Positions 1-64,000 of a DNA stretch of 64,000 nucleotides are shown here, piece by piece (the first letter of the stretch is position 1; each line of letters begins with the position of its first letter). A program made the translations under genes and the position numbers. The notes under the pieces are model-generated. The model searched no databases and was not told where the DNA came from. It worked only from the letters and a program-made list of their open reading frames with translations. Source of the stretch: an uncultured Gammaproteobacteria bacterium (lineage in GTDB: Bacteria; Patescibacteriota; Microgenomatia; PFEM01; DATLAM01). The stretch is taken from contig CAZMIZ010000001.1 in the NCBI GenBank assembly GCA_964566925.1, forward strand, positions 219,968 to 283,967, in the 5' to 3' direction.

Positions 1-955
1 CGCTAAGCTTTTAACGGAAAAAGTGGATGTTTTTGAAACGATTACCGAAGAAGACGTTAAAGAAGACGAAAAAGCTACTTCCGAACTCGCCAAAGAGCTT
101 GAGGTTTTAGCCACTTTATCTGATAAGACGATTACTGATCCGGTCAGAATGTATCTTAAAGAAATCGGCCGGATCCGTCTTTTAACTGCTCAAGAAGAGG
201 TTGATCTAGCCCAGAGGATTGAAAAGGGGAGTATGGCTGCCAGAAAAAAGTTGACCCAATCTAACCTCCGTTTAGTTGTTTCCATTGCCAAGAAGTATGT
301 TGGCCGAGGAATGAGCTTTTTAGATCTGATCCAAGAGGGAAATCAGGGTTTGATGCGGGCGGTGGAAAAGTATGATTGGCGGCGGGGTTATAAGTTCTCC
401 ACTTACGCTACTTGGTGGATCAGACAAGCAATCACCCGAGCCATTGCTGACCAGGCGCGGACAATCAGGATTCCGGTCCATATGGTAGAGACAATCAATA
501 AGCTCATCAGAACCTCTCGAAAGCTAATGCAGGAGTTAGGCCGAGAGCCGACTCCGGAAGAAATTGGTGAGGTGATGGAGCTAGATCCGGGTCGGGTTCG
601 GGAGATCTTTAAGATCGCTCAAGACGTTACCTCTTTGGAAAAGCCGGTGGGGGATGATGAAGATTCACTTTTAGGTGATTTCATTAAAGACACCAATACG
701 CCGACGCCTTATGATACCGCCTCAAAACAGCTTCTTAAGGAAAACATTGAGGAGGTCCTGGCCACCCTTTCCGACCGCGAGGCCAGGGTTCTCAAAATGC
801 GCTTTGGTTTGGACGGCCATCGGCCGATGACTTTAGAAGAAGTGGGCCGAGAATTCGGGGTCACCCGCGAGCGAATCAGGCAAATTGAGGCTAAGGCCCT
901 ACGAAAGCTAAAGCACCCCTCGCGGAGAAAGAAACTTCAGGATTATTTGGAGTAG
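1..955 (+). CDS. rpoD: RNA polymerase sigma-70 factor RpoD/SigA, 5' end truncated by window edge (frame open back to nt 2)
   Basis: Region 2/3/4 signatures in translation: [72 protein letters not shown]; no stop upstream of the first listed Met. Confidence 0.9.
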
Positions 956-1363
956 AAAATGAGTAGCCCAGAGCGACCAGGAACAATTCCGGATGCCCTA
1001 AGGATTCTAAGGAAACAGCAAAGAGGAGTAGGGAAAAAAGGATCGAGGACTCATGAAGAGACCTATTTAGATCGGGCGGCAAAATTAAAGGCTTTAGAGC
1101 TGGGCCCTTGCCGAACATGCCCGGTCCTGATCATTGGCTTGAAAGGAGAGGGAAGATTTGTAGAAGTAAGCCTAAGATGTAAGGGTGGCTTATCCCCTTT
1201 AGACCTGCACCGGCCCTACGTGAGTAGACTAGGAGAGATACCCGAGTGTGATTTTTTGACTTTTTTAAATGAGAGTGCTAAAGCTAGAGTTCCAGAGGAA
1301 AACTTGATATAATAAAGAGGCTTTAACAATCCGCGGTAGCTCAATGGTAGAGCGACCGGCTGT

Positions 1364-1910
1364 AGCACTTTGACAGTGGATTTCGTAAAATAAAGGTATG
1401 GCAGATAAGCGCAGATATAAAGACAGAGCTGGATATTTGATTAAAGCGGTAGCAAAGCGCCGTAAGAGACTCAAAGAAAAAGCTGTCGATTATAAAGGTG
1501 GAAAATGTAGTTTTTGCGGTTATGATAGAGTGATTGACGCTTTAGAGTTTCATCATCTCGGCGCGGGTAAAAAAGATTTTGGCTTGTCTCAAAGAGGATT
1601 AACTCGTTCTTGGAAAAGGATAAAAGAAGAGCTTAATAAGTGCATTTTAGTATGCGCTAATTGCCATAGAGAAATCCACGCAGGAAAATTGCAGCCTCCG
1701 AAGGAAACTTCGGAGTGAAAACCGGGTGAATTCAGGGAAGCCTGAGGGGAAATTATAAACCGTGGTAATCCTGAGCCAAGCCCGCGAACATTTGGGTTCG
1801 GGGAAGGTGCAGAGACTAGGTGATTACACCCATGAGCGCCCGGCGCCTAAAGGCTCGTTAGTCTAAGGCGATGAGATAGTCCACGCCTTAATGAAAATTA
1901 AGGGTTAAGT
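1364..1910 (+). mobile_element. Group I intron inserted in the tRNA anticodon loop (between nt 35 and 36 if Asn reading is right)
   Basis: Intron-core-like elements seen directly: CCTGAGGGGAAA...GCCAAGCCCGCGAA (P4-P6/Q-like), GCAGAGACTAG (R/P7-like) and GATGAGATAGTCC (S/P7'-like) at ~1750-1880; intron ends in G before the 3' exon; 5' exon ends in U. Confidence 0.75.
1398..1718 (+). CDS. HNH homing endonuclease encoded inside the group I intron
   Basis: 106-aa basic protein with CxxC ... HH ... N ... CxxCH pattern (CSFCGY ... EFHHL ... CANCHREIH), typical HNH nuclease; located wholly inside intron. Confidence 0.75.
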   Translation: MADKRRYKDRAGYLIKAVAKRRKRLKEKAVDYKGGKCSFCGYDRVIDALEFHHLGAGKKDFGLSQRGLTRSWKRIKEELNKCILVCANCHREIHAGKLQPPKETSE

Positions 1911-1945
1911 GTAACCGGTTGGTTGCTGGTTCGAGTCCAGCCCGC

Positions 1946-1970
1946 GGAGCCAGTTGGAACTTATTATACC
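1946..1970 (+). repeat. Direct repeat copy 1 (tRNA 3' end plus 18 nt downstream), attL-like
   Basis: GGAGCCAGTTGGAACTTATTATACC; 23/25 identical to 4492-4516. Confidence 0.6.
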
Positions 1971-1982
1971 TAAAAAATTATT

Positions 1983-2297
1983 ATGGTAAGAAAGAAAAAT
2001 ACCAGCTCAAAACAAGGAAGAATAGACGCTAAAGCAGCTAGCATAATTGCCAAAGATTATTATGAAGAAATTACTGGTAAGGGTGAATATACATTGAGCT
2101 TGGAAGAAGTGGAGCTTTCTGAAGACGAAAAATATTGGTATATTACAATATCTATTCATACTCCAACCGCATCTCCACTCTTTGTAAGTCAAGGTTTCCA
2201 TGAAAAAATAGCTTATAAGAAGTTCAAAATAAATGCAGAAACAGGAAAGGTTTATTCGATGAAAATGATTCAATATCCTCTTGCGCCCATTAAATAA
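1983..2297 (+). CDS. Hypothetical protein; stop overlaps start of downstream PIN gene (TAATG), possible cognate partner/antitoxin
   Basis: 104-aa ORF, translationally coupled to 2297..2785. Confidence 0.5.
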   Translation: MVRKKNTSSKQGRIDAKAASIIAKDYYEEITGKGEYTLSLEEVELSEDEKYWYITISIHTPTASPLFVSQGFHEKIAYKKFKINAETGKVYSMKMIQYPLAPIK

Positions 2298-2785
2298 TGA
2301 AGCTTATTTTAGACACTCCTGTACTTTTGCTATACATGGTTGGCATTTATGATTCTGATTACATCTCTTCTTTTAAAAGAACCCATCAATATTCGAAGGA
2401 AGATTTCGTTCAAGTATCTAATATTGTTGATTCTGCAAAGGAGTTATACTTGACACCCCAAATTCTAGCTGAGCTTTCAAATATGTCGTTTGAAATTCCA
2501 GGGGGTAGGTTGAAGAAATATCTACTTAACTTGATTAAAAACTTGTCTGGTTGTAAGGAAGGATATGTTAAAATGCAAAAGCTATTAACAAAACCTAACC
2601 TAATAATTAAAGTAGGTTTTACGGACCTTTCTATTATCGAGCTATCTAAAAAGGAAAAATGTACAATCTTGACAGACGACTTTCGTTTTAATGGAATTGC
2701 TGTAGCTAGTGGTTGTAAATCTTACAATTTTACACAAATTCGAGGATTGAGTTGGTTTGACATTTATCCTCTTAGATTACAGTAG
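2297..2785 (+). CDS. PIN-domain (VapC-like) putative ribonuclease
   Basis: Acidic quartet at PIN-typical spacing: N-terminal ILDT, AEL (~aa 59), FTD (~aa 109) and C-terminal ILTDD. Confidence 0.55.
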   Translation: MKLILDTPVLLLYMVGIYDSDYISSFKRTHQYSKEDFVQVSNIVDSAKELYLTPQILAELSNMSFEIPGGRLKKYLLNLIKNLSGCKEGYVKMQKLLTKPNLIIKVGFTDLSIIELSKKEKCTILTDDFRFNGIAVASGCKSYNFTQIRGLSWFDIYPLRLQ

Positions 2786-3001
2786 TTGCAATAGATACTT
2801 TCTTGATTTTCTCCCTCAATTCTTGCACAAATTTGAAATCTTCAAAAACCTTGACTATCCTTCGCATAAATGCTTCGGATTGGCAAGTAGTATAGAAAAA
2901 CTCTTGGTTTTTTCGAGCGAATATGGGAAACAAGGTTCTTGAGCCTAGTGAAAGATTCTTATATTAAAGTTACGCCCTTCGAGCCGATGATAACGGAGCT
3001 C

Positions 3002-3030
3002 TTTACAGAGTTTTTGTTTTTAGGTATAAT
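3002..3030 (+). promoter_or_regulatory. Near-consensus sigma-70 promoter (TTTACA-17 nt-TATAAT)
   Basis: tttaca at 3002-3007, 17-nt spacer, tataat at 3025-3030. Confidence 0.45.
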
Positions 3031-3036
3031 CAACAA

Positions 3037-3213
3037 ATAGAGAGGGGATGGTGAATTTGACCAAATTTTTGACCCCCCTCGTGCGGGCTTGACTTGTACG
3101 GATATCCGTGCCATGTTGTTGGCCGAGGTTAAATAGCCAACAAGAGAGCCTAACTTGATGCCCGCTTCCAATAAAAACAAAAAACCTCTTTAATAGGGGC
3201 TTTTTTGTTTTGG
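3037..3213 (+). ncRNA. Candidate ~175-nt structured small RNA or terminator-containing leader of the downstream HEPN-like gene
   Basis: Lies between the consensus promoter and an intrinsic terminator; internal hairpins GAGGGG...CCCCCTC, CGGATATCCG, TGTTGGC...GCCAACA. Confidence 0.35.
3185..3213 (+). terminator. Putative intrinsic terminator (short hairpin + T-tract)
   Basis: cctctttaatagggg followed by cttttttgtttt. Confidence 0.35.
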
Positions 3214-3224
3214 TAAAATAAGGT

Positions 3225-3818
3225 ATGAAAAATAAAAGGGATTTATGGATTGAAATGTCTATTAGAGAGACATGGACACAGTGTCGTTTTGCCGAGATTG
3301 CTTATTCTCATATTAATCCTAAAGCCAGGAGGCCTACCGATTTAGTGTTTTCTTCGATCCACTCATTTTTATCTCATTGTGCGATGGTTTCAAAAATGCT
3401 GAAAGCTCGTTATAGTTCTACGCCAAAATCATTTTTCGCTAAGTTGTTAGAGACATTCCGAAGAAATAAAAGGAAGAACCCAATGATTGGTCAAATATTG
3501 AGTGTTCCATTAAGCTCAGTGGTTCATAACAGAAACTTTAGAAACAGCCTAGAACATTATGATAAAGAGCTAAAGAAATGGATTAAAAAATATCCGCCAA
3601 CGATAAATATTGGTACACACAATATTGGCCCAAAAAGCATGTTTAAGGGGAATATTGTCTTCGTCAGTCACTACGATCCAACAAACGATACTTTTACATT
3701 TGTTGATGATGATTTTAACTTGGGTGAATTAAACGAAGAGGTTAGTGAGATTAAAAATCTAGCGGATGGGTGGATAAAGAAAGTCGAGAGAGGCATACTT
3801 AAAACGCCTTTTATCTAA
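3225..3818 (+). CDS. Hypothetical protein with HEPN-like R-x4-H motif (Abi-like RNase candidate)
   Basis: Motif VHNRNFRNSLEHYD (R-N-x3-H) in 197-aa protein; AT-rich islet gene. Confidence 0.45.
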   Translation: MKNKRDLWIEMSIRETWTQCRFAEIAYSHINPKARRPTDLVFSSIHSFLSHCAMVSKMLKARYSSTPKSFFAKLLETFRRNKRKNPMIGQILSVPLSSVVHNRNFRNSLEHYDKELKKWIKKYPPTINIGTHNIGPKSMFKGNIVFVSHYDPTNDTFTFVDDDFNLGELNEEVSEIKNLADGWIKKVERGILKTPFI

Positions 3819-3916
3819 GTTTAAGACCTAGAAAGGCAAAGCTATGGCAAAATCGCGAACAGATAAGTGGTATAAAAAGGAGATCAGACATTTAATTATT
3901 AATCTTAAAAAAAGAG

Positions 3917-4378
3917 TTGATTAAAAGTGTTGCTCTTAAAAAAGACCAAAAAAAACTATTACAAAATGTTTTGTATGTTCATAATAGTGTCGAAAAAGGT
4001 CTTAATTTAATGATTACGACTAAGCTTTTGCAACCAATTGTCTCCAAGCCAGGTGATAAGGCTGAAGATTTAATGAAAAGGGTGTTAAAACATGTAAGGA
4101 CCGGCCAAATAGTCGGGATGATAAATTTTCAAAGAAAACTTAAAATTGCCAAAGACTTTAGCTTGCTCTCGTCTTCAGAAATAAAGACGTTCTCTCACCT
4201 AAATGACCTTAGAAATGATTTTGCCCACTTTAGGTCAAAAAATATTAAAGACGATTTAGTCTACTACCACAATTCATATAAGCTTTTACTAAAGGCAAGA
4301 GATCTAATAAATTCCCTAGTGGAGAAAACTCTTGCTGAAGAAAATATGGCAGTTTCCCCAGGAGAATGGTCTTCCTAG
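3917..4378 (+). CDS. Hypothetical protein with HEPN-like R-x4-H motif
   Basis: Motif LNDLRNDFAHF (R-N-x3-H) in 153-aa protein. Confidence 0.45.
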   Translation: MIKSVALKKDQKKLLQNVLYVHNSVEKGLNLMITTKLLQPIVSKPGDKAEDLMKRVLKHVRTGQIVGMINFQRKLKIAKDFSLLSSSEIKTFSHLNDLRNDFAHFRSKNIKDDLVYYHNSYKLLLKARDLINSLVEKTLAEENMAVSPGEWSS

Positions 4379-4491
4379 GATTAGTGTCTTTTGCTTTTAT
4401 TAGGAAGTTTTTAGGAATTGATAGCTTGCCGGATAACTTGGGAGGGCTAAAAAGTTTTCAGTAAACCAGTTTCGAAGATTGTATGCGGTTT

Positions 4492-4516
4492 GGAGCCAGT
4501 TGGAAGTTATTATCCC
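4492..4516 (+). repeat. Direct repeat copy 2 (degenerate tRNA 3' end + flank), attR-like
   Basis: GGAGCCAGTTGGAAGTTATTATCCC; preceded by degenerate T-arm-like CAGTTTCGAAG...GCGG. Confidence 0.6.
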
Positions 4517-4562
4517 TTTTAAATAACTTGGATGTCCCATTCTTTGCGAGTAAAATAAAATT

Positions 4563-4895
4563 ATGAAAGTTAATCTGGTGCCAAAAACTAAACTAGGTAA
4601 GTGGTCGCTTGGGCTTATAATTGCTATGCCGATCTTGTTTTTCATTGGTTCATCATTCACCAACTCTTTGTATCAATCAGTTTCTTCGGGGAGGACTATT
4701 TTGGAAGACATTATTAGAAGACCGGCCTTAGCTCTGACAATGCTTTCGGGAATGGTTACCGGAGTTTCAGCCTTTTTCGTGGGGATGATAGCGATAATAA
4801 AAGAAAAAGAGCGGGCATTGTTAGCCTATGTCGCGACTTCAATCGGGCTGCTGTTTATGTTATTTCTCATGGGTGAGGTCCTATTTCCCCATTAG
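4563..4895 (+). CDS. Hypothetical membrane protein
   Basis: 110 aa, 3 hydrophobic segments. Confidence 0.5.
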   Translation: MKVNLVPKTKLGKWSLGLIIAMPILFFIGSSFTNSLYQSVSSGRTILEDIIRRPALALTMLSGMVTGVSAFFVGMIAIIKEKERALLAYVATSIGLLFMLFLMGEVLFPH

Positions 4896-4940
4896 CGATT
4901 TCCTCCCTCAATCCCTGCACTCTTTTATTGATGATAAATA

Positions 4941-5759
4941 TTAAGATGAGGGTTGTTTAAACAGGCGTTGAGCTTCGTTTCTAGCTTTCTTGAGTAAGGC
5001 CGGGGGCAGTTTTTCTTGGGCATCCTTTGTCAGTAAATCATGGCTAAAAACAATTCCCCTGCGAAGGATTTGTTTTCTTTCATCGTTGTTTAAGCTGCTA
5101 AGACAAGTTACCGGGTGGAGGTTGCTTTTCTCAATCAGAAAGCGGAGGCTTTCTTTGGGTGGGTAATCCCAACTAAGAACCATTAATTTGACGCAGCGAG
5201 CATATTTAATTGCCTGACTGGTGACTTTGGTGTTGGTGACCAACCAGCCTTGATTAAATTGACCGGCTTGAGCCACATCCAAGAAGCGGGCTTGGGTGTA
5301 AAGAGCGTCCTTAACCTTGCTTTTGGTTCCCGGCCGATTATGAAACTTGCATTCAATCATCCAAGATTGGCTTCCCTTTTGAGCAATGACATCAATTTCG
5401 TGGCTAATACAGCGCCCTTGAATAACCTGATTGATTTCAGTCCGATAATCCTGACGGGAGAGCACCCCGGCCACGAATTTTTCAAAAGGATAACCAGAAG
5501 GACCCAAGGACATAATCGCTTCCTTAAGATTATATTTTAGAGACAGGGGGTGTTTTAACTGATTAAGTAAACGATAAACTTCCTGGTAGATTTTTTTGGT
5601 GGGAATACCGTCGTAAAGTTGTTTTTGAAGATGAGCCAGAATTTGGCTAATGAGCGCTTCGTCAGCTCCGGCTCTTTGTAAAGAGCTTCTCACTTTTTCT
5701 TCTGAGAAAGGTTGATACTCTCCTGAGGCCTTTTTTACTCTTGTTTGGGAAGCCTTCAT
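4941..5759 (-). CDS. ATP-cone domain fused to Mrr-like (PD-(D/E)xK) restriction endonuclease domain
   Basis: N-terminal RVKKASGEYQPFSEEKVRSSLQRAGA (ATP-cone); HEIDVIAQKG...WMIECKF (D...ExK nuclease core). Confidence 0.7.
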   Translation of the reverse strand: MKASQTRVKKASGEYQPFSEEKVRSSLQRAGADEALISQILAHLQKQLYDGIPTKKIYQEVYRLLNQLKHPLSLKYNLKEAIMSLGPSGYPFEKFVAGVLSRQDYRTEINQVIQGRCISHEIDVIAQKGSQSWMIECKFHNRPGTKSKVKDALYTQARFLDVAQAGQFNQGWLVTNTKVTSQAIKYARCVKLMVLSWDYPPKESLRFLIEKSNLHPVTCLSSLNNDERKQILRRGIVFSHDLLTKDAQEKLPPALLKKARNEAQRLFKQPSS

Positions 5760-5846
5760 AGATGAAAGTATACCCCAGGGAGGGAGGATAATTCAAAAAG
5801 ACCTTCAGGAATCAAAAGAGGGGAGCAGGGCAATTATTATGTTAAA

Positions 5847-6302
5847 ATGAAAAATATGAGGATCATGATATCTGGCAGTATGCAATTCGCTAGACAAATG
5901 CTTCAGGCTAAAAAGAAATTAGAGAAGATGGGTTTCAAAGTTCAACTGCCTTCTGACACAGAAAAATTCATTAATGAACCCAACTACTCTACTGATAATC
6001 ACGAAGAAAATTATAAACACTGCCTAGAAAATGACATCATGAAGACAGATATGAAGTCGGTAGTTAAAAGCGATGCCATTCTTGTATTAAATTATCCAAA
6101 ATACAACCTGAAAGGTTATGTAGGGGCATCAACTTTGATGGAGATTGGTTTAGCCTATTATCATGGCAAAAAGATTTTTATTCTCTTCCCCCCGCCCAAA
6201 CTTAAAGAAGCCAGATACACTCACGAGCTATTAATTATGCAGCCTCACATCTTAAATGGAGATCTGAATAACATTAAAAAATTTCTTTCAGAAGGTCAAT
6301 AA
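5847..6302 (+). CDS. Nucleoside 2-deoxyribosyltransferase/LOG-fold family protein (putative)
   Basis: MISGSM N-terminus and GYVGASTLMEIG resembling the GxGTxEE motif of the LOG/NDT superfamily. Confidence 0.4.
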   Translation: MKNMRIMISGSMQFARQMLQAKKKLEKMGFKVQLPSDTEKFINEPNYSTDNHEENYKHCLENDIMKTDMKSVVKSDAILVLNYPKYNLKGYVGASTLMEIGLAYYHGKKIFILFPPPKLKEARYTHELLIMQPHILNGDLNNIKKFLSEGQ

Positions 6303-6374
6303 GCTAATTCTAACTTTGCCTACGACGGGGAGCATTTGCTACGGATTTCTTCGGATTGTGGAGCTCAGATTTTT

Positions 6375-7004
6375 CTAGTTGACCTTTAGGCTAAGTAAGC
6401 TGGTTGTTCGGCTATTGACTTGGTCGTTGGTAATGCTGTTAACATCGATCGAGACATTCTGGGAAATTAATCTTTCTAAGTTTTCGGCATTTTGGACTCT
6501 TTCCTCAAGATTATCAAAATCTTCCCGGGTTCGGAGTTCGGTGTGTCTATCTTTAATGTTTAAAACTCCCTTGGGACCAATTCGTATATCAGCGTAGATA
6601 AGAACGAGCGACTCAAGATCATTTTCTTTAATCAACCTAGGAATATAACTCCATTCTAGATTGTCAACCAGTTGGACCGCTTTTGGGCTACAGCCAATTT
6701 CTTGACAGATTTTAACTGAAGCCTGATGCTCGGCTTCACCATAATCTCTTTTTAAACGCTCTTGGAGTTCCGCAAGACGAGCAATTTCTTCTGGGGAAAG
6801 ACCGAAGTCAGCCTGCTTGGCTAGATCAAAGGTCATTGGTTTAGCCAGATCATGGAAAATCGCCGCCTGAACAATGGCCTTTCTATCGACTTCCGGGCCA
6901 GTCCAGTGCTCGAGAAGAATATCAGCAAAGGCAGCTGTTCTTAACATATGCTCTCCAAGGTTCTCCGGAATGAGATAGGCCTGGTAGACCTCTTCGGTAT
7001 TCAT
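6375..7004 (-). CDS. HD-domain metal-dependent phosphohydrolase
   Basis: HMLRTAAFADIL ... FHDLAK ... YADIR (H...HD...D). Confidence 0.7.
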   Translation of the reverse strand: MNTEEVYQAYLIPENLGEHMLRTAAFADILLEHWTGPEVDRKAIVQAAIFHDLAKPMTFDLAKQADFGLSPEEIARLAELQERLKRDYGEAEHQASVKICQEIGCSPKAVQLVDNLEWSYIPRLIKENDLESLVLIYADIRIGPKGVLNIKDRHTELRTREDFDNLEERVQNAENLERLISQNVSIDVNSITNDQVNSRTTSLLSLKVN

Positions 7005-7078
7005 TGTTTATACAATAACAGATAAGTTGCCAGTTTGAAAGCGATGGAGTAGAGTAATTATTATGTTAAAATGGAGAC

Positions 7079-7444
7079 ATGGATATTTCAATCTTCTTCG
7101 CCAGACTCTGGGGTAGTTTCTTTGTCACTTTTGGCTTGTTGTTTATTATCACCAAGCAATTAGGTAAAACTATTGAGATGACGGATGATAAGGCTTTTGT
7201 CATTTCAACAGGCTATATTACTTACTTAATGGGGCTGGTGACTGTTATCCTACACAATGTTTGGGTTTTAGATTGGCGAATAGTTATCACTATCCTGGGT
7301 TGGTCAACCTTAATTAAGGGGATATTAAAAATTGGCTTTCCAGAATATATCCATAAACAGGCTCAGACATTTAAAACTAAACAGATTTTCAGCACTATTT
7401 TCTTACTTCTTTTGGGAGCTTGGCTCTTTTGGGTGAGTTTGTAA
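7079..7444 (+). CDS. Hypothetical membrane protein
   Basis: 121 aa, 4 hydrophobic segments. Confidence 0.5.
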   Translation: MDISIFFARLWGSFFVTFGLLFIITKQLGKTIEMTDDKAFVISTGYITYLMGLVTVILHNVWVLDWRIVITILGWSTLIKGILKIGFPEYIHKQAQTFKTKQIFSTIFLLLLGAWLFWVSL

Positions 7445-7542
7445 ATAGTTGTCAAACAAAACCAACTCCAGTTTCCTCCTTGTTTGCCACCAGGCAGTCT
7501 TGAAACATTGAAATTTGCTGTTCTGGACAAATGGGATAATCT

Positions 7543-7551
7543 GTGTTATAA
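7543..7551 (+). promoter_or_regulatory. Extended -10 element TGTTATAAT
   Basis: tgttataat at 7543-7551 in 310-bp non-coding gap. Confidence 0.35.
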
Positions 7552-7711
7552 TCCTCTCAACAGGTTTAAATCAATAAATCTGTTTAAATAGATTTGAGTT
7601 TTTAAGAGTAAAGATAAAGATACCCAATTTTTTACTTCGTATCTTTCTTCATTTTAAAGATAATTTTTCATTTAGGCAGATTTATTGATTTAAAAAGCCC
7701 ACTTCGACGAA

Positions 7712-7740
7712 CCCAGTGTAAACTGGGGCTTTTTTTATTT
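7712..7740 (+). terminator. Intrinsic terminator
   Basis: cccagt-gtaa-actggg hairpin followed by gcttttttt. Confidence 0.55.
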
Positions 7741-7756
7741 GTGGTAGAATCAGGCC

Positions 7757-8104
7757 ATGGATCCAAAAATTGCTGATTATATTAATAAGCAAAAATCACC
7801 CCAAAAAGAAATTTGTCTTGCCTTGAGAAAAATTTTGTTAAAAGTCTTTCCAAAGATAAAAGAAGAAATGGAATGGGGAGTGCCTGTTTATGATGGCGGG
7901 AGATATTATATAGGAGCAGTTAGGCATGGAGTAAATTTCGGATTTGCCATTAGCGGTTTAAACAAAGAGGAAGTGGGGAGATTTGAGGGTAGCGGTAAAA
8001 CAATGAGGCAGATTAAAGTTGAATCACTTAAAGATATTGACGAGAAAAAGTTAGCAGAATTGATAAAATTGGTGAAGAAAAAGGCCTCTTGTAAAGGCTG
8101 TTGA
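7757..8104 (+). CDS. DUF1801 (YdhG-like) domain protein
   Basis: 115 aa; similarity by eye to YdhG/DUF1801 family. Confidence 0.55.
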   Translation: MDPKIADYINKQKSPQKEICLALRKILLKVFPKIKEEMEWGVPVYDGGRYYIGAVRHGVNFGFAISGLNKEEVGRFEGSGKTMRQIKVESLKDIDEKKLAELIKLVKKKASCKGC

Positions 8105-8132
8105 GAATTATTTTTTAAGAAAGGAGGTTTTT

Positions 8133-8612
8133 ATGACTGACAAAAACCAAAACCAAGAATGCTGTCCAAAATTTGATCCTAAGCCCTGGGACGGCAAGGT
8201 CTTTGAATGGAAGAATAAGAAGTTTATTAAAGATAAAGTTTTTACTTTCTTTTACATACCGATAAATTTTGGCGCAGTGGTTAAAAGAATGATGGCTAAA
8301 ATTGAGGGGGCCGGGGCCAAAGCAGAAGATTGGATGAGTTTATCAGACCACACGTCAAAATGGAACATGGATTTATATGTGGCCGTTAACCAAAAAATTC
8401 CAGGCGCAGAAAATGTTATTTTTAATGGTAAGTTTTTAAGTAAAGTTTATGAAGGCGACTTTAAAGAAACAGGCAAATGGTGTAAGGATTTTGAAAGTTT
8501 TGCTAAAGGGAAAGGGTTTAAAGTCAAAAAATGGTATATGTGGTATACCACTTGCCCGAAATGCGCCAAAAAGTACGGCAAGAATTACGTGGTGATTATT
8601 GCCAAGGTATAA
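8133..8612 (+). CDS. Hypothetical protein (Cys-containing, CCPKF...CPKC)
   Basis: 159-aa ORF with good RBS aggagg. Confidence 0.5.
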   Translation: MTDKNQNQECCPKFDPKPWDGKVFEWKNKKFIKDKVFTFFYIPINFGAVVKRMMAKIEGAGAKAEDWMSLSDHTSKWNMDLYVAVNQKIPGAENVIFNGKFLSKVYEGDFKETGKWCKDFESFAKGKGFKVKKWYMWYTTCPKCAKKYGKNYVVIIAKV

Positions 8613-8695
8613 ATTTATAGGGGAAGATTAATAAAAAATGGCACTTAGCAAATCAACCTGCTTTATAAAAAACTAATTCAAACTAGAATAACCAT

Positions 8696-9100
8696 ATGTG
8701 GACGTGTCCTAAGTGTGGCCGAATTTTCAGAAGCGCAAATCAACCTCATAGTTGCCAAAAAATTCCTCTGGAAAAGCATTTTAAGAATAAAGAAAAGGCA
8801 AAAGAGCTTTTTAACTATTTAGTGGAGCAAATCAAAAGCAAGATAGGTGAATGTAAAATAATTTCCATCCCTTGTTGCGTTCATTTGTTTGGAAAATATG
8901 ATTTTTTAGCCGCCTTACCAAAGAAAGATAGGCTGGAGATAAGATTTGCGCTAGATCGGAAACTGGACAGTCCGAGATTAAAGCAAAGCGTCCAAATGTC
9001 CTCTAAGGTCTTCAAAAACTGTTTTGACATAAGCTCCAAAGAAGAATTTGACAACGAGTTTCTTGGCTGGTTGAAAAAATCCTATCATCTTAAGGATTGA
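8696..9100 (+). CDS. Hypothetical protein with N-terminal zinc-ribbon (CPKCG...HSC)
   Basis: 134-aa ORF. Confidence 0.5.
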   Translation: MWTCPKCGRIFRSANQPHSCQKIPLEKHFKNKEKAKELFNYLVEQIKSKIGECKIISIPCCVHLFGKYDFLAALPKKDRLEIRFALDRKLDSPRLKQSVQMSSKVFKNCFDISSKEEFDNEFLGWLKKSYHLKD

Positions 9101-9134
9101 ATGGAAAAACCGAGCTTTTTGGTATAATCTCAGT

Positions 9135-9701
9135 ATGAAAACGATCTATATCATCCATGGCTGGACGGGTACACCTCAAAATGATTGGCTTCCTTGGTTA
9201 AAGAAAGAATTGGAAAAAAGAAACTGGAAAGTGGTAGTTCCCGAGATGCCCAACACCGATGCACCGGCGATAGAGGAGTGGATTAGCCATTTACAAAAGG
9301 TGGTTAAGGAACTTGATCAGAATGTTTTTTTTGTTGGCCACAGTATTGGTTGCCAGGCAGTTATGAGATATCTATTGACTCAAGACAAACCAAAGGTTGG
9401 CGGCCTGGTGTGTGTGGCCGGATGGTTCACCTTAAAAAATTTAGAAAGCGAAGAAGAACAAGTTGCCAAACCATGGCTGGAAAAACCGATTGATTTTAAA
9501 AGAGTCAAAAAAGCAATTAAAAAGATTATTGCCATTTTTTCGGATAACGATCCCTGGGTGCCCTTTACTGAAAATACCAGTCTTTTTAAGAAGCGGTTAG
9601 GGGCTAAAATTATCAAACTTCATCATAAAGGCCATTTTTCTCAGGATGACGGGATAACTAAAGAAGCGGCGATTCTTCAAGCAACATTAGACCTCGTGTA
9701 G
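9135..9701 (+). CDS. Alpha/beta hydrolase, YdeN/RBBP9 serine hydrolase family
   Basis: IYIIHGW ... GHSIGC nucleophile elbow. Confidence 0.7.
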   Translation: MKTIYIIHGWTGTPQNDWLPWLKKELEKRNWKVVVPEMPNTDAPAIEEWISHLQKVVKELDQNVFFVGHSIGCQAVMRYLLTQDKPKVGGLVCVAGWFTLKNLESEEEQVAKPWLEKPIDFKRVKKAIKKIIAIFSDNDPWVPFTENTSLFKKRLGAKIIKLHHKGHFSQDDGITKEAAILQATLDLV

Positions 9702-10188
9702 GTTCTCATCTTCCTCCAGGATAGGTGGTGCCTGCGGTAGCAATACAGCCTAAATTGCCCCTTGTATATAAATATTTAAAATGTAAACTCCTCCTTAATG
9801 TTTATGTTTCAGGCCTTTGTTATCTTTTTATTTTTACTTTTATTTTCCTTGCTGGTTGCCACCCTGTTTAGGAAATTTAATAAAGATTTAAGAATTTCAT
9901 TACTTTTCATTATTCCTCTGGCTGTTTTTAGTTTGGGTTTTGCTTTTAGATTGACGGCAAAGCCTGTGGTCGTAGATTTAGGTTTTTTCCTAACGGACTT
10001 TTCTGAATTATTTGTTTCTATTCTGTTTGCAGTTTGCCTTATTCTTGGCCAAATCAGATATTGGAAGATAAAATGAGTTTCGACCTCATTCCTGTCTGCC
10101 TGGCGGCAGACATAAGGCGGATCTAAGCCCCTTCTGGTCTAGCCAAGATTTGCCAGAGAGGAGGTTTTTGTTATAATTAATCTCAATT

Positions 10189-10464
10189 ATGAAACCAAAA
10201 ATTCGGGGCTTAATCAGTTTAGGCTTGTTGATTTTTTGGGGAATTTCGGCGCTTAGCGGGTTTATTCTTTATTTAGCCCCTTCCGGACCAAGATCTGGCA
10301 GAGCCATTCTTCCTTTTGATTTTACAAAGCAGGAATGGTCAACAGTGCACACCTGGGTGAGCTTTTTGGCTTTAGGGATTACCTTATTGCACATCATCGT
10401 TGATTGGCAAATTCTAGTGGCGGTGATTAAGTATCTGGTCAAAGGCAAACCAGCTTCAAAATAG
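10189..10464 (+). CDS. Small membrane protein (DUF4405-like)
   Basis: 91 aa, 3 TM. Confidence 0.45.
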   Translation: MKPKIRGLISLGLLIFWGISALSGFILYLAPSGPRSGRAILPFDFTKQEWSTVHTWVSFLALGITLLHIIVDWQILVAVIKYLVKGKPASK

Positions 10465-10836
10465 ATGACCAAAAAAGATTTTCGTGTTTGGGCAGAGAAA
10501 TTTCTGAAAGCCTGGGCCGATTTAAACCCGGAAGGAGCTCTAGTCGTATTAAGTAAAGACGTAGAGTATCATGAATCTCCTTTCTCTGGGCCATGTAAAT
10601 CCTGGCAGGAAGTAGAAGGGTTATGGAAAGTAATTTCCCACAACCAAAAGGACATTACTTATAAACACGATGTTCTTATGGTCGAAGGCGATTTGGGTTT
10701 AATCCACTGGAACGTTAAGCGGACGACCTTACCAGAAGGCAAACATCAAGAGTTTGATGGCGTCTTTTTGGTTCGGCTCAACCAAAAGGGGCGATGCATC
10801 ATGTTTAAGCAGTGGCGGATGATAAAAAAGAGTTAG
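10465..10836 (+). CDS. NTF2/SnoaL-like fold protein
   Basis: 123 aa; by-eye similarity. Confidence 0.45.
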   Translation: MTKKDFRVWAEKFLKAWADLNPEGALVVLSKDVEYHESPFSGPCKSWQEVEGLWKVISHNQKDITYKHDVLMVEGDLGLIHWNVKRTTLPEGKHQEFDGVFLVRLNQKGRCIMFKQWRMIKKS

Positions 10837-10857
10837 ATTCAATGATTTCTTCTAAAG

Positions 10858-11586
10858 ATGAAGAAACTGAAAAAGTCTTTCCTGATTTTAGCGATTGTTG
10901 GTCTTGTTTTCCTCCTCTGTGGGTATTTTCTTTTTCAACTGAGTAAATCCCGGTCATTTCAATTTTTCGGCGGCTTGATTCAGCGAGTGGATACTGACCA
11001 AAAGGTGGTGGCTCTAACCTTTGATGATGCCCCCGTTCCTTATAGTGATGATGTTTTGGAAATCTTGGCTGAAAGGGATGTTAAAGCCACTTTTTTCGTT
11101 ATCGGCCAGGCTCTAGAAAAATTTCCTCAAGAAGGTAAAAACATTGTCCAGGCCGGCCACGAGCTGGGTAATCATTCTTATTCTCATCAGAGGTTTATTC
11201 TTAAATCACAATCCTTTATTGATGCCGAGATCCAAAAAACCAATAGTTTAATCAGAGACACGGGGTATGAGGGGGAGATTACCTTCCGTCCTACTTACAG
11301 CAAAAAACTAGTCGGTTTACCTTGGTATCTTCATCAGCACAACATTAAAACAATTACGTGGGATGTGGAACCAGACACTTATGCGGATCACTTGGAGGAG
11401 GGGGAGTCAAAAACTGAATTTCTGGTTAGTTATACGCTCGAACACACCAGGCCTGGTTCGATTATCTTGCTTCATCCCTTCTGCGAATCTTGCGTGAGTG
11501 ACAGACAGGCAATCGGCAAAATTATAGACGAGCTTCAAGCGAGAGACTATAACTTCGTCACTATCTCGGAGCTATTGAAAAGCTGA
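10858..11586 (+). CDS. Polysaccharide deacetylase (NodB homology domain)
   Basis: TFDDAP ... HELGNHSYSH motifs; N-terminal TM. Confidence 0.8.
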   Translation: MKKLKKSFLILAIVGLVFLLCGYFLFQLSKSRSFQFFGGLIQRVDTDQKVVALTFDDAPVPYSDDVLEILAERDVKATFFVIGQALEKFPQEGKNIVQAGHELGNHSYSHQRFILKSQSFIDAEIQKTNSLIRDTGYEGEITFRPTYSKKLVGLPWYLHQHNIKTITWDVEPDTYADHLEEGESKTEFLVSYTLEHTRPGSIILLHPFCESCVSDRQAIGKIIDELQARDYNFVTISELLKS

Positions 11587-11631
11587 TTTCAAGCCTTATT
11601 AAATCTTTCAATTTAAGGTAAAATAGAAAAG

Positions 11632-12105
11632 GTGATGAAACGGATTTTCAGTTTGATTTTAGCAATTTTAATTTGCCAGGCAGCCGGCCTGATTGGTTCA
11701 ATTTTTACGGCCCCGGCGATTCCCGCCTGGTATGCCGGACTGGCAAAACCAAGTTTTAGCCCGCCCAATTGGCTTTTTGCTCCTGTTTGGCTGATTCTTT
11801 ACACCCTGATGGGAGTGGCCGCTTATTTGATTTGGGAGAAGGGGATTGGCAAGAAAAAAGTCAAGACGGCGCTGACTATTTTTACTATCCAATTAGTTCT
11901 TAATTCTTTTTGGTCAATTATCTTTTTTGGTTGGCGCTTGCCCCAATACGCTTTTTTGGAAATTATCGTCCTCTGGTTTTTTATTTTGTTAACCCTTTTG
12001 AATTTTTACAAAATTTCAAGAACGGCTGGCCTCCTACTAGTGCCTTACCTCTTCTGGGTCAGCTTTGCGGCCCTTCTTAATTATTCGATTTTTAAGCTTA
12101 ATTAA
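11632..12105 (+). CDS. tspO: TspO/MBR tryptophan-rich sensory protein
   Basis: 5-TM 157-aa protein, W-rich, PPNWLFAPVW motif. Confidence 0.75.
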   Translation: MMKRIFSLILAILICQAAGLIGSIFTAPAIPAWYAGLAKPSFSPPNWLFAPVWLILYTLMGVAAYLIWEKGIGKKKVKTALTIFTIQLVLNSFWSIIFFGWRLPQYAFLEIIVLWFFILLTLLNFYKISRTAGLLLVPYLFWVSFAALLNYSIFKLN

Positions 12106-12120
12106 ACTTTTTAATTTACC

Positions 12121-12450
12121 ATGAGGGTTTGGGATCTTCCACCAGCGCCTTTTTGTAAAAACCATCTTTTAGGCGAACACGCCGAGATCCACGCTATTTG
12201 GTCAATTATTACGCAAGGAAAAGAAGGCTATAGCCGCCATCCCGAAGTTGGGCGTTGGCGCGGCAAACTCAAGGCGCTTTACTCAAGACACCATCAGCTG
12301 GCAATGGAATTAGAAAAAAGAGGTTATTCTCATCAGAGCCCGCTTGATATTGAACTGGCCAAAGGAAAGGCGGCTCAAGACAAATTGATTGATTCTCTTC
12401 AAAAACAAAAGGAAATTCTTAAAAATAAAAAATGTGGCTGTCGGGTTTAA
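12121..12450 (+). CDS. Pyrimidine-dimer DNA glycosylase (DenV/endonuclease V)-like protein
   Basis: MRVWDL...NHLLGEHAE N-terminus resembling the DenV family. Confidence 0.45.
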   Translation: MRVWDLPPAPFCKNHLLGEHAEIHAIWSIITQGKEGYSRHPEVGRWRGKLKALYSRHHQLAMELEKRGYSHQSPLDIELAKGKAAQDKLIDSLQKQKEILKNKKCGCRV

Positions 12451-12456
12451 TGATGT

Positions 12457-12915
12457 TTATTCAATTTTCTTAATTCTTCCTGAAAAAGTCGTTGTTTGCC
12501 CTTCTCTTTCTAGCTGATAAGAAAATTTTTCGCCTTCTTTTTTGCCTAGGATGGCTTTGCCCAGAGGTGAGTCTGGGGTTAAAAGCTGGATACCACTGAG
12601 GTTAGCTGGCCGGTTGACCAAATAAAAATAATCCTCCCCGTTTTCGTCTTCAAGGTTGATAAAAGAAACCGGCTGAGCGATTTTAACGATTTCCTCTGAA
12701 GCCGCTTCGATCTCTTTTTTTAAGGCCATTAAATTGGCCAAGGACTCTTGGGTGATCCGATCAGCCTCTTCAAAATAGCGGCGGTCGCCTTGCATTGATC
12801 GAGAAAAACCCTTGGCTCTTTTAGCGGCGGTCGCGCTTTTTTCCGCCAAGACCCTGACTCTCTCTATTTCTTGATTGAGTTTTTCTAAAAGTTCACTTTT
12901 TCTTGTTTTGTTCAT
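12457..12915 (-). CDS. greA: Transcription elongation factor GreA
   Basis: C-terminal SPLGKAILGKKEGEKF FKBP-like domain. Confidence 0.8.
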   Translation of the reverse strand: MNKTRKSELLEKLNQEIERVRVLAEKSATAAKRAKGFSRSMQGDRRYFEEADRITQESLANLMALKKEIEAASEEIVKIAQPVSFINLEDENGEDYFYLVNRPANLSGIQLLTPDSPLGKAILGKKEGEKFSYQLEREGQTTTFSGRIKKIE

Positions 12916-12987
12916 AATGATTATTTTACAACATTAAGAGAAATGCCTCTTGACAACCCTTAACATATAGATTAATATCTATACATT

Positions 12988-13251
12988 ATGAAGCTATCTT
13001 CGGCTTGTGCTGGTTGCTTTGCCGGGCTCTCTTGCCAAGCCCGAATCGAGATTATTAACCTTTTACAAGAAAAAGGTGAAATGAGCGTGATGGAAATCGC
13101 CAAGCATTTTAAACTTAAGCAGCCCACGATTACCCACCATCTCCAATATTTGAAAGAGGCCGGGGTTTTAGCTTCCAAGAAAAAAGGGAGAAAGGTCTAT
13201 TACTTCATCACCGACAAATGTAAAAAGGGAGAATGCGGAATCTTCGGATGA
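12988..13251 (+). CDS. ArsR-family HTH transcriptional regulator
   Basis: MEIAKHFKLKQPTITHHLQYLKEAGVL. Confidence 0.7.
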   Translation: MKLSSACAGCFAGLSCQARIEIINLLQEKGEMSVMEIAKHFKLKQPTITHHLQYLKEAGVLASKKKGRKVYYFITDKCKKGECGIFG

Positions 13252-14441
13252 AAACAATCTATCTTGACTACGCGGCGACCACCCCGATTAATCCCCAGGT
13301 TTTGCGGGCAATGATGCCCTATTTAAAAGAGAAGTTCGGTAACCCTTCCTCGGTTCACTTTTGGGGTCAGGAAGCGAGAAAGGCAATTGACCAGGCCAGG
13401 GAAAAGGTAGCCAAGGTTTTAGGCTGCCATCCTTCGGAAGTTTATTTCACCGGGACGACAACCACTAGCGATAATTTAGCCATCCAAGGCATGGCTCGAG
13501 CTGCCCAAAAAGCAGGCCATGGCAACCATTTAATTACTTCTGCGATTGAACATCATGGGGTTTTGGATGTTTGTCGGGCTTTAGAAAAAGAGGGTTTTAA
13601 ATTAACTGTTTTACCGGTTGACCGCTTCGGCTTAGTTGATCCTAGGGCGGTGGGAAAAGCGATTAATAAGAAAACCATTCTGGTTTCTGTCATGTATGCC
13701 AATAATGAGGTCGGCACTATCCAGCCAATTAAAGAAATAAGCACTAGGGTTAAGGCACTAGGCACTAGGTTTGGGAGGAAAATCCCCTTCCATACTGATG
13801 CGGCGGCCACTGCTGATTACTTAGATCTTAAGGTTAAAAAGCTAGGGGTTGACCTGATGACCCTTGGTGGTCATAAATTCGGCGGTCCCAAAGGCGTGGG
13901 CGTCCTTTACCTTAGAAGGGGAGTAAGGATTAAGCCTTTAACTTATGGTGGTCATCATGAAAGGGGTCTTTGGCCCGGGACAGAAGCAACGCCCCTGATC
14001 GTCGGTTTAGCCAAAGCTTTAGAAATTGCCGCCCAAGAAAAGAAAGCGGCGGTTAAAAAAGTGACCCAGCTGAGGGATCGCTTAACTAAAGGAATTTTAA
14101 CCAAAATTCCTGGCTCTCAATTAACCGGTCATCCGCTCAAGAGATTGCCGGATGTTGCTTCTTTTGTGATTAGAGGCGTTGAAGGCGAGGCAATGCTCTT
14201 ACATCTGTCTGATCAAGGGATTGCTGCCTCTTCAGGCAGTGCTTGCACTTCCGGGGTTTTAAAACCCAGTCATGTTTTAACTGCCATGGGAATCCCGCCA
14301 GAATTGGCTCATGGTTCTCTTCGTTTTTCTCTAGGTAAAACAACCACCCCAGAAGAAATTGATTATGTGGTCAAGATTTTGCCGATGATTGTTAAAAAGT
14401 TAAGAAAAATGGCGCCAAAATTAAAGGAGGAAAATGGCTAG
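13248..14441 (+). CDS. iscS: Cysteine desulfurase IscS/NifS
   Basis: IYLDYAATTP ... SAIEHH ... GHKFGGPKGVG (PLP Lys) ... SGSACTS. Confidence 0.9.
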   Translation: MKTIYLDYAATTPINPQVLRAMMPYLKEKFGNPSSVHFWGQEARKAIDQAREKVAKVLGCHPSEVYFTGTTTTSDNLAIQGMARAAQKAGHGNHLITSAIEHHGVLDVCRALEKEGFKLTVLPVDRFGLVDPRAVGKAINKKTILVSVMYANNEVGTIQPIKEISTRVKALGTRFGRKIPFHTDAAATADYLDLKVKKLGVDLMTLGGHKFGGPKGVGVLYLRRGVRIKPLTYGGHHERGLWPGTEATPLIVGLAKALEIAAQEKKAAVKKVTQLRDRLTKGILTKIPGSQLTGHPLKRLPDVASFVIRGVEGEAMLLHLSDQGIAASSGSACTSGVLKPSHVLTAMGIPPELAHGSLRFSLGKTTTPEEIDYVVKILPMIVKKLRKMAPKLKEENG

Positions 14442-14817
14442 TCAAATTTATTCCCCAAAAGTAATGGATCATTTTCGTCATCCCCGGAATATGGGGGAAA
14501 TCAAAAACCCTGATAGTATGGCTCAGGTGGGTAATCCTGTTTGTGGTGACGTCATGCGCCTTTTTATTAAAGTCAAGAATAACAAAATTTCGGAGATTAA
14601 GTTCCAAACTTTAGGTTGTGGGGCGGCGATTGCTACCTCGAGCATGTTGACCACCATGGTTAAAGGCCGCTCTCTTAAAGAAGCGCTCAAGATTAGCAAA
14701 AAGGCGATTGCCGAGGCTTTAGGCGGTTTACCTCCAGAAAAGCTTCACTGTTCTGTTTTGGCTGCCGATGCCTTAAAAAAGGCAATCGAGAATTACCAAA
14801 AGAAAAATCGGGTTTGA
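14434..14817 (+). CDS. iscU: Fe-S cluster scaffold IscU/NifU
   Basis: NPVCGD ... LGCGAAIA ... HCSVLA. Confidence 0.9.
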   Translation: MASQIYSPKVMDHFRHPRNMGEIKNPDSMAQVGNPVCGDVMRLFIKVKNNKISEIKFQTLGCGAAIATSSMLTTMVKGRSLKEALKISKKAIAEALGGLPPEKLHCSVLAADALKKAIENYQKKNRV

Positions 14818-14851
14818 ATTTTCATTCAGGGTTGGCTAAGATAGAAAGTTA

Positions 14852-16567
14852 ATGAGTCAGTTCAATTTTAAAATTGGCGGCGAGGCTGGGTTTGGAATCA
14901 TGGTGACCGGCCTGATTTTTTCTAAAACCGCTACCCGTTCTGGTTATCATATTTTTGATTACACCGAATATCCCTCTTTGATTCGGGGAGGCCACAATAC
15001 TTACCAGGTAACCGTGGGTAAGGATGAGGTTGGGGCTTCACCCAACCAAGTTGACCTTTTGATTGCCTTAAACCAAAGAGCCAGCGAACTTCACGCCAAA
15101 GAACTGACTGCTAATTCGGGAATTATTTTTGACAACAAGGAATTTGCTCTTAAAGGGTTGATTTTAAGGCGAGCCAAGAAACTTTACCCGGTTCCTTTAA
15201 TGCTTTTAGCTAAGAAAGCCGGCGGGACCGAGCTGATGCGTAATACAGTCGCTTTAGGGGCTGCTTTGGCCTTATTAGGTGGTGATCTGGCGGTTTTAAA
15301 AGGGGTGATTAAGGATATCTTCGCTGATAAAAAAGAGGAGATTGTGAAAGTCAATCTTAAGGCGGCCTCATTAGGTTTTGATTATGCCAAGGACAGCTTT
15401 CAACCTTGGGGAAAAGTTTTAACCAAAAGGAAAACAGAAAAAAAACTGGTTTTAACTGGTAACGAAGCCGTTTCTTTAGGAGCGATTGCCGGAGGCTTGA
15501 AATTTTTCGCTGCTTACCCGATGACCCCCGCCTCTTCAATTTTACATATTTTAGCCGCTAAAGCTAAAGAATATGGTTTGGTGGTTAAACATGCCGAAGA
15601 CGAAATTTCGGTCATCAATCTGGCCATCGGGGCCGCTTTGGCCGGGGCCAGGAGCATGGTGGCAACCTCGGGTGGCGGTTTTTCGCTGATGACCGAAGGT
15701 CTGGGCCTAGCCGGGATAACTGAAACTGGGGTAGTTATCGTTAATGCCCAGCGGCCAGGACCGGCCACCGGTGTGCCGACCTGGACCGAACAAGGCGACT
15801 TGCGTTTCATGCTCCACGCGGCTCAAGGCGAATTTCCGCGTATTGTTTTGGCGCCTGGCGACGTCACCGAAGCCTTTTATTTAACCACCCAGGCTTTAAA
15901 TTTAGCGGAAAAATACCAAACCCCAGTGATTATTCTGATTGACAAGTTTTTATCAGAAAGTCACCAAAGCGTTCTTCCTTTTGAAGCTGGGAAAATTAAA
16001 ATTGAAAGAGGGAAATTAATCACTGGTAAAAAGAACTACCGGCGCTACCAGTGGAGTGCTGACGGCGTTTCGCCTCGAACTCTCCCTGGTGAGGAAGAGA
16101 GCTTAAGTTTGGTTAACAGCTATGAACATGATCAGTTTGGTTATGCCACTGAAGAGGGAGGAATGCGAATCAAGATGGTGGAAAAAAGGGCTCAGAAACT
16201 CAAAACTGCTTTGGCGGATCTTCCCGAGCCTCAGCTTTATGGCCCAGAGGAAGCGAGAATTACTTTAGTGGGTTGGGGTTCAACCAAAGGCCCAATTAGA
16301 GAGGCAATTAAAAGTCTAGGCCAAAAGTTTAAAGTTAATCATCTCCATCTTAATTGGCTTTTACCTTTGCCAAACGAAGCAATCAGTCAGACCCTTAACC
16401 AGGCTCCGAAAACCCTTATCATCGAAAATAATCATGATGCCCAGCTAGCGGGTTGGCTCAGAGAGCAAACAGGAGTCGAAATTAAAAACAAACTGCTCAA
16501 GTATGATGGCCGTCCTTTTTATCCTGAAGAGATTGTTAAAAAAGTGAAGGATCTTTATGAAAGCTGA
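14852..16567 (+). CDS. 2-oxoacid:ferredoxin oxidoreductase, fused gamma-alpha subunit
   Basis: N-terminal gamma-type domain then alpha domain (AAYPMTPAS, GGGFSLMTEGL). Confidence 0.85.
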   Translation: MSQFNFKIGGEAGFGIMVTGLIFSKTATRSGYHIFDYTEYPSLIRGGHNTYQVTVGKDEVGASPNQVDLLIALNQRASELHAKELTANSGIIFDNKEFALKGLILRRAKKLYPVPLMLLAKKAGGTELMRNTVALGAALALLGGDLAVLKGVIKDIFADKKEEIVKVNLKAASLGFDYAKDSFQPWGKVLTKRKTEKKLVLTGNEAVSLGAIAGGLKFFAAYPMTPASSILHILAAKAKEYGLVVKHAEDEISVINLAIGAALAGARSMVATSGGGFSLMTEGLGLAGITETGVVIVNAQRPGPATGVPTWTEQGDLRFMLHAAQGEFPRIVLAPGDVTEAFYLTTQALNLAEKYQTPVIILIDKFLSESHQSVLPFEAGKIKIERGKLITGKKNYRRYQWSADGVSPRTLPGEEESLSLVNSYEHDQFGYATEEGGMRIKMVEKRAQKLKTALADLPEPQLYGPEEARITLVGWGSTKGPIREAIKSLGQKFKVNHLHLNWLLPLPNEAISQTLNQAPKTLIIENNHDAQLAGWLREQTGVEIKNKLLKYDGRPFYPEEIVKKVKDLYES

Positions 16568-17402
16568 AGAATTTATTACTGCCAATAAACCGACTTGGTG
16601 TCCTGGTTGTGGTAACCACACGATTTGGTTGGCTCTTAGAGGGGCCTTAGCTCAACTAAAGATCGCTCCCCATGAAGTAGTTTTAGTTTATGGTATTGGC
16701 TGTTCAGGCAATATGGCCGACTTTATCAAAGCTAACGGCTTTCATGCTCTTCATGGCAGAGGATTACCGGTGGCGGCCGGTATTAAGTTAGCCAATCATC
16801 GGCTTCAGGTGGTCGCTGTTCTTGGGGATGGTGATTGTTATGGGGAGGGGATGAATCATTTGATTTCTGCTAGTCGAGCAAATTTTGATCTTACTTGTTT
16901 GGTTCATAATAATATGGTTTATGGATTAACTACTGGCCAGGCTTCACCGACCTCCGGTAAAGGCTATCAAAGTAAATCCACGCCTGAAGGGGTGATTGAG
17001 GAAGCGGTTAACCCTCTGGCTTTAGCCATTTCCGCTGGGGCGACCTTTGTTTCCCGAGGTTTTGCGGGCGATGCCTCCCATTTAACCAAGCTCATCAGCA
17101 CCGCCATTAAACATAAAGGTTTTTCCTTGGTGGACATTCTTCAACCATGTGTTACCTTTAATAAAACCAACACTTTTGACTGGTATCGGGAACGAGTTTA
17201 CAAATTGAAAGCGGCGACCAGCGATAAAGTTAAAGCTCTTGAAAGATCGCTTGAATGGGGGGACAAGATTCCGATTGGAATTTTCTACAAAAGTAAAAGG
17301 CCGACTTATAAAGATCAGTTGCCCCAGGTCGGCAAAACGCCCTTAGTAAAACAGCCCTTAGGGAAGATTAACTTAGAGAAGTTGTTTAAAGAATTTGTTT
17401 AA
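16557..17402 (+). CDS. 2-oxoacid:ferredoxin oxidoreductase beta subunit (TPP-binding)
   Basis: WCPGCGN ... GIGCSG ... GDGDCYGEG. Confidence 0.85.
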   Translation: MKAEEFITANKPTWCPGCGNHTIWLALRGALAQLKIAPHEVVLVYGIGCSGNMADFIKANGFHALHGRGLPVAAGIKLANHRLQVVAVLGDGDCYGEGMNHLISASRANFDLTCLVHNNMVYGLTTGQASPTSGKGYQSKSTPEGVIEEAVNPLALAISAGATFVSRGFAGDASHLTKLISTAIKHKGFSLVDILQPCVTFNKTNTFDWYRERVYKLKAATSDKVKALERSLEWGDKIPIGIFYKSKRPTYKDQLPQVGKTPLVKQPLGKINLEKLFKEFV

Positions 17403-17463
17403 ATACTTTAAGAAACGTGTCCTGATTTTTCCTTGCTTGCCCAAAAATGGTAAAATGACTTTG

Positions 17464-17490
17464 CTGCCCTTGGGGGCAGTTTTTCTTTTT
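17464..17490 (+). terminator. Intrinsic terminator after OFOR genes
   Basis: ctgcccttgggggcag + tttttcttttt. Confidence 0.5.
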
Positions 17491-17509
17491 AGGAAGGGGG
17501 TGAAAAGAG

Positions 17510-18004
17510 ATGAAGCGAGAGACAATTATTGGTGCGGCGGTAGTTATCCTTATCCTGGTGGGGGCTTATTATTTCTTTACCCGCTATCAAGGAAGCGAAG
17601 TAGTCCCTTCGCCAGTAGAGAAAACCCCGGTTTCCGAGGAACTAGAAGAAGGATTTGAAACCGGCATGGGGATTGAGGTTCCTGAAGGGGTCGAGAAAAC
17701 GACTCTGGCTGACGTGACCGGCGGAGCTGGTACCGGTATGGCCACCAGAAGATTTGAAGACAATCTTTTTGAACACACGGTGATGGCGGCTCTACCAGAA
17801 CCGGGAACAGGGAAATTCTATGAGGGTTGGTTGGTTAGTGATGGCCAATTTTTCTCAACCGGGAAGCTGGAAGAAATGAAAGGTGGTTGGTACCTTGAGT
17901 TTTCAGCTGACAAGGATTATTCTGATTATAATCGGGTGGTGGTTACTCTTGAGGAAAAGGATGACTCCCAGCCAGAAAAGCACCTTTTAGAAGGGAGTTT
18001 TTAA
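17510..18004 (+). CDS. Hypothetical membrane-anchored/secreted protein
   Basis: 164 aa, N-terminal TM. Confidence 0.5.
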   Translation: MKRETIIGAAVVILILVGAYYFFTRYQGSEVVPSPVEKTPVSEELEEGFETGMGIEVPEGVEKTTLADVTGGAGTGMATRRFEDNLFEHTVMAALPEPGTGKFYEGWLVSDGQFFSTGKLEEMKGGWYLEFSADKDYSDYNRVVVTLEEKDDSQPEKHLLEGSF

Positions 18005-18244
18005 AAAAAAGAATTGAGATTACATTAAAAACTTGACTTGGCAAGAGTTGGTTTTTAGGGTAAGATGGAGGGAGGAAGGGGGTGAGGAAATTGAAATTGA
18101 AGAAGAAAGACTGGAAGCAATTGTCTCAAATCTTGATGGTTGGTGCCGCCCTTTCAGTTCTTGCTGCTGCCTGGGGATTTTTCTACACGGATATCGTTCT
18201 TGCCTCCACTCAATGGCTTTTGGTGGCCGCGGTGATGGCCGCTT

Positions 18245-19033
18245 TTGGACTTTATTCCCGATTGGAATCTTAGGGAAATGGTGAGCTCAGGATTAACTTT
18301 TGCTTATATTCTTGTTTTTTCTCTTCTAGGGAGCGTCGCTTCGCTGATTGGGGGAATTTTTCTTCTTTATAAAGCTGATTGGGCCAAAGAGGCTTCCGGT
18401 CATTTAGTAAGCTTTGCGGCTGGCGTGCTTTTATCAGCCGCTTTTTTTGATCTCTTACCTGAAGCCTTAGAGATGGCTGAAGAAATAGATGAAGTTTTCC
18501 TTTTTACTTTAGGCGGAATCGTGGTTTTTTTTCTGGTGGAGCGCTTTCTGCTTCGGCTTCACCACCATGATCGCTTTCACGATTTACCTCCGGTAAGTTC
18601 TTTAGTGGTGGTTGGTGATGCGATCCACAACTTTATTGATGGTATTATTATTACTACTACTTTTCTCGTTAACTATCCTCTGGGGGTAGTTACTTCTTTG
18701 GCGATTATCTCTCACGAGATCCCCCAAGAGATTGGGGACTTCGGGATTTTACTTCATGGCGGGATGAAGAGAAAAAAGGTGTTTTTTATCAATTTAGCGG
18801 CGGCTTTAATGACTGTTTTGGGAGCAATTTTAACTTTTATTTTTGTCTCGTCAGTTAATCTGATGATGGTGCCCCTTCTTTCTTTTGCGGCAGGGAACTT
18901 TATTTACATTGCTGCCTCTGACCTGATTCCTGAAATCCATCATGGGTTGGGGAAAGAAAAAGGATGGTCTCAAAGTTTTTTGTTTATTAGCGGGATTCTT
19001 TTAATTTGGGTTTTAGTGGGTTTTTGGGAATAG
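18245..19033 (+). CDS. ZIP-family divalent metal transporter (ZupT-like)
   Basis: HHHDRFH ... HNFIDG ... SHEIPQEIGDFGIL. Confidence 0.8.
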   Translation: MDFIPDWNLREMVSSGLTFAYILVFSLLGSVASLIGGIFLLYKADWAKEASGHLVSFAAGVLLSAAFFDLLPEALEMAEEIDEVFLFTLGGIVVFFLVERFLLRLHHHDRFHDLPPVSSLVVVGDAIHNFIDGIIITTTFLVNYPLGVVTSLAIISHEIPQEIGDFGILLHGGMKRKKVFFINLAAALMTVLGAILTFIFVSSVNLMMVPLLSFAAGNFIYIAASDLIPEIHHGLGKEKGWSQSFLFISGILLIWVLVGFWE

Positions 19034-19045
19034 GGAGAATAAAAA

Positions 19046-19492
19046 CTAAATTAGCGTCTTTTTTTGATACTCCTGATAGGCTTTACCAAACTTTTGGTGG
19101 AGGCTTTTTTCTTCGATTTTAGCTCGAGCAAGATTTAAGGGTAAGATCAAGAGAAGGGTGTAAATAAGGCCTGTTTTAGAGCCGGTGGCTAAAGAAAGGC
19201 CCAGGAAAGTAAGGTTGATACCCAGATAGATGGGGTGAGAGACGAGCCGATAAAGCCCTCTTTTTTGAAAAGTCTTAGGGGAGGGCAGAACCGAAAAATT
19301 AGCCAGACCTAAAGAGAAATAACCCCCAAACCAGAAAACCAAACCAGGGAAGGTCAGCAGAAGGCCGAGAAGTTGCAGCTCTAGACCAGGCAAGAACTGC
19401 GACTGATTTAGATAAATAATGATTGGCCCGGCCAAATAAAAAAGGGGGATTAGAAAGGTGAGGAAGAAATTTTTAAGGTTTTTGATTATCAC
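19046..19492 (-). CDS. Isoprenylcysteine carboxyl methyltransferase/PEMT-family membrane methyltransferase
   Basis: RLVSHPIYLG ... C-terminal EE...KFG motif. Confidence 0.6.
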   Translation of the reverse strand: MIIKNLKNFFLTFLIPLFYLAGPIIIYLNQSQFLPGLELQLLGLLLTFPGLVFWFGGYFSLGLANFSVLPSPKTFQKRGLYRLVSHPIYLGINLTFLGLSLATGSKTGLIYTLLLILPLNLARAKIEEKSLHQKFGKAYQEYQKKTLI

Positions 19493-19531
19493 TTGCCATA
19501 ATGGTACTCAAAACGTTATCATCAAAACAAG

Positions 19532-20188
19532 GTGATCTTTGTTAATTTAAAGACCTACAAAGAAGGGACGGGCAAGAGAGCGCTGGATTTAGTTAGGGTC
19601 TGCGAAGCGGTTCAAAAGGAAACAGAAGTGAAAATTTTGCCTGTGATTCAGGCGGTTGACCTTTATCATATCCATCACCACCTTCCTCAGCTTGAGTTTT
19701 GGACCCAGCACGTCGATAGCATCAGTTTTGGCCCAAATACCGGCCAAATTTTACCAGAGGCGGTGGTCGCCGCCGGAGCCAAAGGGACTCTTTTAAACCA
19801 TTCTGAAAAGAGACTGCCAGTTGAGGTAATTCAAGAAACGATTGGTTATTGCCAGCAGTTAAAATTAAAAGTTTTGGTTTGTTCAGAAAGCCTGGAAGAA
19901 GCCAAAGAAATAAATCAAGCCAAGCCTGATTTAATCGCTTTTGAACCTCCGGAATTTATTGGCAGCCGGACGACCTCCGTGGCCACCGCTAAACAAGAAA
20001 TCATTAAAGATTTTGTTAAAGAGATTAAGGCAGCTCCCGTTTTAGTTGGCGCTGGGATTCATTCTCAAGAGGATGTGGAGATCGCAGTTAAACTGGGAGC
20101 AGTTGGGGTTTTAGTGGCAACTGATGTGGTTTTAGCTAAAGATCCCCAAAAAGAGTTGTTAGATTTAGCCAAAGGCTTTAAACAATGA
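19532..20188 (+). CDS. tpiA: Triosephosphate isomerase, short archaeal-type
   Basis: NLKTY ... LNHSEKR ... FEPPEFIG ... 218 aa. Confidence 0.65.
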   Translation: MIFVNLKTYKEGTGKRALDLVRVCEAVQKETEVKILPVIQAVDLYHIHHHLPQLEFWTQHVDSISFGPNTGQILPEAVVAAGAKGTLLNHSEKRLPVEVIQETIGYCQQLKLKVLVCSESLEEAKEINQAKPDLIAFEPPEFIGSRTTSVATAKQEIIKDFVKEIKAAPVLVGAGIHSQEDVEIAVKLGAVGVLVATDVVLAKDPQKELLDLAKGFKQ

Positions 20189-20727
20189 AGAGATTTAAGA
20201 TTTGTGTTATTGGCGGCGAAGAAGGAAAGGCCGCTGAAAAAGCAAAACCTCTCGCCCGGAAAATAGGGAAGGAGGTGGCCAAAAGAGGCCACATTCTGGT
20301 TACCGGAGCAACCACTGGTGTTCCTTTTGCGGCTGCCTTGGCTGCCAAAAAGGCCGGTGGGATTAGCATTGGTTTTTCCCCGGCCGGGAGTGAATTAGAA
20401 CATCAAAAGAAGTATCGACTCCCGACCAAGAAAGCTTTTGATCATATTTTTTACACCGAAGAGGGTTACACCGGCCGCGATCTTTTAATGGTCAGAACCG
20501 TTGATGCCTCAGTTATGATTGATGGCCGGATTGGCACCCTCCATGAGTTTACCATTGCCTTTGAGGAACATGAGATTATCGGTGTCTTAGAGGGTTCAGG
20601 GGGAATGGCGGATGAGATCAAACGGATTCTAACAGCGGCTAAAAAGGGCCAGAGGAAGGTAATCTTTGCCTCCGACCCAATCAAGTTAGTAGACAAAGTG
20701 ATTAAGAGAATTAAAAAGGAAAAATAG
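20185..20727 (+). CDS. LOG/TIGR00725-family Rossmann-fold protein
   Basis: VTGATTG ... DGRIGTLHEF. Confidence 0.5.
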   Translation: MKRFKICVIGGEEGKAAEKAKPLARKIGKEVAKRGHILVTGATTGVPFAAALAAKKAGGISIGFSPAGSELEHQKKYRLPTKKAFDHIFYTEEGYTGRDLLMVRTVDASVMIDGRIGTLHEFTIAFEEHEIIGVLEGSGGMADEIKRILTAAKKGQRKVIFASDPIKLVDKVIKRIKKEK

Positions 20728-20801
20728 TTAAATAAAGTCAATAAATATTATTACCGAAGTTACTGGCTTTATTGAGTTAGTGAGTCATTAATTTTACTGT
20801 C

Positions 20802-21854
20802 ATGAGGCTGCCCAACGTTAAGGATTTGTCAGTTGCTAATAAAAGAGTTCTTTTGCGCACCAACTATGATGTTCCTTTAGATGTTGATGGCCGGGTAGCG
20901 GATGAAACGAGAATTGAGGAATCATTATTCACGATTAAACATCTCCTTGACCAAAAAGCAAAAATAATCATTATTACCCATCTCGACCGGCCCGGGGGTA
21001 AATTTGTGCCTGGTTTAAGCCTCAAGTCGGTCAAGGAAAGACTAGAAATGATGTTGCCTAAAACGAAAATTTGGTTTTCTGGTGAGGTTCTAGGTGAAAA
21101 AACAAAAAGGCGGGCAATCGGCTTAAAAAAGGAGGAAATTTTACTTTTAGAAAATCTTCGTTTTGATCCAGGTGAAGAGGCTAATCAGCGTCGTTTTGCT
21201 CGAGGCCTAGCTAGCTTAGCCGATCTCTACATTAATGATGCCTTTGCCAATTCGCATCGAAGCCATGCCTCAATGATTAGCGTTCCCTTATTATTACCAT
21301 CCGCTTTGGGTCTTGATTGCCAGAAAGAGATTGAAATTCTCTCCCAAGTTCGAAGTCAACCCAAAAAACCGGTAGTGATTATTTTGGGTGGAGTGAAAAG
21401 AAGCAAGGTGGAAGCGGCCAAAAAACTTATTTCCTGGGCAGACTCTATTTTGGTGGCTGGTGAGCTGATTACCTATGATGGAATTCCTGAAGTAGTTGGT
21501 CGTCACCAAAAGATTTTAGGCAGCTTGACTAAAAAAGGGGAAGACATCACAATGGAAACAATTAAGAAGTTTAAAAAAGTTATTGCCGCTGCAAAAACGA
21601 TTATTTGGTCAGGTCCCTTAGGTGCTTATGAAGAAGAAGGGTACGAACGAGGGACCAAGGAGATTGCCAAGGCGGTGGTAGCCAGCGGTGCTTATACCAT
21701 TGTCGGTGGCGGCGACACCGAAGCGGCCCTGACTAAGTTTGGTTTGGTTGACAAGATTGACTATATTTCTTCGGGTGGCGGAGCGATGCTTGAGTTTTTG
21801 GCTGAGGGAACTTTACCGGCAATAGAAGCAATTAAGAGTAAAAGTAATAAATAA
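20802..21854 (+). CDS. pgk: Phosphoglycerate kinase
   Basis: VLLRTNYDVPLD ... GGGDT. Confidence 0.85.
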   Translation: MRLPNVKDLSVANKRVLLRTNYDVPLDVDGRVADETRIEESLFTIKHLLDQKAKIIIITHLDRPGGKFVPGLSLKSVKERLEMMLPKTKIWFSGEVLGEKTKRRAIGLKKEEILLLENLRFDPGEEANQRRFARGLASLADLYINDAFANSHRSHASMISVPLLLPSALGLDCQKEIEILSQVRSQPKKPVVIILGGVKRSKVEAAKKLISWADSILVAGELITYDGIPEVVGRHQKILGSLTKKGEDITMETIKKFKKVIAAAKTIIWSGPLGAYEEEGYERGTKEIAKAVVASGAYTIVGGGDTEAALTKFGLVDKIDYISSGGGAMLEFLAEGTLPAIEAIKSKSNK

Positions 21855-21916
21855 AGACAATTAATCAGTAAAAACAAAAAACGCGGTTACTGACTTTGCT
21901 GAATTATTAAACAGTT

Positions 21917-22945
21917 ATGATTAAACTAGCGATTAATGGTTTTGGGAGGATTGGTCGGATTGCCTTTCGGGTAGCTACCCTTCTTTATTCCCGGAAAGTC
22001 AAAGTGGTGGCGGTTAACACTTCTGGTTCGATGGCCATTAATGGTTGGGCCCACCTTCTTCGTTATGATAGTGTTTATAAGGAATTTAAAAAGAAGATTG
22101 AGGTGAGGAAAAAGAGAAAAGGGAAGGAGATTGGTGTTTTAATGGTTGATAAAAAACTAATCCCGGTTTTGGCGGAACGAGAACCGGCTAAAATTCCTTG
22201 GAGAAAATATAGACCTGACGTGGTGATTGAATCAACCGGAGTTTTCCGAGAGCGGAAACTAGCCGCGGCCCATCTTCGAGCTGGGGCCAAAAAGGTGATT
22301 ATTTCTGCTCCGGCCAAAAACACGGAAACTTTTGTTATTGGCGGTAACGAAGAGCAATACCGAGATAATTTGATTATTGACATGGCCTCTTGTACCACTA
22401 ATTGCGTGGTGCCCATAACCCGGGTGATCCTGGAAAGGTTTGGGATTCAAAAAGCTTTAATGAGTACGATTCATGCCTACACGGCGGATCAAGAAGTGGT
22501 TGACGGTTCCCATCGGGATTTACGCCGGGCTCGAGCCGCGGCCGTTAATATCGTACCAACCACCACCGGCGCCGCTCTGGCTACCACTAAGGTTTTACCT
22601 TCACTTCAAGGGGTTTTTGATGGGATCGCTTATCGGGTCCCGGTGGTTTGCGGTTCAATTTCGGATTTTAGTTTTTTAACCACTAAAAGAACTTCGTCTC
22701 AAGAGGTAAATCAGGCCTTAATCAAAGCTTCAAAAGGTCGATATAAGGGAATTATCGGTGTTTCTGACCAGCCCCTGGTTTCCACTGACATTATCGGGAG
22801 CCGTTTCTCGGCAACCGTAGATCTCTCTTTGACCCAAGTAATTGACGGTGACCTGGTTAAGGTCGTGACCTGGTATGATAATGAATGGGCTTATTGTTGT
22901 CGCCTGATCGAAATGGCGATGATGATCGGAAATAAAAATGAATAA
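21917..22945 (+). CDS. gap: Glyceraldehyde-3-phosphate dehydrogenase
   Basis: INGFGRIGR ... ASCTTNC ... WYDNEW. Confidence 0.9.
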   Translation: MIKLAINGFGRIGRIAFRVATLLYSRKVKVVAVNTSGSMAINGWAHLLRYDSVYKEFKKKIEVRKKRKGKEIGVLMVDKKLIPVLAEREPAKIPWRKYRPDVVIESTGVFRERKLAAAHLRAGAKKVIISAPAKNTETFVIGGNEEQYRDNLIIDMASCTTNCVVPITRVILERFGIQKALMSTIHAYTADQEVVDGSHRDLRRARAAAVNIVPTTTGAALATTKVLPSLQGVFDGIAYRVPVVCGSISDFSFLTTKRTSSQEVNQALIKASKGRYKGIIGVSDQPLVSTDIIGSRFSATVDLSLTQVIDGDLVKVVTWYDNEWAYCCRLIEMAMMIGNKNE

Positions 22946-23600
22946 AAGACGGCTCACTTCTTTTCTTGACTTTGCTAATCATCGCCAGGATGTAACTCCG
23001 GAGGAGATTAGGGTGCTCTGCCAACAAGTTAAAAAACACGGCTTTCATGGTGTTTTTGTTAATCCCTGCTATGTTTCCCTGACAAGAAATTTTTTAGAGA
23101 CAGGAGCGGTGGGAACGGTGATCTCTTTTCCTTTAGGTCAAGACAGTCAAGAAATTAAGGTGATTGCCGCTATTGACGCCGCCAAAAACCGAGCCGACGA
23201 GCTTGATGTCAGTCTGAATGTTGGCCTTTTTAAGGCAGGAAAGGGCAACTTGGTTTTAGAGGAGATGAAAGCCGTGGTGGTGGCCGCTAAAAATATAAAA
23301 AAAGCGGTTTTAGTCAAGTTCATTATCGAGACAGGATTATTAACTGATAGTGAAATTAAAAAAGCGGCCCAACTAGTACTTGAATCAGGGGCCGATTTTG
23401 TTAAAACTAATTCCGGTTTTGGGCCACGGGGGGCGAGCTTGAAAGATGTGGGATTGATTCGCCAGGCAGTGGGGAAGAAAATTAAGATTAAAGTGGCCGG
23501 CGGGATCTATACTTATAAGAAGGCGATTAAATTTATTGAAAAAGGGGCCGACCGGATTGGGACTTCAAAAGCAGTGGAAATTATTAAAGGAGCTCGTTAG
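22938..23600 (+). CDS. deoC: Deoxyribose-phosphate aldolase
   Basis: DFVKTNSGF ... KVAGGI. Confidence 0.8.
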   Translation: MNKRRLTSFLDFANHRQDVTPEEIRVLCQQVKKHGFHGVFVNPCYVSLTRNFLETGAVGTVISFPLGQDSQEIKVIAAIDAAKNRADELDVSLNVGLFKAGKGNLVLEEMKAVVVAAKNIKKAVLVKFIIETGLLTDSEIKKAAQLVLESGADFVKTNSGFGPRGASLKDVGLIRQAVGKKIKIKVAGGIYTYKKAIKFIEKGADRIGTSKAVEIIKGAR

Positions 23601-23627
23601 AATAAAAAGAGACTCATTGGAAAGGGG

Positions 23628-23963
23628 GTGAGAAAAATTATGTTTGATATTGGTAAATCGGATGATCCAGCCAAACCAGGTAGCGCAACTCCGCCCACGC
23701 CGGGGAGTCCAGCTAAACCTGGTGGGGTGACACCCGCGGCTGGCGGGCCACCCAAACCTGGAATGCCTTCACCTACAGCTGGCGGGCCACCCAAGCCGCC
23801 ATCGCCACCCACCGCGCCCAAACCACCATCTCCACCTCCACCAACGCCACCACTAGGAGGATCAAAACCTTTAGGAGGTGAGCCTACTCATGAGGAGTTA
23901 ATGGCCGAGCTTAAAGACATTAAGTCAATCTTGGCAAAAATCGAAGCAAAGAGCGGAGGTTAA
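23628..23963 (+). CDS. Proline-rich low-complexity protein
   Basis: PKPG/PPSPP repeats encoded by a local GC-rich stretch; RBS present. Confidence 0.5.
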   Translation: MRKIMFDIGKSDDPAKPGSATPPTPGSPAKPGGVTPAAGGPPKPGMPSPTAGGPPKPPSPPTAPKPPSPPPPTPPLGGSKPLGGEPTHEELMAELKDIKSILAKIEAKSGG

Positions 23964-23964
23964 G

Positions 23965-24843
23965 GTGCTCAGTGCGCGCGAAATATTAGAAAAAGCCCAC
24001 CAAAAGGGTTATGCCTTGGGTGCTTTTAATGCGGGCGATTTAGAAATCGTTAAAGGGGTCATCCAGGCCGGAGTAGAACAACAATCACCCTTAATTATTG
24101 AAACCTCCCCAGGGGAGACCAGATTTTTCGGGCCCAAAAATTTTGATTGTGTTATCGAAAATTTTAAAAAAGAAACCGGCCTGCCGATTTTGGCTAATCT
24201 GGATCATGCCTTGGGGATAGAGGAAGCTCAAGCAGGCATTGAAGCCGGTTTTGAACTGGTTCATTTCGATGGCTCAGAATTGCCTTATGAAGAAAATGTC
24301 AAAATAACCAAGGCCGTCGTTGAACAGGCTCATCAAAAAGGACTTCTTGTTGAAGGTGAGATTGATAAAATTCTCGGCAGTTCTGAGCCTCACCTGACCG
24401 AAGATGCGGAGACAGTCCAGGCTAGGGCTAACTATACTGATCCCGATCGGGCGGTGGATTTCGTTGAGAAGACCGGAGTGGATCTTTTAGCTGTTTTCGT
24501 TGGTAATCTTCATGGAGTTTATCGGCAACAACCTAAACTGGATTTAGAGCGGCTAAAAATAATTGCCCAGAAGTTAACCTGTTTTCTCTCTCTCCACGGC
24601 GGGTCGGGCTTATTAGATGAAGATATTAAGAAAACCATTCAAGTTGGCAAAGTGGTTAAAATTAACGTTAACACGGAATTGCGAATTGCTTATCGAGAAA
24701 CTTTAGAGAATGTTTTGAAAGGTTCGGAGGAGGTAGCTATCTATAAAATTATGCCGCCGGTAATCGCCGCCGTTCAAAAAGTAGTTGAGGAAAAAATGCA
24801 ACTTTTTGGCTCGGCTGGTGAAGCTAAGGAGGTTTCAAAATGA
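23965..24843 (+). CDS. fba: Class II fructose-bisphosphate aldolase (GTG start)
   Basis: GAFNAG ... LDHA ... LHGGSG. Confidence 0.85.
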   Translation: MLSAREILEKAHQKGYALGAFNAGDLEIVKGVIQAGVEQQSPLIIETSPGETRFFGPKNFDCVIENFKKETGLPILANLDHALGIEEAQAGIEAGFELVHFDGSELPYEENVKITKAVVEQAHQKGLLVEGEIDKILGSSEPHLTEDAETVQARANYTDPDRAVDFVEKTGVDLLAVFVGNLHGVYRQQPKLDLERLKIIAQKLTCFLSLHGGSGLLDEDIKKTIQVGKVVKINVNTELRIAYRETLENVLKGSEEVAIYKIMPPVIAAVQKVVEEKMQLFGSAGEAKEVSK

Positions 24844-25787
24844 AATATGATATTACGGCCATCGGTTCGGCGGTGATGGATGTTTTCCTGAAATCGCCTG
24901 AATTTAAACCCGGTGAGCCTTTGCCGGTGGGTGACAAACTCGAGGTTGAGGAACTCTACCTAACCACTGGGGGAGGGGGGACCAACACGGCCACTGGGCT
25001 TGCCCGCTTGGGTTTGAAGACGGCTTGCATTGCTCGGTTTGGTGATGATCTCTTTGGCAAATTTGTTGAACGAGAACTAGAGAAAGAGAGTTTTGATAAA
25101 GACTATTTAATGGTCAGATTAGGGGATAAGACTGACTATTCAACCATTATTGTTTATCCGGATGGCTCAAGAGTAATTTTGGTTCATCGGGGTAAAACCA
25201 GGCTAGACGAAACAGGCTTTCCCTGGCAGATCTTAGATGAGACGAAGTGGCTCTATATTGCTTCTCTAGAAGGCAATGTTGATTTGTTAACTCAGGTAGT
25301 CACGAAAGCCAAGGAAAAAGGCGTCAAAGTCGCTTTAAATCCGGGTAGTCGGGAATTGAAAGAGCACGACAAACTTCTTTCCCTTTTCCCGAAAATTGAA
25401 GTCTTAGTTCTTAATTTAGAAGAGGCGATGCTTTTTACTGGCGAAAAGGAAGAGAAGCAGGTCTTTGCTAAAATTTCTCGGTTGGGACCAAAAATTGTGG
25501 TGGTTACCAATGGCCGGAAAGGCGCCCATCTTTTTAGTCAAGGAAAACACTTTTTCAGTGAAGCCTTTAAAGGCCAAACAGTTGATGAGTTAGGGGCGGG
25601 CGATGCTTTTTCATCCGGCTTGGTGGCCGGTCTGGTCAAAGGTTTTTCCTTAGAAGAATCCCTTAAATTAGGGATGGCCAATGGCGCTTCAGTCGTCACT
25701 AAAATCGGTGCCAAAACCGCTCTTTTGCGAGAAAATGAAATTAAAGAATGGCTGGGAAAAGATCTCAAAATTGAGCAACTAAGTTAA
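24840..25787 (+). CDS. PfkB-family carbohydrate/nucleoside kinase
   Basis: TTGGGGTN ... GAGDAFSSGL. Confidence 0.75.
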   Translation: MKYDITAIGSAVMDVFLKSPEFKPGEPLPVGDKLEVEELYLTTGGGGTNTATGLARLGLKTACIARFGDDLFGKFVERELEKESFDKDYLMVRLGDKTDYSTIIVYPDGSRVILVHRGKTRLDETGFPWQILDETKWLYIASLEGNVDLLTQVVTKAKEKGVKVALNPGSRELKEHDKLLSLFPKIEVLVLNLEEAMLFTGEKEEKQVFAKISRLGPKIVVVTNGRKGAHLFSQGKHFFSEAFKGQTVDELGAGDAFSSGLVAGLVKGFSLEESLKLGMANGASVVTKIGAKTALLRENEIKEWLGKDLKIEQLS

Positions 25788-25881
25788 TCAGCAAAACCTT
25801 CCAAAATCTGTCCCGAAAAAAAGCCGAAAATCGGCCCTTCCCAAAAGTCCTATTTTTTGTTAGCATTTTGATGAGGTTCCA

Positions 25882-25902
25882 AAAATGAAAATCCGTGAGG
25901 TT
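25882..25902 (+). repeat. Direct repeat copy 1 (AAATGAAAATCCGTGAGGTTC)
   Basis: 21/21 identical to 27172-27192. Confidence 0.8.
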
Positions 25903-27174
25903 CATAATTGGTCTTTCTCTCTACACCCTTTTTTGCAGAGGCTTAAAGGTCAAGAAAGCCGCTCTTTATTTTTTAAAGACCTTCCGCGCGAAACGCAGAA
26001 CTTGATTTGGATTCAATTTCTGGTTACTTTTTCTGCCTCGTTGGCCGGGATTTTTATTAACATTTTTCTTTGGCGTCAAGCTCATAATTTTACCCCTCTG
26101 GTTGTTTTTAATTTTTTCAATATTTTTCTTTTAGTAGTTGTTTATATTTTAAGCGCCTATTTATTTCAAAAACGCTCCTCTGCTTTTGGCATCAGGATGG
26201 GGCTTTTGTTTACAGTTTTGTTTTACTTTTCTCTTCTTCTCTTGAGGGAGAAAGCGGTTTTCTGGGTAATTCCTTTGGGTTGTTTGAAGGGAGTGGCGAG
26301 TGGTTTTTATTGGTCCGGCCTTAATTTACTTCAGTATGTTTTAACTCATGACAGAAATAGAGATTATTATTTTGGTATAGTAGGATTTTGGGGAACCTTA
26401 GCCGGGTTGGCCGGGCCGATTATTGGCGGGGCAATCATTGCCTTTGGGGGCCTATTCGTTCCTGATTCCTTCTTGGGGTACTACTTATTATTTTTGGTTA
26501 CCTCGGCAATTTTTACGATCACGGCCTTCTTTTCTTTCCGGCTTAAAAGGCTTTATTTGACAAAATTCTCTCCATTAAAGATTCGTTCTTCGATTAAAAA
26601 CAATCGGCCATGGCGGCTGGTTCTTGGCCAACAATTTTTAATTGGTCTCTTTGATGTTTCTCTTACGGTTCTAATCGGCATTTTTATTTATCTTATTCTT
26701 GCGAATAATGAGTTTTTCGTTGGCACTTTTCAAACCGTCATGGGGTTTATTGGCGCCGTTGGTAGCTTCGTGGCCGGCAGGATGATTATTGAGAAAAGAA
26801 GACTGGCTCTCGCTTTTCTTGGAGCGATTGGTTTTGTTTTAGGCTCAGCCCTTTTAGGTTTCTGGCCAACCGTGTTTATCCTTATTCTTAGCGGCTTGTT
26901 AAAAAAATCTTTAGGCTCTTTTCTTGAGGTGACCTTAGGCACCCTCTATTTCCGAACCATTGATACCGACCCCCGTCCTTGGCAGGAGAAGTATGATTAC
27001 ATGATTGCCAGGGATACCGCCCTGGGATTGGGAAGACTTTTAAGTTATTTGATTTTGCTTTTTCTTTTTAGGAGCTTTACCCAAATGACCGTTGCCAGGG
27101 GATGGATTGTGGTTGCTGGCGCCATCCCGGTTTTGATTTGGGTTTTAGTTTGGCAAATGGGTAAGGAGGGATAA
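25885..27174 (+). CDS. MFS-type transporter
   Basis: 429 aa, ~12 TM. Confidence 0.7.
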   Translation: MKIREVHNWSFSLHPFLQRLKGQESRSLFFKDLPRETQNLIWIQFLVTFSASLAGIFINIFLWRQAHNFTPLVVFNFFNIFLLVVVYILSAYLFQKRSSAFGIRMGLLFTVLFYFSLLLLREKAVFWVIPLGCLKGVASGFYWSGLNLLQYVLTHDRNRDYYFGIVGFWGTLAGLAGPIIGGAIIAFGGLFVPDSFLGYYLLFLVTSAIFTITAFFSFRLKRLYLTKFSPLKIRSSIKNNRPWRLVLGQQFLIGLFDVSLTVLIGIFIYLILANNEFFVGTFQTVMGFIGAVGSFVAGRMIIEKRRLALAFLGAIGFVLGSALLGFWPTVFILILSGLLKKSLGSFLEVTLGTLYFRTIDTDPRPWQEKYDYMIARDTALGLGRLLSYLILLFLFRSFTQMTVARGWIVVAGAIPVLIWVLVWQMGKEG

Positions 27175-27192
27175 ATGAAAATCCGTGAGGTT
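27172..27192 (+). repeat. Direct repeat copy 2 (AAATGAAAATCCGTGAGGTTC)
   Basis: identical to 25882-25902. Confidence 0.8.
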
Positions 27193-28017
27193 CGGTGCAA
27201 AACCATTCTTTCTCAATCCAAACTGCCTGGTTGTGATTATGTGATCAATCCCTATGTTGGCTGTGCTCATGGTTGTGTTTGGTGCTATGCCCGGTTTATG
27301 AAGCGCTACACCGGCCATGATGAAGAAGATTGGGGAAGCTTTGTGGATGTTAAAATCAATGCGCCTGAGGTCTTGATTAAAGATATTAAAAGGCTAAAAG
27401 GGAAGCCCACCATTTTTCTTTCTTCGGTTTGTGATCCTTATCAGCCAGTTGAGGCAAAATACAAATTAACCCGGAAATGCCTAGAAATTCTTTCTCAATT
27501 TTCCGCCAGAGGCGGACCAGCCTCTGGTTGGCCTTTTTCGGTCAGTATTTTAACTCAATCAAAATTAGTCACCCGCGACCTCGATTTGTTTAAAAAATTT
27601 AAAGATTTAGATGTGGGGATGAGTTTTATTACCATGGACGAAAAAGCCACTCGACTTTTCCAGCCCTTAGCGGCTTTACCTCAGGAAAGGGTTGAAACCC
27701 TAAAAAAACTTTATCAGGCGGGAATTAAAACTTATATTCATGTTGGCCCCATCTTGCCTCATTTCACCGATCTCGAAGCCATTTTTAAGGCGACCCACCC
27801 CTATCTTGATGCGGCCATGGGTGAGACACTTAATACCAGAGGTGAGAATTGGCTTAATTTAATTAGGACTTTGTCGAAACACTATCCCCAACTTTTGCCT
27901 CAATTTAAAAAAAGGCAGTTTAAAGATCCAGATTATTTAGGCCAAATTGGGGTGGATTTTGAAAAAACAGCCAAGCGTTATAAAATACCATTGATTGGTG
28001 TTTATCATCACCGCTAA
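27175..28017 (+). CDS. Radical-SAM DNA repair photolyase (SplB-like)
   Basis: NPYVGCAHGCVWCYAR. Confidence 0.75.
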   Translation: MKIREVRCKTILSQSKLPGCDYVINPYVGCAHGCVWCYARFMKRYTGHDEEDWGSFVDVKINAPEVLIKDIKRLKGKPTIFLSSVCDPYQPVEAKYKLTRKCLEILSQFSARGGPASGWPFSVSILTQSKLVTRDLDLFKKFKDLDVGMSFITMDEKATRLFQPLAALPQERVETLKKLYQAGIKTYIHVGPILPHFTDLEAIFKATHPYLDAAMGETLNTRGENWLNLIRTLSKHYPQLLPQFKKRQFKDPDYLGQIGVDFEKTAKRYKIPLIGVYHHR

Positions 28018-28020
28018 AAA

Positions 28021-28611
28021 ATGGCAAAAATAGTTATTGGGATTGTTGGCCAGATTGGCTCCGGGAAAGATACAGCCATTGGTTTTCTAAAAAAACATGG
28101 TTTTGTTAATTTCTCTTTATCGGATCAGATAAGAATTCAGTTGAAAAAACAAGCTAATTTAGATTTTAGTCGCCAAGAAATCCAAGATTTAGGTGATGAG
28201 ATGCGCAAGAAACATGGTGATGATTATTGGGCCCAACAAGCCTGGCAAGAAGCCATCAGAAGTGATCAAGAGAAGCTAATTATTTCCAGTATCCGTCACC
28301 CCGCCGAAGTGGCTTTTTTAAAAAAACAGAAAAACTTTTATCTTTTAGCCGTGATTGCTGATCAAAAAATTCGGTTTAAGAGAAAATTAGCTTCAGGCCG
28401 GAGCGATGACCAGGATTTGCTTACCTGGGAGGGTTTTAAAAAAGCAGACGAGCGAGAGACTAAAAAACAAAGAAAGCATGGTCAACAAGTAAGTAAGGTG
28501 GTGGCCATGGCTGATTTTACGGTTAGGAATAATGGGACTAAAGCTGAACTCAAAGAAAAAATGGACAGACTTTTGACTGAAATTAAAAGGAATCAGGATG
28601 CCGAGAATTGA
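28021..28611 (+). CDS. P-loop kinase, dNMP-kinase-like
   Basis: GIVGQIGSGKDT Walker A. Confidence 0.5.
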   Translation: MAKIVIGIVGQIGSGKDTAIGFLKKHGFVNFSLSDQIRIQLKKQANLDFSRQEIQDLGDEMRKKHGDDYWAQQAWQEAIRSDQEKLIISSIRHPAEVAFLKKQKNFYLLAVIADQKIRFKRKLASGRSDDQDLLTWEGFKKADERETKKQRKHGQQVSKVVAMADFTVRNNGTKAELKEKMDRLLTEIKRNQDAEN

Positions 28612-28960
28612 TAAGCTTTCTTGGGGAAAAGTTAAGGTTGATGACCAAGACTACCACCAGGTTTTATTAATTGGTGACGAAATTATCCCTCGCGATGTTA
28701 ATAAATTAAAAAAGCTTTTTAAAACCACCCATCAGATCGGGGATTGGGAAAGAAAGAAGCTCTTAGAAAATAAGCCAGAGATAATTATCATTGCCAGCGG
28801 CTGGGATGGCGCCTTAAAAGTTGATCAAGCTTTTAAACAGGCTTGTCAAAAAGCAGGGGTTGAATTGCGAATCCTTTTAAGCCAAAAGGCGGTGGCCGAA
28901 TACAATCGCTTGGTTGCCGAGGGAAGAAAAATTAACGCCCTAATTCACACTACTTGTTAA
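28598..28960 (+). CDS. Mth938-like domain protein
   Basis: 120 aa, by-eye similarity. Confidence 0.5.
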   Translation: MPRIDKLSWGKVKVDDQDYHQVLLIGDEIIPRDVNKLKKLFKTTHQIGDWERKKLLENKPEIIIIASGWDGALKVDQAFKQACQKAGVELRILLSQKAVAEYNRLVAEGRKINALIHTTC

Positions 28961-29472
28961 GAATGGTTAAGAATTTAAAACCTCCAACTTATCACTTTTG
29001 CCCTCTCTGCGGCAAAAAGCTGGTTAAAAGAAAAGATCTTGACCGGAGTAAGCGAGATGTTTGTCCTGGTTGTGGTTGGATTTATTACCCGATTCCCTAT
29101 ATCAGTACTACCGTCCTGATCCGTAAAAATGGCCAAGTTTTACTAGTGAAACGAGGCGAAGAACCTAAAAAGGGGCTTTGGCAGCTACCAGGCGGTTTTA
29201 TCCAATTCGGCGAGAGACCTTCTTTGACCGGCAAACGAGAGATAAAAGAAGAGCTTGGCTTGGAGATTGAGATAGGTGATTTGATCCACCTCGACTTGAT
29301 TACTGATGACCCTCGAGGAACAATCTTAGGCTTTGTTTACGAGGCCAAGATAATTAGCGGAAAGATAAGAAAAGGTAGAGAGATTGCGGAAGTCGATTTC
29401 TTTCCATTGGTAAAGTTGCCCAAACTGGGCTTTGAGATTCATCGCCAGCTTTTACGGAAGTTAGAGGGGTAA
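28954..29472 (+). CDS. NUDIX hydrolase with N-terminal zinc ribbon
   Basis: CPLCG...CPGCG; GGFIQFGERPSLTGKREIKEELG Nudix box. Confidence 0.8.
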   Translation: MLRMVKNLKPPTYHFCPLCGKKLVKRKDLDRSKRDVCPGCGWIYYPIPYISTTVLIRKNGQVLLVKRGEEPKKGLWQLPGGFIQFGERPSLTGKREIKEELGLEIEIGDLIHLDLITDDPRGTILGFVYEAKIISGKIRKGREIAEVDFFPLVKLPKLGFEIHRQLLRKLEG

Positions 29473-29478
29473 AGTTTA

Positions 29479-30444
29479 ATGGTTGAACGAGGTGAACAAA
29501 AAACCCTTCCCGGGATAAAAAGACCAAAACCAATTAAAGAAAAAAGAAAACCCCGATCGAGGTTTGATAACCGGGCAACGATTGTCGTTCTTTTTCTGAT
29601 TACTGTTTTGGGGAGTTTGTTTTTTTACCTGAAGACCGAAGTACCTAAGTCTTGGCAAAAACTTCTAGAACCGAGAGTGATCTCTTCTTTGCCAGGCGGC
29701 GTTGATTATCGACCAGTGACGGACCAGGTAGAAGAGATAACCTCTGACCTCCAAGGTAATTATGGTTTTTATGTTTACCGGCTAGAAGATGGTTGGGGTT
29801 ATGGTTGGCATGAAGATCAGGTTTTTCCAGCCGCCTCGCTAATTAAGCTGCCAGTAATCTTAACCCTTTATCAAGAAGCCGAAGCCGCTGAAATTGATTT
29901 GGAAACAAAATATTCTTTAAAAGAAGAAGATAAAAGGGGCGGTGCCGGAGTTATTCAATCCGCGCCCACAGGCACGATTTATACTTACCGCAAATTGGCT
30001 GAATTGATGGGCCAACAATCGGATAATACGGCCTTTAATGTTCTCCGTCAGGTTTTAGGCGATCAAAAAATTCAAGCAACCATCGATGAGTTAGGGATGA
30101 GTAGCACCTCTTTGAGTAAAAACAAAACCACGCCTGAAGAAATTGGCTTACTTTTTCAAGAACTTTACCAAGGTAAAATTTTAACCAAAGAAGATCGAGA
30201 AGAAATTTTAAACTATTTAACGGAAACTGCCTTTGAGGACCGCATTCCGGCCGGAGTGCCTGAAGAGGTGCGGGTGGCTCATAAGATCGGCACTGATGCC
30301 CGGACCTTTTCTGACGCCGGGATTGTTTTTGCCGAAAAACCTTTCATCTTGGTGATTATGTCCAAAGACGCCCTCGAATCCGAAGCTTTGGAGGTTTTGC
30401 CTAAAATTAGCCAGATTGTGTGGAATTTTGAAGCCAATCCTTGA
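29479..30444 (+). CDS. Class A beta-lactamase-like serine hydrolase
   Basis: ASLIK (SxxK), SDN, HKIG (KTG-like). Confidence 0.7.
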   Translation: MVERGEQKTLPGIKRPKPIKEKRKPRSRFDNRATIVVLFLITVLGSLFFYLKTEVPKSWQKLLEPRVISSLPGGVDYRPVTDQVEEITSDLQGNYGFYVYRLEDGWGYGWHEDQVFPAASLIKLPVILTLYQEAEAAEIDLETKYSLKEEDKRGGAGVIQSAPTGTIYTYRKLAELMGQQSDNTAFNVLRQVLGDQKIQATIDELGMSSTSLSKNKTTPEEIGLLFQELYQGKILTKEDREEILNYLTETAFEDRIPAGVPEEVRVAHKIGTDARTFSDAGIVFAEKPFILVIMSKDALESEALEVLPKISQIVWNFEANP

Positions 30445-30472
30445 AACGTTTGGTATACTATAAGATAAAGAA

Positions 30473-30907
30473 ATGGGTTCCCCTGAAACACAGACATATA
30501 AAGCAAGCGGGTCAGTTTCCCCTAAAGAGCCAAAAGGCTTTGGTGATGTCATCCGGAGGGAAAGGCTGGAAAGAAAAATGACCCAGGCTGAACTTTCTTG
30601 GGCTACAGGGATAGATCCCACTGCCTTGAGCCGAATTGAAACTGGCGGCCCTAGAAAAGATTTAAGTTGTAGAAGGCTTGCTAAAATAGCGACAGCATTT
30701 GGAATGTCTCCTGAAGAGATAATAGCTCAGGCAGGATTTCTAGAGAGAGAGGAAATTACTGCTAGAGACCGGGCTCTGGCTGATGCAATTCTCGATAATC
30801 CTAGATTAAGGGAAATATTTTCTATTTTAAGGGCAAATGAAATAAAAAAGCCTTGGCTTTTTCCCCTTCTTAAAGCCTACGCTAAAATCATCGCTGAAGC
30901 TGCTTAA
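30473..30907 (+). CDS. XRE-family HTH regulator
   Basis: MTQAELSWATGIDPTALSRIETG. Confidence 0.7.
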   Translation: MGSPETQTYKASGSVSPKEPKGFGDVIRRERLERKMTQAELSWATGIDPTALSRIETGGPRKDLSCRRLAKIATAFGMSPEEIIAQAGFLEREEITARDRALADAILDNPRLREIFSILRANEIKKPWLFPLLKAYAKIIAEAA

Positions 30908-33336
30908 ATTTCACTTTTACCCTCTTCACTCTTTTCTTTAATTTCTTTCACCTTTTCTGGGTCGCAATGGTTTTTGGGTTCGGTGCCAGGGAGAAAATAT
31001 TCTTCTTTCCCACCACAACCCTCGCAGGGGAGAGTCCCGGTGGTTGGACAGATTTCCACTTTAAGCAAATCTTCGGGCTTAGGAAATTCTTTATCAGGCT
31101 CGTCTTTTAGGAGGGCGGTCATGGTTTGACTCCAGATCGGCGAGGCGCCGGTAATCCCTGAAGCGACGTAGCTCATGGGTGTATTGTCATTGTTGCCCAC
31201 CCAAACGGCGACCAAATAATCTGGGCTGTAGCCGACGGTCCAGTTATCCCTTAAGTTTTGGGTGGTACCGGTTTTAACGGCCACATGAGAATGGCTAGGG
31301 AGGTTAAGGACAGAGTAAGGCCCAAAAGCCGGGGTTCGGGCCGCGTTGTCTGATAAAATATCATTTAAGAGATAAGCCACTTCAGGGGGAAGGATTCTGG
31401 ACCCATTAGTTTCCAATTTCCAGTTTCCAATTTCCAGTTTCTCTAGAACTTCGCCTTTATAATTCTTCACTTCTAAAATCGGGCTGAGGTCAACTCTGAT
31501 TCCCAGATTAGCTAGGGTCCCGTAAACCACCGCCATGTCAGTCATCTTGACTTCACCCCCACCCAGAGTTAAAGAAAGACCAAATCGGTCGCGTTCGTTC
31601 CAAGTGGTAATCCCCATTGCCTGGCCACGATCAATCATTTTACTGACCCCATAAGAGGAAAGAACTTTAACCGCCGGGACATTATAAGAAGAGGCAAGGG
31701 CAATTCTTAACGGGATTTTGCCATGAAATTGGTTGTCATAATTCCGGGGTGAATAAGGCGGTTGACCTGGAACTTTGTAGGTAATCGGCGTGTCCGAGAT
31801 GAGAGTGGCCGGAGTGAAACCATTTTCTAAAGCAACAGAATAGTTAACCGGCTTGATGGCGCTACCGGGTTGTCTAGACTGGAGAGTGACATTAACGTTA
31901 CCATCATGTTCCAGATCAAAATAGTCTTTTGAGCCGACCATGGCTAAGATTTCACCGGTCACTGGTTTGGTGACCAGGGCGGCGCCGTTGCCCACCTGAA
32001 GCCTGGATAAATTAACCACTTCCTCTTTGACTATTGTTTGAACGAAATTTTGAACGTCTAAATCAAGTGAGGTGGTAACTTCCAGTCCACCTTCTTCTAC
32101 CATTCGTTCGCCATATTTTTGGACCAAAAGGTCTTTGATGTACATCACGAAGTGGGGTGCTTGGATATTGGTTCGCTGAGGCGCAAACTGAAGCTCTTGA
32201 GCCTTGGCTTCTTCGGCTTGTTCGTGGGTGATAAAGTGATTTTCGACCATCATTCGTAAAACCTGCCATTGCCTTGCCTTGGCTAATTCTGGATGAGCCC
32301 CAAAAGGAGAGTAGGTGGTGGGTGAGGCCGGCAGGCCAGCTAATAAAGTTGATTCCGCCAAAGATAATTCCCGAACTGATTTGCCGAAATAAGCCCAAGA
32401 GGCCTCTTCGGCTCCGTAAGCGGCCCCACCATAACCGACTTCATTAAGATACATTTGTAAAATTTCATCTTTAGAAAAAGCCAGTTCTACCTGGAAGGCT
32501 AAGATTAATTCTTTGATTTTTCTTTCCAGGGTTTTCTCAGGGGTTAAAAGGGCATTTTTCACCAGTTGTTGAGTGATGGTTGAGCCGCCCTGAAGCTTGC
32601 CGGTGACTAAATTTTTAAAAAAGCTTCGGGTGATCCCTCGGTAAGAGAACCCGTAATGATGGTAGAAGTCGCCATCTTCAATCGCCACTGTGGCTTGAAT
32701 GAGGCTGGCGGGAATTTCGTCCAATTTTACCAGCGTCCGATTTTGGTTGCGATAAATTTTGTAAAGTAATTGGCCTTGACGGTCATAAATTTTAGTGGAG
32801 ACGACCTGATCCCGGGTGATTAACTCATTGGGGTGGGGGAGGTCTTTTAAAAGAGTTAAATAGGTGACTAAGAGAATGGTGATGATTATCCAGATTAAAC
32901 TGGCAAAAACAAGATACCTTCTTCTTATTTGGGGACGTCTGATAACGGGAGGTTTGATTTTAGGGAGGACGATTTTGGGAAATTTAAGTCTAGGGATTTT
33001 GACTGGCGGCCGCTTTAGTTTAATTTTTTTAACTCGAGCAGTAAGTGAGAAGAAAAATAGAGGGACGAATTGCAAGAACAAAAGAGCTAGTTTGCCGATT
33101 AAAACCAAAAGACCACTGGCGGCTCTTCTTATAAAAAGAAGAGAAATAACTACGCCTTGGAAGGAAATTAGAAGCCCGAGGGTGATGGGCCTGCCAATAA
33201 GCTCTAAAATCAGGGTAGTCCAGCCAAAAAGTGTTTTTGGCTTTTGGAAGTGTTTGCCAAAAAATTTCGGGGCCAGGATTCGCTTGAATCGAAGCTTTTT
33301 GGCGGAATAAATCGTCCCTGTCCGCTTAACCGCCAT
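30904..33336 (-). CDS. Penicillin-binding protein 1A, with long multi-TM N-terminal extension
   Basis: GT51 motifs EDGDFYHH, GGSTITQQL; TPase SAIKP, SYN, KTGT; ~165-aa hydrophobic N-terminal extension. Confidence 0.9.
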   Translation of the reverse strand: MAVKRTGTIYSAKKLRFKRILAPKFFGKHFQKPKTLFGWTTLILELIGRPITLGLLISFQGVVISLLFIRRAASGLLVLIGKLALLFLQFVPLFFFSLTARVKKIKLKRPPVKIPRLKFPKIVLPKIKPPVIRRPQIRRRYLVFASLIWIIITILLVTYLTLLKDLPHPNELITRDQVVSTKIYDRQGQLLYKIYRNQNRTLVKLDEIPASLIQATVAIEDGDFYHHYGFSYRGITRSFFKNLVTGKLQGGSTITQQLVKNALLTPEKTLERKIKELILAFQVELAFSKDEILQMYLNEVGYGGAAYGAEEASWAYFGKSVRELSLAESTLLAGLPASPTTYSPFGAHPELAKARQWQVLRMMVENHFITHEQAEEAKAQELQFAPQRTNIQAPHFVMYIKDLLVQKYGERMVEEGGLEVTTSLDLDVQNFVQTIVKEEVVNLSRLQVGNGAALVTKPVTGEILAMVGSKDYFDLEHDGNVNVTLQSRQPGSAIKPVNYSVALENGFTPATLISDTPITYKVPGQPPYSPRNYDNQFHGKIPLRIALASSYNVPAVKVLSSYGVSKMIDRGQAMGITTWNERDRFGLSLTLGGGEVKMTDMAVVYGTLANLGIRVDLSPILEVKNYKGEVLEKLEIGNWKLETNGSRILPPEVAYLLNDILSDNAARTPAFGPYSVLNLPSHSHVAVKTGTTQNLRDNWTVGYSPDYLVAVWVGNNDNTPMSYVASGITGASPIWSQTMTALLKDEPDKEFPKPEDLLKVEICPTTGTLPCEGCGGKEEYFLPGTEPKNHCDPEKVKEIKEKSEEGKSEI

Positions 33337-33445
33337 TTGCAGGGCTATTCTAACCTTTTTTTCGCTCTTTTTCTAGAGTGAAAAAGAAGACTTTAAGCCT
33401 ATAAGGCGAAAAGGATTCCTTTTGAGCCTGATTTAAAGAGGGAGT

Positions 33446-34078
33446 TTATAAAGACAATGGTTCGCCATTAGAGTGGGTTTTCGCCTCAAAAATCTCTCTC
33501 CCGAAATTATCAAGAATTGGCCTTTTACCTTTGGTCGCTTCAGCTTGTTGGAGCACCGCCGAAACAAAGGCGATTGTCGTTTGGATATTACCCAGTTTTA
33601 GACGATCGAAGTTTTGATCTGAAAAGGGGCTGACGAAGATAATAACGCCTTCGACAGCTTCCGAAGGAACCTGGTCTCTAATACCATAATAATCTGGATA
33701 GTACCCCCAACCAGAATGACGGCCCCATAACTGCTCAGCCTGGCTATTTCTGACTATGAAGCCAATTGGTAAAATGGTTTCGGGATCCGCAAAATCCCAG
33801 AAGTGGCCTATTAGAGCGATAGCATTTTCTCTATGGTCTAAGCTTGGGAGTCTAAGGAATTTAACATAAAGATTATCTTCTGGGTGATCGCCGGTTCCAT
33901 TAGAGATTGTTTCACCTCTTCTTTCTGCCTGTAAACAAGGAGAAAGAAGACCGCTTCCTAAAAGAATGTCTTCCAAATCTTCCTGCATGCCAGCTCTGGT
34001 TACATGGATTAGAGTTCCTTGAGAGAACAACCGATGCACCTGGTCGGCCATTTGAAGCTTTAATCTTTCACCACTCAT
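33446..34078 (-). CDS. Hypothetical protein
   Basis: 210-aa ORF between the PBP paralogs. Confidence 0.5.
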   Translation of the reverse strand: MSGERLKLQMADQVHRLFSQGTLIHVTRAGMQEDLEDILLGSGLLSPCLQAERRGETISNGTGDHPEDNLYVKFLRLPSLDHRENAIALIGHFWDFADPETILPIGFIVRNSQAEQLWGRHSGWGYYPDYYGIRDQVPSEAVEGVIIFVSPFSDQNFDRLKLGNIQTTIAFVSAVLQQAEATKGKRPILDNFGREIFEAKTHSNGEPLSL

Positions 34079-34155
34079 AACTCAAGCTCATTATATACCG
34101 CGGGGTCAAAAACTAAAGTCTTAGCTTGTTTTGGGAGTTTTGATAAAATAGAACT

Positions 34156-34797
34156 ATGGCAAAAATCAGATTGGTTTGTTTTGATGTGGATGGTACTTTG
34201 GTTAAGGAAAATTCCTGGCAGTTTTTAACGGCAGGTTTAGGCTTTCCACCGGAGAGAGTGGTTGAATTTTATCGGAAAGCTAAGAGTGGCGAACTTACTT
34301 TTATGGAGGCGGAAAAGAGGTATACCAAGATGCTCCAGCAAAGCGACAAAACAACGAGGGCGTTTATTAAAAAACTGTTTTCCCAGATTAAACCAAGACC
34401 AGGAGCCAAAGATTTGATTTCTTATTTAAAGAAAAAAGGTTGTCCGGTTTATCTAATTTCTGGGGCAATCGACATCTTCGTTGAAGAGATTGCGAAAAAA
34501 ATAAAAGCGGATGGATTTTATGCCAATTCTTCTTTAGGATTTGATGAAAAGGGAAGCTTGCAAAAAATTCATTACCGAGAGATACAAGGGGAATTAAAAG
34601 TTAAACAACTTGAAGAATTGGTAAAAAGGTTAGGAATTAAAATAAATGAAGTCGCCTTTGTTGGCGACAGCGAAAATGATATTGAGGTTTTTAAAGCCAC
34701 CAACCACGGGATTGCGGTTCATTCTAGCAATAAAGAACTGAAAAAGATCGCCTGGAAAGAGGCGGCTTCTCTGGAGGAAATAAAGGGGATTCTTTAA
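34156..34797 (+). CDS. HAD-superfamily phosphatase (phosphoserine phosphatase-like)
   Basis: VCFDVDGTL ... GDSENDIE. Confidence 0.75.
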   Translation: MAKIRLVCFDVDGTLVKENSWQFLTAGLGFPPERVVEFYRKAKSGELTFMEAEKRYTKMLQQSDKTTRAFIKKLFSQIKPRPGAKDLISYLKKKGCPVYLISGAIDIFVEEIAKKIKADGFYANSSLGFDEKGSLQKIHYREIQGELKVKQLEELVKRLGIKINEVAFVGDSENDIEVFKATNHGIAVHSSNKELKKIAWKEAASLEEIKGIL

Positions 34798-37061
34798 GGT
34801 TCGGCTGGGGGAGAGGTGGGAATTGGATTTAGGGCGTAGGGCTGGATAGTTATGGGTTCAGAAGGAGGGACGCAGTCCAGGCAATAGGGGGTTCCCAAAG
34901 GATCAAAAACCACCTGGTGCTCCTGAAGCTCCCGGTTTTCCGGCAGGGTTTTCTCGGTAGCCATTTGATTGGTGGTTTTGTCAACTTCAATAAAAGCTTT
35001 CAGATTCTCAGTTTCTGAAGGGACGGTTCCCTCCAAGAAATATTCAAACCGGGTTTCACAAGGCGCTTCTGGGTTAGGCGCTTTACCGGTTAAAGAACAA
35101 ACTTGAGCGCCAACCACTCCCTCGGGTTTAATCGGCCATTCTTCTTCCATATCCTTCAAAGCATAGCCTATGATCTCATTCCAAATCGGCGAAGCGCCGG
35201 TGATGCCTGAAGCGACGTAGCTCATCGGGGTGTTGTCATTATTGCCTACCCAAACGGCGACCAGGCGCGAAGGAGTATAACCGATGGTCCAGTTATCCCG
35301 CTTGTCATTAGTGGTACCGGTTTTAACCGAAACTTCAGGGTGGTTTTTAACCACTAAATAGGAGCCGGTGCCGAAAGCGGCTGATCGAGCATGATTGTCT
35401 AAAAGGATGTGAGAAATGAGATAAGCTACTTCCATCGGGAGAACTCTGGGCCCTTCAACCTCCTCATGTTGATAGACGACTTTTCCGTTGAGATCTTCAA
35501 CTTTTTCAATCGCATAGAGATCTTGGCGGATGCCAAGGTTGGCAAAAACAGAAAAAGCGGTAGCCATGTCCGCCATCTTGACTTCGCCTCCCCCTAAAGT
35601 GAGGGAAAGACCATATTGAGAAGGATCTTCAAAAGTGGTGATCCCAAACTCTTTTGCTTTGGCCACAAAGTCTTCAAGGCCATTAAGAGTTAAGACTTTG
35701 ACGGCGGCGACATTAATTGAATTACCTAGAGCAAACCGCGCTTGGGTCGGGCCTCGAAAAGTGCCGTCGTAGTTAACCGGACAATAGAGTTGCTGGCCCG
35801 GAACAGAAAAGCAGGTTGGCGCGTCGTTAAGGACGGTTGCCGGAGTGATAACCTTTTTATTAATTGCCAAAGCGTAGTTTAAGGGTTTAATTGAGCTTCC
35901 CGGTTGTCTTGGTCGTAAAGTAACATTAACCCGGCCGTCGTGTTCTTCGTCAAAATAATCATGGGAGCCGATCATCGCCAAAATTTCGCCGGTTTTAGGA
36001 TTGGTAATTAAAGCAGCGCCATTGGTAACTTTTAGGTTTTGATTTTCTAGGCGGGCCACCTCGGTGGCCACTGTTTCTTGAGCAAAATCTTGGAGGTCAA
36101 GGTCAAGAGAAGTGGTCACTTTTAACCCGCCTTGTTCAACTTCTCGTTGGCCATATTTTTCCACCAAAAGCTCTTTAACATAAAGAACAAAATGGGGGGC
36201 TTTAATTGAGACGGCCGCTGGAGCAAAGTGAAGTTCTTCTTCAAGTGCCTGCTGTTTTTCCTCCTCAGTAATGTATCCATCCTCAACCATTCGTGAGAGA
36301 ACTAATTCTTGTCTTCTTCTAGCTTCCTCTGGGTGAGCGCCAAAAGGAGAAAAACGAGTGGGAGCGGCTGGTAAGCCAGCCAAGAGAGTAGCCTCACCCA
36401 AACTTAGGTCTTTGGCGTGTTTCCCGAAATAAGTTTGGGCGGCGGCCTCAATGCCCCAAGCGGTTCCACCGTAAGGAACCTGGTTTAAGTACATTTCCAA
36501 GATTTGATCCTTGGAATAAATCATTTCCGCGGTGGTCGCTAAAATGGCTTCCCTGATTTTTCGGCGTAAAGTTCGCTGCTGGGTTAAAAGGGCGTTTTTT
36601 ACCAGTTGTTGGGTGATGGTTGAGCCGCCCTGGAGACTGCGCCGGAAGACAATGTTAAAAGCGGCCCGGATAATTCCCTCCCAGGCAAACCCGCGGTGCT
36701 TGTAAAAGTTTTTGTCTTCAATGGCCACGGTGGACCATTTAATATATTCAGGTAAATCTTCCATTTTAATTGGCACTCGATTTTTCTCGGCGTAGATTTC
36801 ATAAAGAAGTTCGCCGTGGCGATCAAGGATTTGGGTTGAAGCCGGGAAGGGATAAGAGGCGAGCTTGGTAGGGAGAGGGAGGTCTTTGAAAATAAACCAA
36901 AAGACAAAGAGGCCAGACAAGAGAAAAACGGCTAGAAGGGGCCAATTTTTCTCCCAAAATTTTTGACATCTTTTCGGGAGATGGGCCCCAATCCAGTCGG
37001 CTCCCTGATTAATTCGGCTGAGAAGACGATTTCCTTTTCTCCTTGTTTTCTTTTTGGCCAT
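34794..37061 (-). CDS. Penicillin-binding protein 1A (second paralog)
   Basis: EDKNFYKH, GGSTITQQL, SSIKP, SIN, KTGT. Confidence 0.9.
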   Translation of the reverse strand: MAKKKTRRKGNRLLSRINQGADWIGAHLPKRCQKFWEKNWPLLAVFLLSGLFVFWFIFKDLPLPTKLASYPFPASTQILDRHGELLYEIYAEKNRVPIKMEDLPEYIKWSTVAIEDKNFYKHRGFAWEGIIRAAFNIVFRRSLQGGSTITQQLVKNALLTQQRTLRRKIREAILATTAEMIYSKDQILEMYLNQVPYGGTAWGIEAAAQTYFGKHAKDLSLGEATLLAGLPAAPTRFSPFGAHPEEARRRQELVLSRMVEDGYITEEEKQQALEEELHFAPAAVSIKAPHFVLYVKELLVEKYGQREVEQGGLKVTTSLDLDLQDFAQETVATEVARLENQNLKVTNGAALITNPKTGEILAMIGSHDYFDEEHDGRVNVTLRPRQPGSSIKPLNYALAINKKVITPATVLNDAPTCFSVPGQQLYCPVNYDGTFRGPTQARFALGNSINVAAVKVLTLNGLEDFVAKAKEFGITTFEDPSQYGLSLTLGGGEVKMADMATAFSVFANLGIRQDLYAIEKVEDLNGKVVYQHEEVEGPRVLPMEVAYLISHILLDNHARSAAFGTGSYLVVKNHPEVSVKTGTTNDKRDNWTIGYTPSRLVAVWVGNNDNTPMSYVASGITGASPIWNEIIGYALKDMEEEWPIKPEGVVGAQVCSLTGKAPNPEAPCETRFEYFLEGTVPSETENLKAFIEVDKTTNQMATEKTLPENRELQEHQVVFDPLGTPYCLDCVPPSEPITIQPYALNPIPTSPPAEP

Positions 37062-37081
37062 AGGCTATATTATAATAAAGG

Positions 37082-37742
37082 TAAAGAATTTATGAAAGGG
37101 AAGACAACTCTCCATCGAGTTTTTAGCCTTTTTGCCTTTATCCTTATTGTTTGGGGTTTTTACCGCTTTTTATTCCGTTTTCCCGAAACAGTTGAAGAAC
37201 TTGTTTTAAAACCAATTATCTGGTTAGGGGCTATTTTTTGGGTCGTTAAGAAGTTAGAAAAAAAGCCATTATCTTCACTGGGGTTTTCCGGTAAAAATCT
37301 TTTTAAAAGCCTCTATTTGGGGATTTTTCTAGGAGCTGTTTTTGCGGCGGAAGGGCTTTTAACCAACTATCTAAAATACGGCAACTTTTCCTTTATTGAG
37401 CTTTCTTATAGCCAGGCGGTTTTTCTAGGGGCGATTGGTCTTTCTTTTGCTACGGCCATTTCCGAAGAAACCGTTTTTCGCGGTTACATCTTCAACAGAC
37501 TTTTTAAAATTTGGGGAGACGAGTGGCTTGCTAATCTTGTTTCCACTTTTTGTTTTGCCCTGATTCATTTGCCGATTACCATTTTTGTTCTTCACTATTC
37601 TTTAGTCGAGATCCTGATTTACCTTTTTCTGGTTAGTCTCTTCGGTTTTGGCTCTGCCTTTGTCTTTGCCCGGACAGGGAATATAATTTCTTCTGTCTTG
37701 CTTCATGTCTTTTGGGCCTGGCCAATCATTTTGTTTAGATAA
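37082..37742 (+). CDS. CPBP-family intramembrane protease; start chosen at 37082 to avoid overlap with PBP gene
   Basis: EETVFRGYIF ... FALIH ... HVFWA motifs. Confidence 0.7.
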
Positions 37743-37744
37743 AG

Positions 37745-37936
37745 ATGGATTGTAAAATAGACCAAAATTTAAAGACCTGTCCTTGTACCTATCCCGGTTG
37801 TCCTCGGAAAGGAAAGTGTTGTGACTGCTTGAATTATCATTTATCGAGAAATGAACTACCAGCCTGTTGTTTCCCCCCCGAAGTAGAGAAGACCTATGAT
37901 CGTTCATTTGCCAATTTTGTTAAAATAAATAGCTGA
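37745..37936 (+). CDS. Small Cys-rich protein
   Basis: 63 aa with 8 Cys. Confidence 0.4.
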   Translation: MDCKIDQNLKTCPCTYPGCPRKGKCCDCLNYHLSRNELPACCFPPEVEKTYDRSFANFVKINS

Positions 37937-37955
37937 CAATTTTATTGGAGAGGAG

Positions 37956-38894
37956 GTGAAAAACTTGATTAAGAAATTTTTATTAACTGGTGCCGCTTTG
38001 ATTTTTGCCTCTGGGGTGCTGATTACTTCGGTGATGAGGACATCGGCTCAAAGTTTAGCTCAATCTTATCAGGTAGAGCCAGTTTCGGTGACCGCGACTG
38101 ATGAGGCCATTCCTGAAGAGGTTGAAGGGACATCAGCGGCGGAAGCGGTTGAATATCAGCTTGCTTATCCCGGGATTTTACCCGATCATTTTCTTTATCC
38201 TTTGAAAATGATTAGGGATCAGATTTGGCTTTTTCTTACCACCGATTCTCTGAAAAAAGCCGAGCTCTTACTGCGTTTTGCCGACAAAAGGCTTTGGGCT
38301 TCCGAGATGCTCCTTGATAAGGCGAAAGAGGATTTGGCAGTAACTACGGCGACTAAAGCTGAAAAATACTTAGAGAGAGCCGTGGTTCAGGGAAAAGAGG
38401 CAAAAAAGGCCGGTAAGGAAACGGAAGTCTTTTTTGAAAAACTTTCCCAAGCTAGCCTGAAACATGAAGAGATGCTTTTAGGAATAAAGGATCGGGTTTC
38501 CGATAAAGCTAAAGGGATGGTTGAGAAAGCGCTTGAATACCCTCGTCGACTTTTGAAAGAAATAGAGAAAGGGTCTGAAGGAAAAGAGATTAGTGCCAGT
38601 TTAACTCTGGAATTCAGCCCAAACAAAATTGACACCTACCCCGATCTTCAACTTGAGCAACCGGTAACTGTTTTTGAGGCTTTGGAAAAAGTGGCTGGAG
38701 ATAACGAAATTGAGTTGGTGACTAAGCAATATGATTTTGGCGTTTTGGTAGAGTCGATTGGGGAGATAAAAAACACCCAAGATCAAGCCTGGATTTATTT
38801 TGTTAATGATCAGGCCGGCGAGGTGGCTTCGGATCAATATGAACTTTCTGACGGAGATATGATAGAATGGCGCTATATTGAGCCGGAGTTTTAA
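37956..38894 (+). CDS. Secreted protein with DUF5667/DUF4430-like regions
   Basis: signal/TM anchor; by-eye similarity. Confidence 0.55.
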   Translation: MKNLIKKFLLTGAALIFASGVLITSVMRTSAQSLAQSYQVEPVSVTATDEAIPEEVEGTSAAEAVEYQLAYPGILPDHFLYPLKMIRDQIWLFLTTDSLKKAELLLRFADKRLWASEMLLDKAKEDLAVTTATKAEKYLERAVVQGKEAKKAGKETEVFFEKLSQASLKHEEMLLGIKDRVSDKAKGMVEKALEYPRRLLKEIEKGSEGKEISASLTLEFSPNKIDTYPDLQLEQPVTVFEALEKVAGDNEIELVTKQYDFGVLVESIGEIKNTQDQAWIYFVNDQAGEVASDQYELSDGDMIEWRYIEPEF

Positions 38895-38919
38895 GATAAG
38901 AGGAGACAAGGATTTCTAA

Positions 38920-39462
38920 ATGAAAAAGCTATTGGCAGCTTTAATTTTAATTGGTTTGGGAGTGGCGGGGAGGACTGTTTTCCATCTTGCTCCCAACGTG
39001 GAGATGGTTACCTTAGCCTCGTTTTTGGCCGCCACCTATTTAGGGCGGAAATATGCCCTTTTGGTTCCTTTTGTAATCATGGTGATTACCGATACCTTGA
39101 TCGGGAACACCCACATTTTTATTTTTACCTGGTCGGCTTGGTTGATGATTGGGCTTTCCGGTTTGATTTTAAGAAAAACAAGCGGTCTTAAACTAATCGG
39201 TGCTGCTGCCGGAATGGGAATTTTAACTTCTTTATTTTTTTATCTTTACACCAATTTTGGCGTTTGGATTCTTGATTCTTGGGGAATGTATGACCGAAGC
39301 CTGACGGGATTAATTAATTGTTACGTCATGGGATTGCCTTTTTTGAAAGTCAATCTTTTGGGTAATTTAATTTTTGTTCCCGCCGGCTTTTCTGTAGCCG
39401 AATTGCTCTTTCGAAAAGAAAAGATCTTTAGTTTAGCGAAAGTTAAACAGTTGACATTTTGA
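38920..39462 (+). CDS. Membrane protein, ECF-transporter S-component-like
   Basis: 180 aa, 5-6 TM. Confidence 0.45.
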   Translation: MKKLLAALILIGLGVAGRTVFHLAPNVEMVTLASFLAATYLGRKYALLVPFVIMVITDTLIGNTHIFIFTWSAWLMIGLSGLILRKTSGLKLIGAAAGMGILTSLFFYLYTNFGVWILDSWGMYDRSLTGLINCYVMGLPFLKVNLLGNLIFVPAGFSVAELLFRKEKIFSLAKVKQLTF

Positions 39463-39469
39463 AAATTAG

Positions 39470-39564
39470 CTCTAAGCACAGGAAACACCGGTAAAAGCCG
39501 GGGCTGTGCCGCAACTGTAACCCCGCCCCACTTGAGGCGGGGAAGCCAGAACACTGGCTTAGAG
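39470..39564 (+). ncRNA. Unassigned structured RNA element
   Basis: P1 CUCUAAGC/GCUUAGAG encloses hairpins CCGG-uaaaag-CCGG, CCCCGCC-ccacuugag-GGCGGGG and GCCAG-aaca-CUGGC. Confidence 0.3.
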
Positions 39565-39608
39565 AAAGTTATTCGTCCTCTCGAGCAAGGGGAGAAGGCT
39601 AGCGATGA

Positions 39609-39643
39609 AAACCTTCTTGCGGCTCGAGAAGGTTTTTTGTTTG
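39609..39643 (+). terminator. Intrinsic terminator with possible anti-terminator (CTCGAG present twice)
   Basis: aaccttct-tgcggctcg-agaaggtt + ttttgtttgt. Confidence 0.5.
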
Positions 39644-39644
39644 T

Positions 39645-41624
39645 ATGGGGAAAGAACAACTTTTTGGTTTTTGTCCTTTTAGTTGGAAATCAGAGATAAT
39701 TGGGGTTATTGATAGTGTCCGCCATGGCCGGCCTTTAACTAAACGACTCAAAGGGACAACGGAAAATCTTTTAAGCGCCAGGAATGAAACCCAGGACCCA
39801 TCTGCCTATTCAGTCTGGGAGTATCAAGAGGGGATTGATAGAAAGGGGCGGCCCGACCTGGTTCATCCCCATTTCGGCTCAATGACCGACTCTCTTTTGC
39901 GGTATGTCGCCATTCAGAAATCATCGGCCGACCAGAGGATGGCTAGATTTCAATTAAAACAATGGCGATTGTTAAAAGAGGTTTTTTTAGAACTTAAGGA
40001 CGGAGAGGAAATTTACGCTTTAATCCCAAAGGCAGCCGAGATTGAGGACGGGGTCGCCTTAATGAAGTTAACGAAAGAGGGTGGTCGCTTCCTGAGTGAA
40101 AGCCAACTTTTACCCGAAAATTTTAATCAGGAAACAGTCACTCGGCTTTTTGAAAAGCTTCAAGAAAAAGGAATGGAGATAAAAAGCCTTGATGGGAGAG
40201 AGTCTTCTTTGCTTTTCTGGGTTGCTCAAGGAGGAAGAGAAACTTCGATTGATCTCAAAGAAGGTTTGCTACCAATCCTAAGCGAACTTTCCCAGCCGAT
40301 TTTAGCCCCGTCAAGGTTAACATCGCCCTCCTTTTCAGAGTTAGTTTTATCAAAAGAAGTTTTTGACTACCAGCCAATTCTAGGACCAATAGTCGAAATT
40401 GTTCAGAAAGAGAGCGTTGTCTTTTCTGCCGCCAATTTGACAACCACCCCTCCCAGAGGCGAGGAAAAAACTCTTTTTAGTCAAATAGCCACCTCAAGAT
40501 TAATCCTTCCGCCTGATTTACCCAATTTCTCGCGATCGCTGGAAAACGGCCAGCCTGGATTTTTGGAAGGGAACAGATTGACTAAGGAAAATCAACTTGT
40601 TGAAAAAAACGAAGAAGGTTCTGTTAAAAAAGAGCCGATCCTTGATCTGGAATTGTCAGACTTAAAGACAAAGGGAGTTGTTCAACCAGCTGAACCCCAA
40701 GAGACAGTTGCTGAAATAGTTAGTCATGATCAATTTGAAGGGGTTAACAGAGAAGAGGAAGAAATTGTTGTTTTTAGAGCGACTGAGTCCCTCCCATCAA
40801 AAATAGAACCCTTCTTTTTTAATCCGAAGAGACCTCAAGGCGATGAAAAGAAAATGTTAGAAATCGTCTTGCCTCTCTCTTGCCAGTTTAGTCGCCTTGA
40901 TAAGAGAGAAATTACTTTGCCAACCTTAACTATTCCTTGGATGGAGACGCCTTTAATTGAGACATTTTCGGCCGTTTTGGTTGAAGGATCGGTTTCTCAA
41001 GAGGTTGATCCACCAACACTAAAAGAGGAAGAGAGGAGTAGTGACAACCAGTCAGAGATAAAACTGCCTCCCCTGGACGAAGTCGTGACAGGGATAATGA
41101 TGGCCGAGGAAAGACCCGAAAGGTTATTGGAAGAGGGAATAATGGCTCTATCAAAACCTGGATCGGAAATTTCCAGAACTTTTCCTGATAGGCGATTTAA
41201 CTTTGATTTTTTAAAACGAAAGAGGAGAAATCAACCAGAGGAAGTTTTCCTTAATCTCAGACAGAAATTTCTAAATCGAAATCTGCGAGAGAGAAGAGTT
41301 CTTGATTGGCGAGAACGGCTTTTCCCAAAAGAAATGAATCGTATTGCTCCCACCGCCCGAGATTGGTTTGGGATTAGACAATCGCTCCTTTCTCCAGCCA
41401 TGATCGATTTAGTTATTTTCTGGCTTTTGGAAATGGACTTGATTATTTCTCAACCAGCTCTTTATCAACTAAGGCCAAGTGGTTTACCTCTAATGGTGTT
41501 TAAGAAAGACGGAAGACTTTTGGTAGCAAAGAGGGGAATTCGCGATGATTCTCTGGGAATTGAAAGTTTGCTGACCCGAAGAAAAGAACTCTTTTCTCAA
41601 CCTTTTTTATTTTTAACAATCTAA
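39645..41624 (+). CDS. Large hypothetical protein, no recognisable domain; start uncertain
   Basis: 659-aa ORF. Confidence 0.5.
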   Translation: MGKEQLFGFCPFSWKSEIIGVIDSVRHGRPLTKRLKGTTENLLSARNETQDPSAYSVWEYQEGIDRKGRPDLVHPHFGSMTDSLLRYVAIQKSSADQRMARFQLKQWRLLKEVFLELKDGEEIYALIPKAAEIEDGVALMKLTKEGGRFLSESQLLPENFNQETVTRLFEKLQEKGMEIKSLDGRESSLLFWVAQGGRETSIDLKEGLLPILSELSQPILAPSRLTSPSFSELVLSKEVFDYQPILGPIVEIVQKESVVFSAANLTTTPPRGEEKTLFSQIATSRLILPPDLPNFSRSLENGQPGFLEGNRLTKENQLVEKNEEGSVKKEPILDLELSDLKTKGVVQPAEPQETVAEIVSHDQFEGVNREEEEIVVFRATESLPSKIEPFFFNPKRPQGDEKKMLEIVLPLSCQFSRLDKREITLPTLTIPWMETPLIETFSAVLVEGSVSQEVDPPTLKEEERSSDNQSEIKLPPLDEVVTGIMMAEERPERLLEEGIMALSKPGSEISRTFPDRRFNFDFLKRKRRNQPEEVFLNLRQKFLNRNLRERRVLDWRERLFPKEMNRIAPTARDWFGIRQSLLSPAMIDLVIFWLLEMDLIISQPALYQLRPSGLPLMVFKKDGRLLVAKRGIRDDSLGIESLLTRRKELFSQPFLFLTI

Positions 41625-41910
41625 AACTTTAAAGAGCAAATTTTTTGCCCCCCCTTCCGTCACCGGATTTATTTTTCGGAAAGAGAAAGTATTCAATTTG
41701 GAGAAAATTATCGCCACCAAAATCTTTAATCGAAAAGACCAAAAACTGCTGGCTCTTAAACTTCTGATACATTTTGATGTTTTTTTTGGGGCTTGACAAG
41801 GAGACAAGGGGAGAGGTTAAGATTACTTCACTTGTTCGACTGAGTGTTTGGATTATTTGTAAACTCCTGCCATTTCTCAAAAGAGAAATTTTTGTTTTTT
41901 AAGGATTTTT

Positions 41911-44028
41911 ATGGCAAAGAAAATTAAACTGACGATTAAGAAGATTAAAAAGCGGGATGGCCGAGTGGTTCCCTTTGATCGAAAGCGGATTGCCAATGCC
42001 ATTTGGAAGGCAGCTCGGGCGGTGGGAGGAAAAGATCGAAAAAGGGCCCAGTATCTTTCTGGCGAAGTAACCAAGATTTTAGAGGATCGTTTTAATGGCC
42101 ACACGATTGCTACGGTGGAGCAAGTTCAAGATGTTGTTGAGCAAGTGTTGATGCGCCACGGCCACTATACGACCGCTAAAGCCTACATTCTTTATCGGGA
42201 TCTTCATAACAAACTTCGCGATGTCAAGTCTTTAATTGATTCAGATGAACTGATTGGTAATTATATCAACGGAATGGACTGGCAAGTTAAAGAAAACAGC
42301 AACATGAGTTATTCCCTCCAAGGATTGAATAATCACGTGGCCTCGGATATCTCACGGCGCTATTGGCTTAACCAGCTTTACCCTAAGGACGCTAAAAATG
42401 CTCATCTTTCTGGTGATTTTCATATTCATGACCTCCAACTTTTGGCTCCCTATTGCGTCGGTTGGGACCTTAAAGATTTTTTAATAAGAGGTTTTACCGG
42501 CGTTCCCGGAAAACTCTCTAGTGCTCCACCAAAACATCTTCGAACCGCCCTGGGCCAACTCTATAATCTTTTCTACACTCTCCAGGGTGAATCAGCTGGG
42601 GCGAATGCCGTTTCTAGTTTTGACACTCTACTGGCGCCTTTTATCTGGAAAGATAGGCTTTCCTATAAAGAGGTTAGACAGGCGATGCAGGAGTTTTTGA
42701 ACAACATGAATGTTCCCACCCGGGTCGGTTTTCAGACGCCTTTTACCAACATTACCCTTGATCTTCATCCCCCTAAGACTTTTGCTGAAGAGGCAGCGAT
42801 TATCGGGGGGAAACCGATTAATCGAAAATATAAATCTTTTCAAAAAGAAATGAATATGATTAATCGGGCTTTTGCCGAAGTGATGTTTGATGGTGATTCT
42901 CAAGGGAGAGTTTATACTTTTCCAATTCCTACCTACAACATTACTCGCGATTTTCATTGGGGCAACGGTGAGTGGAATTTTATTTGGGAAATGACTGCCA
43001 AGTATGGGATTCCCTATTTTTCCAATTTTGTTAATTCCGATATGAAGCCAGAAGACGCTCGGAGTATGTGTTGTCGACTTCGCCTTGATAATCGAGAATT
43101 AAGGAAACGAGGGGGCGGTTATTTTGGTTCGAATCCTTTGACGGGTAGCATTGGGGTGGTTACCCTCAATTTGGCTCGGATTGGTTATCTGGCTAAAAAT
43201 GAAGAAGATTATTTCCGGCGGCTAACTAAGTTGATGGACATCGCTCGAGAGAGCCTTTTAACCAAACGTCAAGCCCTTGAAACATTGACAGAACAAGGCC
43301 TTTATCCTTATTCGCGATTTTATCTTGCCGGCATCAAAAAACGTTTTGGCGGTTACTGGAAGAATCATTTCAACACGATTGGCATTCATGGTATGAATGA
43401 GGGTTTAACAAATTTCATGAATGAGGATATTGGTTCTAATAAGGGCAGGCGATTTGCCATCAAAACTCTTGATTTTATTAGGAAAAGATTGGCTAATTAC
43501 CAAAAAGAGGTCAATGAGCTTTTTAATCTTGAAGCCACCCCAGCCGAAGGCACCACTTATCGCTTCGCCACCCTAGACAAGAAAATTTATCCTAAGATTA
43601 AGGTGGCTAACGAAAAAGACGTTCGAGAAAATGGCGGCCAACCTTACTACACCAACTCCACCCAGCTGCCAGTAGGCTACACTGATGATATTTTTGAAGC
43701 TTTAGATCTTCAGGACGAACTTCAGACCAGATATACCGGCGGCACGGTCCTTCATGGATTTTTGGGGGAAGCCATTCAAGATGGAGAAGCAACCAAGTTG
43801 TTAGTCAAGAAAATTGCGGAAAATTATCATCTTCCTTATTACACTTTGACGCCGACTTTCAGCGTTTGTGAGTCACATGGCTACCTTAAGGGGAGGCAGG
43901 AGTCTTGCCCGGATTGTGGAGCCAGGACAGAAATTTTTTCCCGGGTGGTGGGTTATCTTCGGCCAATTCAGCAATGGAATCCCGGAAAACGGGCTGAATT
44001 TCGGGATCGGAAAGGTTTTGTTGTTTAA
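41911..44028 (+). CDS. nrdD: Anaerobic ribonucleoside-triphosphate reductase NrdD
   Basis: N-terminal ATP-cone; C-terminal CPDCG Zn-site and RVVGYLRP glycyl-radical motif. Confidence 0.9.
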   Translation: MAKKIKLTIKKIKKRDGRVVPFDRKRIANAIWKAARAVGGKDRKRAQYLSGEVTKILEDRFNGHTIATVEQVQDVVEQVLMRHGHYTTAKAYILYRDLHNKLRDVKSLIDSDELIGNYINGMDWQVKENSNMSYSLQGLNNHVASDISRRYWLNQLYPKDAKNAHLSGDFHIHDLQLLAPYCVGWDLKDFLIRGFTGVPGKLSSAPPKHLRTALGQLYNLFYTLQGESAGANAVSSFDTLLAPFIWKDRLSYKEVRQAMQEFLNNMNVPTRVGFQTPFTNITLDLHPPKTFAEEAAIIGGKPINRKYKSFQKEMNMINRAFAEVMFDGDSQGRVYTFPIPTYNITRDFHWGNGEWNFIWEMTAKYGIPYFSNFVNSDMKPEDARSMCCRLRLDNRELRKRGGGYFGSNPLTGSIGVVTLNLARIGYLAKNEEDYFRRLTKLMDIARESLLTKRQALETLTEQGLYPYSRFYLAGIKKRFGGYWKNHFNTIGIHGMNEGLTNFMNEDIGSNKGRRFAIKTLDFIRKRLANYQKEVNELFNLEATPAEGTTYRFATLDKKIYPKIKVANEKDVRENGGQPYYTNSTQLPVGYTDDIFEALDLQDELQTRYTGGTVLHGFLGEAIQDGEATKLLVKKIAENYHLPYYTLTPTFSVCESHGYLKGRQESCPDCGARTEIFSRVVGYLRPIQQWNPGKRAEFRDRKGFVV

Positions 44029-44037
44029 TAAAGATCA

Positions 44038-44748
44038 ATGACTATTGGGGGGTTGCAGAAGGTCAGCCTGCTCGATTTTCCTGCCCATTTAGCCGCCATT
44101 GTTTTTGTTAAAGGCTGCAATTTTTCTTGTCCCTTTTGCTTCAATCGAGACCTGGTTTTAGGAGAAACGCCCACGATTAAGCAAACAACAATTCTTTCTT
44201 TTTTAAAAAAAAGAAAGAAGCTTCTTGATGGTGTAGTTCTGACCGGCGGGGAACCTCTCCTTCAAGAAGATTTAGAGAAGTTTATTAGACAGGTAAGACG
44301 TTTGGGTTATAAAATTAAACTGGATACCAACGGCGCCTCACCTGAGCTTTTAGAAAAACTAATTCAAAAGAAATTGCTCGATTATGTTGCCTTAGATTTT
44401 AAGGCCCCTTTTGATGAAACTTATACCAAAGCGGTGGGGAAGGAAGAGTTTGACCCAAAAGTGATTGGCGATTCGTTAAAAATAATCCTCAAATCAAAAA
44501 TTCCTTTCGAACTGCGGACGACCATTGTTCCGGGAATTCACGATCAAAAGACGTTAACAAAAATGGCCAGACAGCTAAAAAAAACTCTGGGTAAGAGAAA
44601 GGCTAGTTGGTATTGGCAAAACTTTCGGCCTACCAACTGCCTAAATCCCGAATTTGAAAAGATTTCTCCTTATAGCAAGATGGGATTAGAACGTTTTTTA
44701 AAAGCCGCCCAAAAATATTATCCAAAGGCCGAGTTAAGAGAAGGTTGA
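44038..44748 (+). CDS. nrdG: Anaerobic RNR activating protein NrdG (radical SAM)
   Basis: CNFSCPFCFN. Confidence 0.85.
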   Translation: MTIGGLQKVSLLDFPAHLAAIVFVKGCNFSCPFCFNRDLVLGETPTIKQTTILSFLKKRKKLLDGVVLTGGEPLLQEDLEKFIRQVRRLGYKIKLDTNGASPELLEKLIQKKLLDYVALDFKAPFDETYTKAVGKEEFDPKVIGDSLKIILKSKIPFELRTTIVPGIHDQKTLTKMARQLKKTLGKRKASWYWQNFRPTNCLNPEFEKISPYSKMGLERFLKAAQKYYPKAELREG

Positions 44749-45063
44749 ATGACAAAGTTAACCAAATTAAGCGAAATTCAAAAATATGTGGCTAAATGGA
44801 TTGAAAGGGTGGGGGAAAATGACTGGGAGAAATGGAATTACTTCGCCCGGTTAGTAGAAGAAGTAGGGGAGGTAGGCGAAATTCTTTCGATCAGAGAAGG
44901 GCACAAAAAATATAAAAAAGCCAAATCAGGAAGATTAGAAGAAGAGATGGGTGATATTCTCTTTGTTTTGGCGGCGCTAGCCAATAAATTAGAAGTTGAT
45001 TTAGAGGAAGCCTTTATCGAATGCCGCAAAAAGCTAAAAAGAAAATTCGGCGACATTGATTAG
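44749..45063 (+). CDS. MazG-like nucleotide pyrophosphohydrolase
   Basis: EEVGEVGE ... EEMGDILF. Confidence 0.7.
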   Translation: MTKLTKLSEIQKYVAKWIERVGENDWEKWNYFARLVEEVGEVGEILSIREGHKKYKKAKSGRLEEEMGDILFVLAALANKLEVDLEEAFIECRKKLKRKFGDID

Positions 45064-45073
45064 TTCTTGCTGA

Positions 45074-45493
45074 TTGTTTCCGAATCCAAGAAGTATTATA
45101 ATTGACTTCGAGATGGCTCAACTGCCCGATGAACCACAGGTTCCTTTACCAAAGGAACAAAAAGACCTTGTTTCTCGGCTTTTTCCGGAAAAGCATCCAG
45201 TGGTGGAACGAGCCACCACTCCTGAAGTGCCGCCCGAAATTGAGCACGCCGAGGCCATTCCTGGGGCCGAAATTCAACTACCCCAACCAGTGACCGATGA
45301 TACTACCGGTCAGGTATTGGTTACCTCGCCGACAGCCATCCAGCCCAAGATCGTCCTGCCTTTAACCGAAGAAGAGATTGAGAGAGGTTTACACCTGAAA
45401 GTGATCCATTCTTTTCGTTGGCTGGCTGAATGGTGTCGACGGCTAATCAAGGTCTTTCACGGCCAAGTGGTTTACCGACAGGCTAAAAAATAA
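45074..45493 (+). CDS. Hypothetical Pro/Glu-rich protein
   Basis: 139-aa ORF. Confidence 0.4.
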   Translation: MFPNPRSIIIDFEMAQLPDEPQVPLPKEQKDLVSRLFPEKHPVVERATTPEVPPEIEHAEAIPGAEIQLPQPVTDDTTGQVLVTSPTAIQPKIVLPLTEEEIERGLHLKVIHSFRWLAEWCRRLIKVFHGQVVYRQAKK

Positions 45494-47835
45494 TGAGTCC
45501 TAATCTGGCTACCAATTTAATCAACAACATTCAATACTTTGTTTTCTTATTTCTTTTGGCTGGGATAGCCTGCTTAGGCTTAGTTGGTTTAGGCTATCTG
45601 GCTCTTCTTTGGGGGAAACACCGCCATCGAGAAGAGCATTCTCTAAATTTTGTTCTCCTTCAAGTTTCGGTGCCGCGAGACAACGAAATCAAAATTGACG
45701 CCGCCGAGCAACTCTTTGCCAGTCTTTATTCAATTAAAAAAGGCGGCTGGTTTTCTTTTTTGCGACCTCAAGAACACGTTTCTTTTGAGATTGTTGCCCT
45801 CCCCGAAGATATTCGCTTCTATATGTCTGTTCCTGAAAAATTGCGGGATATGGTAGAAAAGCAAATTCATGGGGCTTATCCAGGTGCAGAAGTTAAGGAA
45901 GCTCCAGAGTACAAAATATTTTCAGAAAAAGGCAAAGTTGCCTTTACATCTTTACAATTGAGGGCAGCTTCTTTCAACCCAATTAAGGTTTATCGAGATT
46001 TACCGACCGATCCTTTGTCTTCGATTACCAGTGCTTTAGCCAAAATGCAAGAAAGGGAGGGGGCGGCGATCCAGATTATTGTTTCGCCTGCAGATAATAA
46101 GTGGCGGGCCGCCGGCAAAAGTTTTATTTCTAAAACTAAAAAAGAAGAAGCCGATGTTGAGAAGGCTAAATTTAAGATTGATGCCAAAACCTTAGAGGCA
46201 ATTGAAAATAAATGTTCCAAGCCCGGCTTTGAAGTTATTATTCGGATGGTGGTTTCCGCGGAAACCACAGAAGCGGCCAAGGCCCATCTTTCCAATCTTA
46301 AAAGCGCTTTTGAGCAGTTTTCCGGAGATCTGAACGGCTTTAAGAAGCGCAAACAGCTTATTAAAAGAACCTTCATGATTGATTTTATTTATCGGTATGC
46401 CCCAATGTTCCATTTTCTAGGAAAAAGGTCGATTCTTAATTCAGAAGAATTGGCGACTATCTTTCATTTTCCCAATAAATCAGTGGAGACACCTCACATT
46501 CATTGGCTTTATTCTAAAAGAGCCCCGGCCCCAATTGAAGTTCCCAAGACTGGCCTTTTTCTTGGTAAAAGTGTTTATCGGGGGGTGACCCGAAAGGTTT
46601 ATATTTCAGATAGCGATCGGCGGCGCCATCTCTATATTATTGGTAAAACCGGGACCGGCAAATCCGAGCTTTTGCGTGATTTGGTTCTCCAAGACATTAG
46701 GAGCGGCAAAGGTGTTTGTTTGATCGACCCTCATGATTTAGCTGAGGACTTATTGGGCTATATTCCGCCGGAACGGGCCGAAGACGTGATTTACTTTGAT
46801 CCTTCGGACACCGAACGACCCATGGGCTTGAATCTTCTTGAGGCCTACAACGAGGAACAACAACATTTTATCACCACGGCGATTATTAACCTGATGTATA
46901 AACTTTACGATCCTTATAAAACGGGAATCATTGGTCCCAGGTTCGAGCACGCAATCAGAAACGCGATGTTAACCGTCATGGCCGAACCAGGGAACACTTT
47001 TGTGGAAGTGGTTCGCTGTCTGACCGATTCTAAATTTGTTCAAGAACTTCTCCCTAAAGTAACTGACCCGATGGTCCGCCGCTATTGGACAGACCAAATT
47101 GCCCAGACAGCCGACTTCCATAAATCCGAGGTTTTAGACTATATTGTTTCTAAGTTTGGCCGGTTTGTTACCAACAAGATGATGCGTAATATCATTGGCC
47201 AGTCTAAATCAGCTTTTGATTTCAGAAAAGTGATGGACGAGGGAAAAATTTTAATTATAAACCTAGCTAAAGGAAAAATTGGGGAAGAAAATTCCAGCTT
47301 TTTGGGATTGGTCATGATTCCCAGAATCTTGATTGGGGCAATGAGTCGGGCCGATGTTCCTGAAGAGAAGCGGCGCGATTTTTATCTTTACGTTGATGAA
47401 TTTCAAAACTTTGCTACTCCTGACTTTGCCCAGATCCTTTCCGAGGCAAGAAAATTTAGACTTAACCTGACTGTGGCCAATCAGTTTATTGGCCAGATGG
47501 AAGAAGAAGTTAAGAATGCGGTTTTTGGTAACGTCGGCACAATTGTTGCTTTTCGGGTGGGAGTTTCTGATGCCAACTATTTAGCCCGAGAATATCAGCC
47601 GGTCTTCGCTGAAGACGATCTTTTAAACATTGACCGCTTCCATGTTTACATTAAAACGATTGTTAACAATGAGCCAGTCCCTGCTTTTTCGATGGATTTG
47701 ACTAAAGACATGAAGGCCATGGAGAAGGAGAGAAATCCCAAAGTAGCGGAGATGATCAAACAGCTTTCCCGTCTCAAGCTTGGTCACGACAAACAAATAG
47801 TGGAAGCAGAGATCGCCCAAAGAGCTCGACTTTAG
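45493..47835 (+). CDS. VirD4/TraD-like (DUF87) P-loop ATPase, membrane-anchored
   Basis: N-terminal TM pair; Walker A IIGKTGTGKS; Walker B LYVDEFQNF. Confidence 0.65.
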   Translation: MSPNLATNLINNIQYFVFLFLLAGIACLGLVGLGYLALLWGKHRHREEHSLNFVLLQVSVPRDNEIKIDAAEQLFASLYSIKKGGWFSFLRPQEHVSFEIVALPEDIRFYMSVPEKLRDMVEKQIHGAYPGAEVKEAPEYKIFSEKGKVAFTSLQLRAASFNPIKVYRDLPTDPLSSITSALAKMQEREGAAIQIIVSPADNKWRAAGKSFISKTKKEEADVEKAKFKIDAKTLEAIENKCSKPGFEVIIRMVVSAETTEAAKAHLSNLKSAFEQFSGDLNGFKKRKQLIKRTFMIDFIYRYAPMFHFLGKRSILNSEELATIFHFPNKSVETPHIHWLYSKRAPAPIEVPKTGLFLGKSVYRGVTRKVYISDSDRRRHLYIIGKTGTGKSELLRDLVLQDIRSGKGVCLIDPHDLAEDLLGYIPPERAEDVIYFDPSDTERPMGLNLLEAYNEEQQHFITTAIINLMYKLYDPYKTGIIGPRFEHAIRNAMLTVMAEPGNTFVEVVRCLTDSKFVQELLPKVTDPMVRRYWTDQIAQTADFHKSEVLDYIVSKFGRFVTNKMMRNIIGQSKSAFDFRKVMDEGKILIINLAKGKIGEENSSFLGLVMIPRILIGAMSRADVPEEKRRDFYLYVDEFQNFATPDFAQILSEARKFRLNLTVANQFIGQMEEEVKNAVFGNVGTIVAFRVGVSDANYLAREYQPVFAEDDLLNIDRFHVYIKTIVNNEPVPAFSMDLTKDMKAMEKERNPKVAEMIKQLSRLKLGHDKQIVEAEIAQRARL

Positions 47836-47860
47836 GCTCAGAATTTGCTAAAATTAGCCT

Positions 47861-47932
47861 GGGCCTGTAGTTCAACGGTAAGAACGGGATTCTTATAAAG
47901 TCCAAACGAAGGTTCGACTCCTTCCAGGCCCA
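47861..47932 (+). tRNA. tRNA-Ile (anticodon UAU), no encoded CCA
   Basis: GGGCCTG-TA-GTTC-AACGGTAA-GAAC-G-GGATT-CTTATAA-AGTCC-AAAC-GAAGG-TTCGACT-CCTTC-CAGGCCC-A. Confidence 0.8.
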
Positions 47933-47935
47933 CTA

Positions 47936-47960
47936 AAAATCCCGCTTTTAGCGGGATTCT
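47936..47960. terminator. Hairpin (bidirectional terminator candidate)
   Basis: aaatcccgc-tttta-gcgggatt. Confidence 0.35.
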
Positions 47961-47981
47961 TAATATCTTAATATATTTTTC

Positions 47982-48866
47982 TTACAATTCTTCTAATTTG
48001 ACTCTTTCTTCAGCGTTTTCTTTGATTAAGTCCAAATATTTTTCGGTAGTCGAAAGGCGTTTGTGGCCAGCCAGCTTAGAAACCAAAATCACCGAAGCTC
48101 CGGTCATCAGTTGGTGGGCAATAAAGGTGTGGCGCAGGTCATTAACTTTCGCTCCCTTAATTCCGGCAATCCGAAAATAGCGATCGATCGCCGTTCTGAT
48201 ATTTCGAATTAAAAGGGGTCGGCCGGTTTTGGTTAAAAAAACGTTTTTGGTCTGGCTTTTAGTTCTCACCTCACGATAGCGATCAATAGCGCTTTTAGCT
48301 GCTTTATTCAAGGGAATGGTTCTGGCCGAGTGGGATTCATAAGCTTTGATTTGGATTTCCTTTTCTTTGATGTCGCCTAATTCCAACCGGGCCAATTCGC
48401 CAATTCTCATTCCAGTTTGTAAAAGAAGCTCGATAATGGCACTCATCCGGGGATCATCTCGGGCGCTATCGCGCAGAGCTCGATATTCCATTCTGGTGAG
48501 AATTCGAGGGGGTTTGATTTCATATTTGGGATGGGCGACTAGACTAGCAGGATCATCTTTAATTGCCCCCGAAGATTTCAGGAATCGGAAAAAGGTTTTG
48601 ACCGAATTTAATTTTCGAGAAATTGATTTAGGAGTATAGTTGTCTTCAGCCAGGGCTTTTTTGAACTCCTCGATATGTTCTTGGGTGACCGAGGTAGCTT
48701 GGGTGATTTTTCTTTTAACTAGAAAAGCGACCAGCTGCTCAATATCTTTACCATATGCTAAAATGGTAGCTGAGGCCCGGCCTTTGTCATGAAGAAAGTT
48801 GGTAAATTCTTTCTGGGCAGTTTCTAAAGAAGCAATTTCGGCTGCCATACTGCCCCATAATAGCAA
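47982..48866 (-). CDS. xerD: Tyrosine recombinase, XerC/XerD-like (start probably at MAAEIAS, 48848)
   Basis: RIGE ... HxxR ... HKRLSTTEKYLDL motifs, ~290 aa. Confidence 0.8.
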   Translation of the reverse strand: MLLWGSMAAEIASLETAQKEFTNFLHDKGRASATILAYGKDIEQLVAFLVKRKITQATSVTQEHIEEFKKALAEDNYTPKSISRKLNSVKTFFRFLKSSGAIKDDPASLVAHPKYEIKPPRILTRMEYRALRDSARDDPRMSAIIELLLQTGMRIGELARLELGDIKEKEIQIKAYESHSARTIPLNKAAKSAIDRYREVRTKSQTKNVFLTKTGRPLLIRNIRTAIDRYFRIAGIKGAKVNDLRHTFIAHQLMTGASVILVSKLAGHKRLSTTEKYLDLIKENAEERVKLEEL

Positions 48867-48894
48867 TAAAGGGGATAGCTGTCAATAAGTAAAA

Positions 48895-49248
48895 ATGCGG
48901 AAAAAACTGGTTACTTTAGCAATCTTGATTGTCGGGATTAGTCTCATAGTCAATCTTTCTCGGGATATTCTTCGTCTCCTTAAAGCCGGAGATCAAATCC
49001 AAAAAGCCGAGGAAAAATTAGAAGAACAGGAAAACGAAAATCAAGAATTAGTTGAAAAAGAGGAATATTTTCAAAGCCCGGAGTTTATTGAAGAAGAGGC
49101 ACGGAATAAACTTAATATGGCTCGGGAAGGGGAGACGATTGTCATTTTACCGCCGAACATTGAGGAAATGACCAAATGGATGAAGCCAGAAACCAAGGAA
49201 GACGATTTACCGAATTGGAAAAAGTGGTGGAATTTGTTTTTTAATTGA
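48895..49248 (+). CDS. Septum formation initiator (FtsB/DivIC-like)
   Basis: TM + coiled coil + EEEARNKLNMAREGE. Confidence 0.6.
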   Translation: MRKKLVTLAILIVGISLIVNLSRDILRLLKAGDQIQKAEEKLEEQENENQELVEKEEYFQSPEFIEEEARNKLNMAREGETIVILPPNIEEMTKWMKPETKEDDLPNWKKWWNLFFN

Positions 49249-49284
49249 ATCCTGAGCTTAATTTTGTTAAAATAGTGATAATAA

Positions 49285-49357
49285 GCGGGGTAGTGTACGG
49301 TAGCACGTGAGGCTCATAATCTCACAGACCAGGTTCAACTCCTGGCCCCGCAACCAG
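49285..49357 (+). tRNA. tRNA with CAU anticodon (Met/fMet/Ile2 ambiguous), A1xA72 mismatch, encoded CCA
   Basis: anticodon arm TGAGG-CTCATAA-TCTCA; T-arm CCAGG-TTCAACT-CCTGG. Confidence 0.8.
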
Positions 49358-49431
49358 GCAGGGTAGCTCAGTTGGTTAGAGCATCGGATTCATAAACCGA
49401 AGGTCGTGGGTTCGACTCCCACCCCTGCTAC
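49358..49431 (+). tRNA. tRNA with CAU anticodon (Met/fMet/Ile2 ambiguous), no CCA
   Basis: GGCAGGG-TA-GCTC-AGTTGGTTA-GAGC-A-TCGGA-TTCATAA-ACCGA-AGGTC-GTGGG-TTCGACT-CCCAC-CCCTGCT-A. Confidence 0.8.
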
Positions 49432-49624
49432 AATTGACTTTATTTAGCAAGGTTGGTAGAATATCTTTTATCATGGGTTTCAATTTGTTTTTCCAAGTTG
49501 AGTATTGGCACACAAACCGCATTTAATTGCTGTTGGCGGTTTTTTGGTGCCAAAGCCATGAGATAATAAAAACAAAATCTAAAACCAGGACTCGCCAACA
49601 GGCGAGTTTTTTATTGGGAAAATT

Positions 49625-50317
49625 ATGAAGAAAAACAAAGTTATTGGTGTTCTTGGAGGAATGGGGCCTCAGGCGACCGTCGATTTTTACCGACGGCTGA
49701 TTTCTCTTGCCCAAAAAGAGTTTGACGCCAGAAATGGTAAAGACTTCCCTTTTATTTTGATTTTTAATATTTCACCCCCAGATATCATTTCCGGAAAGAA
49801 CAGGAGGATATTGCCTTTTCTGGAAGAAGGAGTGAAAAGACTTGAGGAAGGAGAGGCCGATTTTATTGTTATTCCATGTAATACCGTCCATGTTTTTATC
49901 AATGAATTAAAAAAAACCGTGACGATACCGATTTTGAGTCTTATTGAAGAGACGATAAGATCAGTTAGGAATAAAGGTTTAAAAAGAGTCGGAATTTTAG
50001 GGACTAAAACAACAATAAAAGAGGAAATTTATCAAGAAAAACTTGAGAAGTTTAAGATTAAATCCATAGTTCCTGGGAAAGCTGATCTTAGACAACTGGT
50101 GGAGATTATTTCAAGAGTTATTGCTGGAGAAAGAAAAGAAGAGGACAAAGATTTTATTCTTGCCCTAATAAATAAAATGGTTAATCAGGGAGCCCAAGGA
50201 ATTATTTTGGGTTGCACTGAAATACCACTAATTATTAAGCAAGAAGATGTTAATGTGCCCATCTTTGATACATTAGAGATATTGGCAAAAGTTTGCTTAA
50301 TGAGATACTATAAGTAA
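49625..50317 (+). CDS. Aspartate/glutamate racemase family protein
   Basis: VIGVLGGMGPQAT ... GCTEIP. Confidence 0.75.
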   Translation: MKKNKVIGVLGGMGPQATVDFYRRLISLAQKEFDARNGKDFPFILIFNISPPDIISGKNRRILPFLEEGVKRLEEGEADFIVIPCNTVHVFINELKKTVTIPILSLIEETIRSVRNKGLKRVGILGTKTTIKEEIYQEKLEKFKIKSIVPGKADLRQLVEIISRVIAGERKEEDKDFILALINKMVNQGAQGIILGCTEIPLIIKQEDVNVPIFDTLEILAKVCLMRYYK

Positions 50318-50329
50318 AGGAGAGAATTT

Positions 50330-51322
50330 ATGAAAAAGCGAGTTTTTTCAGGTTCAAGACCGTCTGGTAAGCTCCATATAGGAAATTATTTAGGTGGGTT
50401 AAAAGGCTATTTAGCTCTCCAAGAAAAAGAAGATTTGGATTGCATCTACAGCGTGGTTGACCTACATGGGATTACCACTCCTTATAACCCTAAAGCCTTT
50501 CAGAAAAATATTCGAGAGGTAGCTTTGGATTATCTTGGGGCTGGTTTAGACCCTAAAAAATGCCATCTTCTAGTCCAATCCCAAATTCCGGAGCATCTTG
50601 AGTTGGCTTATCTTTTCTCCACCATCTATCCGGTTTCCCGACTAGAACAGCTGCCAACCTATAAAGAAAAAAAGGCTCAGTTTCCCAAAAATGTCAATTT
50701 AGGCCTCTTGTATTATCCGATTTTAATGGCGGCCGATATCTTGGTTTACAAAGCTGAATTGGTGCCGGTCGGGATTGATCAGGAGCCGCATTTAGAAGTT
50801 ACCCGGGAAATTGCTAGGCGGTTTAATAGAATATTCCATCCGCCAGCCGGCGGATTCCCTGAAATCCAGCGGTTTGCCACCAAAGGTGAGCATGTTCCCT
50901 CTTTGATCGGGGAAGGGAAGATGAGTAAAAGTGTAGAGGGGAGCCAGATTCTTTTAACTGATGACTTGAAGATGATCAAACAGAGATTAGCTAAAGCGCC
51001 TACTGATGCTGGCCGCGGAAAGAAAATTCCTAAAAAGGGTGGGGTGGCCAATTTGTTAATTTTGGTTGAGCTTTTTATGGGCCAAAAGGCGAGGCAGGAT
51101 TATGAGAAACAATATCTGGGCAGGGGAATTAAATACGCTGAGCTTAAAGAAAAATTAGCCCAGGCGATTTATGAAGAGCTGAGACCGATTCAAAAACGGC
51201 GAAGATATTTTGAAGAGCACCCTCAAGAAGTGGATCAGATTTTGGAAGAGGGAAGAAAATATTGCTCTAAAATCGCTAAGGCCACTCTTGCCGAAGCCAA
51301 AAAGGCGATGGGATTGGTTTAG
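50330..51322 (+). CDS. trpS: Tryptophan--tRNA ligase
   Basis: SGSRPSGKLHIGNY ... KMSKS. Confidence 0.9.
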   Translation: MKKRVFSGSRPSGKLHIGNYLGGLKGYLALQEKEDLDCIYSVVDLHGITTPYNPKAFQKNIREVALDYLGAGLDPKKCHLLVQSQIPEHLELAYLFSTIYPVSRLEQLPTYKEKKAQFPKNVNLGLLYYPILMAADILVYKAELVPVGIDQEPHLEVTREIARRFNRIFHPPAGGFPEIQRFATKGEHVPSLIGEGKMSKSVEGSQILLTDDLKMIKQRLAKAPTDAGRGKKIPKKGGVANLLILVELFMGQKARQDYEKQYLGRGIKYAELKEKLAQAIYEELRPIQKRRRYFEEHPQEVDQILEEGRKYCSKIAKATLAEAKKAMGLV

Positions 51323-51335
51323 TCTTTAACTTTCA

Positions 51336-51782
51336 ATGACCAACCAGCAAGACACAGAAAGAGAGCATTTTCAAGCTGTCATTGAGGAAGCTACTCCTGG
51401 CGATCATCTTCTCATCTTAGACCAAGCGATTAATGAGCTGGATCGGGGAGTGTCCCTATTTCAAAATGAAGAAGTTACAGGCTTAGGTTTATATTCCCAG
51501 GTGGTTGAGGCCTGGAGGCTTGTTGATAAAGAAGAGGTTCTAAGAAAAGCGGTTGAAGAAGAGATGGAGGCAATCCGAAAAGACCCTAAGAAGATGGCCG
51601 AATATGATATTCCGACCAACGTTGAAGGTGATCCGGTGAGGCAGTTTTTCAACCCAAACTGCTGGGCAGGGAGAATGACTAAGGGGAGGGAAGAGGAATT
51701 TGTTATGGAAAGAATAGGAGGGCTAAGAGAGTTTTTCATCAGCTTGAAAAGCGGCTTAAACCAGAGTAGAAGCGAATCTTAA
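51336..51782 (+). CDS. Hypothetical acidic protein
   Basis: 148-aa ORF. Confidence 0.45.
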   Translation: MTNQQDTEREHFQAVIEEATPGDHLLILDQAINELDRGVSLFQNEEVTGLGLYSQVVEAWRLVDKEEVLRKAVEEEMEAIRKDPKKMAEYDIPTNVEGDPVRQFFNPNCWAGRMTKGREEEFVMERIGGLREFFISLKSGLNQSRSES

Positions 51783-51802
51783 TTTGTGGTAAAATTCTTC
51801 TG

Positions 51803-53674
51803 ATGGCGGATCAAAACCCGAGGCAAAGAATGCCCCAAATTCCAGGCAGAGGCCCAATTAAGAAATTTGAACTCCGTTTTAATTTAAAAACGATTCTTAT
51901 TTGGTTGCTGATTATTTTTGTTGGCCTTTCCTTTTTCTTTTCCTTTTCTACCCAACCCACGACCGACGAGGAAATTGCTTTATCAAAAGCTTTAACCGAT
52001 ATTAAGGAAGGTAAAACCAAAAAAGTCTTGGTTGAGGACGATAAGCTTTTATTAACCTACCAGGATGAAGCTGAGGCTTTTTCTCGAAAAGAGGCTGGCC
52101 AAAGCTTTACGGAAATCTTAAAAGATGCCGAAATTGACCCTAAAAGTATCAATTTAGAGATTAAGGATACCAGTCTTTCCAAGGCCTGGGTCGAGATTTT
52201 GGGCACCCTTTTACCTCTCGGTTTAATGGCTGTTTTTTTCTTCTGGATTTTTCGTCAAGCCCGAGGGGCTCAAGATAGCCTTTTTACTTTCGGTCGTTCA
52301 GGCGCCAGGCTTTTTGCTAAGGGCAAACAGAAATTTACCTTTGAGGATGTGGCCGGGGTAGAGGAGGCTAAAAAAGAGCTCGAAGAAGTCGTTGACTTTC
52401 TTAAACACCCGGCCAAATATCGTCGTTTGGGAGCCAGAACGCCAAAAGGAGTTCTTTTAGTTGGCCCTTCAGGCACAGGCAAAACTCTTTTAGCTAAAGC
52501 CGTTGCCGGCGAGGCTAACGTGCCCTTTTTTAGTATGGCTGGCTCTGAGTTTATGGAGATGTTGGTTGGTGTGGGCGCCAGTCGGGTTAGAGATCTCTTC
52601 AATAACGCTAAAAAGGCGGCGCCGGCGATTATCTTTATTGATGAGATTGATGCCATTGGCCGGCAAAGAGGTTTAGGACTTAGCGGCGGCCATGACGAAC
52701 GAGAACAAACCTTAAATCAGATTTTAGTGGAAATGGATGGTTTTACCCCGAATGATAACGTGATCGTTTTAGCGGCTACTAACCGGGGTGATCTTTTGGA
52801 TCCAGCCCTGCTTCGGCCCGGCCGATTTGATCGCCGGATTGCTTTGGACATGCCCGATCTTGAAGATCGGGAAGCCATTATCAAAATTCATGCCCGAGGG
52901 AAACCTTTTGTTAAAGCGATTTCTTGGAAGACGGTGGCCAAAAGAACCGTGGGTTTTTCCGGGGCCGATATTGAAAACATGCTTAACGAAGCCGCCATTT
53001 TAGCGGCCCGAGGCGACAAGAAAGTGATCAATATGGAAGATATTGAAGAGGCAGCGACTAAGGTTAAACTGGGCCCAGAGAAAAAGCGCCTCCAGTCTGA
53101 TGAAGAAAGAAAAATGACCGCCTATCACGAGGCCGGTCATGCCGTTGTCACCCACAGGTTGCCCCACATGGATCCGGTTCACCGAATTTCGATTGTTTCT
53201 CGAGGCTTGGCCATGGGCTTTACCCTGATCCCGCCCAAAAAAGATCGTTATACTGAAACGAAAACTCATCTTTTAGAAACGATTGCCTCCCTTTTGGGTG
53301 GTCGAGCCGCCGAAGGGATGATTTTTAATGAATTTACGGCCGGGGCGGCTTCGGATATTGACAAGGCCACCCGGATTGCCCGAAGGATGGTGGTGGACTT
53401 TGGGATGAGTGAATTAGGGCCAGTTTATCTTGGGCCTCAGATTGAAGAGACTGAATATGGTCGAACTTTTTTCCAGCCTTCAGAAATCAGTCCCAAGATG
53501 CAAGCCAGAGTTGATGAGGAGGTTAAAAGAATTGTGGACGAGGGTTATAAAAGAGCTTTAGGCGTTTTAAAGAAAAATAAGAAGAAGCTCGACCTAATCG
53601 CCAGAAAACTTTTAGATCAGGAAACAATTGAAGGGGAGGAATTTGAAAAACTGATGGGAAAGAAAAAAGTCTAA
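51803..53674 (+). CDS. ftsH: ATP-dependent zinc metalloprotease FtsH
   Basis: [19 protein letters not shown]. Confidence 0.9.
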
Positions 53675-53706
53675 ACCCTTCTGTGCACCTGTGTTAAAAT
53701 AGCTTC

Positions 53707-54627
53707 ATGAAGCGCCTTGTTTTAATTGACGGCCACGCTATCCTTCATCGAGCTTATTACGCTTTTCCGCCCACCCTAAAAACACGCCGGGGAGAACTGG
53801 TCAATGCCGTTTATGGTTTCACCCGGATGCTTTTAACCGTTCTTAAAGATCTTCATCCGGAATACGTAGCCGTGGCCTTTGATTTGCCTGAGCCAACCTT
53901 TCGCCATCAAGAATTTATTGGTTATCAAGCCCAGCGGCCAAAAATGGACTCCGAGCTTAAAGATCAAATCGAACGGGTAGAGGAAGTCGTCCGAACCTTA
54001 AATATTCCTGCTTTTGCGGTCAAAGGTTTTGAAGCCGACGACGTCATCGGCACCCTGGCTAAACAGGCAGCCAAAAAGAAGGTTGAGGCAGTGATCGTCA
54101 CTGGCGATCGAGATATTATGCAGCTGGTGAATTCTAAAGTTAAAGTTTATGCGCCTCTTAAGGGCTTTTCTCAAGCCAAACTTTTTGGGAAAAAAGATGT
54201 TCAAGCGCTTTTAGACGTTAAACCAGAACAGATTGTTGACTACAAAGCGATGGTTGGTGACCCCTCAGATAACTATCCAGGCGTTCCTGGCATTGGTCCG
54301 AAAACCGCTTCTAAACTACTTTCCCGATATCAAGATTGGGATACTATTTATAGAAACATTAAGAAAATCGAACCGCCAATAGCCAGGAGGTTAACTGAAG
54401 GTAGAGAATCTGGCAGGCTTTCTCGAAAACTAGCCGAAATTGTGACGAATGTTCCTATTAAGCTAAACCTTAAAGCTTGTTTGGTTCATGATTATGATCA
54501 CGAAAAGGCAAAGAAATTGTTTGAAGAATTAGAATTCAAGAGTTTGATTGAAAAACTCCCGGGAATGAAAAAGGAAGAAAAAAGGACAAGAAAAAAGTTT
54601 ACCAATGAACAGATGAAATTAGTGTGA
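53707..54627 (+). CDS. 5'-3' exonuclease (Pol I N-terminal-domain homolog / FEN)
   Basis: LIDGHAILHRAYYAF ... TGDRD. Confidence 0.85.
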   Translation: MKRLVLIDGHAILHRAYYAFPPTLKTRRGELVNAVYGFTRMLLTVLKDLHPEYVAVAFDLPEPTFRHQEFIGYQAQRPKMDSELKDQIERVEEVVRTLNIPAFAVKGFEADDVIGTLAKQAAKKKVEAVIVTGDRDIMQLVNSKVKVYAPLKGFSQAKLFGKKDVQALLDVKPEQIVDYKAMVGDPSDNYPGVPGIGPKTASKLLSRYQDWDTIYRNIKKIEPPIARRLTEGRESGRLSRKLAEIVTNVPIKLNLKACLVHDYDHEKAKKLFEELEFKSLIEKLPGMKKEEKRTRKKFTNEQMKLV

Positions 54628-54628
54628 A

Positions 54629-55780
54629 ATGAAAGTTGCTCTGGTCCATGATTATTTAAAGGAGTATGGTGGTGCCGAACGGGTGCTTTGGGCGCTTCAT
54701 GAAATTTGGCCTGAAGCCCCGATCTATACGGCTTTTTGTCATAAAAATTCTGCGGCCGGGAGGGCTTTTACTGATGTCCGGATCATTGAATCTTGGCTGG
54801 CGCCCTTAATAAAATTCAAAAATCTTTACAGTCCTTTGCGATTTTTAACCCCCTTGATTTGGAAAAGTTTTGATCTTTCTGCTTACGATTTAGTAATCAG
54901 TTCTGCCTCTTGGTATATTACCCGAGGTTTTAGAGTGGACCCGCCTATCGGCCTGTCTGCCGACAAGGCAGGCGAGGCAGGCCGGAAGACTAAAGTAATT
55001 TGTTATTGTCACACCCCACCACGCTATTTATACGGTTATCCCACCTCAATTGAATGGCGGCGCTATTGGCCTTTAAGGGTTTATGGCTTAATTGTAAATC
55101 ATTTTTTAAGGCTTTATGATTTCCAAACCGCTCAGCAAGTAGATGAATTTATTGCCAATTCAAAAAATGTAGCCTCCAGAATAAAGAAATTCTATCGTCG
55201 TGAGGCCACCGTTATTTATCCGCCGGTTGAGACAGAAAAGATTATTCAAGCAACTAAAAAACTTAGACCAAAAGATTATTATTTGATTGCTTCTCGGGTG
55301 GTAGGCGCTAAAGGGATTGAATTAGCGGTTGAGGCGGCCAAAAAGGCAGGAGTAAAATTAAAGATTGTTGGCGAACCGGCTGGATTGCGGTGGTTTGGGA
55401 AAAATTTAGAGAGTTTAAAAGGAAAGGGGATTGAGCTTTTAGGAAGAGTTCCGGATAAGGATCTTTATCACTATTACGGTCAATGTAAAGCTTTTCTAGC
55501 TTTGGCCACCGATGAAGATTTTGGGGTCACTCCAGTAGAGGCCATGGCCGCTGGTCGGCCGGTGATTGCTTTTCAGGGTGGGGGTTATCTAGAATCAGTG
55601 GTGGAAGGAAAAACCGGACTCTTTTTTGATTTGCCTAAAGTTGAATCCCTAGCCTCGGTTTTGAAAGAATTTAAACCAGGAAAATTCAAACCAGAGGATT
55701 GTCGAGCCCGAGCAAAGAAATTTTCTAAAGAGCGATTTAAGAAAGAGATTAAGCAATTTATTAAGGAGAAAAATGCCTGA
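54629..55780 (+). CDS. Glycosyltransferase family 4
   Basis: C-terminal EDFGVTPVEAMAAGRPVIA. Confidence 0.8.
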   Translation: MKVALVHDYLKEYGGAERVLWALHEIWPEAPIYTAFCHKNSAAGRAFTDVRIIESWLAPLIKFKNLYSPLRFLTPLIWKSFDLSAYDLVISSASWYITRGFRVDPPIGLSADKAGEAGRKTKVICYCHTPPRYLYGYPTSIEWRRYWPLRVYGLIVNHFLRLYDFQTAQQVDEFIANSKNVASRIKKFYRREATVIYPPVETEKIIQATKKLRPKDYYLIASRVVGAKGIELAVEAAKKAGVKLKIVGEPAGLRWFGKNLESLKGKGIELLGRVPDKDLYHYYGQCKAFLALATDEDFGVTPVEAMAAGRPVIAFQGGGYLESVVEGKTGLFFDLPKVESLASVLKEFKPGKFKPEDCRARAKKFSKERFKKEIKQFIKEKNA

Positions 55781-56588
55781 ATTACCTGAGGTGGAAACTA
55801 TACGTAGGGATTTAAATAGATTAATTGTTGACAGGAAGATTTTGGAAATCACTACTGATTCGCCGAAGCAGGTTCAGCCTTCATTGGCCGAAGTTAAAAA
55901 GGCGATTGTCGGGACAAAGATTAAAAAGATTAAAAGGCGGGCTAAAGTTCTTCAGATTTTCCTCTCTAATGACCAGATTTTGGCGGTTCATCTTAAGTTA
56001 ACCGGCCGGCTTTTGGTAAGAAAAGAGGGGACACCTGAAGATGATTGGCAGCATGTGACGATCAGCTTAAGCGGTAAAAAAGAACTACGCTTCGCTGATT
56101 TACGCAAGTTTGGTTGGATAAGGCTGCTTAAAAACCAAAAACAATTGGAAAAATTGTTAATTGAATTCGGGCCAGAGCCTTTGGACAATCTTAGTTCAAA
56201 GCTTTTTAAAGAGATTCTTGCCAAAACTAGCCGAGCTATCAAAATTGTTCTCATGGATCAAAAAAGAATTGCCGGTGTCGGCAATATTTATGCCAATGAC
56301 GCTCTCTTTTTGGCTAAAATTGATCCCCGGAGGCCAGCCAATAAAGTGACTGAAAAAGAAACCGAAAAGCTTTTTAAGGCGATTGAAAAGGTTTTGCGAG
56401 CGGGAATTAAATATCGCGGCGCTTCAGACCAATATTATCTCGATGCTTTGGGCCGAAAAGGCGCCTATCAAGATCACTTTCTTACCTACGGCCGGCAAGG
56501 GAAAAAATGTTTTGATTGTCAGGGAGAGATTAAAAAAATTAAGCTAGGTGGCCGGGGAACGTTTTTCTGTCCCGCCTGCCAGAGGTAG
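55773..56588 (+). CDS. mutM: Formamidopyrimidine-DNA glycosylase
   Basis: MPELPEVET; C-terminal CxxC...CPACQ. Confidence 0.85.
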   Translation: MPELPEVETIRRDLNRLIVDRKILEITTDSPKQVQPSLAEVKKAIVGTKIKKIKRRAKVLQIFLSNDQILAVHLKLTGRLLVRKEGTPEDDWQHVTISLSGKKELRFADLRKFGWIRLLKNQKQLEKLLIEFGPEPLDNLSSKLFKEILAKTSRAIKIVLMDQKRIAGVGNIYANDALFLAKIDPRRPANKVTEKETEKLFKAIEKVLRAGIKYRGASDQYYLDALGRKGAYQDHFLTYGRQGKKCFDCQGEIKKIKLGGRGTFFCPACQR

Positions 56589-56591
56589 GTT

Positions 56592-57650
56592 ATGACTTTA
56601 AATCGACTTCGTCTCCAAAATTTTCGCAGCTTCCTTAAAAAGGAGCTTCAGTTGTCTTCAGGCGTGACTTTAATTGTCGGGCCGAACACTTCGGGTAAAA
56701 CCAATCTTTTGGAAGCCATTTACCTTTTAGCGACTGGCAAAAGCCTTCGGGCGGGCGTTGAGCGAGAGATGATTAACTATGGCAAGGAAATTGCCAGGGT
56801 TAAAGGCCGAGTCAAGAATTCAGAAATTAATGACTTAGAAATCATTTTAACCACTGGCCAGGTAGCTGGCGAGCGAGCGGCTAAAAAAAGATATTTAGTT
56901 AACGGGGTAGGAAAAAGAATGGTTGATTTCGTTGGTAGATTGCGCTGTGTTTTCTTTGGACCAGAAGACTTAGAGATTATTATTAATAGTCCTTCAATCC
57001 GCCGGGCCTATCTTGATTCAGTTTTAGAACAAGTTGATAAGGATTATCGCCGAGCCAGTCTTTCCTATCAAAAAGGGTTGCGGCAGAGAAACAGGTTGTT
57101 AGAACAGATTAAGGATGAGGGTAAACCAAGGTCAATTCTCTTTTTCTGGGATAAACTTTTACTTGAGAATGGTGAGATTATTACCCAAAAGCGGGCAGAA
57201 TTTATTGAATTTATCAATCAACAGCCTGATTTTTTCGGCGACCTTCAGCTTAACTACGATAAAAGTATTATTTCCCCCCAGAGATTGGAAAAATATAAAC
57301 GAGAGGAAATAGCCGCTGGGATGACTTTGGTGGGGCCACATCGAGATGACTTTGTCATCGGTATTAAGAACAAGAAATTAAAAATCAGGAATTTACATAC
57401 CTTTGGCTCAAGAGGGGAGCAGAGAACAGCCGTTTTTAGTCTAAAATTGGCTGAGATGGAATATATTACTGAGAAGACTGAAACCAGACCGGTGCTTTTA
57501 CTGGACGACATCTTTTCTGAGCTTGATCACGAACGAAGAAAAAGGCTTTTGGAGGTAATTCCTAAACAACAAACCTTAATGACGACCACCGATATCCATC
57601 TAGTTGATCCTGCCTATAGGAGAAAGGTGGCCAAGATTGAGTTGAAGTAA
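56592..57650 (+). CDS. recF: DNA replication/repair protein RecF
   Basis: LQNFRSF ... GPNTSGKTNLLEAI ... LLLDDIFSELD. Confidence 0.85.
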   Translation: MTLNRLRLQNFRSFLKKELQLSSGVTLIVGPNTSGKTNLLEAIYLLATGKSLRAGVEREMINYGKEIARVKGRVKNSEINDLEIILTTGQVAGERAAKKRYLVNGVGKRMVDFVGRLRCVFFGPEDLEIIINSPSIRRAYLDSVLEQVDKDYRRASLSYQKGLRQRNRLLEQIKDEGKPRSILFFWDKLLLENGEIITQKRAEFIEFINQQPDFFGDLQLNYDKSIISPQRLEKYKREEIAAGMTLVGPHRDDFVIGIKNKKLKIRNLHTFGSRGEQRTAVFSLKLAEMEYITEKTETRPVLLLDDIFSELDHERRKRLLEVIPKQQTLMTTTDIHLVDPAYRRKVAKIELK

Positions 57651-57660
57651 GTTAAAATGT

Positions 57661-58227
57661 ATGATTAAGAAAATGAAGATAGTTGGCATTGGTGGAAGCC
57701 CGAGAAAAAAGAGTAATTCTACTCAAATGGTAGAAGAGGTTCTCCGAGGAGCAGCAGATGCTGGCGCAAAAACAAAACTTATTAAAGTTGTTGATTTAAA
57801 CTTAAAATATTGTGATGGCTGTCTGGTTTGTGACCAGACAGGAAAATGCCATTTTGGAGATAGGGGAAACAAGATTAATGAAGAACTTGTCCAAGCTGAT
57901 GGGTTGGTAATTGGTACGCCTGACAGATTCGACAACGTTTCTGGGCATTTAAAGAATTTCATTGATCGCACTAATCCTTTAGCAGCAAAAGAGAGGCTTA
58001 AAGGGAAAAAGGCCGTTTTGGTAACGACCGGATACTGGCATGATGATACTTCCAGAGAAAGAGCTTTAGCCTGCTTGGAACATTTTTGCGAAGCTCATGG
58101 AGTAAAGGTAACCGATAAAGTGGGCGTTTACGAGAAAAGCGGAAAGCCCGGAATGATAGCTAAAGAGAAAAAGGTTTTAGACTTTTGCCGAAAAACAGGA
58201 CAGAGGTTAGCTAGGTTTCTAAGTTAG
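57661..58227 (+). CDS. NADPH-dependent FMN reductase/iron-sulfur flavoprotein-like
   Basis: IVGIGGSPRK ... CDGCLVCDQTGKC. Confidence 0.65.
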   Translation: MIKKMKIVGIGGSPRKKSNSTQMVEEVLRGAADAGAKTKLIKVVDLNLKYCDGCLVCDQTGKCHFGDRGNKINEELVQADGLVIGTPDRFDNVSGHLKNFIDRTNPLAAKERLKGKKAVLVTTGYWHDDTSRERALACLEHFCEAHGVKVTDKVGVYEKSGKPGMIAKEKKVLDFCRKTGQRLARFLS

Positions 58228-58257
58228 CCTTTTTTCTTCTCTGACTTTTCCGCCACC
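58228..58257 (+). repeat. Direct repeat copy 1 (CCTTTTTTCTTCTCTGACTTTTCCGCCACC)
   Basis: ~27/30 identical to 59175-59204. Confidence 0.75.
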
Positions 58258-58277
58258 TTTTATGATAAAATCTGGCT

Positions 58278-59168
58278 ATGCTTTGGTTTTGGTTAACAGT
58301 TGCTGGCGGTTTATTTGGTAGCGTCAGATCGTTGATCACCCGGGTTATAATGCGGGATGAGGAAGAAAGCCTAGCTTACGCTTTTATTTACCAGGCGATG
58401 CTCGCCATTTTTATCATTCCTTTTTTAGGTTTTGGTTTTAAATTACCAAGAACAATTTTTCCTTATCTAGTTATTTTTTTGGTCGGCGTTTTTGATACTC
58501 TGGCACTTTATCTCTTTTTAGAAAGTGCCCGATTTCTTGAAGCCTCTTTCCGACAAATTTTGATCCAAGCGGAAATGATCTGGGTTTTGTTTTTTGGCGT
58601 TTTGCTATTACAAGAAAGCCTGAATTTGTCCAAATTTCTAGGGGTCGGTTTAATTTTATTGGGGATAATCTTGGCTACCTATCAAAAAGAAAAAAAAGCG
58701 AAGTTCAAGAATCTCTGGTTAGGGTTTTGGGGCGCAAAGAAGACAATCAGGAAAAAAGGGATTATTTTTACTCTTGTTGCCACGACTTTAGAAGCCTTTG
58801 GGATCATTGCGATTAAAACCCTCTTAGATGAATTTTCTCCTTCGATTGTGGCTTTTGGAGTAAGGGGAATTTCTGCTATTTATCTTCTTCTAATCATCAA
58901 GGATTTGAAACCCCGGGTGGTCAATTTTGTTCAGAGAAAGAAAGGGTTGATTTTGACTCACGGTTTAGCTGGGACGGCTGCCTTTTTCCTTTTCCTTTGG
59001 GCAACTTCATTAGCAGAAGTCAGCCGGACATTGCCTATTGCTCAGAGCTTTACTGTTTTAACCGTTCTAGCAGGAATTGCCTTTTTAAAAGAAAGAGGAA
59101 GAGTTTGGCAGAAAATTTTTGGCAGTGTCTTAGCTGCGATTGGCGTGATTTTGGTGAAAGGGGTTTAA
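58278..59168 (+). CDS. EamA/DMT-family transporter
   Basis: 296 aa, 10 TM. Confidence 0.75.
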   Translation: MLWFWLTVAGGLFGSVRSLITRVIMRDEEESLAYAFIYQAMLAIFIIPFLGFGFKLPRTIFPYLVIFLVGVFDTLALYLFLESARFLEASFRQILIQAEMIWVLFFGVLLLQESLNLSKFLGVGLILLGIILATYQKEKKAKFKNLWLGFWGAKKTIRKKGIIFTLVATTLEAFGIIAIKTLLDEFSPSIVAFGVRGISAIYLLLIIKDLKPRVVNFVQRKKGLILTHGLAGTAAFFLFLWATSLAEVSRTLPIAQSFTVLTVLAGIAFLKERGRVWQKIFGSVLAAIGVILVKGV

Positions 59169-59171
59169 GAA

Positions 59172-59453
59172 TTACCCTTTTTTCTTCTCTAGCTTTTCCG
59201 CCAGCTTGCTTAATTGGAGAGTGACGGTAACGGCGAGGATAGTGACAATGATGGCGTAGATCATTAGAGAAATCATGCCCGAGCCAACGCTAATTCTGGT
59301 TTTGATGTAGTCGTTAATAAAAGTTTTGATCAATTCGTTCCAGGCTAGAGCTGCCACTAAACCAAAACCACTGGTGGCTAGCTTAAGCATCTGTTTGACC
59401 ACCGCTAGCTGGTACTTCCTAATTTCTTCTTGAGTTTTTTTGATTGGTTCCAT
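59172..59453 (-). CDS. Hypothetical small membrane protein
   Basis: 93 aa; its last 10 codons constitute repeat copy 2. Confidence 0.5.
   Translation of the reverse strand: MEPIKKTQEEIRKYQLAVVKQMLKLATSGFGLVAALAWNELIKTFINDYIKTRISVGSGMISLMIYAIIVTILAVTVTLQLSKLAEKLEKKKG
59175..59204 (+). repeat. Direct repeat copy 2 (CCCTTTTTTCTTCTCTAGCTTTTCCGCCAGC)
   Basis: inside 3' end of 59172..59453 CDS. Confidence 0.75.
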
Positions 59454-59460
59454 TTGATTA

Positions 59461-60567
59461 TTGATTTTTCCCGCAAAAAATGCGATAATTATTCTAATGT
59501 ATCAGCCTCAATTTACCATAACCAACGAAATTTTGCAAAATATCGGCTTGATTGAAGCGGCCAAAGAGGTGATTGAAAATGCTCCTTTGATCCCGGTTTA
59601 TGAGGCCCAGTTTATTAAAGAGGCGATCTTACGGACAGTTCATCACGGCACCCATATTGAAGGTAACGAACTTAATCTTAGCGAAGTTAAGAAGACCCTT
59701 GAGGGCAACGAAATTGTCGCCCGAGAAAGAGACGTTCAAGAAGTAATTAATTATCGGAACGTCATTCGTTACCTCGATAAGTTGGAGAAAGAAAAAAAGA
59801 AAGAAGATTTCAATTACACCCAAACAATTCTTAAGAAAATTAACGAAATTGCCTGTGAGAGAATTATTACTGATGGTCGAGCCGGTAAATTTAGAAAAAC
59901 CCAGGTTATTTTGCGAAATAGCGCTACTGGGGAAGTTGTTTTCCGGCCCCCACCCGCAGTCGAGGTGAGGTTTTTAATAGAAGATTTTTTCGCCTGGATT
60001 AATTCGGCGACAGCTGAAAAGGTCCATCCTGTTATTCGGGCGGGGATTGCCCATTACTATTTAGTGGCCGTCCATCCCTTCATCGAGGCTAACGGCCGGA
60101 CCGCCCGGGCTTTGGCCACCCTAATCCTGTTTACCGAGGGTTATGATATCAGGAAATTTTTTGCCTTGGAGGAATATTTTGATAAAGATGCCCTCCATTA
60201 TTATCAGGGTTTGATGGCCGTCGATCGACAGTCAGGAGATCTGACCAAAAGGGATTTGACCCCCTGGCTTGAATATTTTACTCAAGCAATGGCGGTGGAA
60301 TTAACGAGAATTAAAGAAAAAGTTAAAAAACTCTCGGTTGACCTTAAACTTAAAAGCCGGATTGGGGCCCAAATTCCCCTGAATGAGCGCCAAATAAAAT
60401 TGGTTGAATACCTCGAAGAGAATGGTTTTATTACCATGAGTGAGGCGCGGAAATTGATTCCCCAATACTCTGAAGACACCCTCCTCCGTGATTTGAAATA
60501 TCTAATGAAAAAAGGTATTCTTAGGAAAAGAGGCAAGACTAAAGGCGCTAAATATATTATGAAATAA
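59461..60567 (+). CDS. Fic-family protein with internal inhibitory motif and C-terminal wHTH
   Basis: HPFIEANGRTARAL; N-terminal THIEGN matching (S/T)xxxE(G/N). Confidence 0.8.
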   Translation: MIFPAKNAIIILMYQPQFTITNEILQNIGLIEAAKEVIENAPLIPVYEAQFIKEAILRTVHHGTHIEGNELNLSEVKKTLEGNEIVARERDVQEVINYRNVIRYLDKLEKEKKKEDFNYTQTILKKINEIACERIITDGRAGKFRKTQVILRNSATGEVVFRPPPAVEVRFLIEDFFAWINSATAEKVHPVIRAGIAHYYLVAVHPFIEANGRTARALATLILFTEGYDIRKFFALEEYFDKDALHYYQGLMAVDRQSGDLTKRDLTPWLEYFTQAMAVELTRIKEKVKKLSVDLKLKSRIGAQIPLNERQIKLVEYLEENGFITMSEARKLIPQYSEDTLLRDLKYLMKKGILRKRGKTKGAKYIMK

Positions 60568-60769
60568 TAGATGAAGCCAACAGAGCCTCAATTTTTATAC
60601 ATGATCCTCGTATTGCCCAGTCTTTTTGGCCTAACTTTAGTGGGTGAAGGCTTGAATAAGATTCTCAAGAACGAAACAGCCGGTTGGCTTTCAATAATTT
60701 TCGGCGTTCTGTTTATCGGTGTCGTTATTTTTGCTTTCCTTTTCTTTTCGCAAACGTTAGCCTTTTAAA

Positions 60770-62503
60770 ATGACCTTCCAGAAATTAACTTCCTTTTTCC
60801 AGGAATTGGAGAAAACCGCCTCTCGGAACAAGATGACGGAGATTTTAGCCAAATTGCTTAAATCCGCCGAGACTAAGGAAGTGGACAAAGTTTGTTATCT
60901 TTCTCTAGGTCGGTTGGCCCCTCTTTATAAAGGGGTAGAGTTTAATTTAGCCGAAAAAATGCTCATTCGCGTTTTAGCTCAGGCTTACAAAAAAGAAGAA
61001 GCCAAGATTAAGAAAAAATATAAAGAATTGGGTGATTTAGGAGATGTGGCTGCCTTTTTTGACAAAAAAGCCAAGGCAAAACCGTTATCAGTTAACCAGA
61101 CCTATGAATGGCTTCTAGAGATTGCTTTAGAATCAGGCAAAGGTTCAGTTGAAAGAAAGATTGGAAAAACAACCCAGCTTTTAGATGATCTGGATGCCCA
61201 ATCAGCTAAATATGTGGTCCGGATTCCTTTAGGCAAACTGCGTCTGGGCTTTTCTGATTTAACGATTCTTGATGCCCTTTCTTGGTTAATAGCTGGTAAT
61301 AAAAGCAAAAGAGCCGAAATTGAAGCAGCCTACAATGTTCGGGCGGATGTTGGTCAGATTGCCCAAATAATTAAACAAAAAGGTTTATCGGGCTTGAAAA
61401 GAGTTAAAGTTCAACTCGGCGTGCCGGTGGTGCCCGCCCTCACCCAGAGGCTGCCCAATCCAGAAGAAATGATTAAAAAAATGACCTCTGAAAAAGAAAA
61501 CTTAGTTGCTTCGGAACCGAAATATGACGGTACCCGGCTTCAGATCCATTTTAAGAAAAAGAAAAAGCTAGTTTCTACTTTTACAAGAAATCTTGAGAGT
61601 ACTACTCATATGTTTCCAGATCTGACTCGAGCCGTTTTTAGTGAAGTCAAAGCCGCCGAAGCCATTTTAGACGGTGAGGCGATAGGCTTTGATCCGAAAA
61701 CCGGTAAATTCTTGCCTTTTCAGGAAACCATCAAGCGGAAAAGAAAATACGGGATTGGTAAGAAAGTTAAGGAAATTCCCTTAAAGTTTTTCTGCTTTGA
61801 CCTTTTATATAAAGACGGCAGAGACCTTTTGAAAGAATCTTTTAAAAAGAGGCGTCAGATTTTAGAAAAAATTATTTCTTCAAAGAATAAAACGATTCTC
61901 CTTTCTCCTCAAATGGTTAGCAGTAACCCTAATGAGCTCCGACGCTATCACGATGAGCAAATAAAAAAGGGCCTGGAAGGTTCAGTGGTCAAAAAATGGG
62001 AAGCACCGTACGATCCGGGGAGGCGAGGTTATACCTGGGTAAAATTTAAAGCCGAAAAGGGGAAGAAAGGAGCTGGACTGGCTGATACTTTAGATTGTGT
62101 GGTCATGGGTTACAACAAAGGGAAGGGGAAAAGGGCTCAATTTGGTTTGGGTGCCTTTTTGGTCGGAGTTAGAAAGGGGAACAATTTTTTGACCATTTCT
62201 AAAATTGGCACCGGTCTCTCGGATGAGCAGTGGCGAGAAATGTACCAGCGGTGTCAAAAATCAAATGTTAAAACTCAAACCAAGCCTAAAAATTACCTGG
62301 TTGATAAGAATTTAGAGCCGGATACCTGGTGTGCGCCTAAGATTGTGGTTGAAATCGAGGCAGACAATATCACCAGATCGCCAATTCATACGGCTAAATA
62401 TGCCCTTCGCTTTCCAAGACTAGTTCGCTTTCGAGATGATAAAGCCCCAACTCAAGCAACTACCCTGGCCGAAGCAAAGAAGCTCTATAAACTTCAGAAA
62501 TAA
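60770..62503 (+). CDS. ATP-dependent DNA ligase (Lig1-like, with N-terminal DNA-binding domain)
   Basis: motif I EPKYDGTR; 577 aa. Confidence 0.85.
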   Translation: MTFQKLTSFFQELEKTASRNKMTEILAKLLKSAETKEVDKVCYLSLGRLAPLYKGVEFNLAEKMLIRVLAQAYKKEEAKIKKKYKELGDLGDVAAFFDKKAKAKPLSVNQTYEWLLEIALESGKGSVERKIGKTTQLLDDLDAQSAKYVVRIPLGKLRLGFSDLTILDALSWLIAGNKSKRAEIEAAYNVRADVGQIAQIIKQKGLSGLKRVKVQLGVPVVPALTQRLPNPEEMIKKMTSEKENLVASEPKYDGTRLQIHFKKKKKLVSTFTRNLESTTHMFPDLTRAVFSEVKAAEAILDGEAIGFDPKTGKFLPFQETIKRKRKYGIGKKVKEIPLKFFCFDLLYKDGRDLLKESFKKRRQILEKIISSKNKTILLSPQMVSSNPNELRRYHDEQIKKGLEGSVVKKWEAPYDPGRRGYTWVKFKAEKGKKGAGLADTLDCVVMGYNKGKGKRAQFGLGAFLVGVRKGNNFLTISKIGTGLSDEQWREMYQRCQKSNVKTQTKPKNYLVDKNLEPDTWCAPKIVVEIEADNITRSPIHTAKYALRFPRLVRFRDDKAPTQATTLAEAKKLYKLQK

Positions 62504-62546
62504 GAATGGGATTGAAATTTTAATTAGTTTATGTTATTAAGAATCT

Positions 62547-62570
62547 AAGCTGCCTAAAGGCAGCTTTTGA
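62547..62570 (+). terminator. Intrinsic terminator
   Basis: agctgcc-taaa-ggcagct + tttt. Confidence 0.4.
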
Positions 62571-62591
62571 ATAGAAAGGGGGTGAAAGAAA

Positions 62592-63188
62592 ATGAGAGAG
62601 TTTAAAGATGAAGTTTCAGATCCTTCAGTAGTCCAGGAACAACTTTTAGGTTCCGCACGAGAAGGAGTCAGAAATTGGCTTACTAAAAAAGCCGAACCAG
62701 TGCTTAATGGGAGAAAAAGGAAAGCTGTCCTTTTTAGAATTCCATCGGATGGGCACCTGCCATTCGAAGTTTTAAGATGTATACCTGATGATCTATGTTA
62801 TCCTGCAAGTGGTTTACTCAACGAAGGCCTTGATCTTTTTTTAGAGGGCTTAGGAATAAATCGCTCAGATTTTAAAGAAAGACAGGAAAGAGCAAGAGCT
62901 AGGATGCGGAGGAGAGCTCACCCATATCGTGGAGGCACCGCCCAGATTGTTTATCAGACAGATAAGCCGGATATCCAAATAATCTACGGAGAAGGATTTA
63001 TGCGTCGAGACGATGCTTTCCCTCAGTCCAAAGCCTGGATGGTTGTTAACAAGGAAGTGCCGACTTTCAGAGAAAGACTTGTTTCAGTTTTTTCAAGAGG
63101 TTCATCACAAGCCGAGACGGAATCGGAAGGAAAGCAGCTTCTTGATGTTGCCGGTGCAGTTTTGGCGATCTCTCTGAGAGACTTTTGA
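62592..63188 (+). CDS. Hypothetical protein
   Basis: 198-aa ORF with ggggg RBS. Confidence 0.45.
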   Translation: MREFKDEVSDPSVVQEQLLGSAREGVRNWLTKKAEPVLNGRKRKAVLFRIPSDGHLPFEVLRCIPDDLCYPASGLLNEGLDLFLEGLGINRSDFKERQERARARMRRRAHPYRGGTAQIVYQTDKPDIQIIYGEGFMRRDDAFPQSKAWMVVNKEVPTFRERLVSVFSRGSSQAETESEGKQLLDVAGAVLAISLRDF

Positions 63189-63393
63189 GAAATTATTAAA
63201 TTCGGGAGAGGAAGAGGTTATCTGGGATAATTTAGCCGAAGTTGTTGATGAAGGCGAGCTAGAAAGGAGATTTCCTGAGGTATTTGAGCAGTTTCCTGCA
63301 GATCCAGAATTAGTTCGCCAGGCTTTAACAGCTTGTGTTAGGGTTTTTGGAAAAAGCGTTTAAATTTCAGGCTGAATGTGATAGCATGGAGGT

Positions 63394-64000
63394 ATGGGTG
63401 GGAAGAAAAAAGATGACTTCTTGGAAAGGGGCTTGACTTCTAAAGAAGCCCAGGGCCGCTTGGAAGAATTTGGGCCGAATGAGTTGAAAAAGGCGCCTGG
63501 TTTTTCCAGTCTAAAGCTTTTCCTTTTTCAATTTAAATCTCCTTTAGTTTATGTTCTTCTTTTTGCGGGTCTAGTGACTCTTTTTCTTCATGATTTTACT
63601 GACTCTCTGGTTATTTTTGCGGCCGTTTCGATTAATGCCGTTTTGGGTTTTTATCAAGAAAAGAAGGCTCAACAATCTTTAGCGGCTCTTCGGTCTCTTT
63701 TAAGTCCCCACGCGAAAGTTATTCGTGATGGTGAGCGTCAGATTATTGAGGCCCGCCAGGTGGTACCGGGAGATTTGGTAGTTTTAGAAATTGGCGAGCG
63801 GGTGCCAGCCGATGGTGTTTTGGTTGAGACCACCGATTTAAGTCTTAATGAGGCGATTCTAACTGGTGAGAGCATGCCGGTGGCCAAGAAGCTTAAAGAT
63901 GAAGTTTTTATGGGAACAACTGTGACCACCGGCATTGCCAAAATGGAAGTGGTTAAAACCGGAATTGAGACTCAGGCAGGCAAAATCGGCGAAAGGGTGG
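63394..64000 (+). CDS. P-type cation-transporting ATPase, N-terminal part (runs off window)
   Basis: TM1-2 then actuator-domain LTGES motif (AILTGESMPV); not in ORF track because open-ended. Confidence 0.85.
   Translation, partial: MGGKKKDDFLERGLTSKEAQGRLEEFGPNELKKAPGFSSLKLFLFQFKSPLVYVLLFAGLVTLFLHDFTDSLVIFAAVSINAVLGFYQEKKAQQSLAALRSLLSPHAKVIRDGERQIIEARQVVPGDLVVLEIGERVPADGVLVETTDLSLNEAILTGESMPVAKKLKDEVFMGTTVTTGIAKMEVVKTGIETQAGKIGERV

Follow-up and report, generated by a model that had tools for sequence, protein, structure and literature searches.

The classes of intron-split bacterial tRNAs were extended from 4 to 21 by Williams (2020; bioRxiv 10.1101/2020.01.27.920355), who also catalogued introns at position 35/36 of tRNA-Asn, a class that was named 'Asn.4Ug' by Nakagawa et al. 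(PMC13011429). The latter authors (bioRxiv 2025; mSystems 2026, PMC13011429) assigned the tRNA-Asn 35/36 introns of Patescibacteria to subgroup IA, whereas 81% of bacterial tRNA introns belong to IC. Their survey of 95 complete genomes contained four tRNA-Asn introns with HNH endonucleases, and the split tRNA-Asn genes were found to be miscalled as tRNA-Thr. For the ORF-less intron of GCA_016700035.1, precise and guanosine-dependent self-splicing at 35/36 was demonstrated in vitro, and a mutant of the terminal G served as control (PMC13011429). As already stated in that study, default tRNA finders miss such a gene or call it tRNA-Thr, so that the genome wrongly appears to be without tRNA-Asn, and estimates of genome completeness are thereby affected.

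In this study, we analysed a locus of this kind in a 64-kb stretch of DNA; the whole stretch that was analysed is called the window in the following. With high confidence, we regard the locus as a Patescibacteria tRNA-Asn(GUU) gene split at 35/36 by a mobile, self-splicing group I intron with an HNH gene in its P1 loop.

The split tRNA-Asn gene and its intron

With introns allowed, ARAGORN reported a tRNA-Asn(gtt) gene at 1330–1952 on the forward strand with a 548-nt intron, i(35,548), behind tRNA position 34/35. The two tRNA halves that had been assigned to one gene by an earlier, sequence-only reading of this DNA were thereby joined, while the spacing of 560 nt given there has to be corrected to 548 nt. 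The spliced product of 75 nt forms a cloverleaf with the 7-bp acceptor stem and the normal arms that this reading had described, together with a discriminator G and an encoded CCA. Exon 1 ends with ...ACCGG CUGU, and exon 2 starts with UAA CCGGU.... The signature U1...A72, G73 and CTGT/...G/TAA was common to all 79 resolved related loci. Default ARAGORN missed the split gene, its output for the window being limited to three other tRNAs; no further tRNA-Asn gene was detected within the 64 kb by this default run.

Upstream of the tRNA, the motif TGaTATAAT is a possible extended −10 promoter element, judged by its sequence. It was absent from the output of a consensus promoter scan, which requires a −35 hexamer, and the scan for sigma-70 promoters and terminators yielded no convincing candidate on either side of the tRNA. 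No repeat of the 3′ end of the tRNA, and hence no indication of an att site, was found in the window, and the search for a second copy of the intron or of the HNH gene within the window was likewise negative.

A scan with the covariance model RF00028, by which the sequence-only reading had proposed to check its assignment to group I, confirmed this assignment. The match at 1636–1903 scored 88.6 bits (E = 2.8e-21; gathering score 50) and was the sole such match in the window; among related intron-bearing loci, the threshold was reached in 14 of the 17 scanned. The group I intron is inserted between the anticodon nucleotides U35 and U36 of tRNA-Asn(GUU), as had been proposed, and the insertion site is supported by the pairing of the guide sequence and by the covariation of P9.0. 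P1 is formed by the exon sequence GGCUGU and the guide sequence GCAGCC with five Watson-Crick pairs and a U1363·G1691 wobble. GCAGC is conserved without exception in the aligned introns (44 of 44), and P2 follows directly 3′ of the guide in nearly all loci. The same order, i.e. guide sequence, P2 hairpin with a GNRA-type loop, UGAAAA and P3, is present in the validated intron of GCA_016700035.1.

The guide sequence is found 330 nt downstream of the 5′ splice site with a 327-nt loop in between, and this position places the HNH gene in the P1 loop. The arrangement was confirmed by a close relative with an intron free of the endonuclease gene (L086), in which the similarity to the window ends after the 5′ exon and restarts at window position 1691. 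P10 is weak, since the nucleotides that precede the guide sequence can form one or two pairs with exon 2 at most. Regarding the 3′ boundary, the intron had been placed at 1364–1910; the terminal G and P9.0 set its end to 1911. Because the P9.0 pairs covary, the terminal G is fixed at this position, and the tRNA is therefore Asn and not Thr. All features of the locus are listed in Table 1.

Table 1. Features of the split tRNA-Asn locus, with positions in the window and the evidence on which they rest.
Feature	Position	Strand	Evidence or remark
Possible extended −10 promoter element TGaTATAAT	1305–1313	+	Read from the sequence; the tRNA starts 16 nt further downstream
tRNA-Asn exon 1 (acceptor 5′ strand, D arm, anticodon stem 5′ strand, loop C32 U33 G34 U35)	1330–1363	+	ARAGORN, introns allowed
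P1 5′ strand GGCUGU; 5′ splice site 3′ of U1363	1358–1363	+	Complementarity to 1691–1696
Group I intron, 548 nt	1364–1911	+	RF00028, ARAGORN i(35,548), covariation
L1 (P1 loop, 327 nt), carrying the HNH gene	1364–1690	+	Comparison with L086, which is free of the endonuclease gene
HNH homing-endonuclease ORF, 106 aa	1398–1718	+	ORF list
Internal guide sequence/P1 3′ strand GCAGCC	1691–1696	+	Invariance of GCAGC, position before P2
P2 hairpin UCCGAAG/GAAA loop/CUUCGGA	1697–1714	+	Compensatory changes in 7 of 7 pairs
P3 5′ strand	1722–1727	+	Pairs with 1838–1843; 99% of cells paired, 3 pairs compensatory
P4-P5-P6 domain	1732–1808	+	RNAalifold consensus, pair counts
P4; P5	1732–1737/1769–1774; 1741–1742/1764–1765	+	
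P6; P6a	1775–1777/1806–1808; 1781–1783/1801–1803	+	
P7 5′ strand (G1812, bulged A1813, GACUA)	1812–1818	+	Pairs with 1877–1882; 100% of cells paired, almost invariant
Short insert, 19 nt, at the P7.1/P7.2 site of most relatives	1819–1837	+	Alignment
P3 3′ strand	1838–1843	+	Pair counts
P8 hairpin	1844–1870	+	Basal 5 pairs 94% paired in relatives, 4 compensatory
P7 3′ strand UAGUCC	1877–1882	+	Pair counts
P9.0 (A1883-C1884 × G1909-U1910) around the P9 hairpin (1886–1892/1897–1903, GAAA loop)	1883–1910	+	
Terminal guanosine (omega-G); 3′ splice site 3′ of 1911	1911	+	Invariant G column, P9.0
tRNA-Asn exon 2 (U36 A37 A38, anticodon stem 3′ strand, variable loop, T arm, acceptor 3′ strand)	1912–1952	+	ARAGORN
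Discriminator G1949; CCA 1950–1952	Within exon 2	+	

For analysis of the ribozyme core, window positions 1691–1911 were aligned with the validated intron of GCA_016700035.1 and 42 related introns (n = 44). The validated intron could be aligned to the window over the entire core, and 35 columns of the alignment were invariant. RNAalifold recovered P2, P3, P4, P5, P6 and P9, with compensatory changes in 26 of the 34 predicted pairs. Its consensus was without the P7 pseudoknot, P8 and P9.0, and these were therefore counted in an explicit structure comprising P2 to P9, the P7 pseudoknot and P9.0. In this structure, 95.2% of the cells were paired compared to 33–46% with slid partners, 32 of 47 pairs showed compensatory changes, and the observed values were reached in none of 500 shuffles. 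Every helix of the explicit structure pairs perfectly in the window. Both pairs of P9.0 covary among the aligned introns (AC/GU, AU/AU, AA/UU, AG/CU, GC/GC and others). The blocks that had been quoted as core-like in the sequence-only reading correspond to J6/7-P7 (1809–1819), J8/7-P7′ (1870–1882) and the P5/P6 region.

In the window, P5 is short and the P7.1/P7.2 region is reduced compared to most relatives. At the site of the 19-nt insert, the window offers merely a possible GUG/CAC mini-hairpin, while most relatives have a covarying P7.1 hairpin. In these relatives, the hairpin, located between P7 and P3′, fits the published IA classification.

The HNH reading frame and its distribution

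The 106-aa ORF with a CxxC/HH/CxxCH pattern, which had been noticed in the letters of the sequence, was retrieved with these properties and belongs to the HNH family. An HMM search had been suggested as a check of this point, and its outcome was divided: the window protein alone scored 19.5 bits against Pfam HNH (PF01844) and stayed below the cut-off of 21.4, but 19 of 24 close relatives matched the same family at E ≤ 0.01 (best value 2.1e-6). In the CxxC...HH...CxxCH...H pattern, the residues C37, C40, H52, H53, C86, N88, C89, H90 and H94 are invariant in all 24 sequences, and they are found among 27 invariant columns of the protein alignment, which include all Cys/His metal and catalytic positions. 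With the profile of the family, alignments were obtained to McrA (6ghc) and to a group II intron maturase (6me0), in the latter case to its HNH domain, whereas matches of the window protein alone to the PDB were insignificant; its comparison with NCBIfam yielded nothing useful. With regard to the beta-beta-alpha-metal fold of HNH nucleases, the AlphaFold model (pLDDT 88) has a strand-strand-helix arrangement. The top matches in a Foldseek search against the PDB were all HNH nucleases (Cap5, Gme HNH, Cas9 HNH and T4 endonuclease VII), all of them at E ≥ 0.08 and thus none at E ≤ 0.001.

Over its full length, the protein is 60–65% identical to the HNH ORFs of GCA_001029735.1, GCA_016699425.1 and GCA_000503835.1, which are located in published tRNA-Asn introns. 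Compared to its nearest relative (92% amino-acid identity), dN/dS was 0.10, which indicates that the HNH gene is under purifying selection. The stop codon UGA (1716–1718) is located in J2/3, and the final nine codons (...LQPPKETSE) overlap the guide sequence and P2. This overlap accounts for the LQPP/LQLP tail that is conserved in the protein family, and also explains why the ORFs of some relatives run on into P3/P4. The region upstream of the ORF in the window has neither a well-spaced Shine-Dalgarno sequence nor the TGnTAYAMT motif that was found upstream of the ORFs of many relatives.

In the protein collection, the relatives of the HNH protein fall into 1721 clusters; species-representative genomes contain at least 449 confirmed loci that encode such a relative. 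The 80 best of these at least 449 loci were surveyed. The HNH ORF was located inside a split tRNA-Asn gene in 72 of the 80 (introns of 511–689 nt) and was free-standing directly upstream of a tRNA-Asn gene in seven. Six of the tRNA-Asn genes beside these seven free-standing copies contained an ORF-less intron and one was intron-less. At the remaining locus (L051) the HNH gene was present and no tRNA was found. In many loci, the HNH cassette has its own −10-like element.

The RpoD encoded adjacent to the locus is 83–90% identical to proteins named Patescibacteria, Shapirobacteria and Pacebacteria, and these source names suggest that the host lies in Patescibacteria. Among close relatives (RpoD 88–92% identical), we found an intron with HNH gene (L082, L083), an ORF-less intron of 227 nt (L086) and a tRNA-Asn without intron (L085), as would be predicted from a homing cycle with gain, endonuclease loss and intron loss.

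The statement in the sequence-only reading that tRNA introns of this kind are rare is outdated, since tRNA-Asn introns at 35/36 are contained in bioRxiv 10.1101/2020.01.27.920355 and those of Patescibacteria, with HNH genes and self-splicing in vitro, in PMC13011429. Also the presumed rarity of introns bearing an HNH gene does not agree with the numbers of clusters and loci given above. What goes beyond the literature concerns the family: free-standing HNH copies occur beside tRNA-Asn, and HNH-bearing introns occur in draft genomes at a much higher frequency than the four cases from complete genomes suggest. Other additions are modest, namely the HNH ORF in the P1 loop overlapping the guide, and the presence of all three homing-cycle states among the close relatives of the host of the window locus.

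Proposed splicing and homing, and alternative readings

By analogy to the homologous ORF-less intron, for which self-splicing in vitro is known, we infer the following mechanism for the window locus. In the precursor RNA, P1 would arise from pairing of exon and guide sequence, the U·G wobble being located at the cleavage site, the core helices P2 to P9 would fold, and a free guanosine would attack 3′ of U1363. Afterwards, G1911, placed by P9.0, would replace the guanosine and the exons would be joined, resulting in the 75-nt tRNA with anticodon GUU. The HNH protein may nick or cut intron-less tRNA-Asn genes near the anticodon loop, and repair would then copy in the intron together with its gene. 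Judged by family membership, purifying selection and distribution among relatives, spreading of the intron by homing is the most likely function of the HNH protein.

Two other readings concern the tRNA identity and the position of the guide. The host gene could be a tRNA-Thr(UGU) with the intron at 33/34, both splice sites then being located 2 nt upstream and the intron covering 1362–1909. The tRNA-Thr(tgt) junction is equally foldable and is accepted by ARAGORN, many homologous loci are called Thr by this program, and published tools made the same call (PMC13011429, Table 1). However, the guide GCAGCC matches the exon ...GGCUGU ending with U1363 (U35), not with U1361 (U33), the covariation of P9.0 places the terminal G at 1911 and not 2 nt upstream, the tRNA body has U1-A72 and G73 as in all Asn loci, and the sequenced spliced product of the homologue corresponds to excision at 35/36 (PMC13011429). 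Almost no weight is thus left for tRNA-Thr. For the split tRNA-Asn gene, the sequence-only reading had assumed an atypical, local P1, in which CUGU (1360–1363) pairs with ACAG (1373–1376) and an unusual U:A pair is formed at the splice site. A complementarity of 4–5 bp is indeed present in the window and in a 90%-identical relative (L083), but ACAG is without conservation in other relatives, and a given 4-mer is expected within approximately 35 nt in about one of seven cases according to our own estimate, made without a shuffle test. An automated search for the guide just 3′ of the 5′ splice site yielded inconsistent short matches without conservation among relatives. For the local pairing, the guide had been sought just 3′ of the 5′ splice site, but the P1 loop contains the HNH gene. 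With the canonical U·G guide at 1691–1696, invariant in all 44 introns and matching the validated intron in its location, a local P1 has a very slim chance of being correct.

The remaining alternatives accept the canonical P1 of a split tRNA-Asn and question the activity of its parts. The locus might be a decaying relic, with an inefficient intron or a pseudogene tRNA, while another tRNA-Asn elsewhere in the genome does the work. The stretch examined comprises 64 kb of the genome, and the reduced P5 and P7.1/P7.2 of the window could be taken as signs of decay. Against this, the window keeps every invariant core position of the family, its helices pair perfectly, the tRNA cloverleaf is intact, the window contains no other tRNA-Asn gene, and the split gene is usually the sole copy in published complete genomes (PMC13011429); we therefore consider a relic to be improbable. 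A larger share of doubt belongs to the possibility that the intron splices and the HNH ORF no longer encodes an active homing endonuclease, the protein being inactive or having another role, e.g. as an aid to RNA folding. The protein is small (106 aa) and has no recognisable separate DNA-binding domain, translation signals are weak in the window, and limited mobility of tRNA introns was inferred in the published study (PMC13011429). The low dN/dS and the 27 invariant columns with all Cys/His metal and catalytic positions argue for a functional protein, as do the location of the family inside or adjoining tRNA-Asn genes in two arrangements (79 of the 80 best loci) and the variable presence of intron and endonuclease gene among close relatives. 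On balance, loss of the endonuclease function is unlikely, and an active homing endonuclease remains our preferred reading of the ORF.

The free-standing and the intron-borne HNH copies may also be read together. As a tentative idea, to which we would give less than an even chance, they could capture, in nature and on a wide scale, the transition of an endonuclease aimed at the insertion site from the free-standing to the intron-borne state, by 'collaborative homing' and subsequent invasion of the intron. If true, the mobility of tRNA introns in Patescibacteria would have been greatly underestimated in the published survey of complete genomes. Also, the overlap of the final codons of the intron-borne ORF with the guide sequence and P2 would then make translation and splicing mutually exclusive for each transcript.

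Relation to known intron systems

I-HmuI, I-TwoI and I-BasI are small HNH enzymes encoded inside phage group I introns, which promote homing and typically nick one strand. Their ORFs are located in loops other than P1, and their host genes and target sites are different. A close relationship in sequence was not detected, and no phage intron endonuclease was among the sequence matches of the family profile to solved structures. As in the window, the ORF of I-PpoI from the nuclear rRNA intron of Physarum is located in the P1 loop and precedes the ribozyme core; I-PpoI is a His-Cys box enzyme of a eukaryotic intron and not an HNH protein with CxxC zinc ligands.

The introns of tRNA-fMet (I-Ssp6803I) and tRNA-Leu(UAA) resemble the window element as self-splicing group I introns in the anticodon loop of a bacterial tRNA, and the cyanobacterial tRNA-fMet intron also carries a homing endonuclease, I-Ssp6803I. 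They differ in their position, which is 33/34 in tRNA-fMet and 34/35 in tRNA-Leu (PMC13011429) but 35/36 in the window. In addition, the endonuclease of the tRNA-fMet intron is of the PD-(D/E)XK type (PMC13011429), whereas the ORF in the window is of the HNH type.

The tRNA-Asn(GUU) 35/36 introns of Patescibacteria (PMC13011429) share with the window element the host gene, the insertion site and, as far as indicated by the RpoD homologues, the phylum. The core is alignable end to end, the HNH ORF belongs to the same family, and the same miscall as Thr is made by ARAGORN. Nothing essential differs; the window copy originates from a draft metagenome-assembled genome, outside the 95 complete genomes of that study, and has a shorter P7.1/P7.2 region than most relatives. 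The window element matches the published class in every testable feature, and since this class is already known, the copy is one more instance of it.

Presence of intron and endonuclease around the tRNA-Asn gene

Among close relatives of the window organism, whose RpoD is 88-92% identical to its own, the presence of the intron and of the endonuclease varies in or near the rpoD neighbourhood, with states from an HNH-bearing intron to an uninterrupted gene (see table); in L084, no tRNA-Asn gene was found within 2.5 kb of rpoD. Such presence and absence would be expected from a homing cycle. Members of the same HNH gene family also occur as free-standing genes at seven loci, each upstream of a tRNA-Asn gene at a distance of 7-55 nt or, in L067, overlapping it. 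The adjoining tRNA-Asn gene carries a short ORF-less intron at position 35/36 in six of these loci. The LQPP tail is absent from the free-standing copies; in intron-borne copies it is encoded by the guide sequence (3′ strand of P1).

Integration of islands at the tRNA-Asn gene is suggested by a serine recombinase (509 aa; Resolvase/Recombinase/Zn_ribbon_recom) located directly 3′ of the gene in two relatives. In the window, small ORFs follow the gene, including a weak PIN-like ORF (2297-2785), and a search of the window for a repeat of the tRNA-Asn 3′ end found none. Further RNA features of the window are a cobalamin riboswitch match (39457-39576, +) barely above the Rfam gathering score (34.1 vs 31.5 bits), a tRNA with anticodon TAT assigned to Ile by ARAGORN (47861-47933, +) and, after it, two adjacent CAT-anticodon tRNAs (49285-49352 and 49357-49431, +), of which one is only 68 nt long and scores 51 bits.

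Features at related loci (L numbers) in other genomes
Feature	Locus	Position	Strand	Remark
Free-standing HNH, tRNA-Asn with short ORF-less 35/36 intron	L045	1501-2160		
Same	L067	1224-1807		overlapping
Same	L068	1501-2092		
Same	L071	1501-2143		
Same	L073	1501-2093		
Same	L074	1501-2118		
Free-standing HNH, intron-less tRNA-Asn	L078	1501-1940		
Serine recombinase	L082	1244-2773	-	
Serine recombinase	L086	4984-6089	-	
Intron with HNH	L082, L083			
ORF-less intron	L086	4697-4998		227 nt
Intron-less tRNA-Asn	L085	3618-3691		

Putative expression signals upstream of the HNH gene

In 26 of 81 loci (e.g. L004, L021, L034, L036, L048, L056, L060 and L065), TGnTAYAMT, a motif resembling an extended -10 element, has its 3′ end 6-10 nt 5′ of the HNH ATG; 1.4% of random 40-mers contain the motif. 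This suggests that the HNH gene is transcribed from a promoter of its own and that its mRNA is near-leaderless. At this place the window has just TAAAAT (1386-1391), 6 nt 5′ of the ATG. Loci with record titles Omnitrophota or Planctomycetia have a ribosome-binding site, GAAAGGAGG, instead of the motif.

Divergent introns and possible taxonomic spread

An intron sub-lineage differs in the P3/J3-4 region (...GGGATAACGGTGAAG...; L015, L019, L031, L033, L066, L067, L068, L073 and L075). The members tested, L067, L068 and L073, scored below the gathering score of RF00028, the Rfam group I intron model, and the sub-lineage would therefore escape standard scans.

HNH-bearing tRNA-Asn introns are also present on contigs titled, by record title only, Aerophobetes, Omnitrophota, Elusimicrobia, Limisphaerales and Planctomycetia (L005, L024, L025, L026, L030, L047, L077 and L081); in L005, 23S and 5S rRNA genes precede the tRNA-Asn gene. 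In the published survey (Nakagawa et al., PMC13011429), Patescibacteria are the sole group with HNH-bearing 35/36 IA introns.

Follow-up and report, generated by a model that had tools for sequence, protein, structure and literature searches.

A probable decayed integrative islet at a Patescibacteria tRNA-Asn gene, with separate nuclease-type modules

Cis-mobilisable elements, known from the Streptococcus ICE literature, are att-flanked, recombinase-less remnants of integrative elements. Genomic islands in tRNA genes are catalogued in Islander (PMC4383910), and an 'asymmetric 3' end' sublocation has been described for tRNA-targeting integrases (bioRxiv 10.1101/2020.11.02.365908). Solitary HEPN RNases are described from defence islands and integron cassettes, among them the integron-cassette protein PDB 3jrt, the AbiJ/AbiU2 families, and solos from restriction-modification operons (Anantharaman et al. 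2013, PMC3710099). The HEPN domain folds as an up-down bundle of four helices, in which an insert separates helices 2 and 3 and the motif ends helix 3 (PMC3710099).

The locus described here lies in a Patescibacteria genome, of which a 64-kb stretch (the window) was analysed. The segment at 1953-4491 is best read as a tRNA-anchored insertion without an integrase, because of its flanking repeat, its anomalous composition, and the absence of a recombinase. It is probably (about 0.6) a decayed tRNA-linked integrative islet in which independent toxin- or defence-type nuclease modules have accumulated. The very 3' end of tRNA-Asn(GUU) would have been the site-specific target of incoming DNA; the recombinase and most of the element would then have been lost, leaving a remainder bracketed by an imperfect 33-nucleotide repeat. 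The islet resembles the Islander islands (PMC4383910) in several respects: an intact tRNA bounds it on one side, and on the other lies a direct repeat that overlaps the tRNA 3' end; its composition is foreign, and its cargo is of accessory or defence type. That repeat falls in the asymmetric 3' end sublocation (bioRxiv 10.1101/2020.11.02.365908). The islet differs from the Islander islands in lacking an integrase, in being only 2.5 kb long, and in that no empty site was found for it in relatives. The duplicated tRNA portion, at 7 nucleotides, is also shorter than typical displaced tRNA fragments, the rest of the repeat being flank. Cis-mobilisable elements share with it the att-like repeats around cargo and the lack of recombination genes, but the repeats here are diverged and no related autonomous element was identified in this genome.

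The tRNA-Asn(GUU) gene is split by an intron, spans positions 1330-1952, and lies directly 5' of the AT-rich islet. Its parts and the two copies of the repeat are as follows.

1330..1363, plus strand: tRNA-Asn(GUU) 5' exon, whose last nucleotide is anticodon-loop U35 (read from the sequence)
1364..1911, plus strand: group I intron, interrupting the anticodon loop at position 35/36
1398-1718: HNH homing-endonuclease ORF within the intron (Pfam HNH, E 0.0011, just below threshold)
1912..1952, plus strand: tRNA-Asn 3' exon with encoded CCA (ARAGORN on the joined exons)
1946..1978, plus strand: attL-like, tRNA-proximal copy of the repeat, made up of the final 7 tRNA nucleotides and 26 nucleotides of flank
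4492..4524, plus strand: distal copy of the direct repeat (attR-like), from repeat search and significance tests

The preliminary description had placed an intron-containing tRNA at the islet edge, and this is borne out. The intron matches Rfam RF00028 with 88.6 bits at 1636-1903. ARAGORN misses the gene in the unspliced window sequence and finds a 75-nucleotide tRNA-Asn(gtt) when 1330-1363 and 1912-1952 are joined. The 5' exon and the joined gene closely match uninterrupted tRNA-Asn genes of metagenome loci. One boundary of the islet is therefore an intact tRNA gene, the reconstituted tRNA-Asn(GTT).

The direct repeat aligns with 28 of 33 nucleotides matching and contains an exact core of 14 nucleotides, GGAGCCAGTTGGAA. 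The tRNA-Asn flank carries GTTGGAAGTTATTAT. The repeat has an E value of 6.6e-5 by blastn, and none of 300 shuffles equals its score. When the tRNA 3' half and flank are searched against both strands of the whole window, the distal copy is the best non-self match. The tRNA part of the repeat is limited to the last 7 nucleotides (GGAG plus CCA), which lie within the exact core, and the other 26 nucleotides are downstream flank. Outside the core the repeat is only 85% identical, with 5 mismatches in 33. A displaced tRNA 3' segment at the distal boundary would amount to the last 7 tRNA nucleotides alone, within a repeat that is itself significant. The preliminary description had reported a degenerate T-arm/acceptor copy as well, and had called the pair a classic attL/attR signature. 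The flanking repeat at the tRNA 3' end holds, but the similarity at 4470-4491 that was read as a T-arm/acceptor copy does not exceed chance (1621 of 5000 shuffled sequences do equally well, p about 0.32) and was rejected. The attL/attR claim was overstated, since only 7 nucleotides of the tRNA are repeated. The repeat core had no match in a scan of viral sequences.

Two further candidates near the repeat were set aside. A second repeat pair at 2805-2828 and 4897-4920 (21 of 24 matching) is interleaved with the main pair, and by our own estimate is about what chance would give (about 0.07 expected). The repeat flank was also considered as a remnant of a serine-recombinase C-terminus (minus-strand G-I-I-S/T-S-N-W, compare loci L002, L095, and L112). 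This is not significant, because an HMM of the recombinase C-termini of those three loci did not single out the flanks in the six-frame translation of the window.

At a GC content of 0.346, the segment at 1953-4491 ranks below every other 2.5-kb window of the 64 kb (mean 0.422, standard deviation 0.024). The sharp drop 3' of the tRNA that had been described is therefore real, and the composition of the islet is unlike that of the host genome. GC content is back to 0.42 in the next ORF (4563-4895), right past the distal repeat. The integrase had been described as missing, and it is. Queries of three kinds were used with tblastn: a tyrosine integrase, a large serine recombinase split into two ORFs, and a small serine recombinase of the resolvase type. 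No recombinase homologue or remnant was found in the islet (E of 10 or below) or in the window (E of 1e-3 or below), and no integrase or recombinase gene lies inside the segment.

An empty site, for which the preliminary description had proposed a comparison with related genomes, was not found. None of the 31 metagenome loci with a matching tRNA 3' end carries the GTTGGAA flank. A search of genome contigs by RpoD returned mostly distant Firmicutes, and the best relative (L002, 71% RpoD identity) is too distant. In L002, a large serine recombinase gene comes directly after a matching intron-bearing tRNA-Asn; a second copy of the junction is absent within 9.5 kb. Large serine recombinase genes abut the tRNA-Asn 3' end, reading into it, in L002 and in metagenome loci L095, L114, L112, and L096. 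The tRNA-Asn gene is thus a recurrent integration target, and the abutting genes, present in several lineages, point to a recombinase clade that targets it, which may be a useful by-product of the analysis. Six further loci have a tRNA-Asn 3' half without its 5' half before it, and these are read as putative displaced att-type fragments.

Part of the spacer between genes 2 and 3 (2851-3150) has a near-genome GC content of 0.42. This fits an alternative without unit integration, in which a native hypervariable tRNA flank was filled piecemeal by one- and two-gene cassettes and the repeat arose by local duplication or in the course of one such insertion. A repeat with 7 nucleotides of tRNA and no T-arm copy would suit it too, as would the failure to find a recombinase remnant in islet or window and the single-gene cassette nature of gene 4, whose homology is limited to its ORF (see below). 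Such piecemeal filling is nevertheless unlikely. The repeat has its exact start in the acceptor/CCA end and flanks the low-GC block in its entirety, as site-specific integration predicts, and tRNA-Asn hosts recombinase-bearing elements elsewhere. Integration is the presumed origin of the direct repeat.

The islet contains four co-directional ORFs. The first two form a pair.

1983..2297, plus strand: gene 1, 104 amino acids, small PepSY-like partner encoded ahead of the PIN gene, its stop overlapping the PIN start
2297..2785, plus strand: gene 2, 162 amino acids, PIN-domain protein, predicted RNase, with acidic residues D6, E59, D110, and D127/D128

The gene 1 stop and the gene 2 start overlap as TAATG at 2295-2299. 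The model of gene 2 has the PIN alpha/beta fold at modest confidence (pLDDT 62). D6 follows beta1, E59 is in the helix that comes next to beta2 on its C-terminal side, and D110 and D127/D128 follow beta3 and beta4, respectively. These acidic residues are invariant between gene 2 and its 40%-identical homologue; the misalignment of these residues that had been named as grounds against a PIN assignment is not seen. Gene 2 scores 15.4 bits against Pfam PIN, below the cut-off of 23.6, and has a single detectable homologue. Its family profile had no relevant match among PDB sequences, and no relatives were found on viral contigs.

Gene 1 has a homologue in locus L082 (37% identity, E 3e-11), encoded by the ORF that immediately precedes the PIN homologue there. 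Both proteins show weak, below-threshold matches to PepSY (E 0.062 for gene 1 and 0.012 for the L082 homologue). PepSY is the sole match of either, with no RHH, AbrB, HTH, or PhD antitoxin domain. The pair recurs downstream of a tRNA-Gln(CTG), where the partner ORF is 1.3 kb and the PIN gene 1.8 kb away, and adjoins a TIR-like gene. Genes 1 and 2 are thus a conserved two-gene cassette of a PIN fold with a PepSY-like rather than a VapB-type partner. The resemblance to VapBC type II systems lies in the PIN fold with its acidic residues, the small overlapping upstream ORF, and the retention of the pair in a second locus. The cassette differs from them in the upstream protein, which has the weak PepSY match in place of the antitoxin domains listed above, and in gene 2, with its sub-threshold Pfam score and single homologue. 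Of the earlier account of a VapC-like PIN protein coupled to a 104-amino-acid ORF, the fold, acidic residues, and overlap stand, but the partner is not VapB-like. By toxin-antitoxin logic, the PIN-fold protein would act as the RNase and the coupled PepSY-like protein would most likely be its inhibitor, so that an antitoxin role is predicted for gene 1. A PIN protein paired in this way is a possible useful by-product.

A strong promoter lies in the 430-nucleotide spacer between genes 2 and 3, together with a structured RNA and a terminator; gene 3 follows.

3002..3030, plus strand: strong sigma-70-like promoter, TTTACA, 17-nucleotide spacer, TATAAT (11 of 12 matches)
3037..3209, plus strand: structured non-coding stretch just in front of gene 3, closed by an intrinsic terminator (stem 3185-3199 followed by a T-run)
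3225..3818, plus strand: gene 3, 197 amino acids, unannotated family, R106-N-S-L-E-H111-Y-D113, probable HEPN-like RNase

The structured stretch has a fold energy of −59.1 kcal/mol (z of −3.06) and may be a leader or small RNA. It has no Rfam match and no homologue in any fetched locus, including upstream of gene 3 relatives; the closest of these (66% identity) has an unrelated 101-amino-acid ORF upstream instead. Because the spacer has its own promoter, structured RNA, and terminator, genes 1-4 are not one operon.

The RNSLEH motif of gene 3 is encoded at 3540-3557. R106 and H111 are at least 90% conserved in 71 family sequences (consensus R-N-x-L-E-H-Y-D), and the family motif R-N-x-L-E-H-x-D is nearly invariant. 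The family has at least 343 clusters at 50% identity, a sizeable RNase-like family without coverage in any curated library and, as such, another possible useful by-product. None of the 71 members matches HEPN in Pfam. Gene 3 had no match in Pfam, NCBIfam, PADLOC, or PHROGs, nor in the PDB by family profile against its sequences or by Foldseek. In the model, four helices appear to form the core and an insert to part helices 2 and 3; a conserved acidic residue lies in helix 1, and a beta insert of about 40 residues comes before the last helix. From the conserved motif and this modelled core, gene 3 is probably a HEPN protein. It would form a solitary module, probably a metal-independent HEPN-type RNase, with a promoter to itself and a structured leader that runs up to a terminator. 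Gene 3 relatives adjoin restriction-modification genes in three loci (L118, L147, and L149), and in L122 a relative lies beside HicAB and a displaced tRNA-Leu fragment. Others are on 19 viral or prophage contigs, mostly near the contig ends.

The order of promoter, structured RNA, terminator, and gene resembles that of type III ToxIN-like systems. It differs from them in that a repeat-family search and reading found no tandem repeats in 3030-3215, and in that gene 3 is helical, unlike ToxN. It is quite a long shot that gene 3 represents a new widespread HEPN-like RNase family controlled here by a dedicated structured RNA and, separately, that the PepSY-like protein is a new class of PIN-toxin partner. 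If this were true, the RNA, made from a strong promoter and ending at a terminator right before the toxin gene, would gate the HEPN toxin or serve as its RNA antitoxin.

The last gene of the islet is interrupted.

3844..4378, plus strand: gene 4, frameshifted HEPN-like gene, codons 1-24 in 3844-3915 and the rest in 3917-4378

Gene 4 had been described as a clean ORF of 153 amino acids, which it is not. A 1-nucleotide insertion in the A-run at 3907-3913, seen as an extra base in the DNA alignment, breaks the gene and displaces its start to another frame. Its homologues have 173-180 amino acids (177 in the three closest) and are 50-77% identical, and translation finds their first 24 codons at 3844-3924 in the other frame. 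The RNDFAH motif is at 4211-4228, and L-N-D-L-R-N-D-F-A-H-F is invariant in all six family members. All six also have sub-threshold Pfam matches at the motif, 11-18 bits against cut-offs of 24-28, to HEPN_Cthe2314, Apea, Swt1, or RiboL-PSP. Gene 4 has weak matches to the Cas13 HEPN as well. The family profile had no relevant match among PDB sequences, and no relatives were found on viral contigs. The 77%-identical homologue lies in a 6.2-kb island with a tyrosine integrase, bounded by two tRNA-Gly(TCC) copies that are 97% identical. Nucleotide homology among the gene 4 loci ends at the ORF ends. With this ORF-limited homology, gene 4 behaves as a single-gene cassette that moves between genomes; it would be a solitary HEPN-like module, frameshifted here.

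The R-N-x3-H motifs that had been noticed in genes 3 and 4 are real and conserved in both families. The accompanying claim of two HEPN genes went too far, as neither gene reaches the threshold of a curated HEPN profile. With the solitary HEPN RNases (PMC3710099), both genes share Rx4H with a polar residue after R, the gene 3 model appears to share the four-helix core with the helix 2-3 insert, and the genes are likewise solitary, mobile, and often next to restriction-modification genes. They differ in falling below every HEPN profile threshold, and gene 3 differs further in its beta insert and in having its acidic residue in helix 1 rather than helix 2. Type VII HepT/MntA (HEPN-MNT) systems differ in that no adjacent MNT nucleotidyltransferase is found in the islet or beside the homologues examined. 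A relationship between genes 3 and 4 was considered and rejected; hhalign aligns their motifs with a probability of only 6%.

The state of the genes also bears on whether the islet could still move, integrase-less, by means of a recombinase supplied in trans from elsewhere in the genome or from a phage. The 14-nucleotide core is intact at both ends, none of genes 1-3 is broken, and the promoter of gene 3 is strong. Against these stand the divergence of the repeat around its core, the broken gene 4, and the lack of any recombinase like the tRNA-linked ones within the 64-kb window of the 297.7-kb contig. Continued mobilisation is decidedly improbable.

The cargo of the decayed islet would thus consist of three independent selfish or defence-type nuclease modules: genes 1-2, gene 3, and gene 4. 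RNase activity of the nuclease-type proteins, and a defence or addiction role of the cargo, are predicted. The four genes had been described as co-directional cargo, and the four ORFs and the gene 1/2 overlap agree with this, but gene 4 is frameshifted and the set is not one operon. They had also been taken for a compact toxin/abortive-infection module. A single co-functional system of this kind, delivered as a unit, would suit genes that are co-directional, compact, within one repeat pair, and all nuclease-type, yet it is very improbable. Among the few loci fetched per module, a homologue of one was never accompanied by another. Between genes 2 and 3 lie a strong promoter and a terminator, gene 4 is broken, and its DNA homology is limited to its ORF. 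Homologues of the modules were found near tRNA genes, recombinase genes, restriction-modification genes, and prophage contig ends.

The locus is mostly ordinary: instead of a single new defence system it holds three unrelated RNase-type modules, of which one is broken. The findings leave current ideas standing, and the locus overall is an ordinary decayed tRNA-linked islet. It indicates that tiny Patescibacteria genomes also gather mobile nuclease genes at tRNA genes.

Some further observations concern the tRNA-Asn itself. Its 25-nucleotide 3' end is found identically in the 31 metagenome loci. The anticodon loop is in view in 29 of these and reads CTGTTAA throughout, except in L108, a partial tRNA-Asn copy with the loop CTGTCAA. 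Intron insertion at position 35/36 of Patescibacteria tRNA-Asn has already been published (PMC13011429), and in L110 an HNH protein that is 69% identical is encoded at the identical intron position.

The anatomy of the islet (the AT-rich region at 1953-4491) fits a decayed integrative islet linked to a tRNA, which would carry three independent nuclease modules. These are a PIN gene (gene 2) with a small PepSY-like gene upstream (gene 1), gene 3, and a HEPN-like gene (gene 4). The preliminary description had read the four genes as a single toxin/abortive-infection module, a view that gives way here to three separate ones.

The tRNA gene contains a group I intron, matched in Rfam at 1636-1903 (88.6 bits). 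ARAGORN calls no tRNA near the islet on the unspliced sequence and, with the exons spliced, returns a 75-nucleotide tRNA-Asn(GTT) with anticodon GUU. The features of this gene and of the spacer that separates genes 2 and 3 are listed below.

1330-1363, tRNA-Asn 5' exon, TCCGCGGTAGCTCAATGGTAGAGCGACCGGCTGT (sequence reading)
1364-1911, intron, 548 nucleotides, splitting the anticodon loop between positions 35 and 36
1398-1718, HNH endonuclease ORF inside the intron of tRNA-Asn
1912-1952, tRNA-Asn 3' exon, TAACCGG...GCGGAGCCA (sequence reading)
3002-3030, near-consensus promoter in the spacer
3185-3209, intrinsic terminator immediately upstream of gene 3

The intron agrees with the Patescibacteria tRNA-Asn described by Nakagawa et al. 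(PMC13011429), and homing endonucleases are absent from most such tRNA introns in the published survey (PMC13011429). An HNH protein 69% identical to that of the window occupies the same intron position in locus L110. The closest RpoD match (71% identity) belongs to a Patescibacteria MAG (locus L002), where rpoD is followed by tRNA-Asn, as in the window, and the intron position is identical. Proteins of the window are recorded on a 297.7-kb NCBI contig and also on an identical Logan contig.

The islet is flanked by a direct repeat with a tRNA-proximal copy at 1946-1978 and a distal copy at 4492-4524. The copies match at 28 of 33 positions, including an exact 14-nucleotide core, GGAGCCAGTTGGAA. 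When the tRNA 3' half and its flank are compared with both strands of the whole window, this pair is the top non-self match. Its blastn E value is 6.6e-5, and its score is reached by 0 of 300 local shuffles. The tRNA contributes only 7 nucleotides (GGAG+CCA) to the repeat. A degenerate copy of the T-arm had also been proposed at the distal end; the likeness left of the distal copy is matched by 1621 of 5000 shuffles and is no better than shuffled sequence, so that element is unsupported. The GC content at 1953-4491 is 0.346, the minimum for any 2.5-kb window (mean 0.422, sd 0.024), and is back to 0.42 in the ORF 3' of the distal repeat.

Two other repeats were identified. A perfect 14-nucleotide inverted repeat (ATTATACCTAAAAA at 1963-1976 and TTTTTAGGTATAAT at 3017-3030) brackets genes 1 and 2 and joins the tRNA-proximal repeat flank with the -10 region of the promoter in the spacer. 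Among matches to the tRNA flank across the window it ranks second (E 0.016). A further direct repeat (GATTTTCTCCCTCAATTCTTGCAC at 2805-2828 and GATTTCCTCCCTCAATCCCTGCAC at 4897-4920, 21 of 24 matching) is interleaved with the main pair and is, by estimate, roughly at chance level.

Neither the islet nor the window contains a recombinase or its remnant. A split large serine recombinase gene (11348-12839) lies directly 3' of tRNA-Asn in L002, and its homologues in L095, L114, L112, and L096 adjoin tRNA-Asn and extend into it. All are on the strand opposite the tRNA, with frames that run into its 3' end. The C-terminus is ...WLRGLDSNQQ in the latter four, where the strand complementary to the acceptor and T-arm encodes it, and ...FLLRD in L002, with the stop inside the tRNA. 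This arrangement suggests a recombinase clade targeting tRNA-Asn. Several other loci contain partial tRNA-Asn 3' halves starting at the anticodon loop. The repeat flank was also considered as a remnant of a recombinase C-terminus, but the resemblance is not significant. We infer the insertion event at tRNA-Asn rather than observe it, because no empty site was found in the scans made.

The gene 1 stop and gene 2 start overlap. All PIN-type Pfam matches of gene 2 are sub-threshold, and it has one detectable homologue (P0002, in locus L082), which is 40% identical and keeps D6, E59, D110, and D127/128. The ORF directly upstream of P0002 is a gene 1 homologue (37% identity, E 3e-11), so genes 1 and 2 form a conserved cassette. 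Gene 1 and its L082 counterpart both match PepSY weakly, and neither matches an antitoxin DNA-binding family. The L082 cassette is 1.3-1.8 kb downstream of tRNA-Gln(CTG) and adjoins a TIR-like gene. In the window, the approximately 170-nucleotide stretch 3' of the spacer promoter has a more stable predicted fold than shuffled sequence (z -3.06). The spacer RNA has no Rfam match, and nothing alike occurs upstream of gene 3 relatives in the fetched loci.

Gene 3 belongs to a family of 343 representative clusters (full HMMER scan). An alignment of 71 members gives R-N-x-L-E-H-Y-D as the consensus motif. Residue D113 never varies, and conservation is at least 90% at each of E15, L49, S56, R106, and H111. 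Gene 3 matches no model in Pfam, NCBIfam, PADLOC, or PHROG, and its profile has no match among PDB sequences. AF2 models gene 3 confidently (pLDDT 90.6) as a helical bundle in which an insert separates long helices two and three. The end of helix 103-110 carries the motif and is followed by a small beta insert and the last helix.

Gene 3 relatives adjoin restriction-modification genes in L118, L147, and L149, HicAB and a displaced tRNA-Leu fragment in L122, and unrelated genes in L121 and L145. Relatives also occur on viral or prophage contigs (19), usually no more than a few kb from a contig end; one has a serine recombinase gene 0.6 kb away. No PIN or gene 4 homologues were found in the fetched loci of gene 3 relatives.

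In L122 (4396-5910), an extra 5'-half copy lies upstream of tRNA-Leu(TAA) (97% over 37 nucleotides), and hicBA separates the two. At a distance of 844 nucleotides downstream of the tRNA is a degenerate 3' fragment (85% over 33 nucleotides). The tRNA and this fragment bracket one 212-aa ORF, and the gene 3 homologue is next. This is another mini-islet arrangement without an integrase.

Gene 4 homologues are 173-180 aa in length (177 aa in the closest three) and begin with MAKSRTEKWYKKEIRHLII. This N-terminus is encoded in the window at 3844-3924 in a different frame, and the DNA alignment contains one additional base within an A-run. Gene 4 is therefore frameshifted, or at best truncated with an internal TTG start. 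LNDLRNDFAHF is invariant in all six family members, each of which matches several HEPN Pfam families at this segment, always sub-threshold. A 77%-identical homologue is located in a 6.2-kb island (L083, 3488-9764) bounded by two tRNA-Gly(TCC) copies that are 97% identical. The same island also contains a tyrosine integrase gene, a gene for a DUF4145 protein, and several unannotated genes. Another homologue is located after dnaB. Nucleotide homology between the window and these loci ends where the ORF ends, and gene 4 therefore moves between genomes by itself.

An ORF at 4941-5759 on the minus strand, 0.4 kb past the distal repeat, encodes a fusion of an ATP-cone with an Mrr-type restriction endonuclease domain. 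In other loci, two relatives of gene 3 are likewise near Mrr-type or other restriction-modification genes. The context GTAAAATAA(A/G)GTATG, or a close variant, is present at 1381-1408, 3208-3235, and 4550-4573. It is common to the starts of the HNH ORF, gene 3, and a 110-aa membrane ORF, and may be a genome-typical translation-initiation context. A cobalamin riboswitch match at 39457-39576 is just above the Rfam threshold (34.1 versus 31.5 bits).
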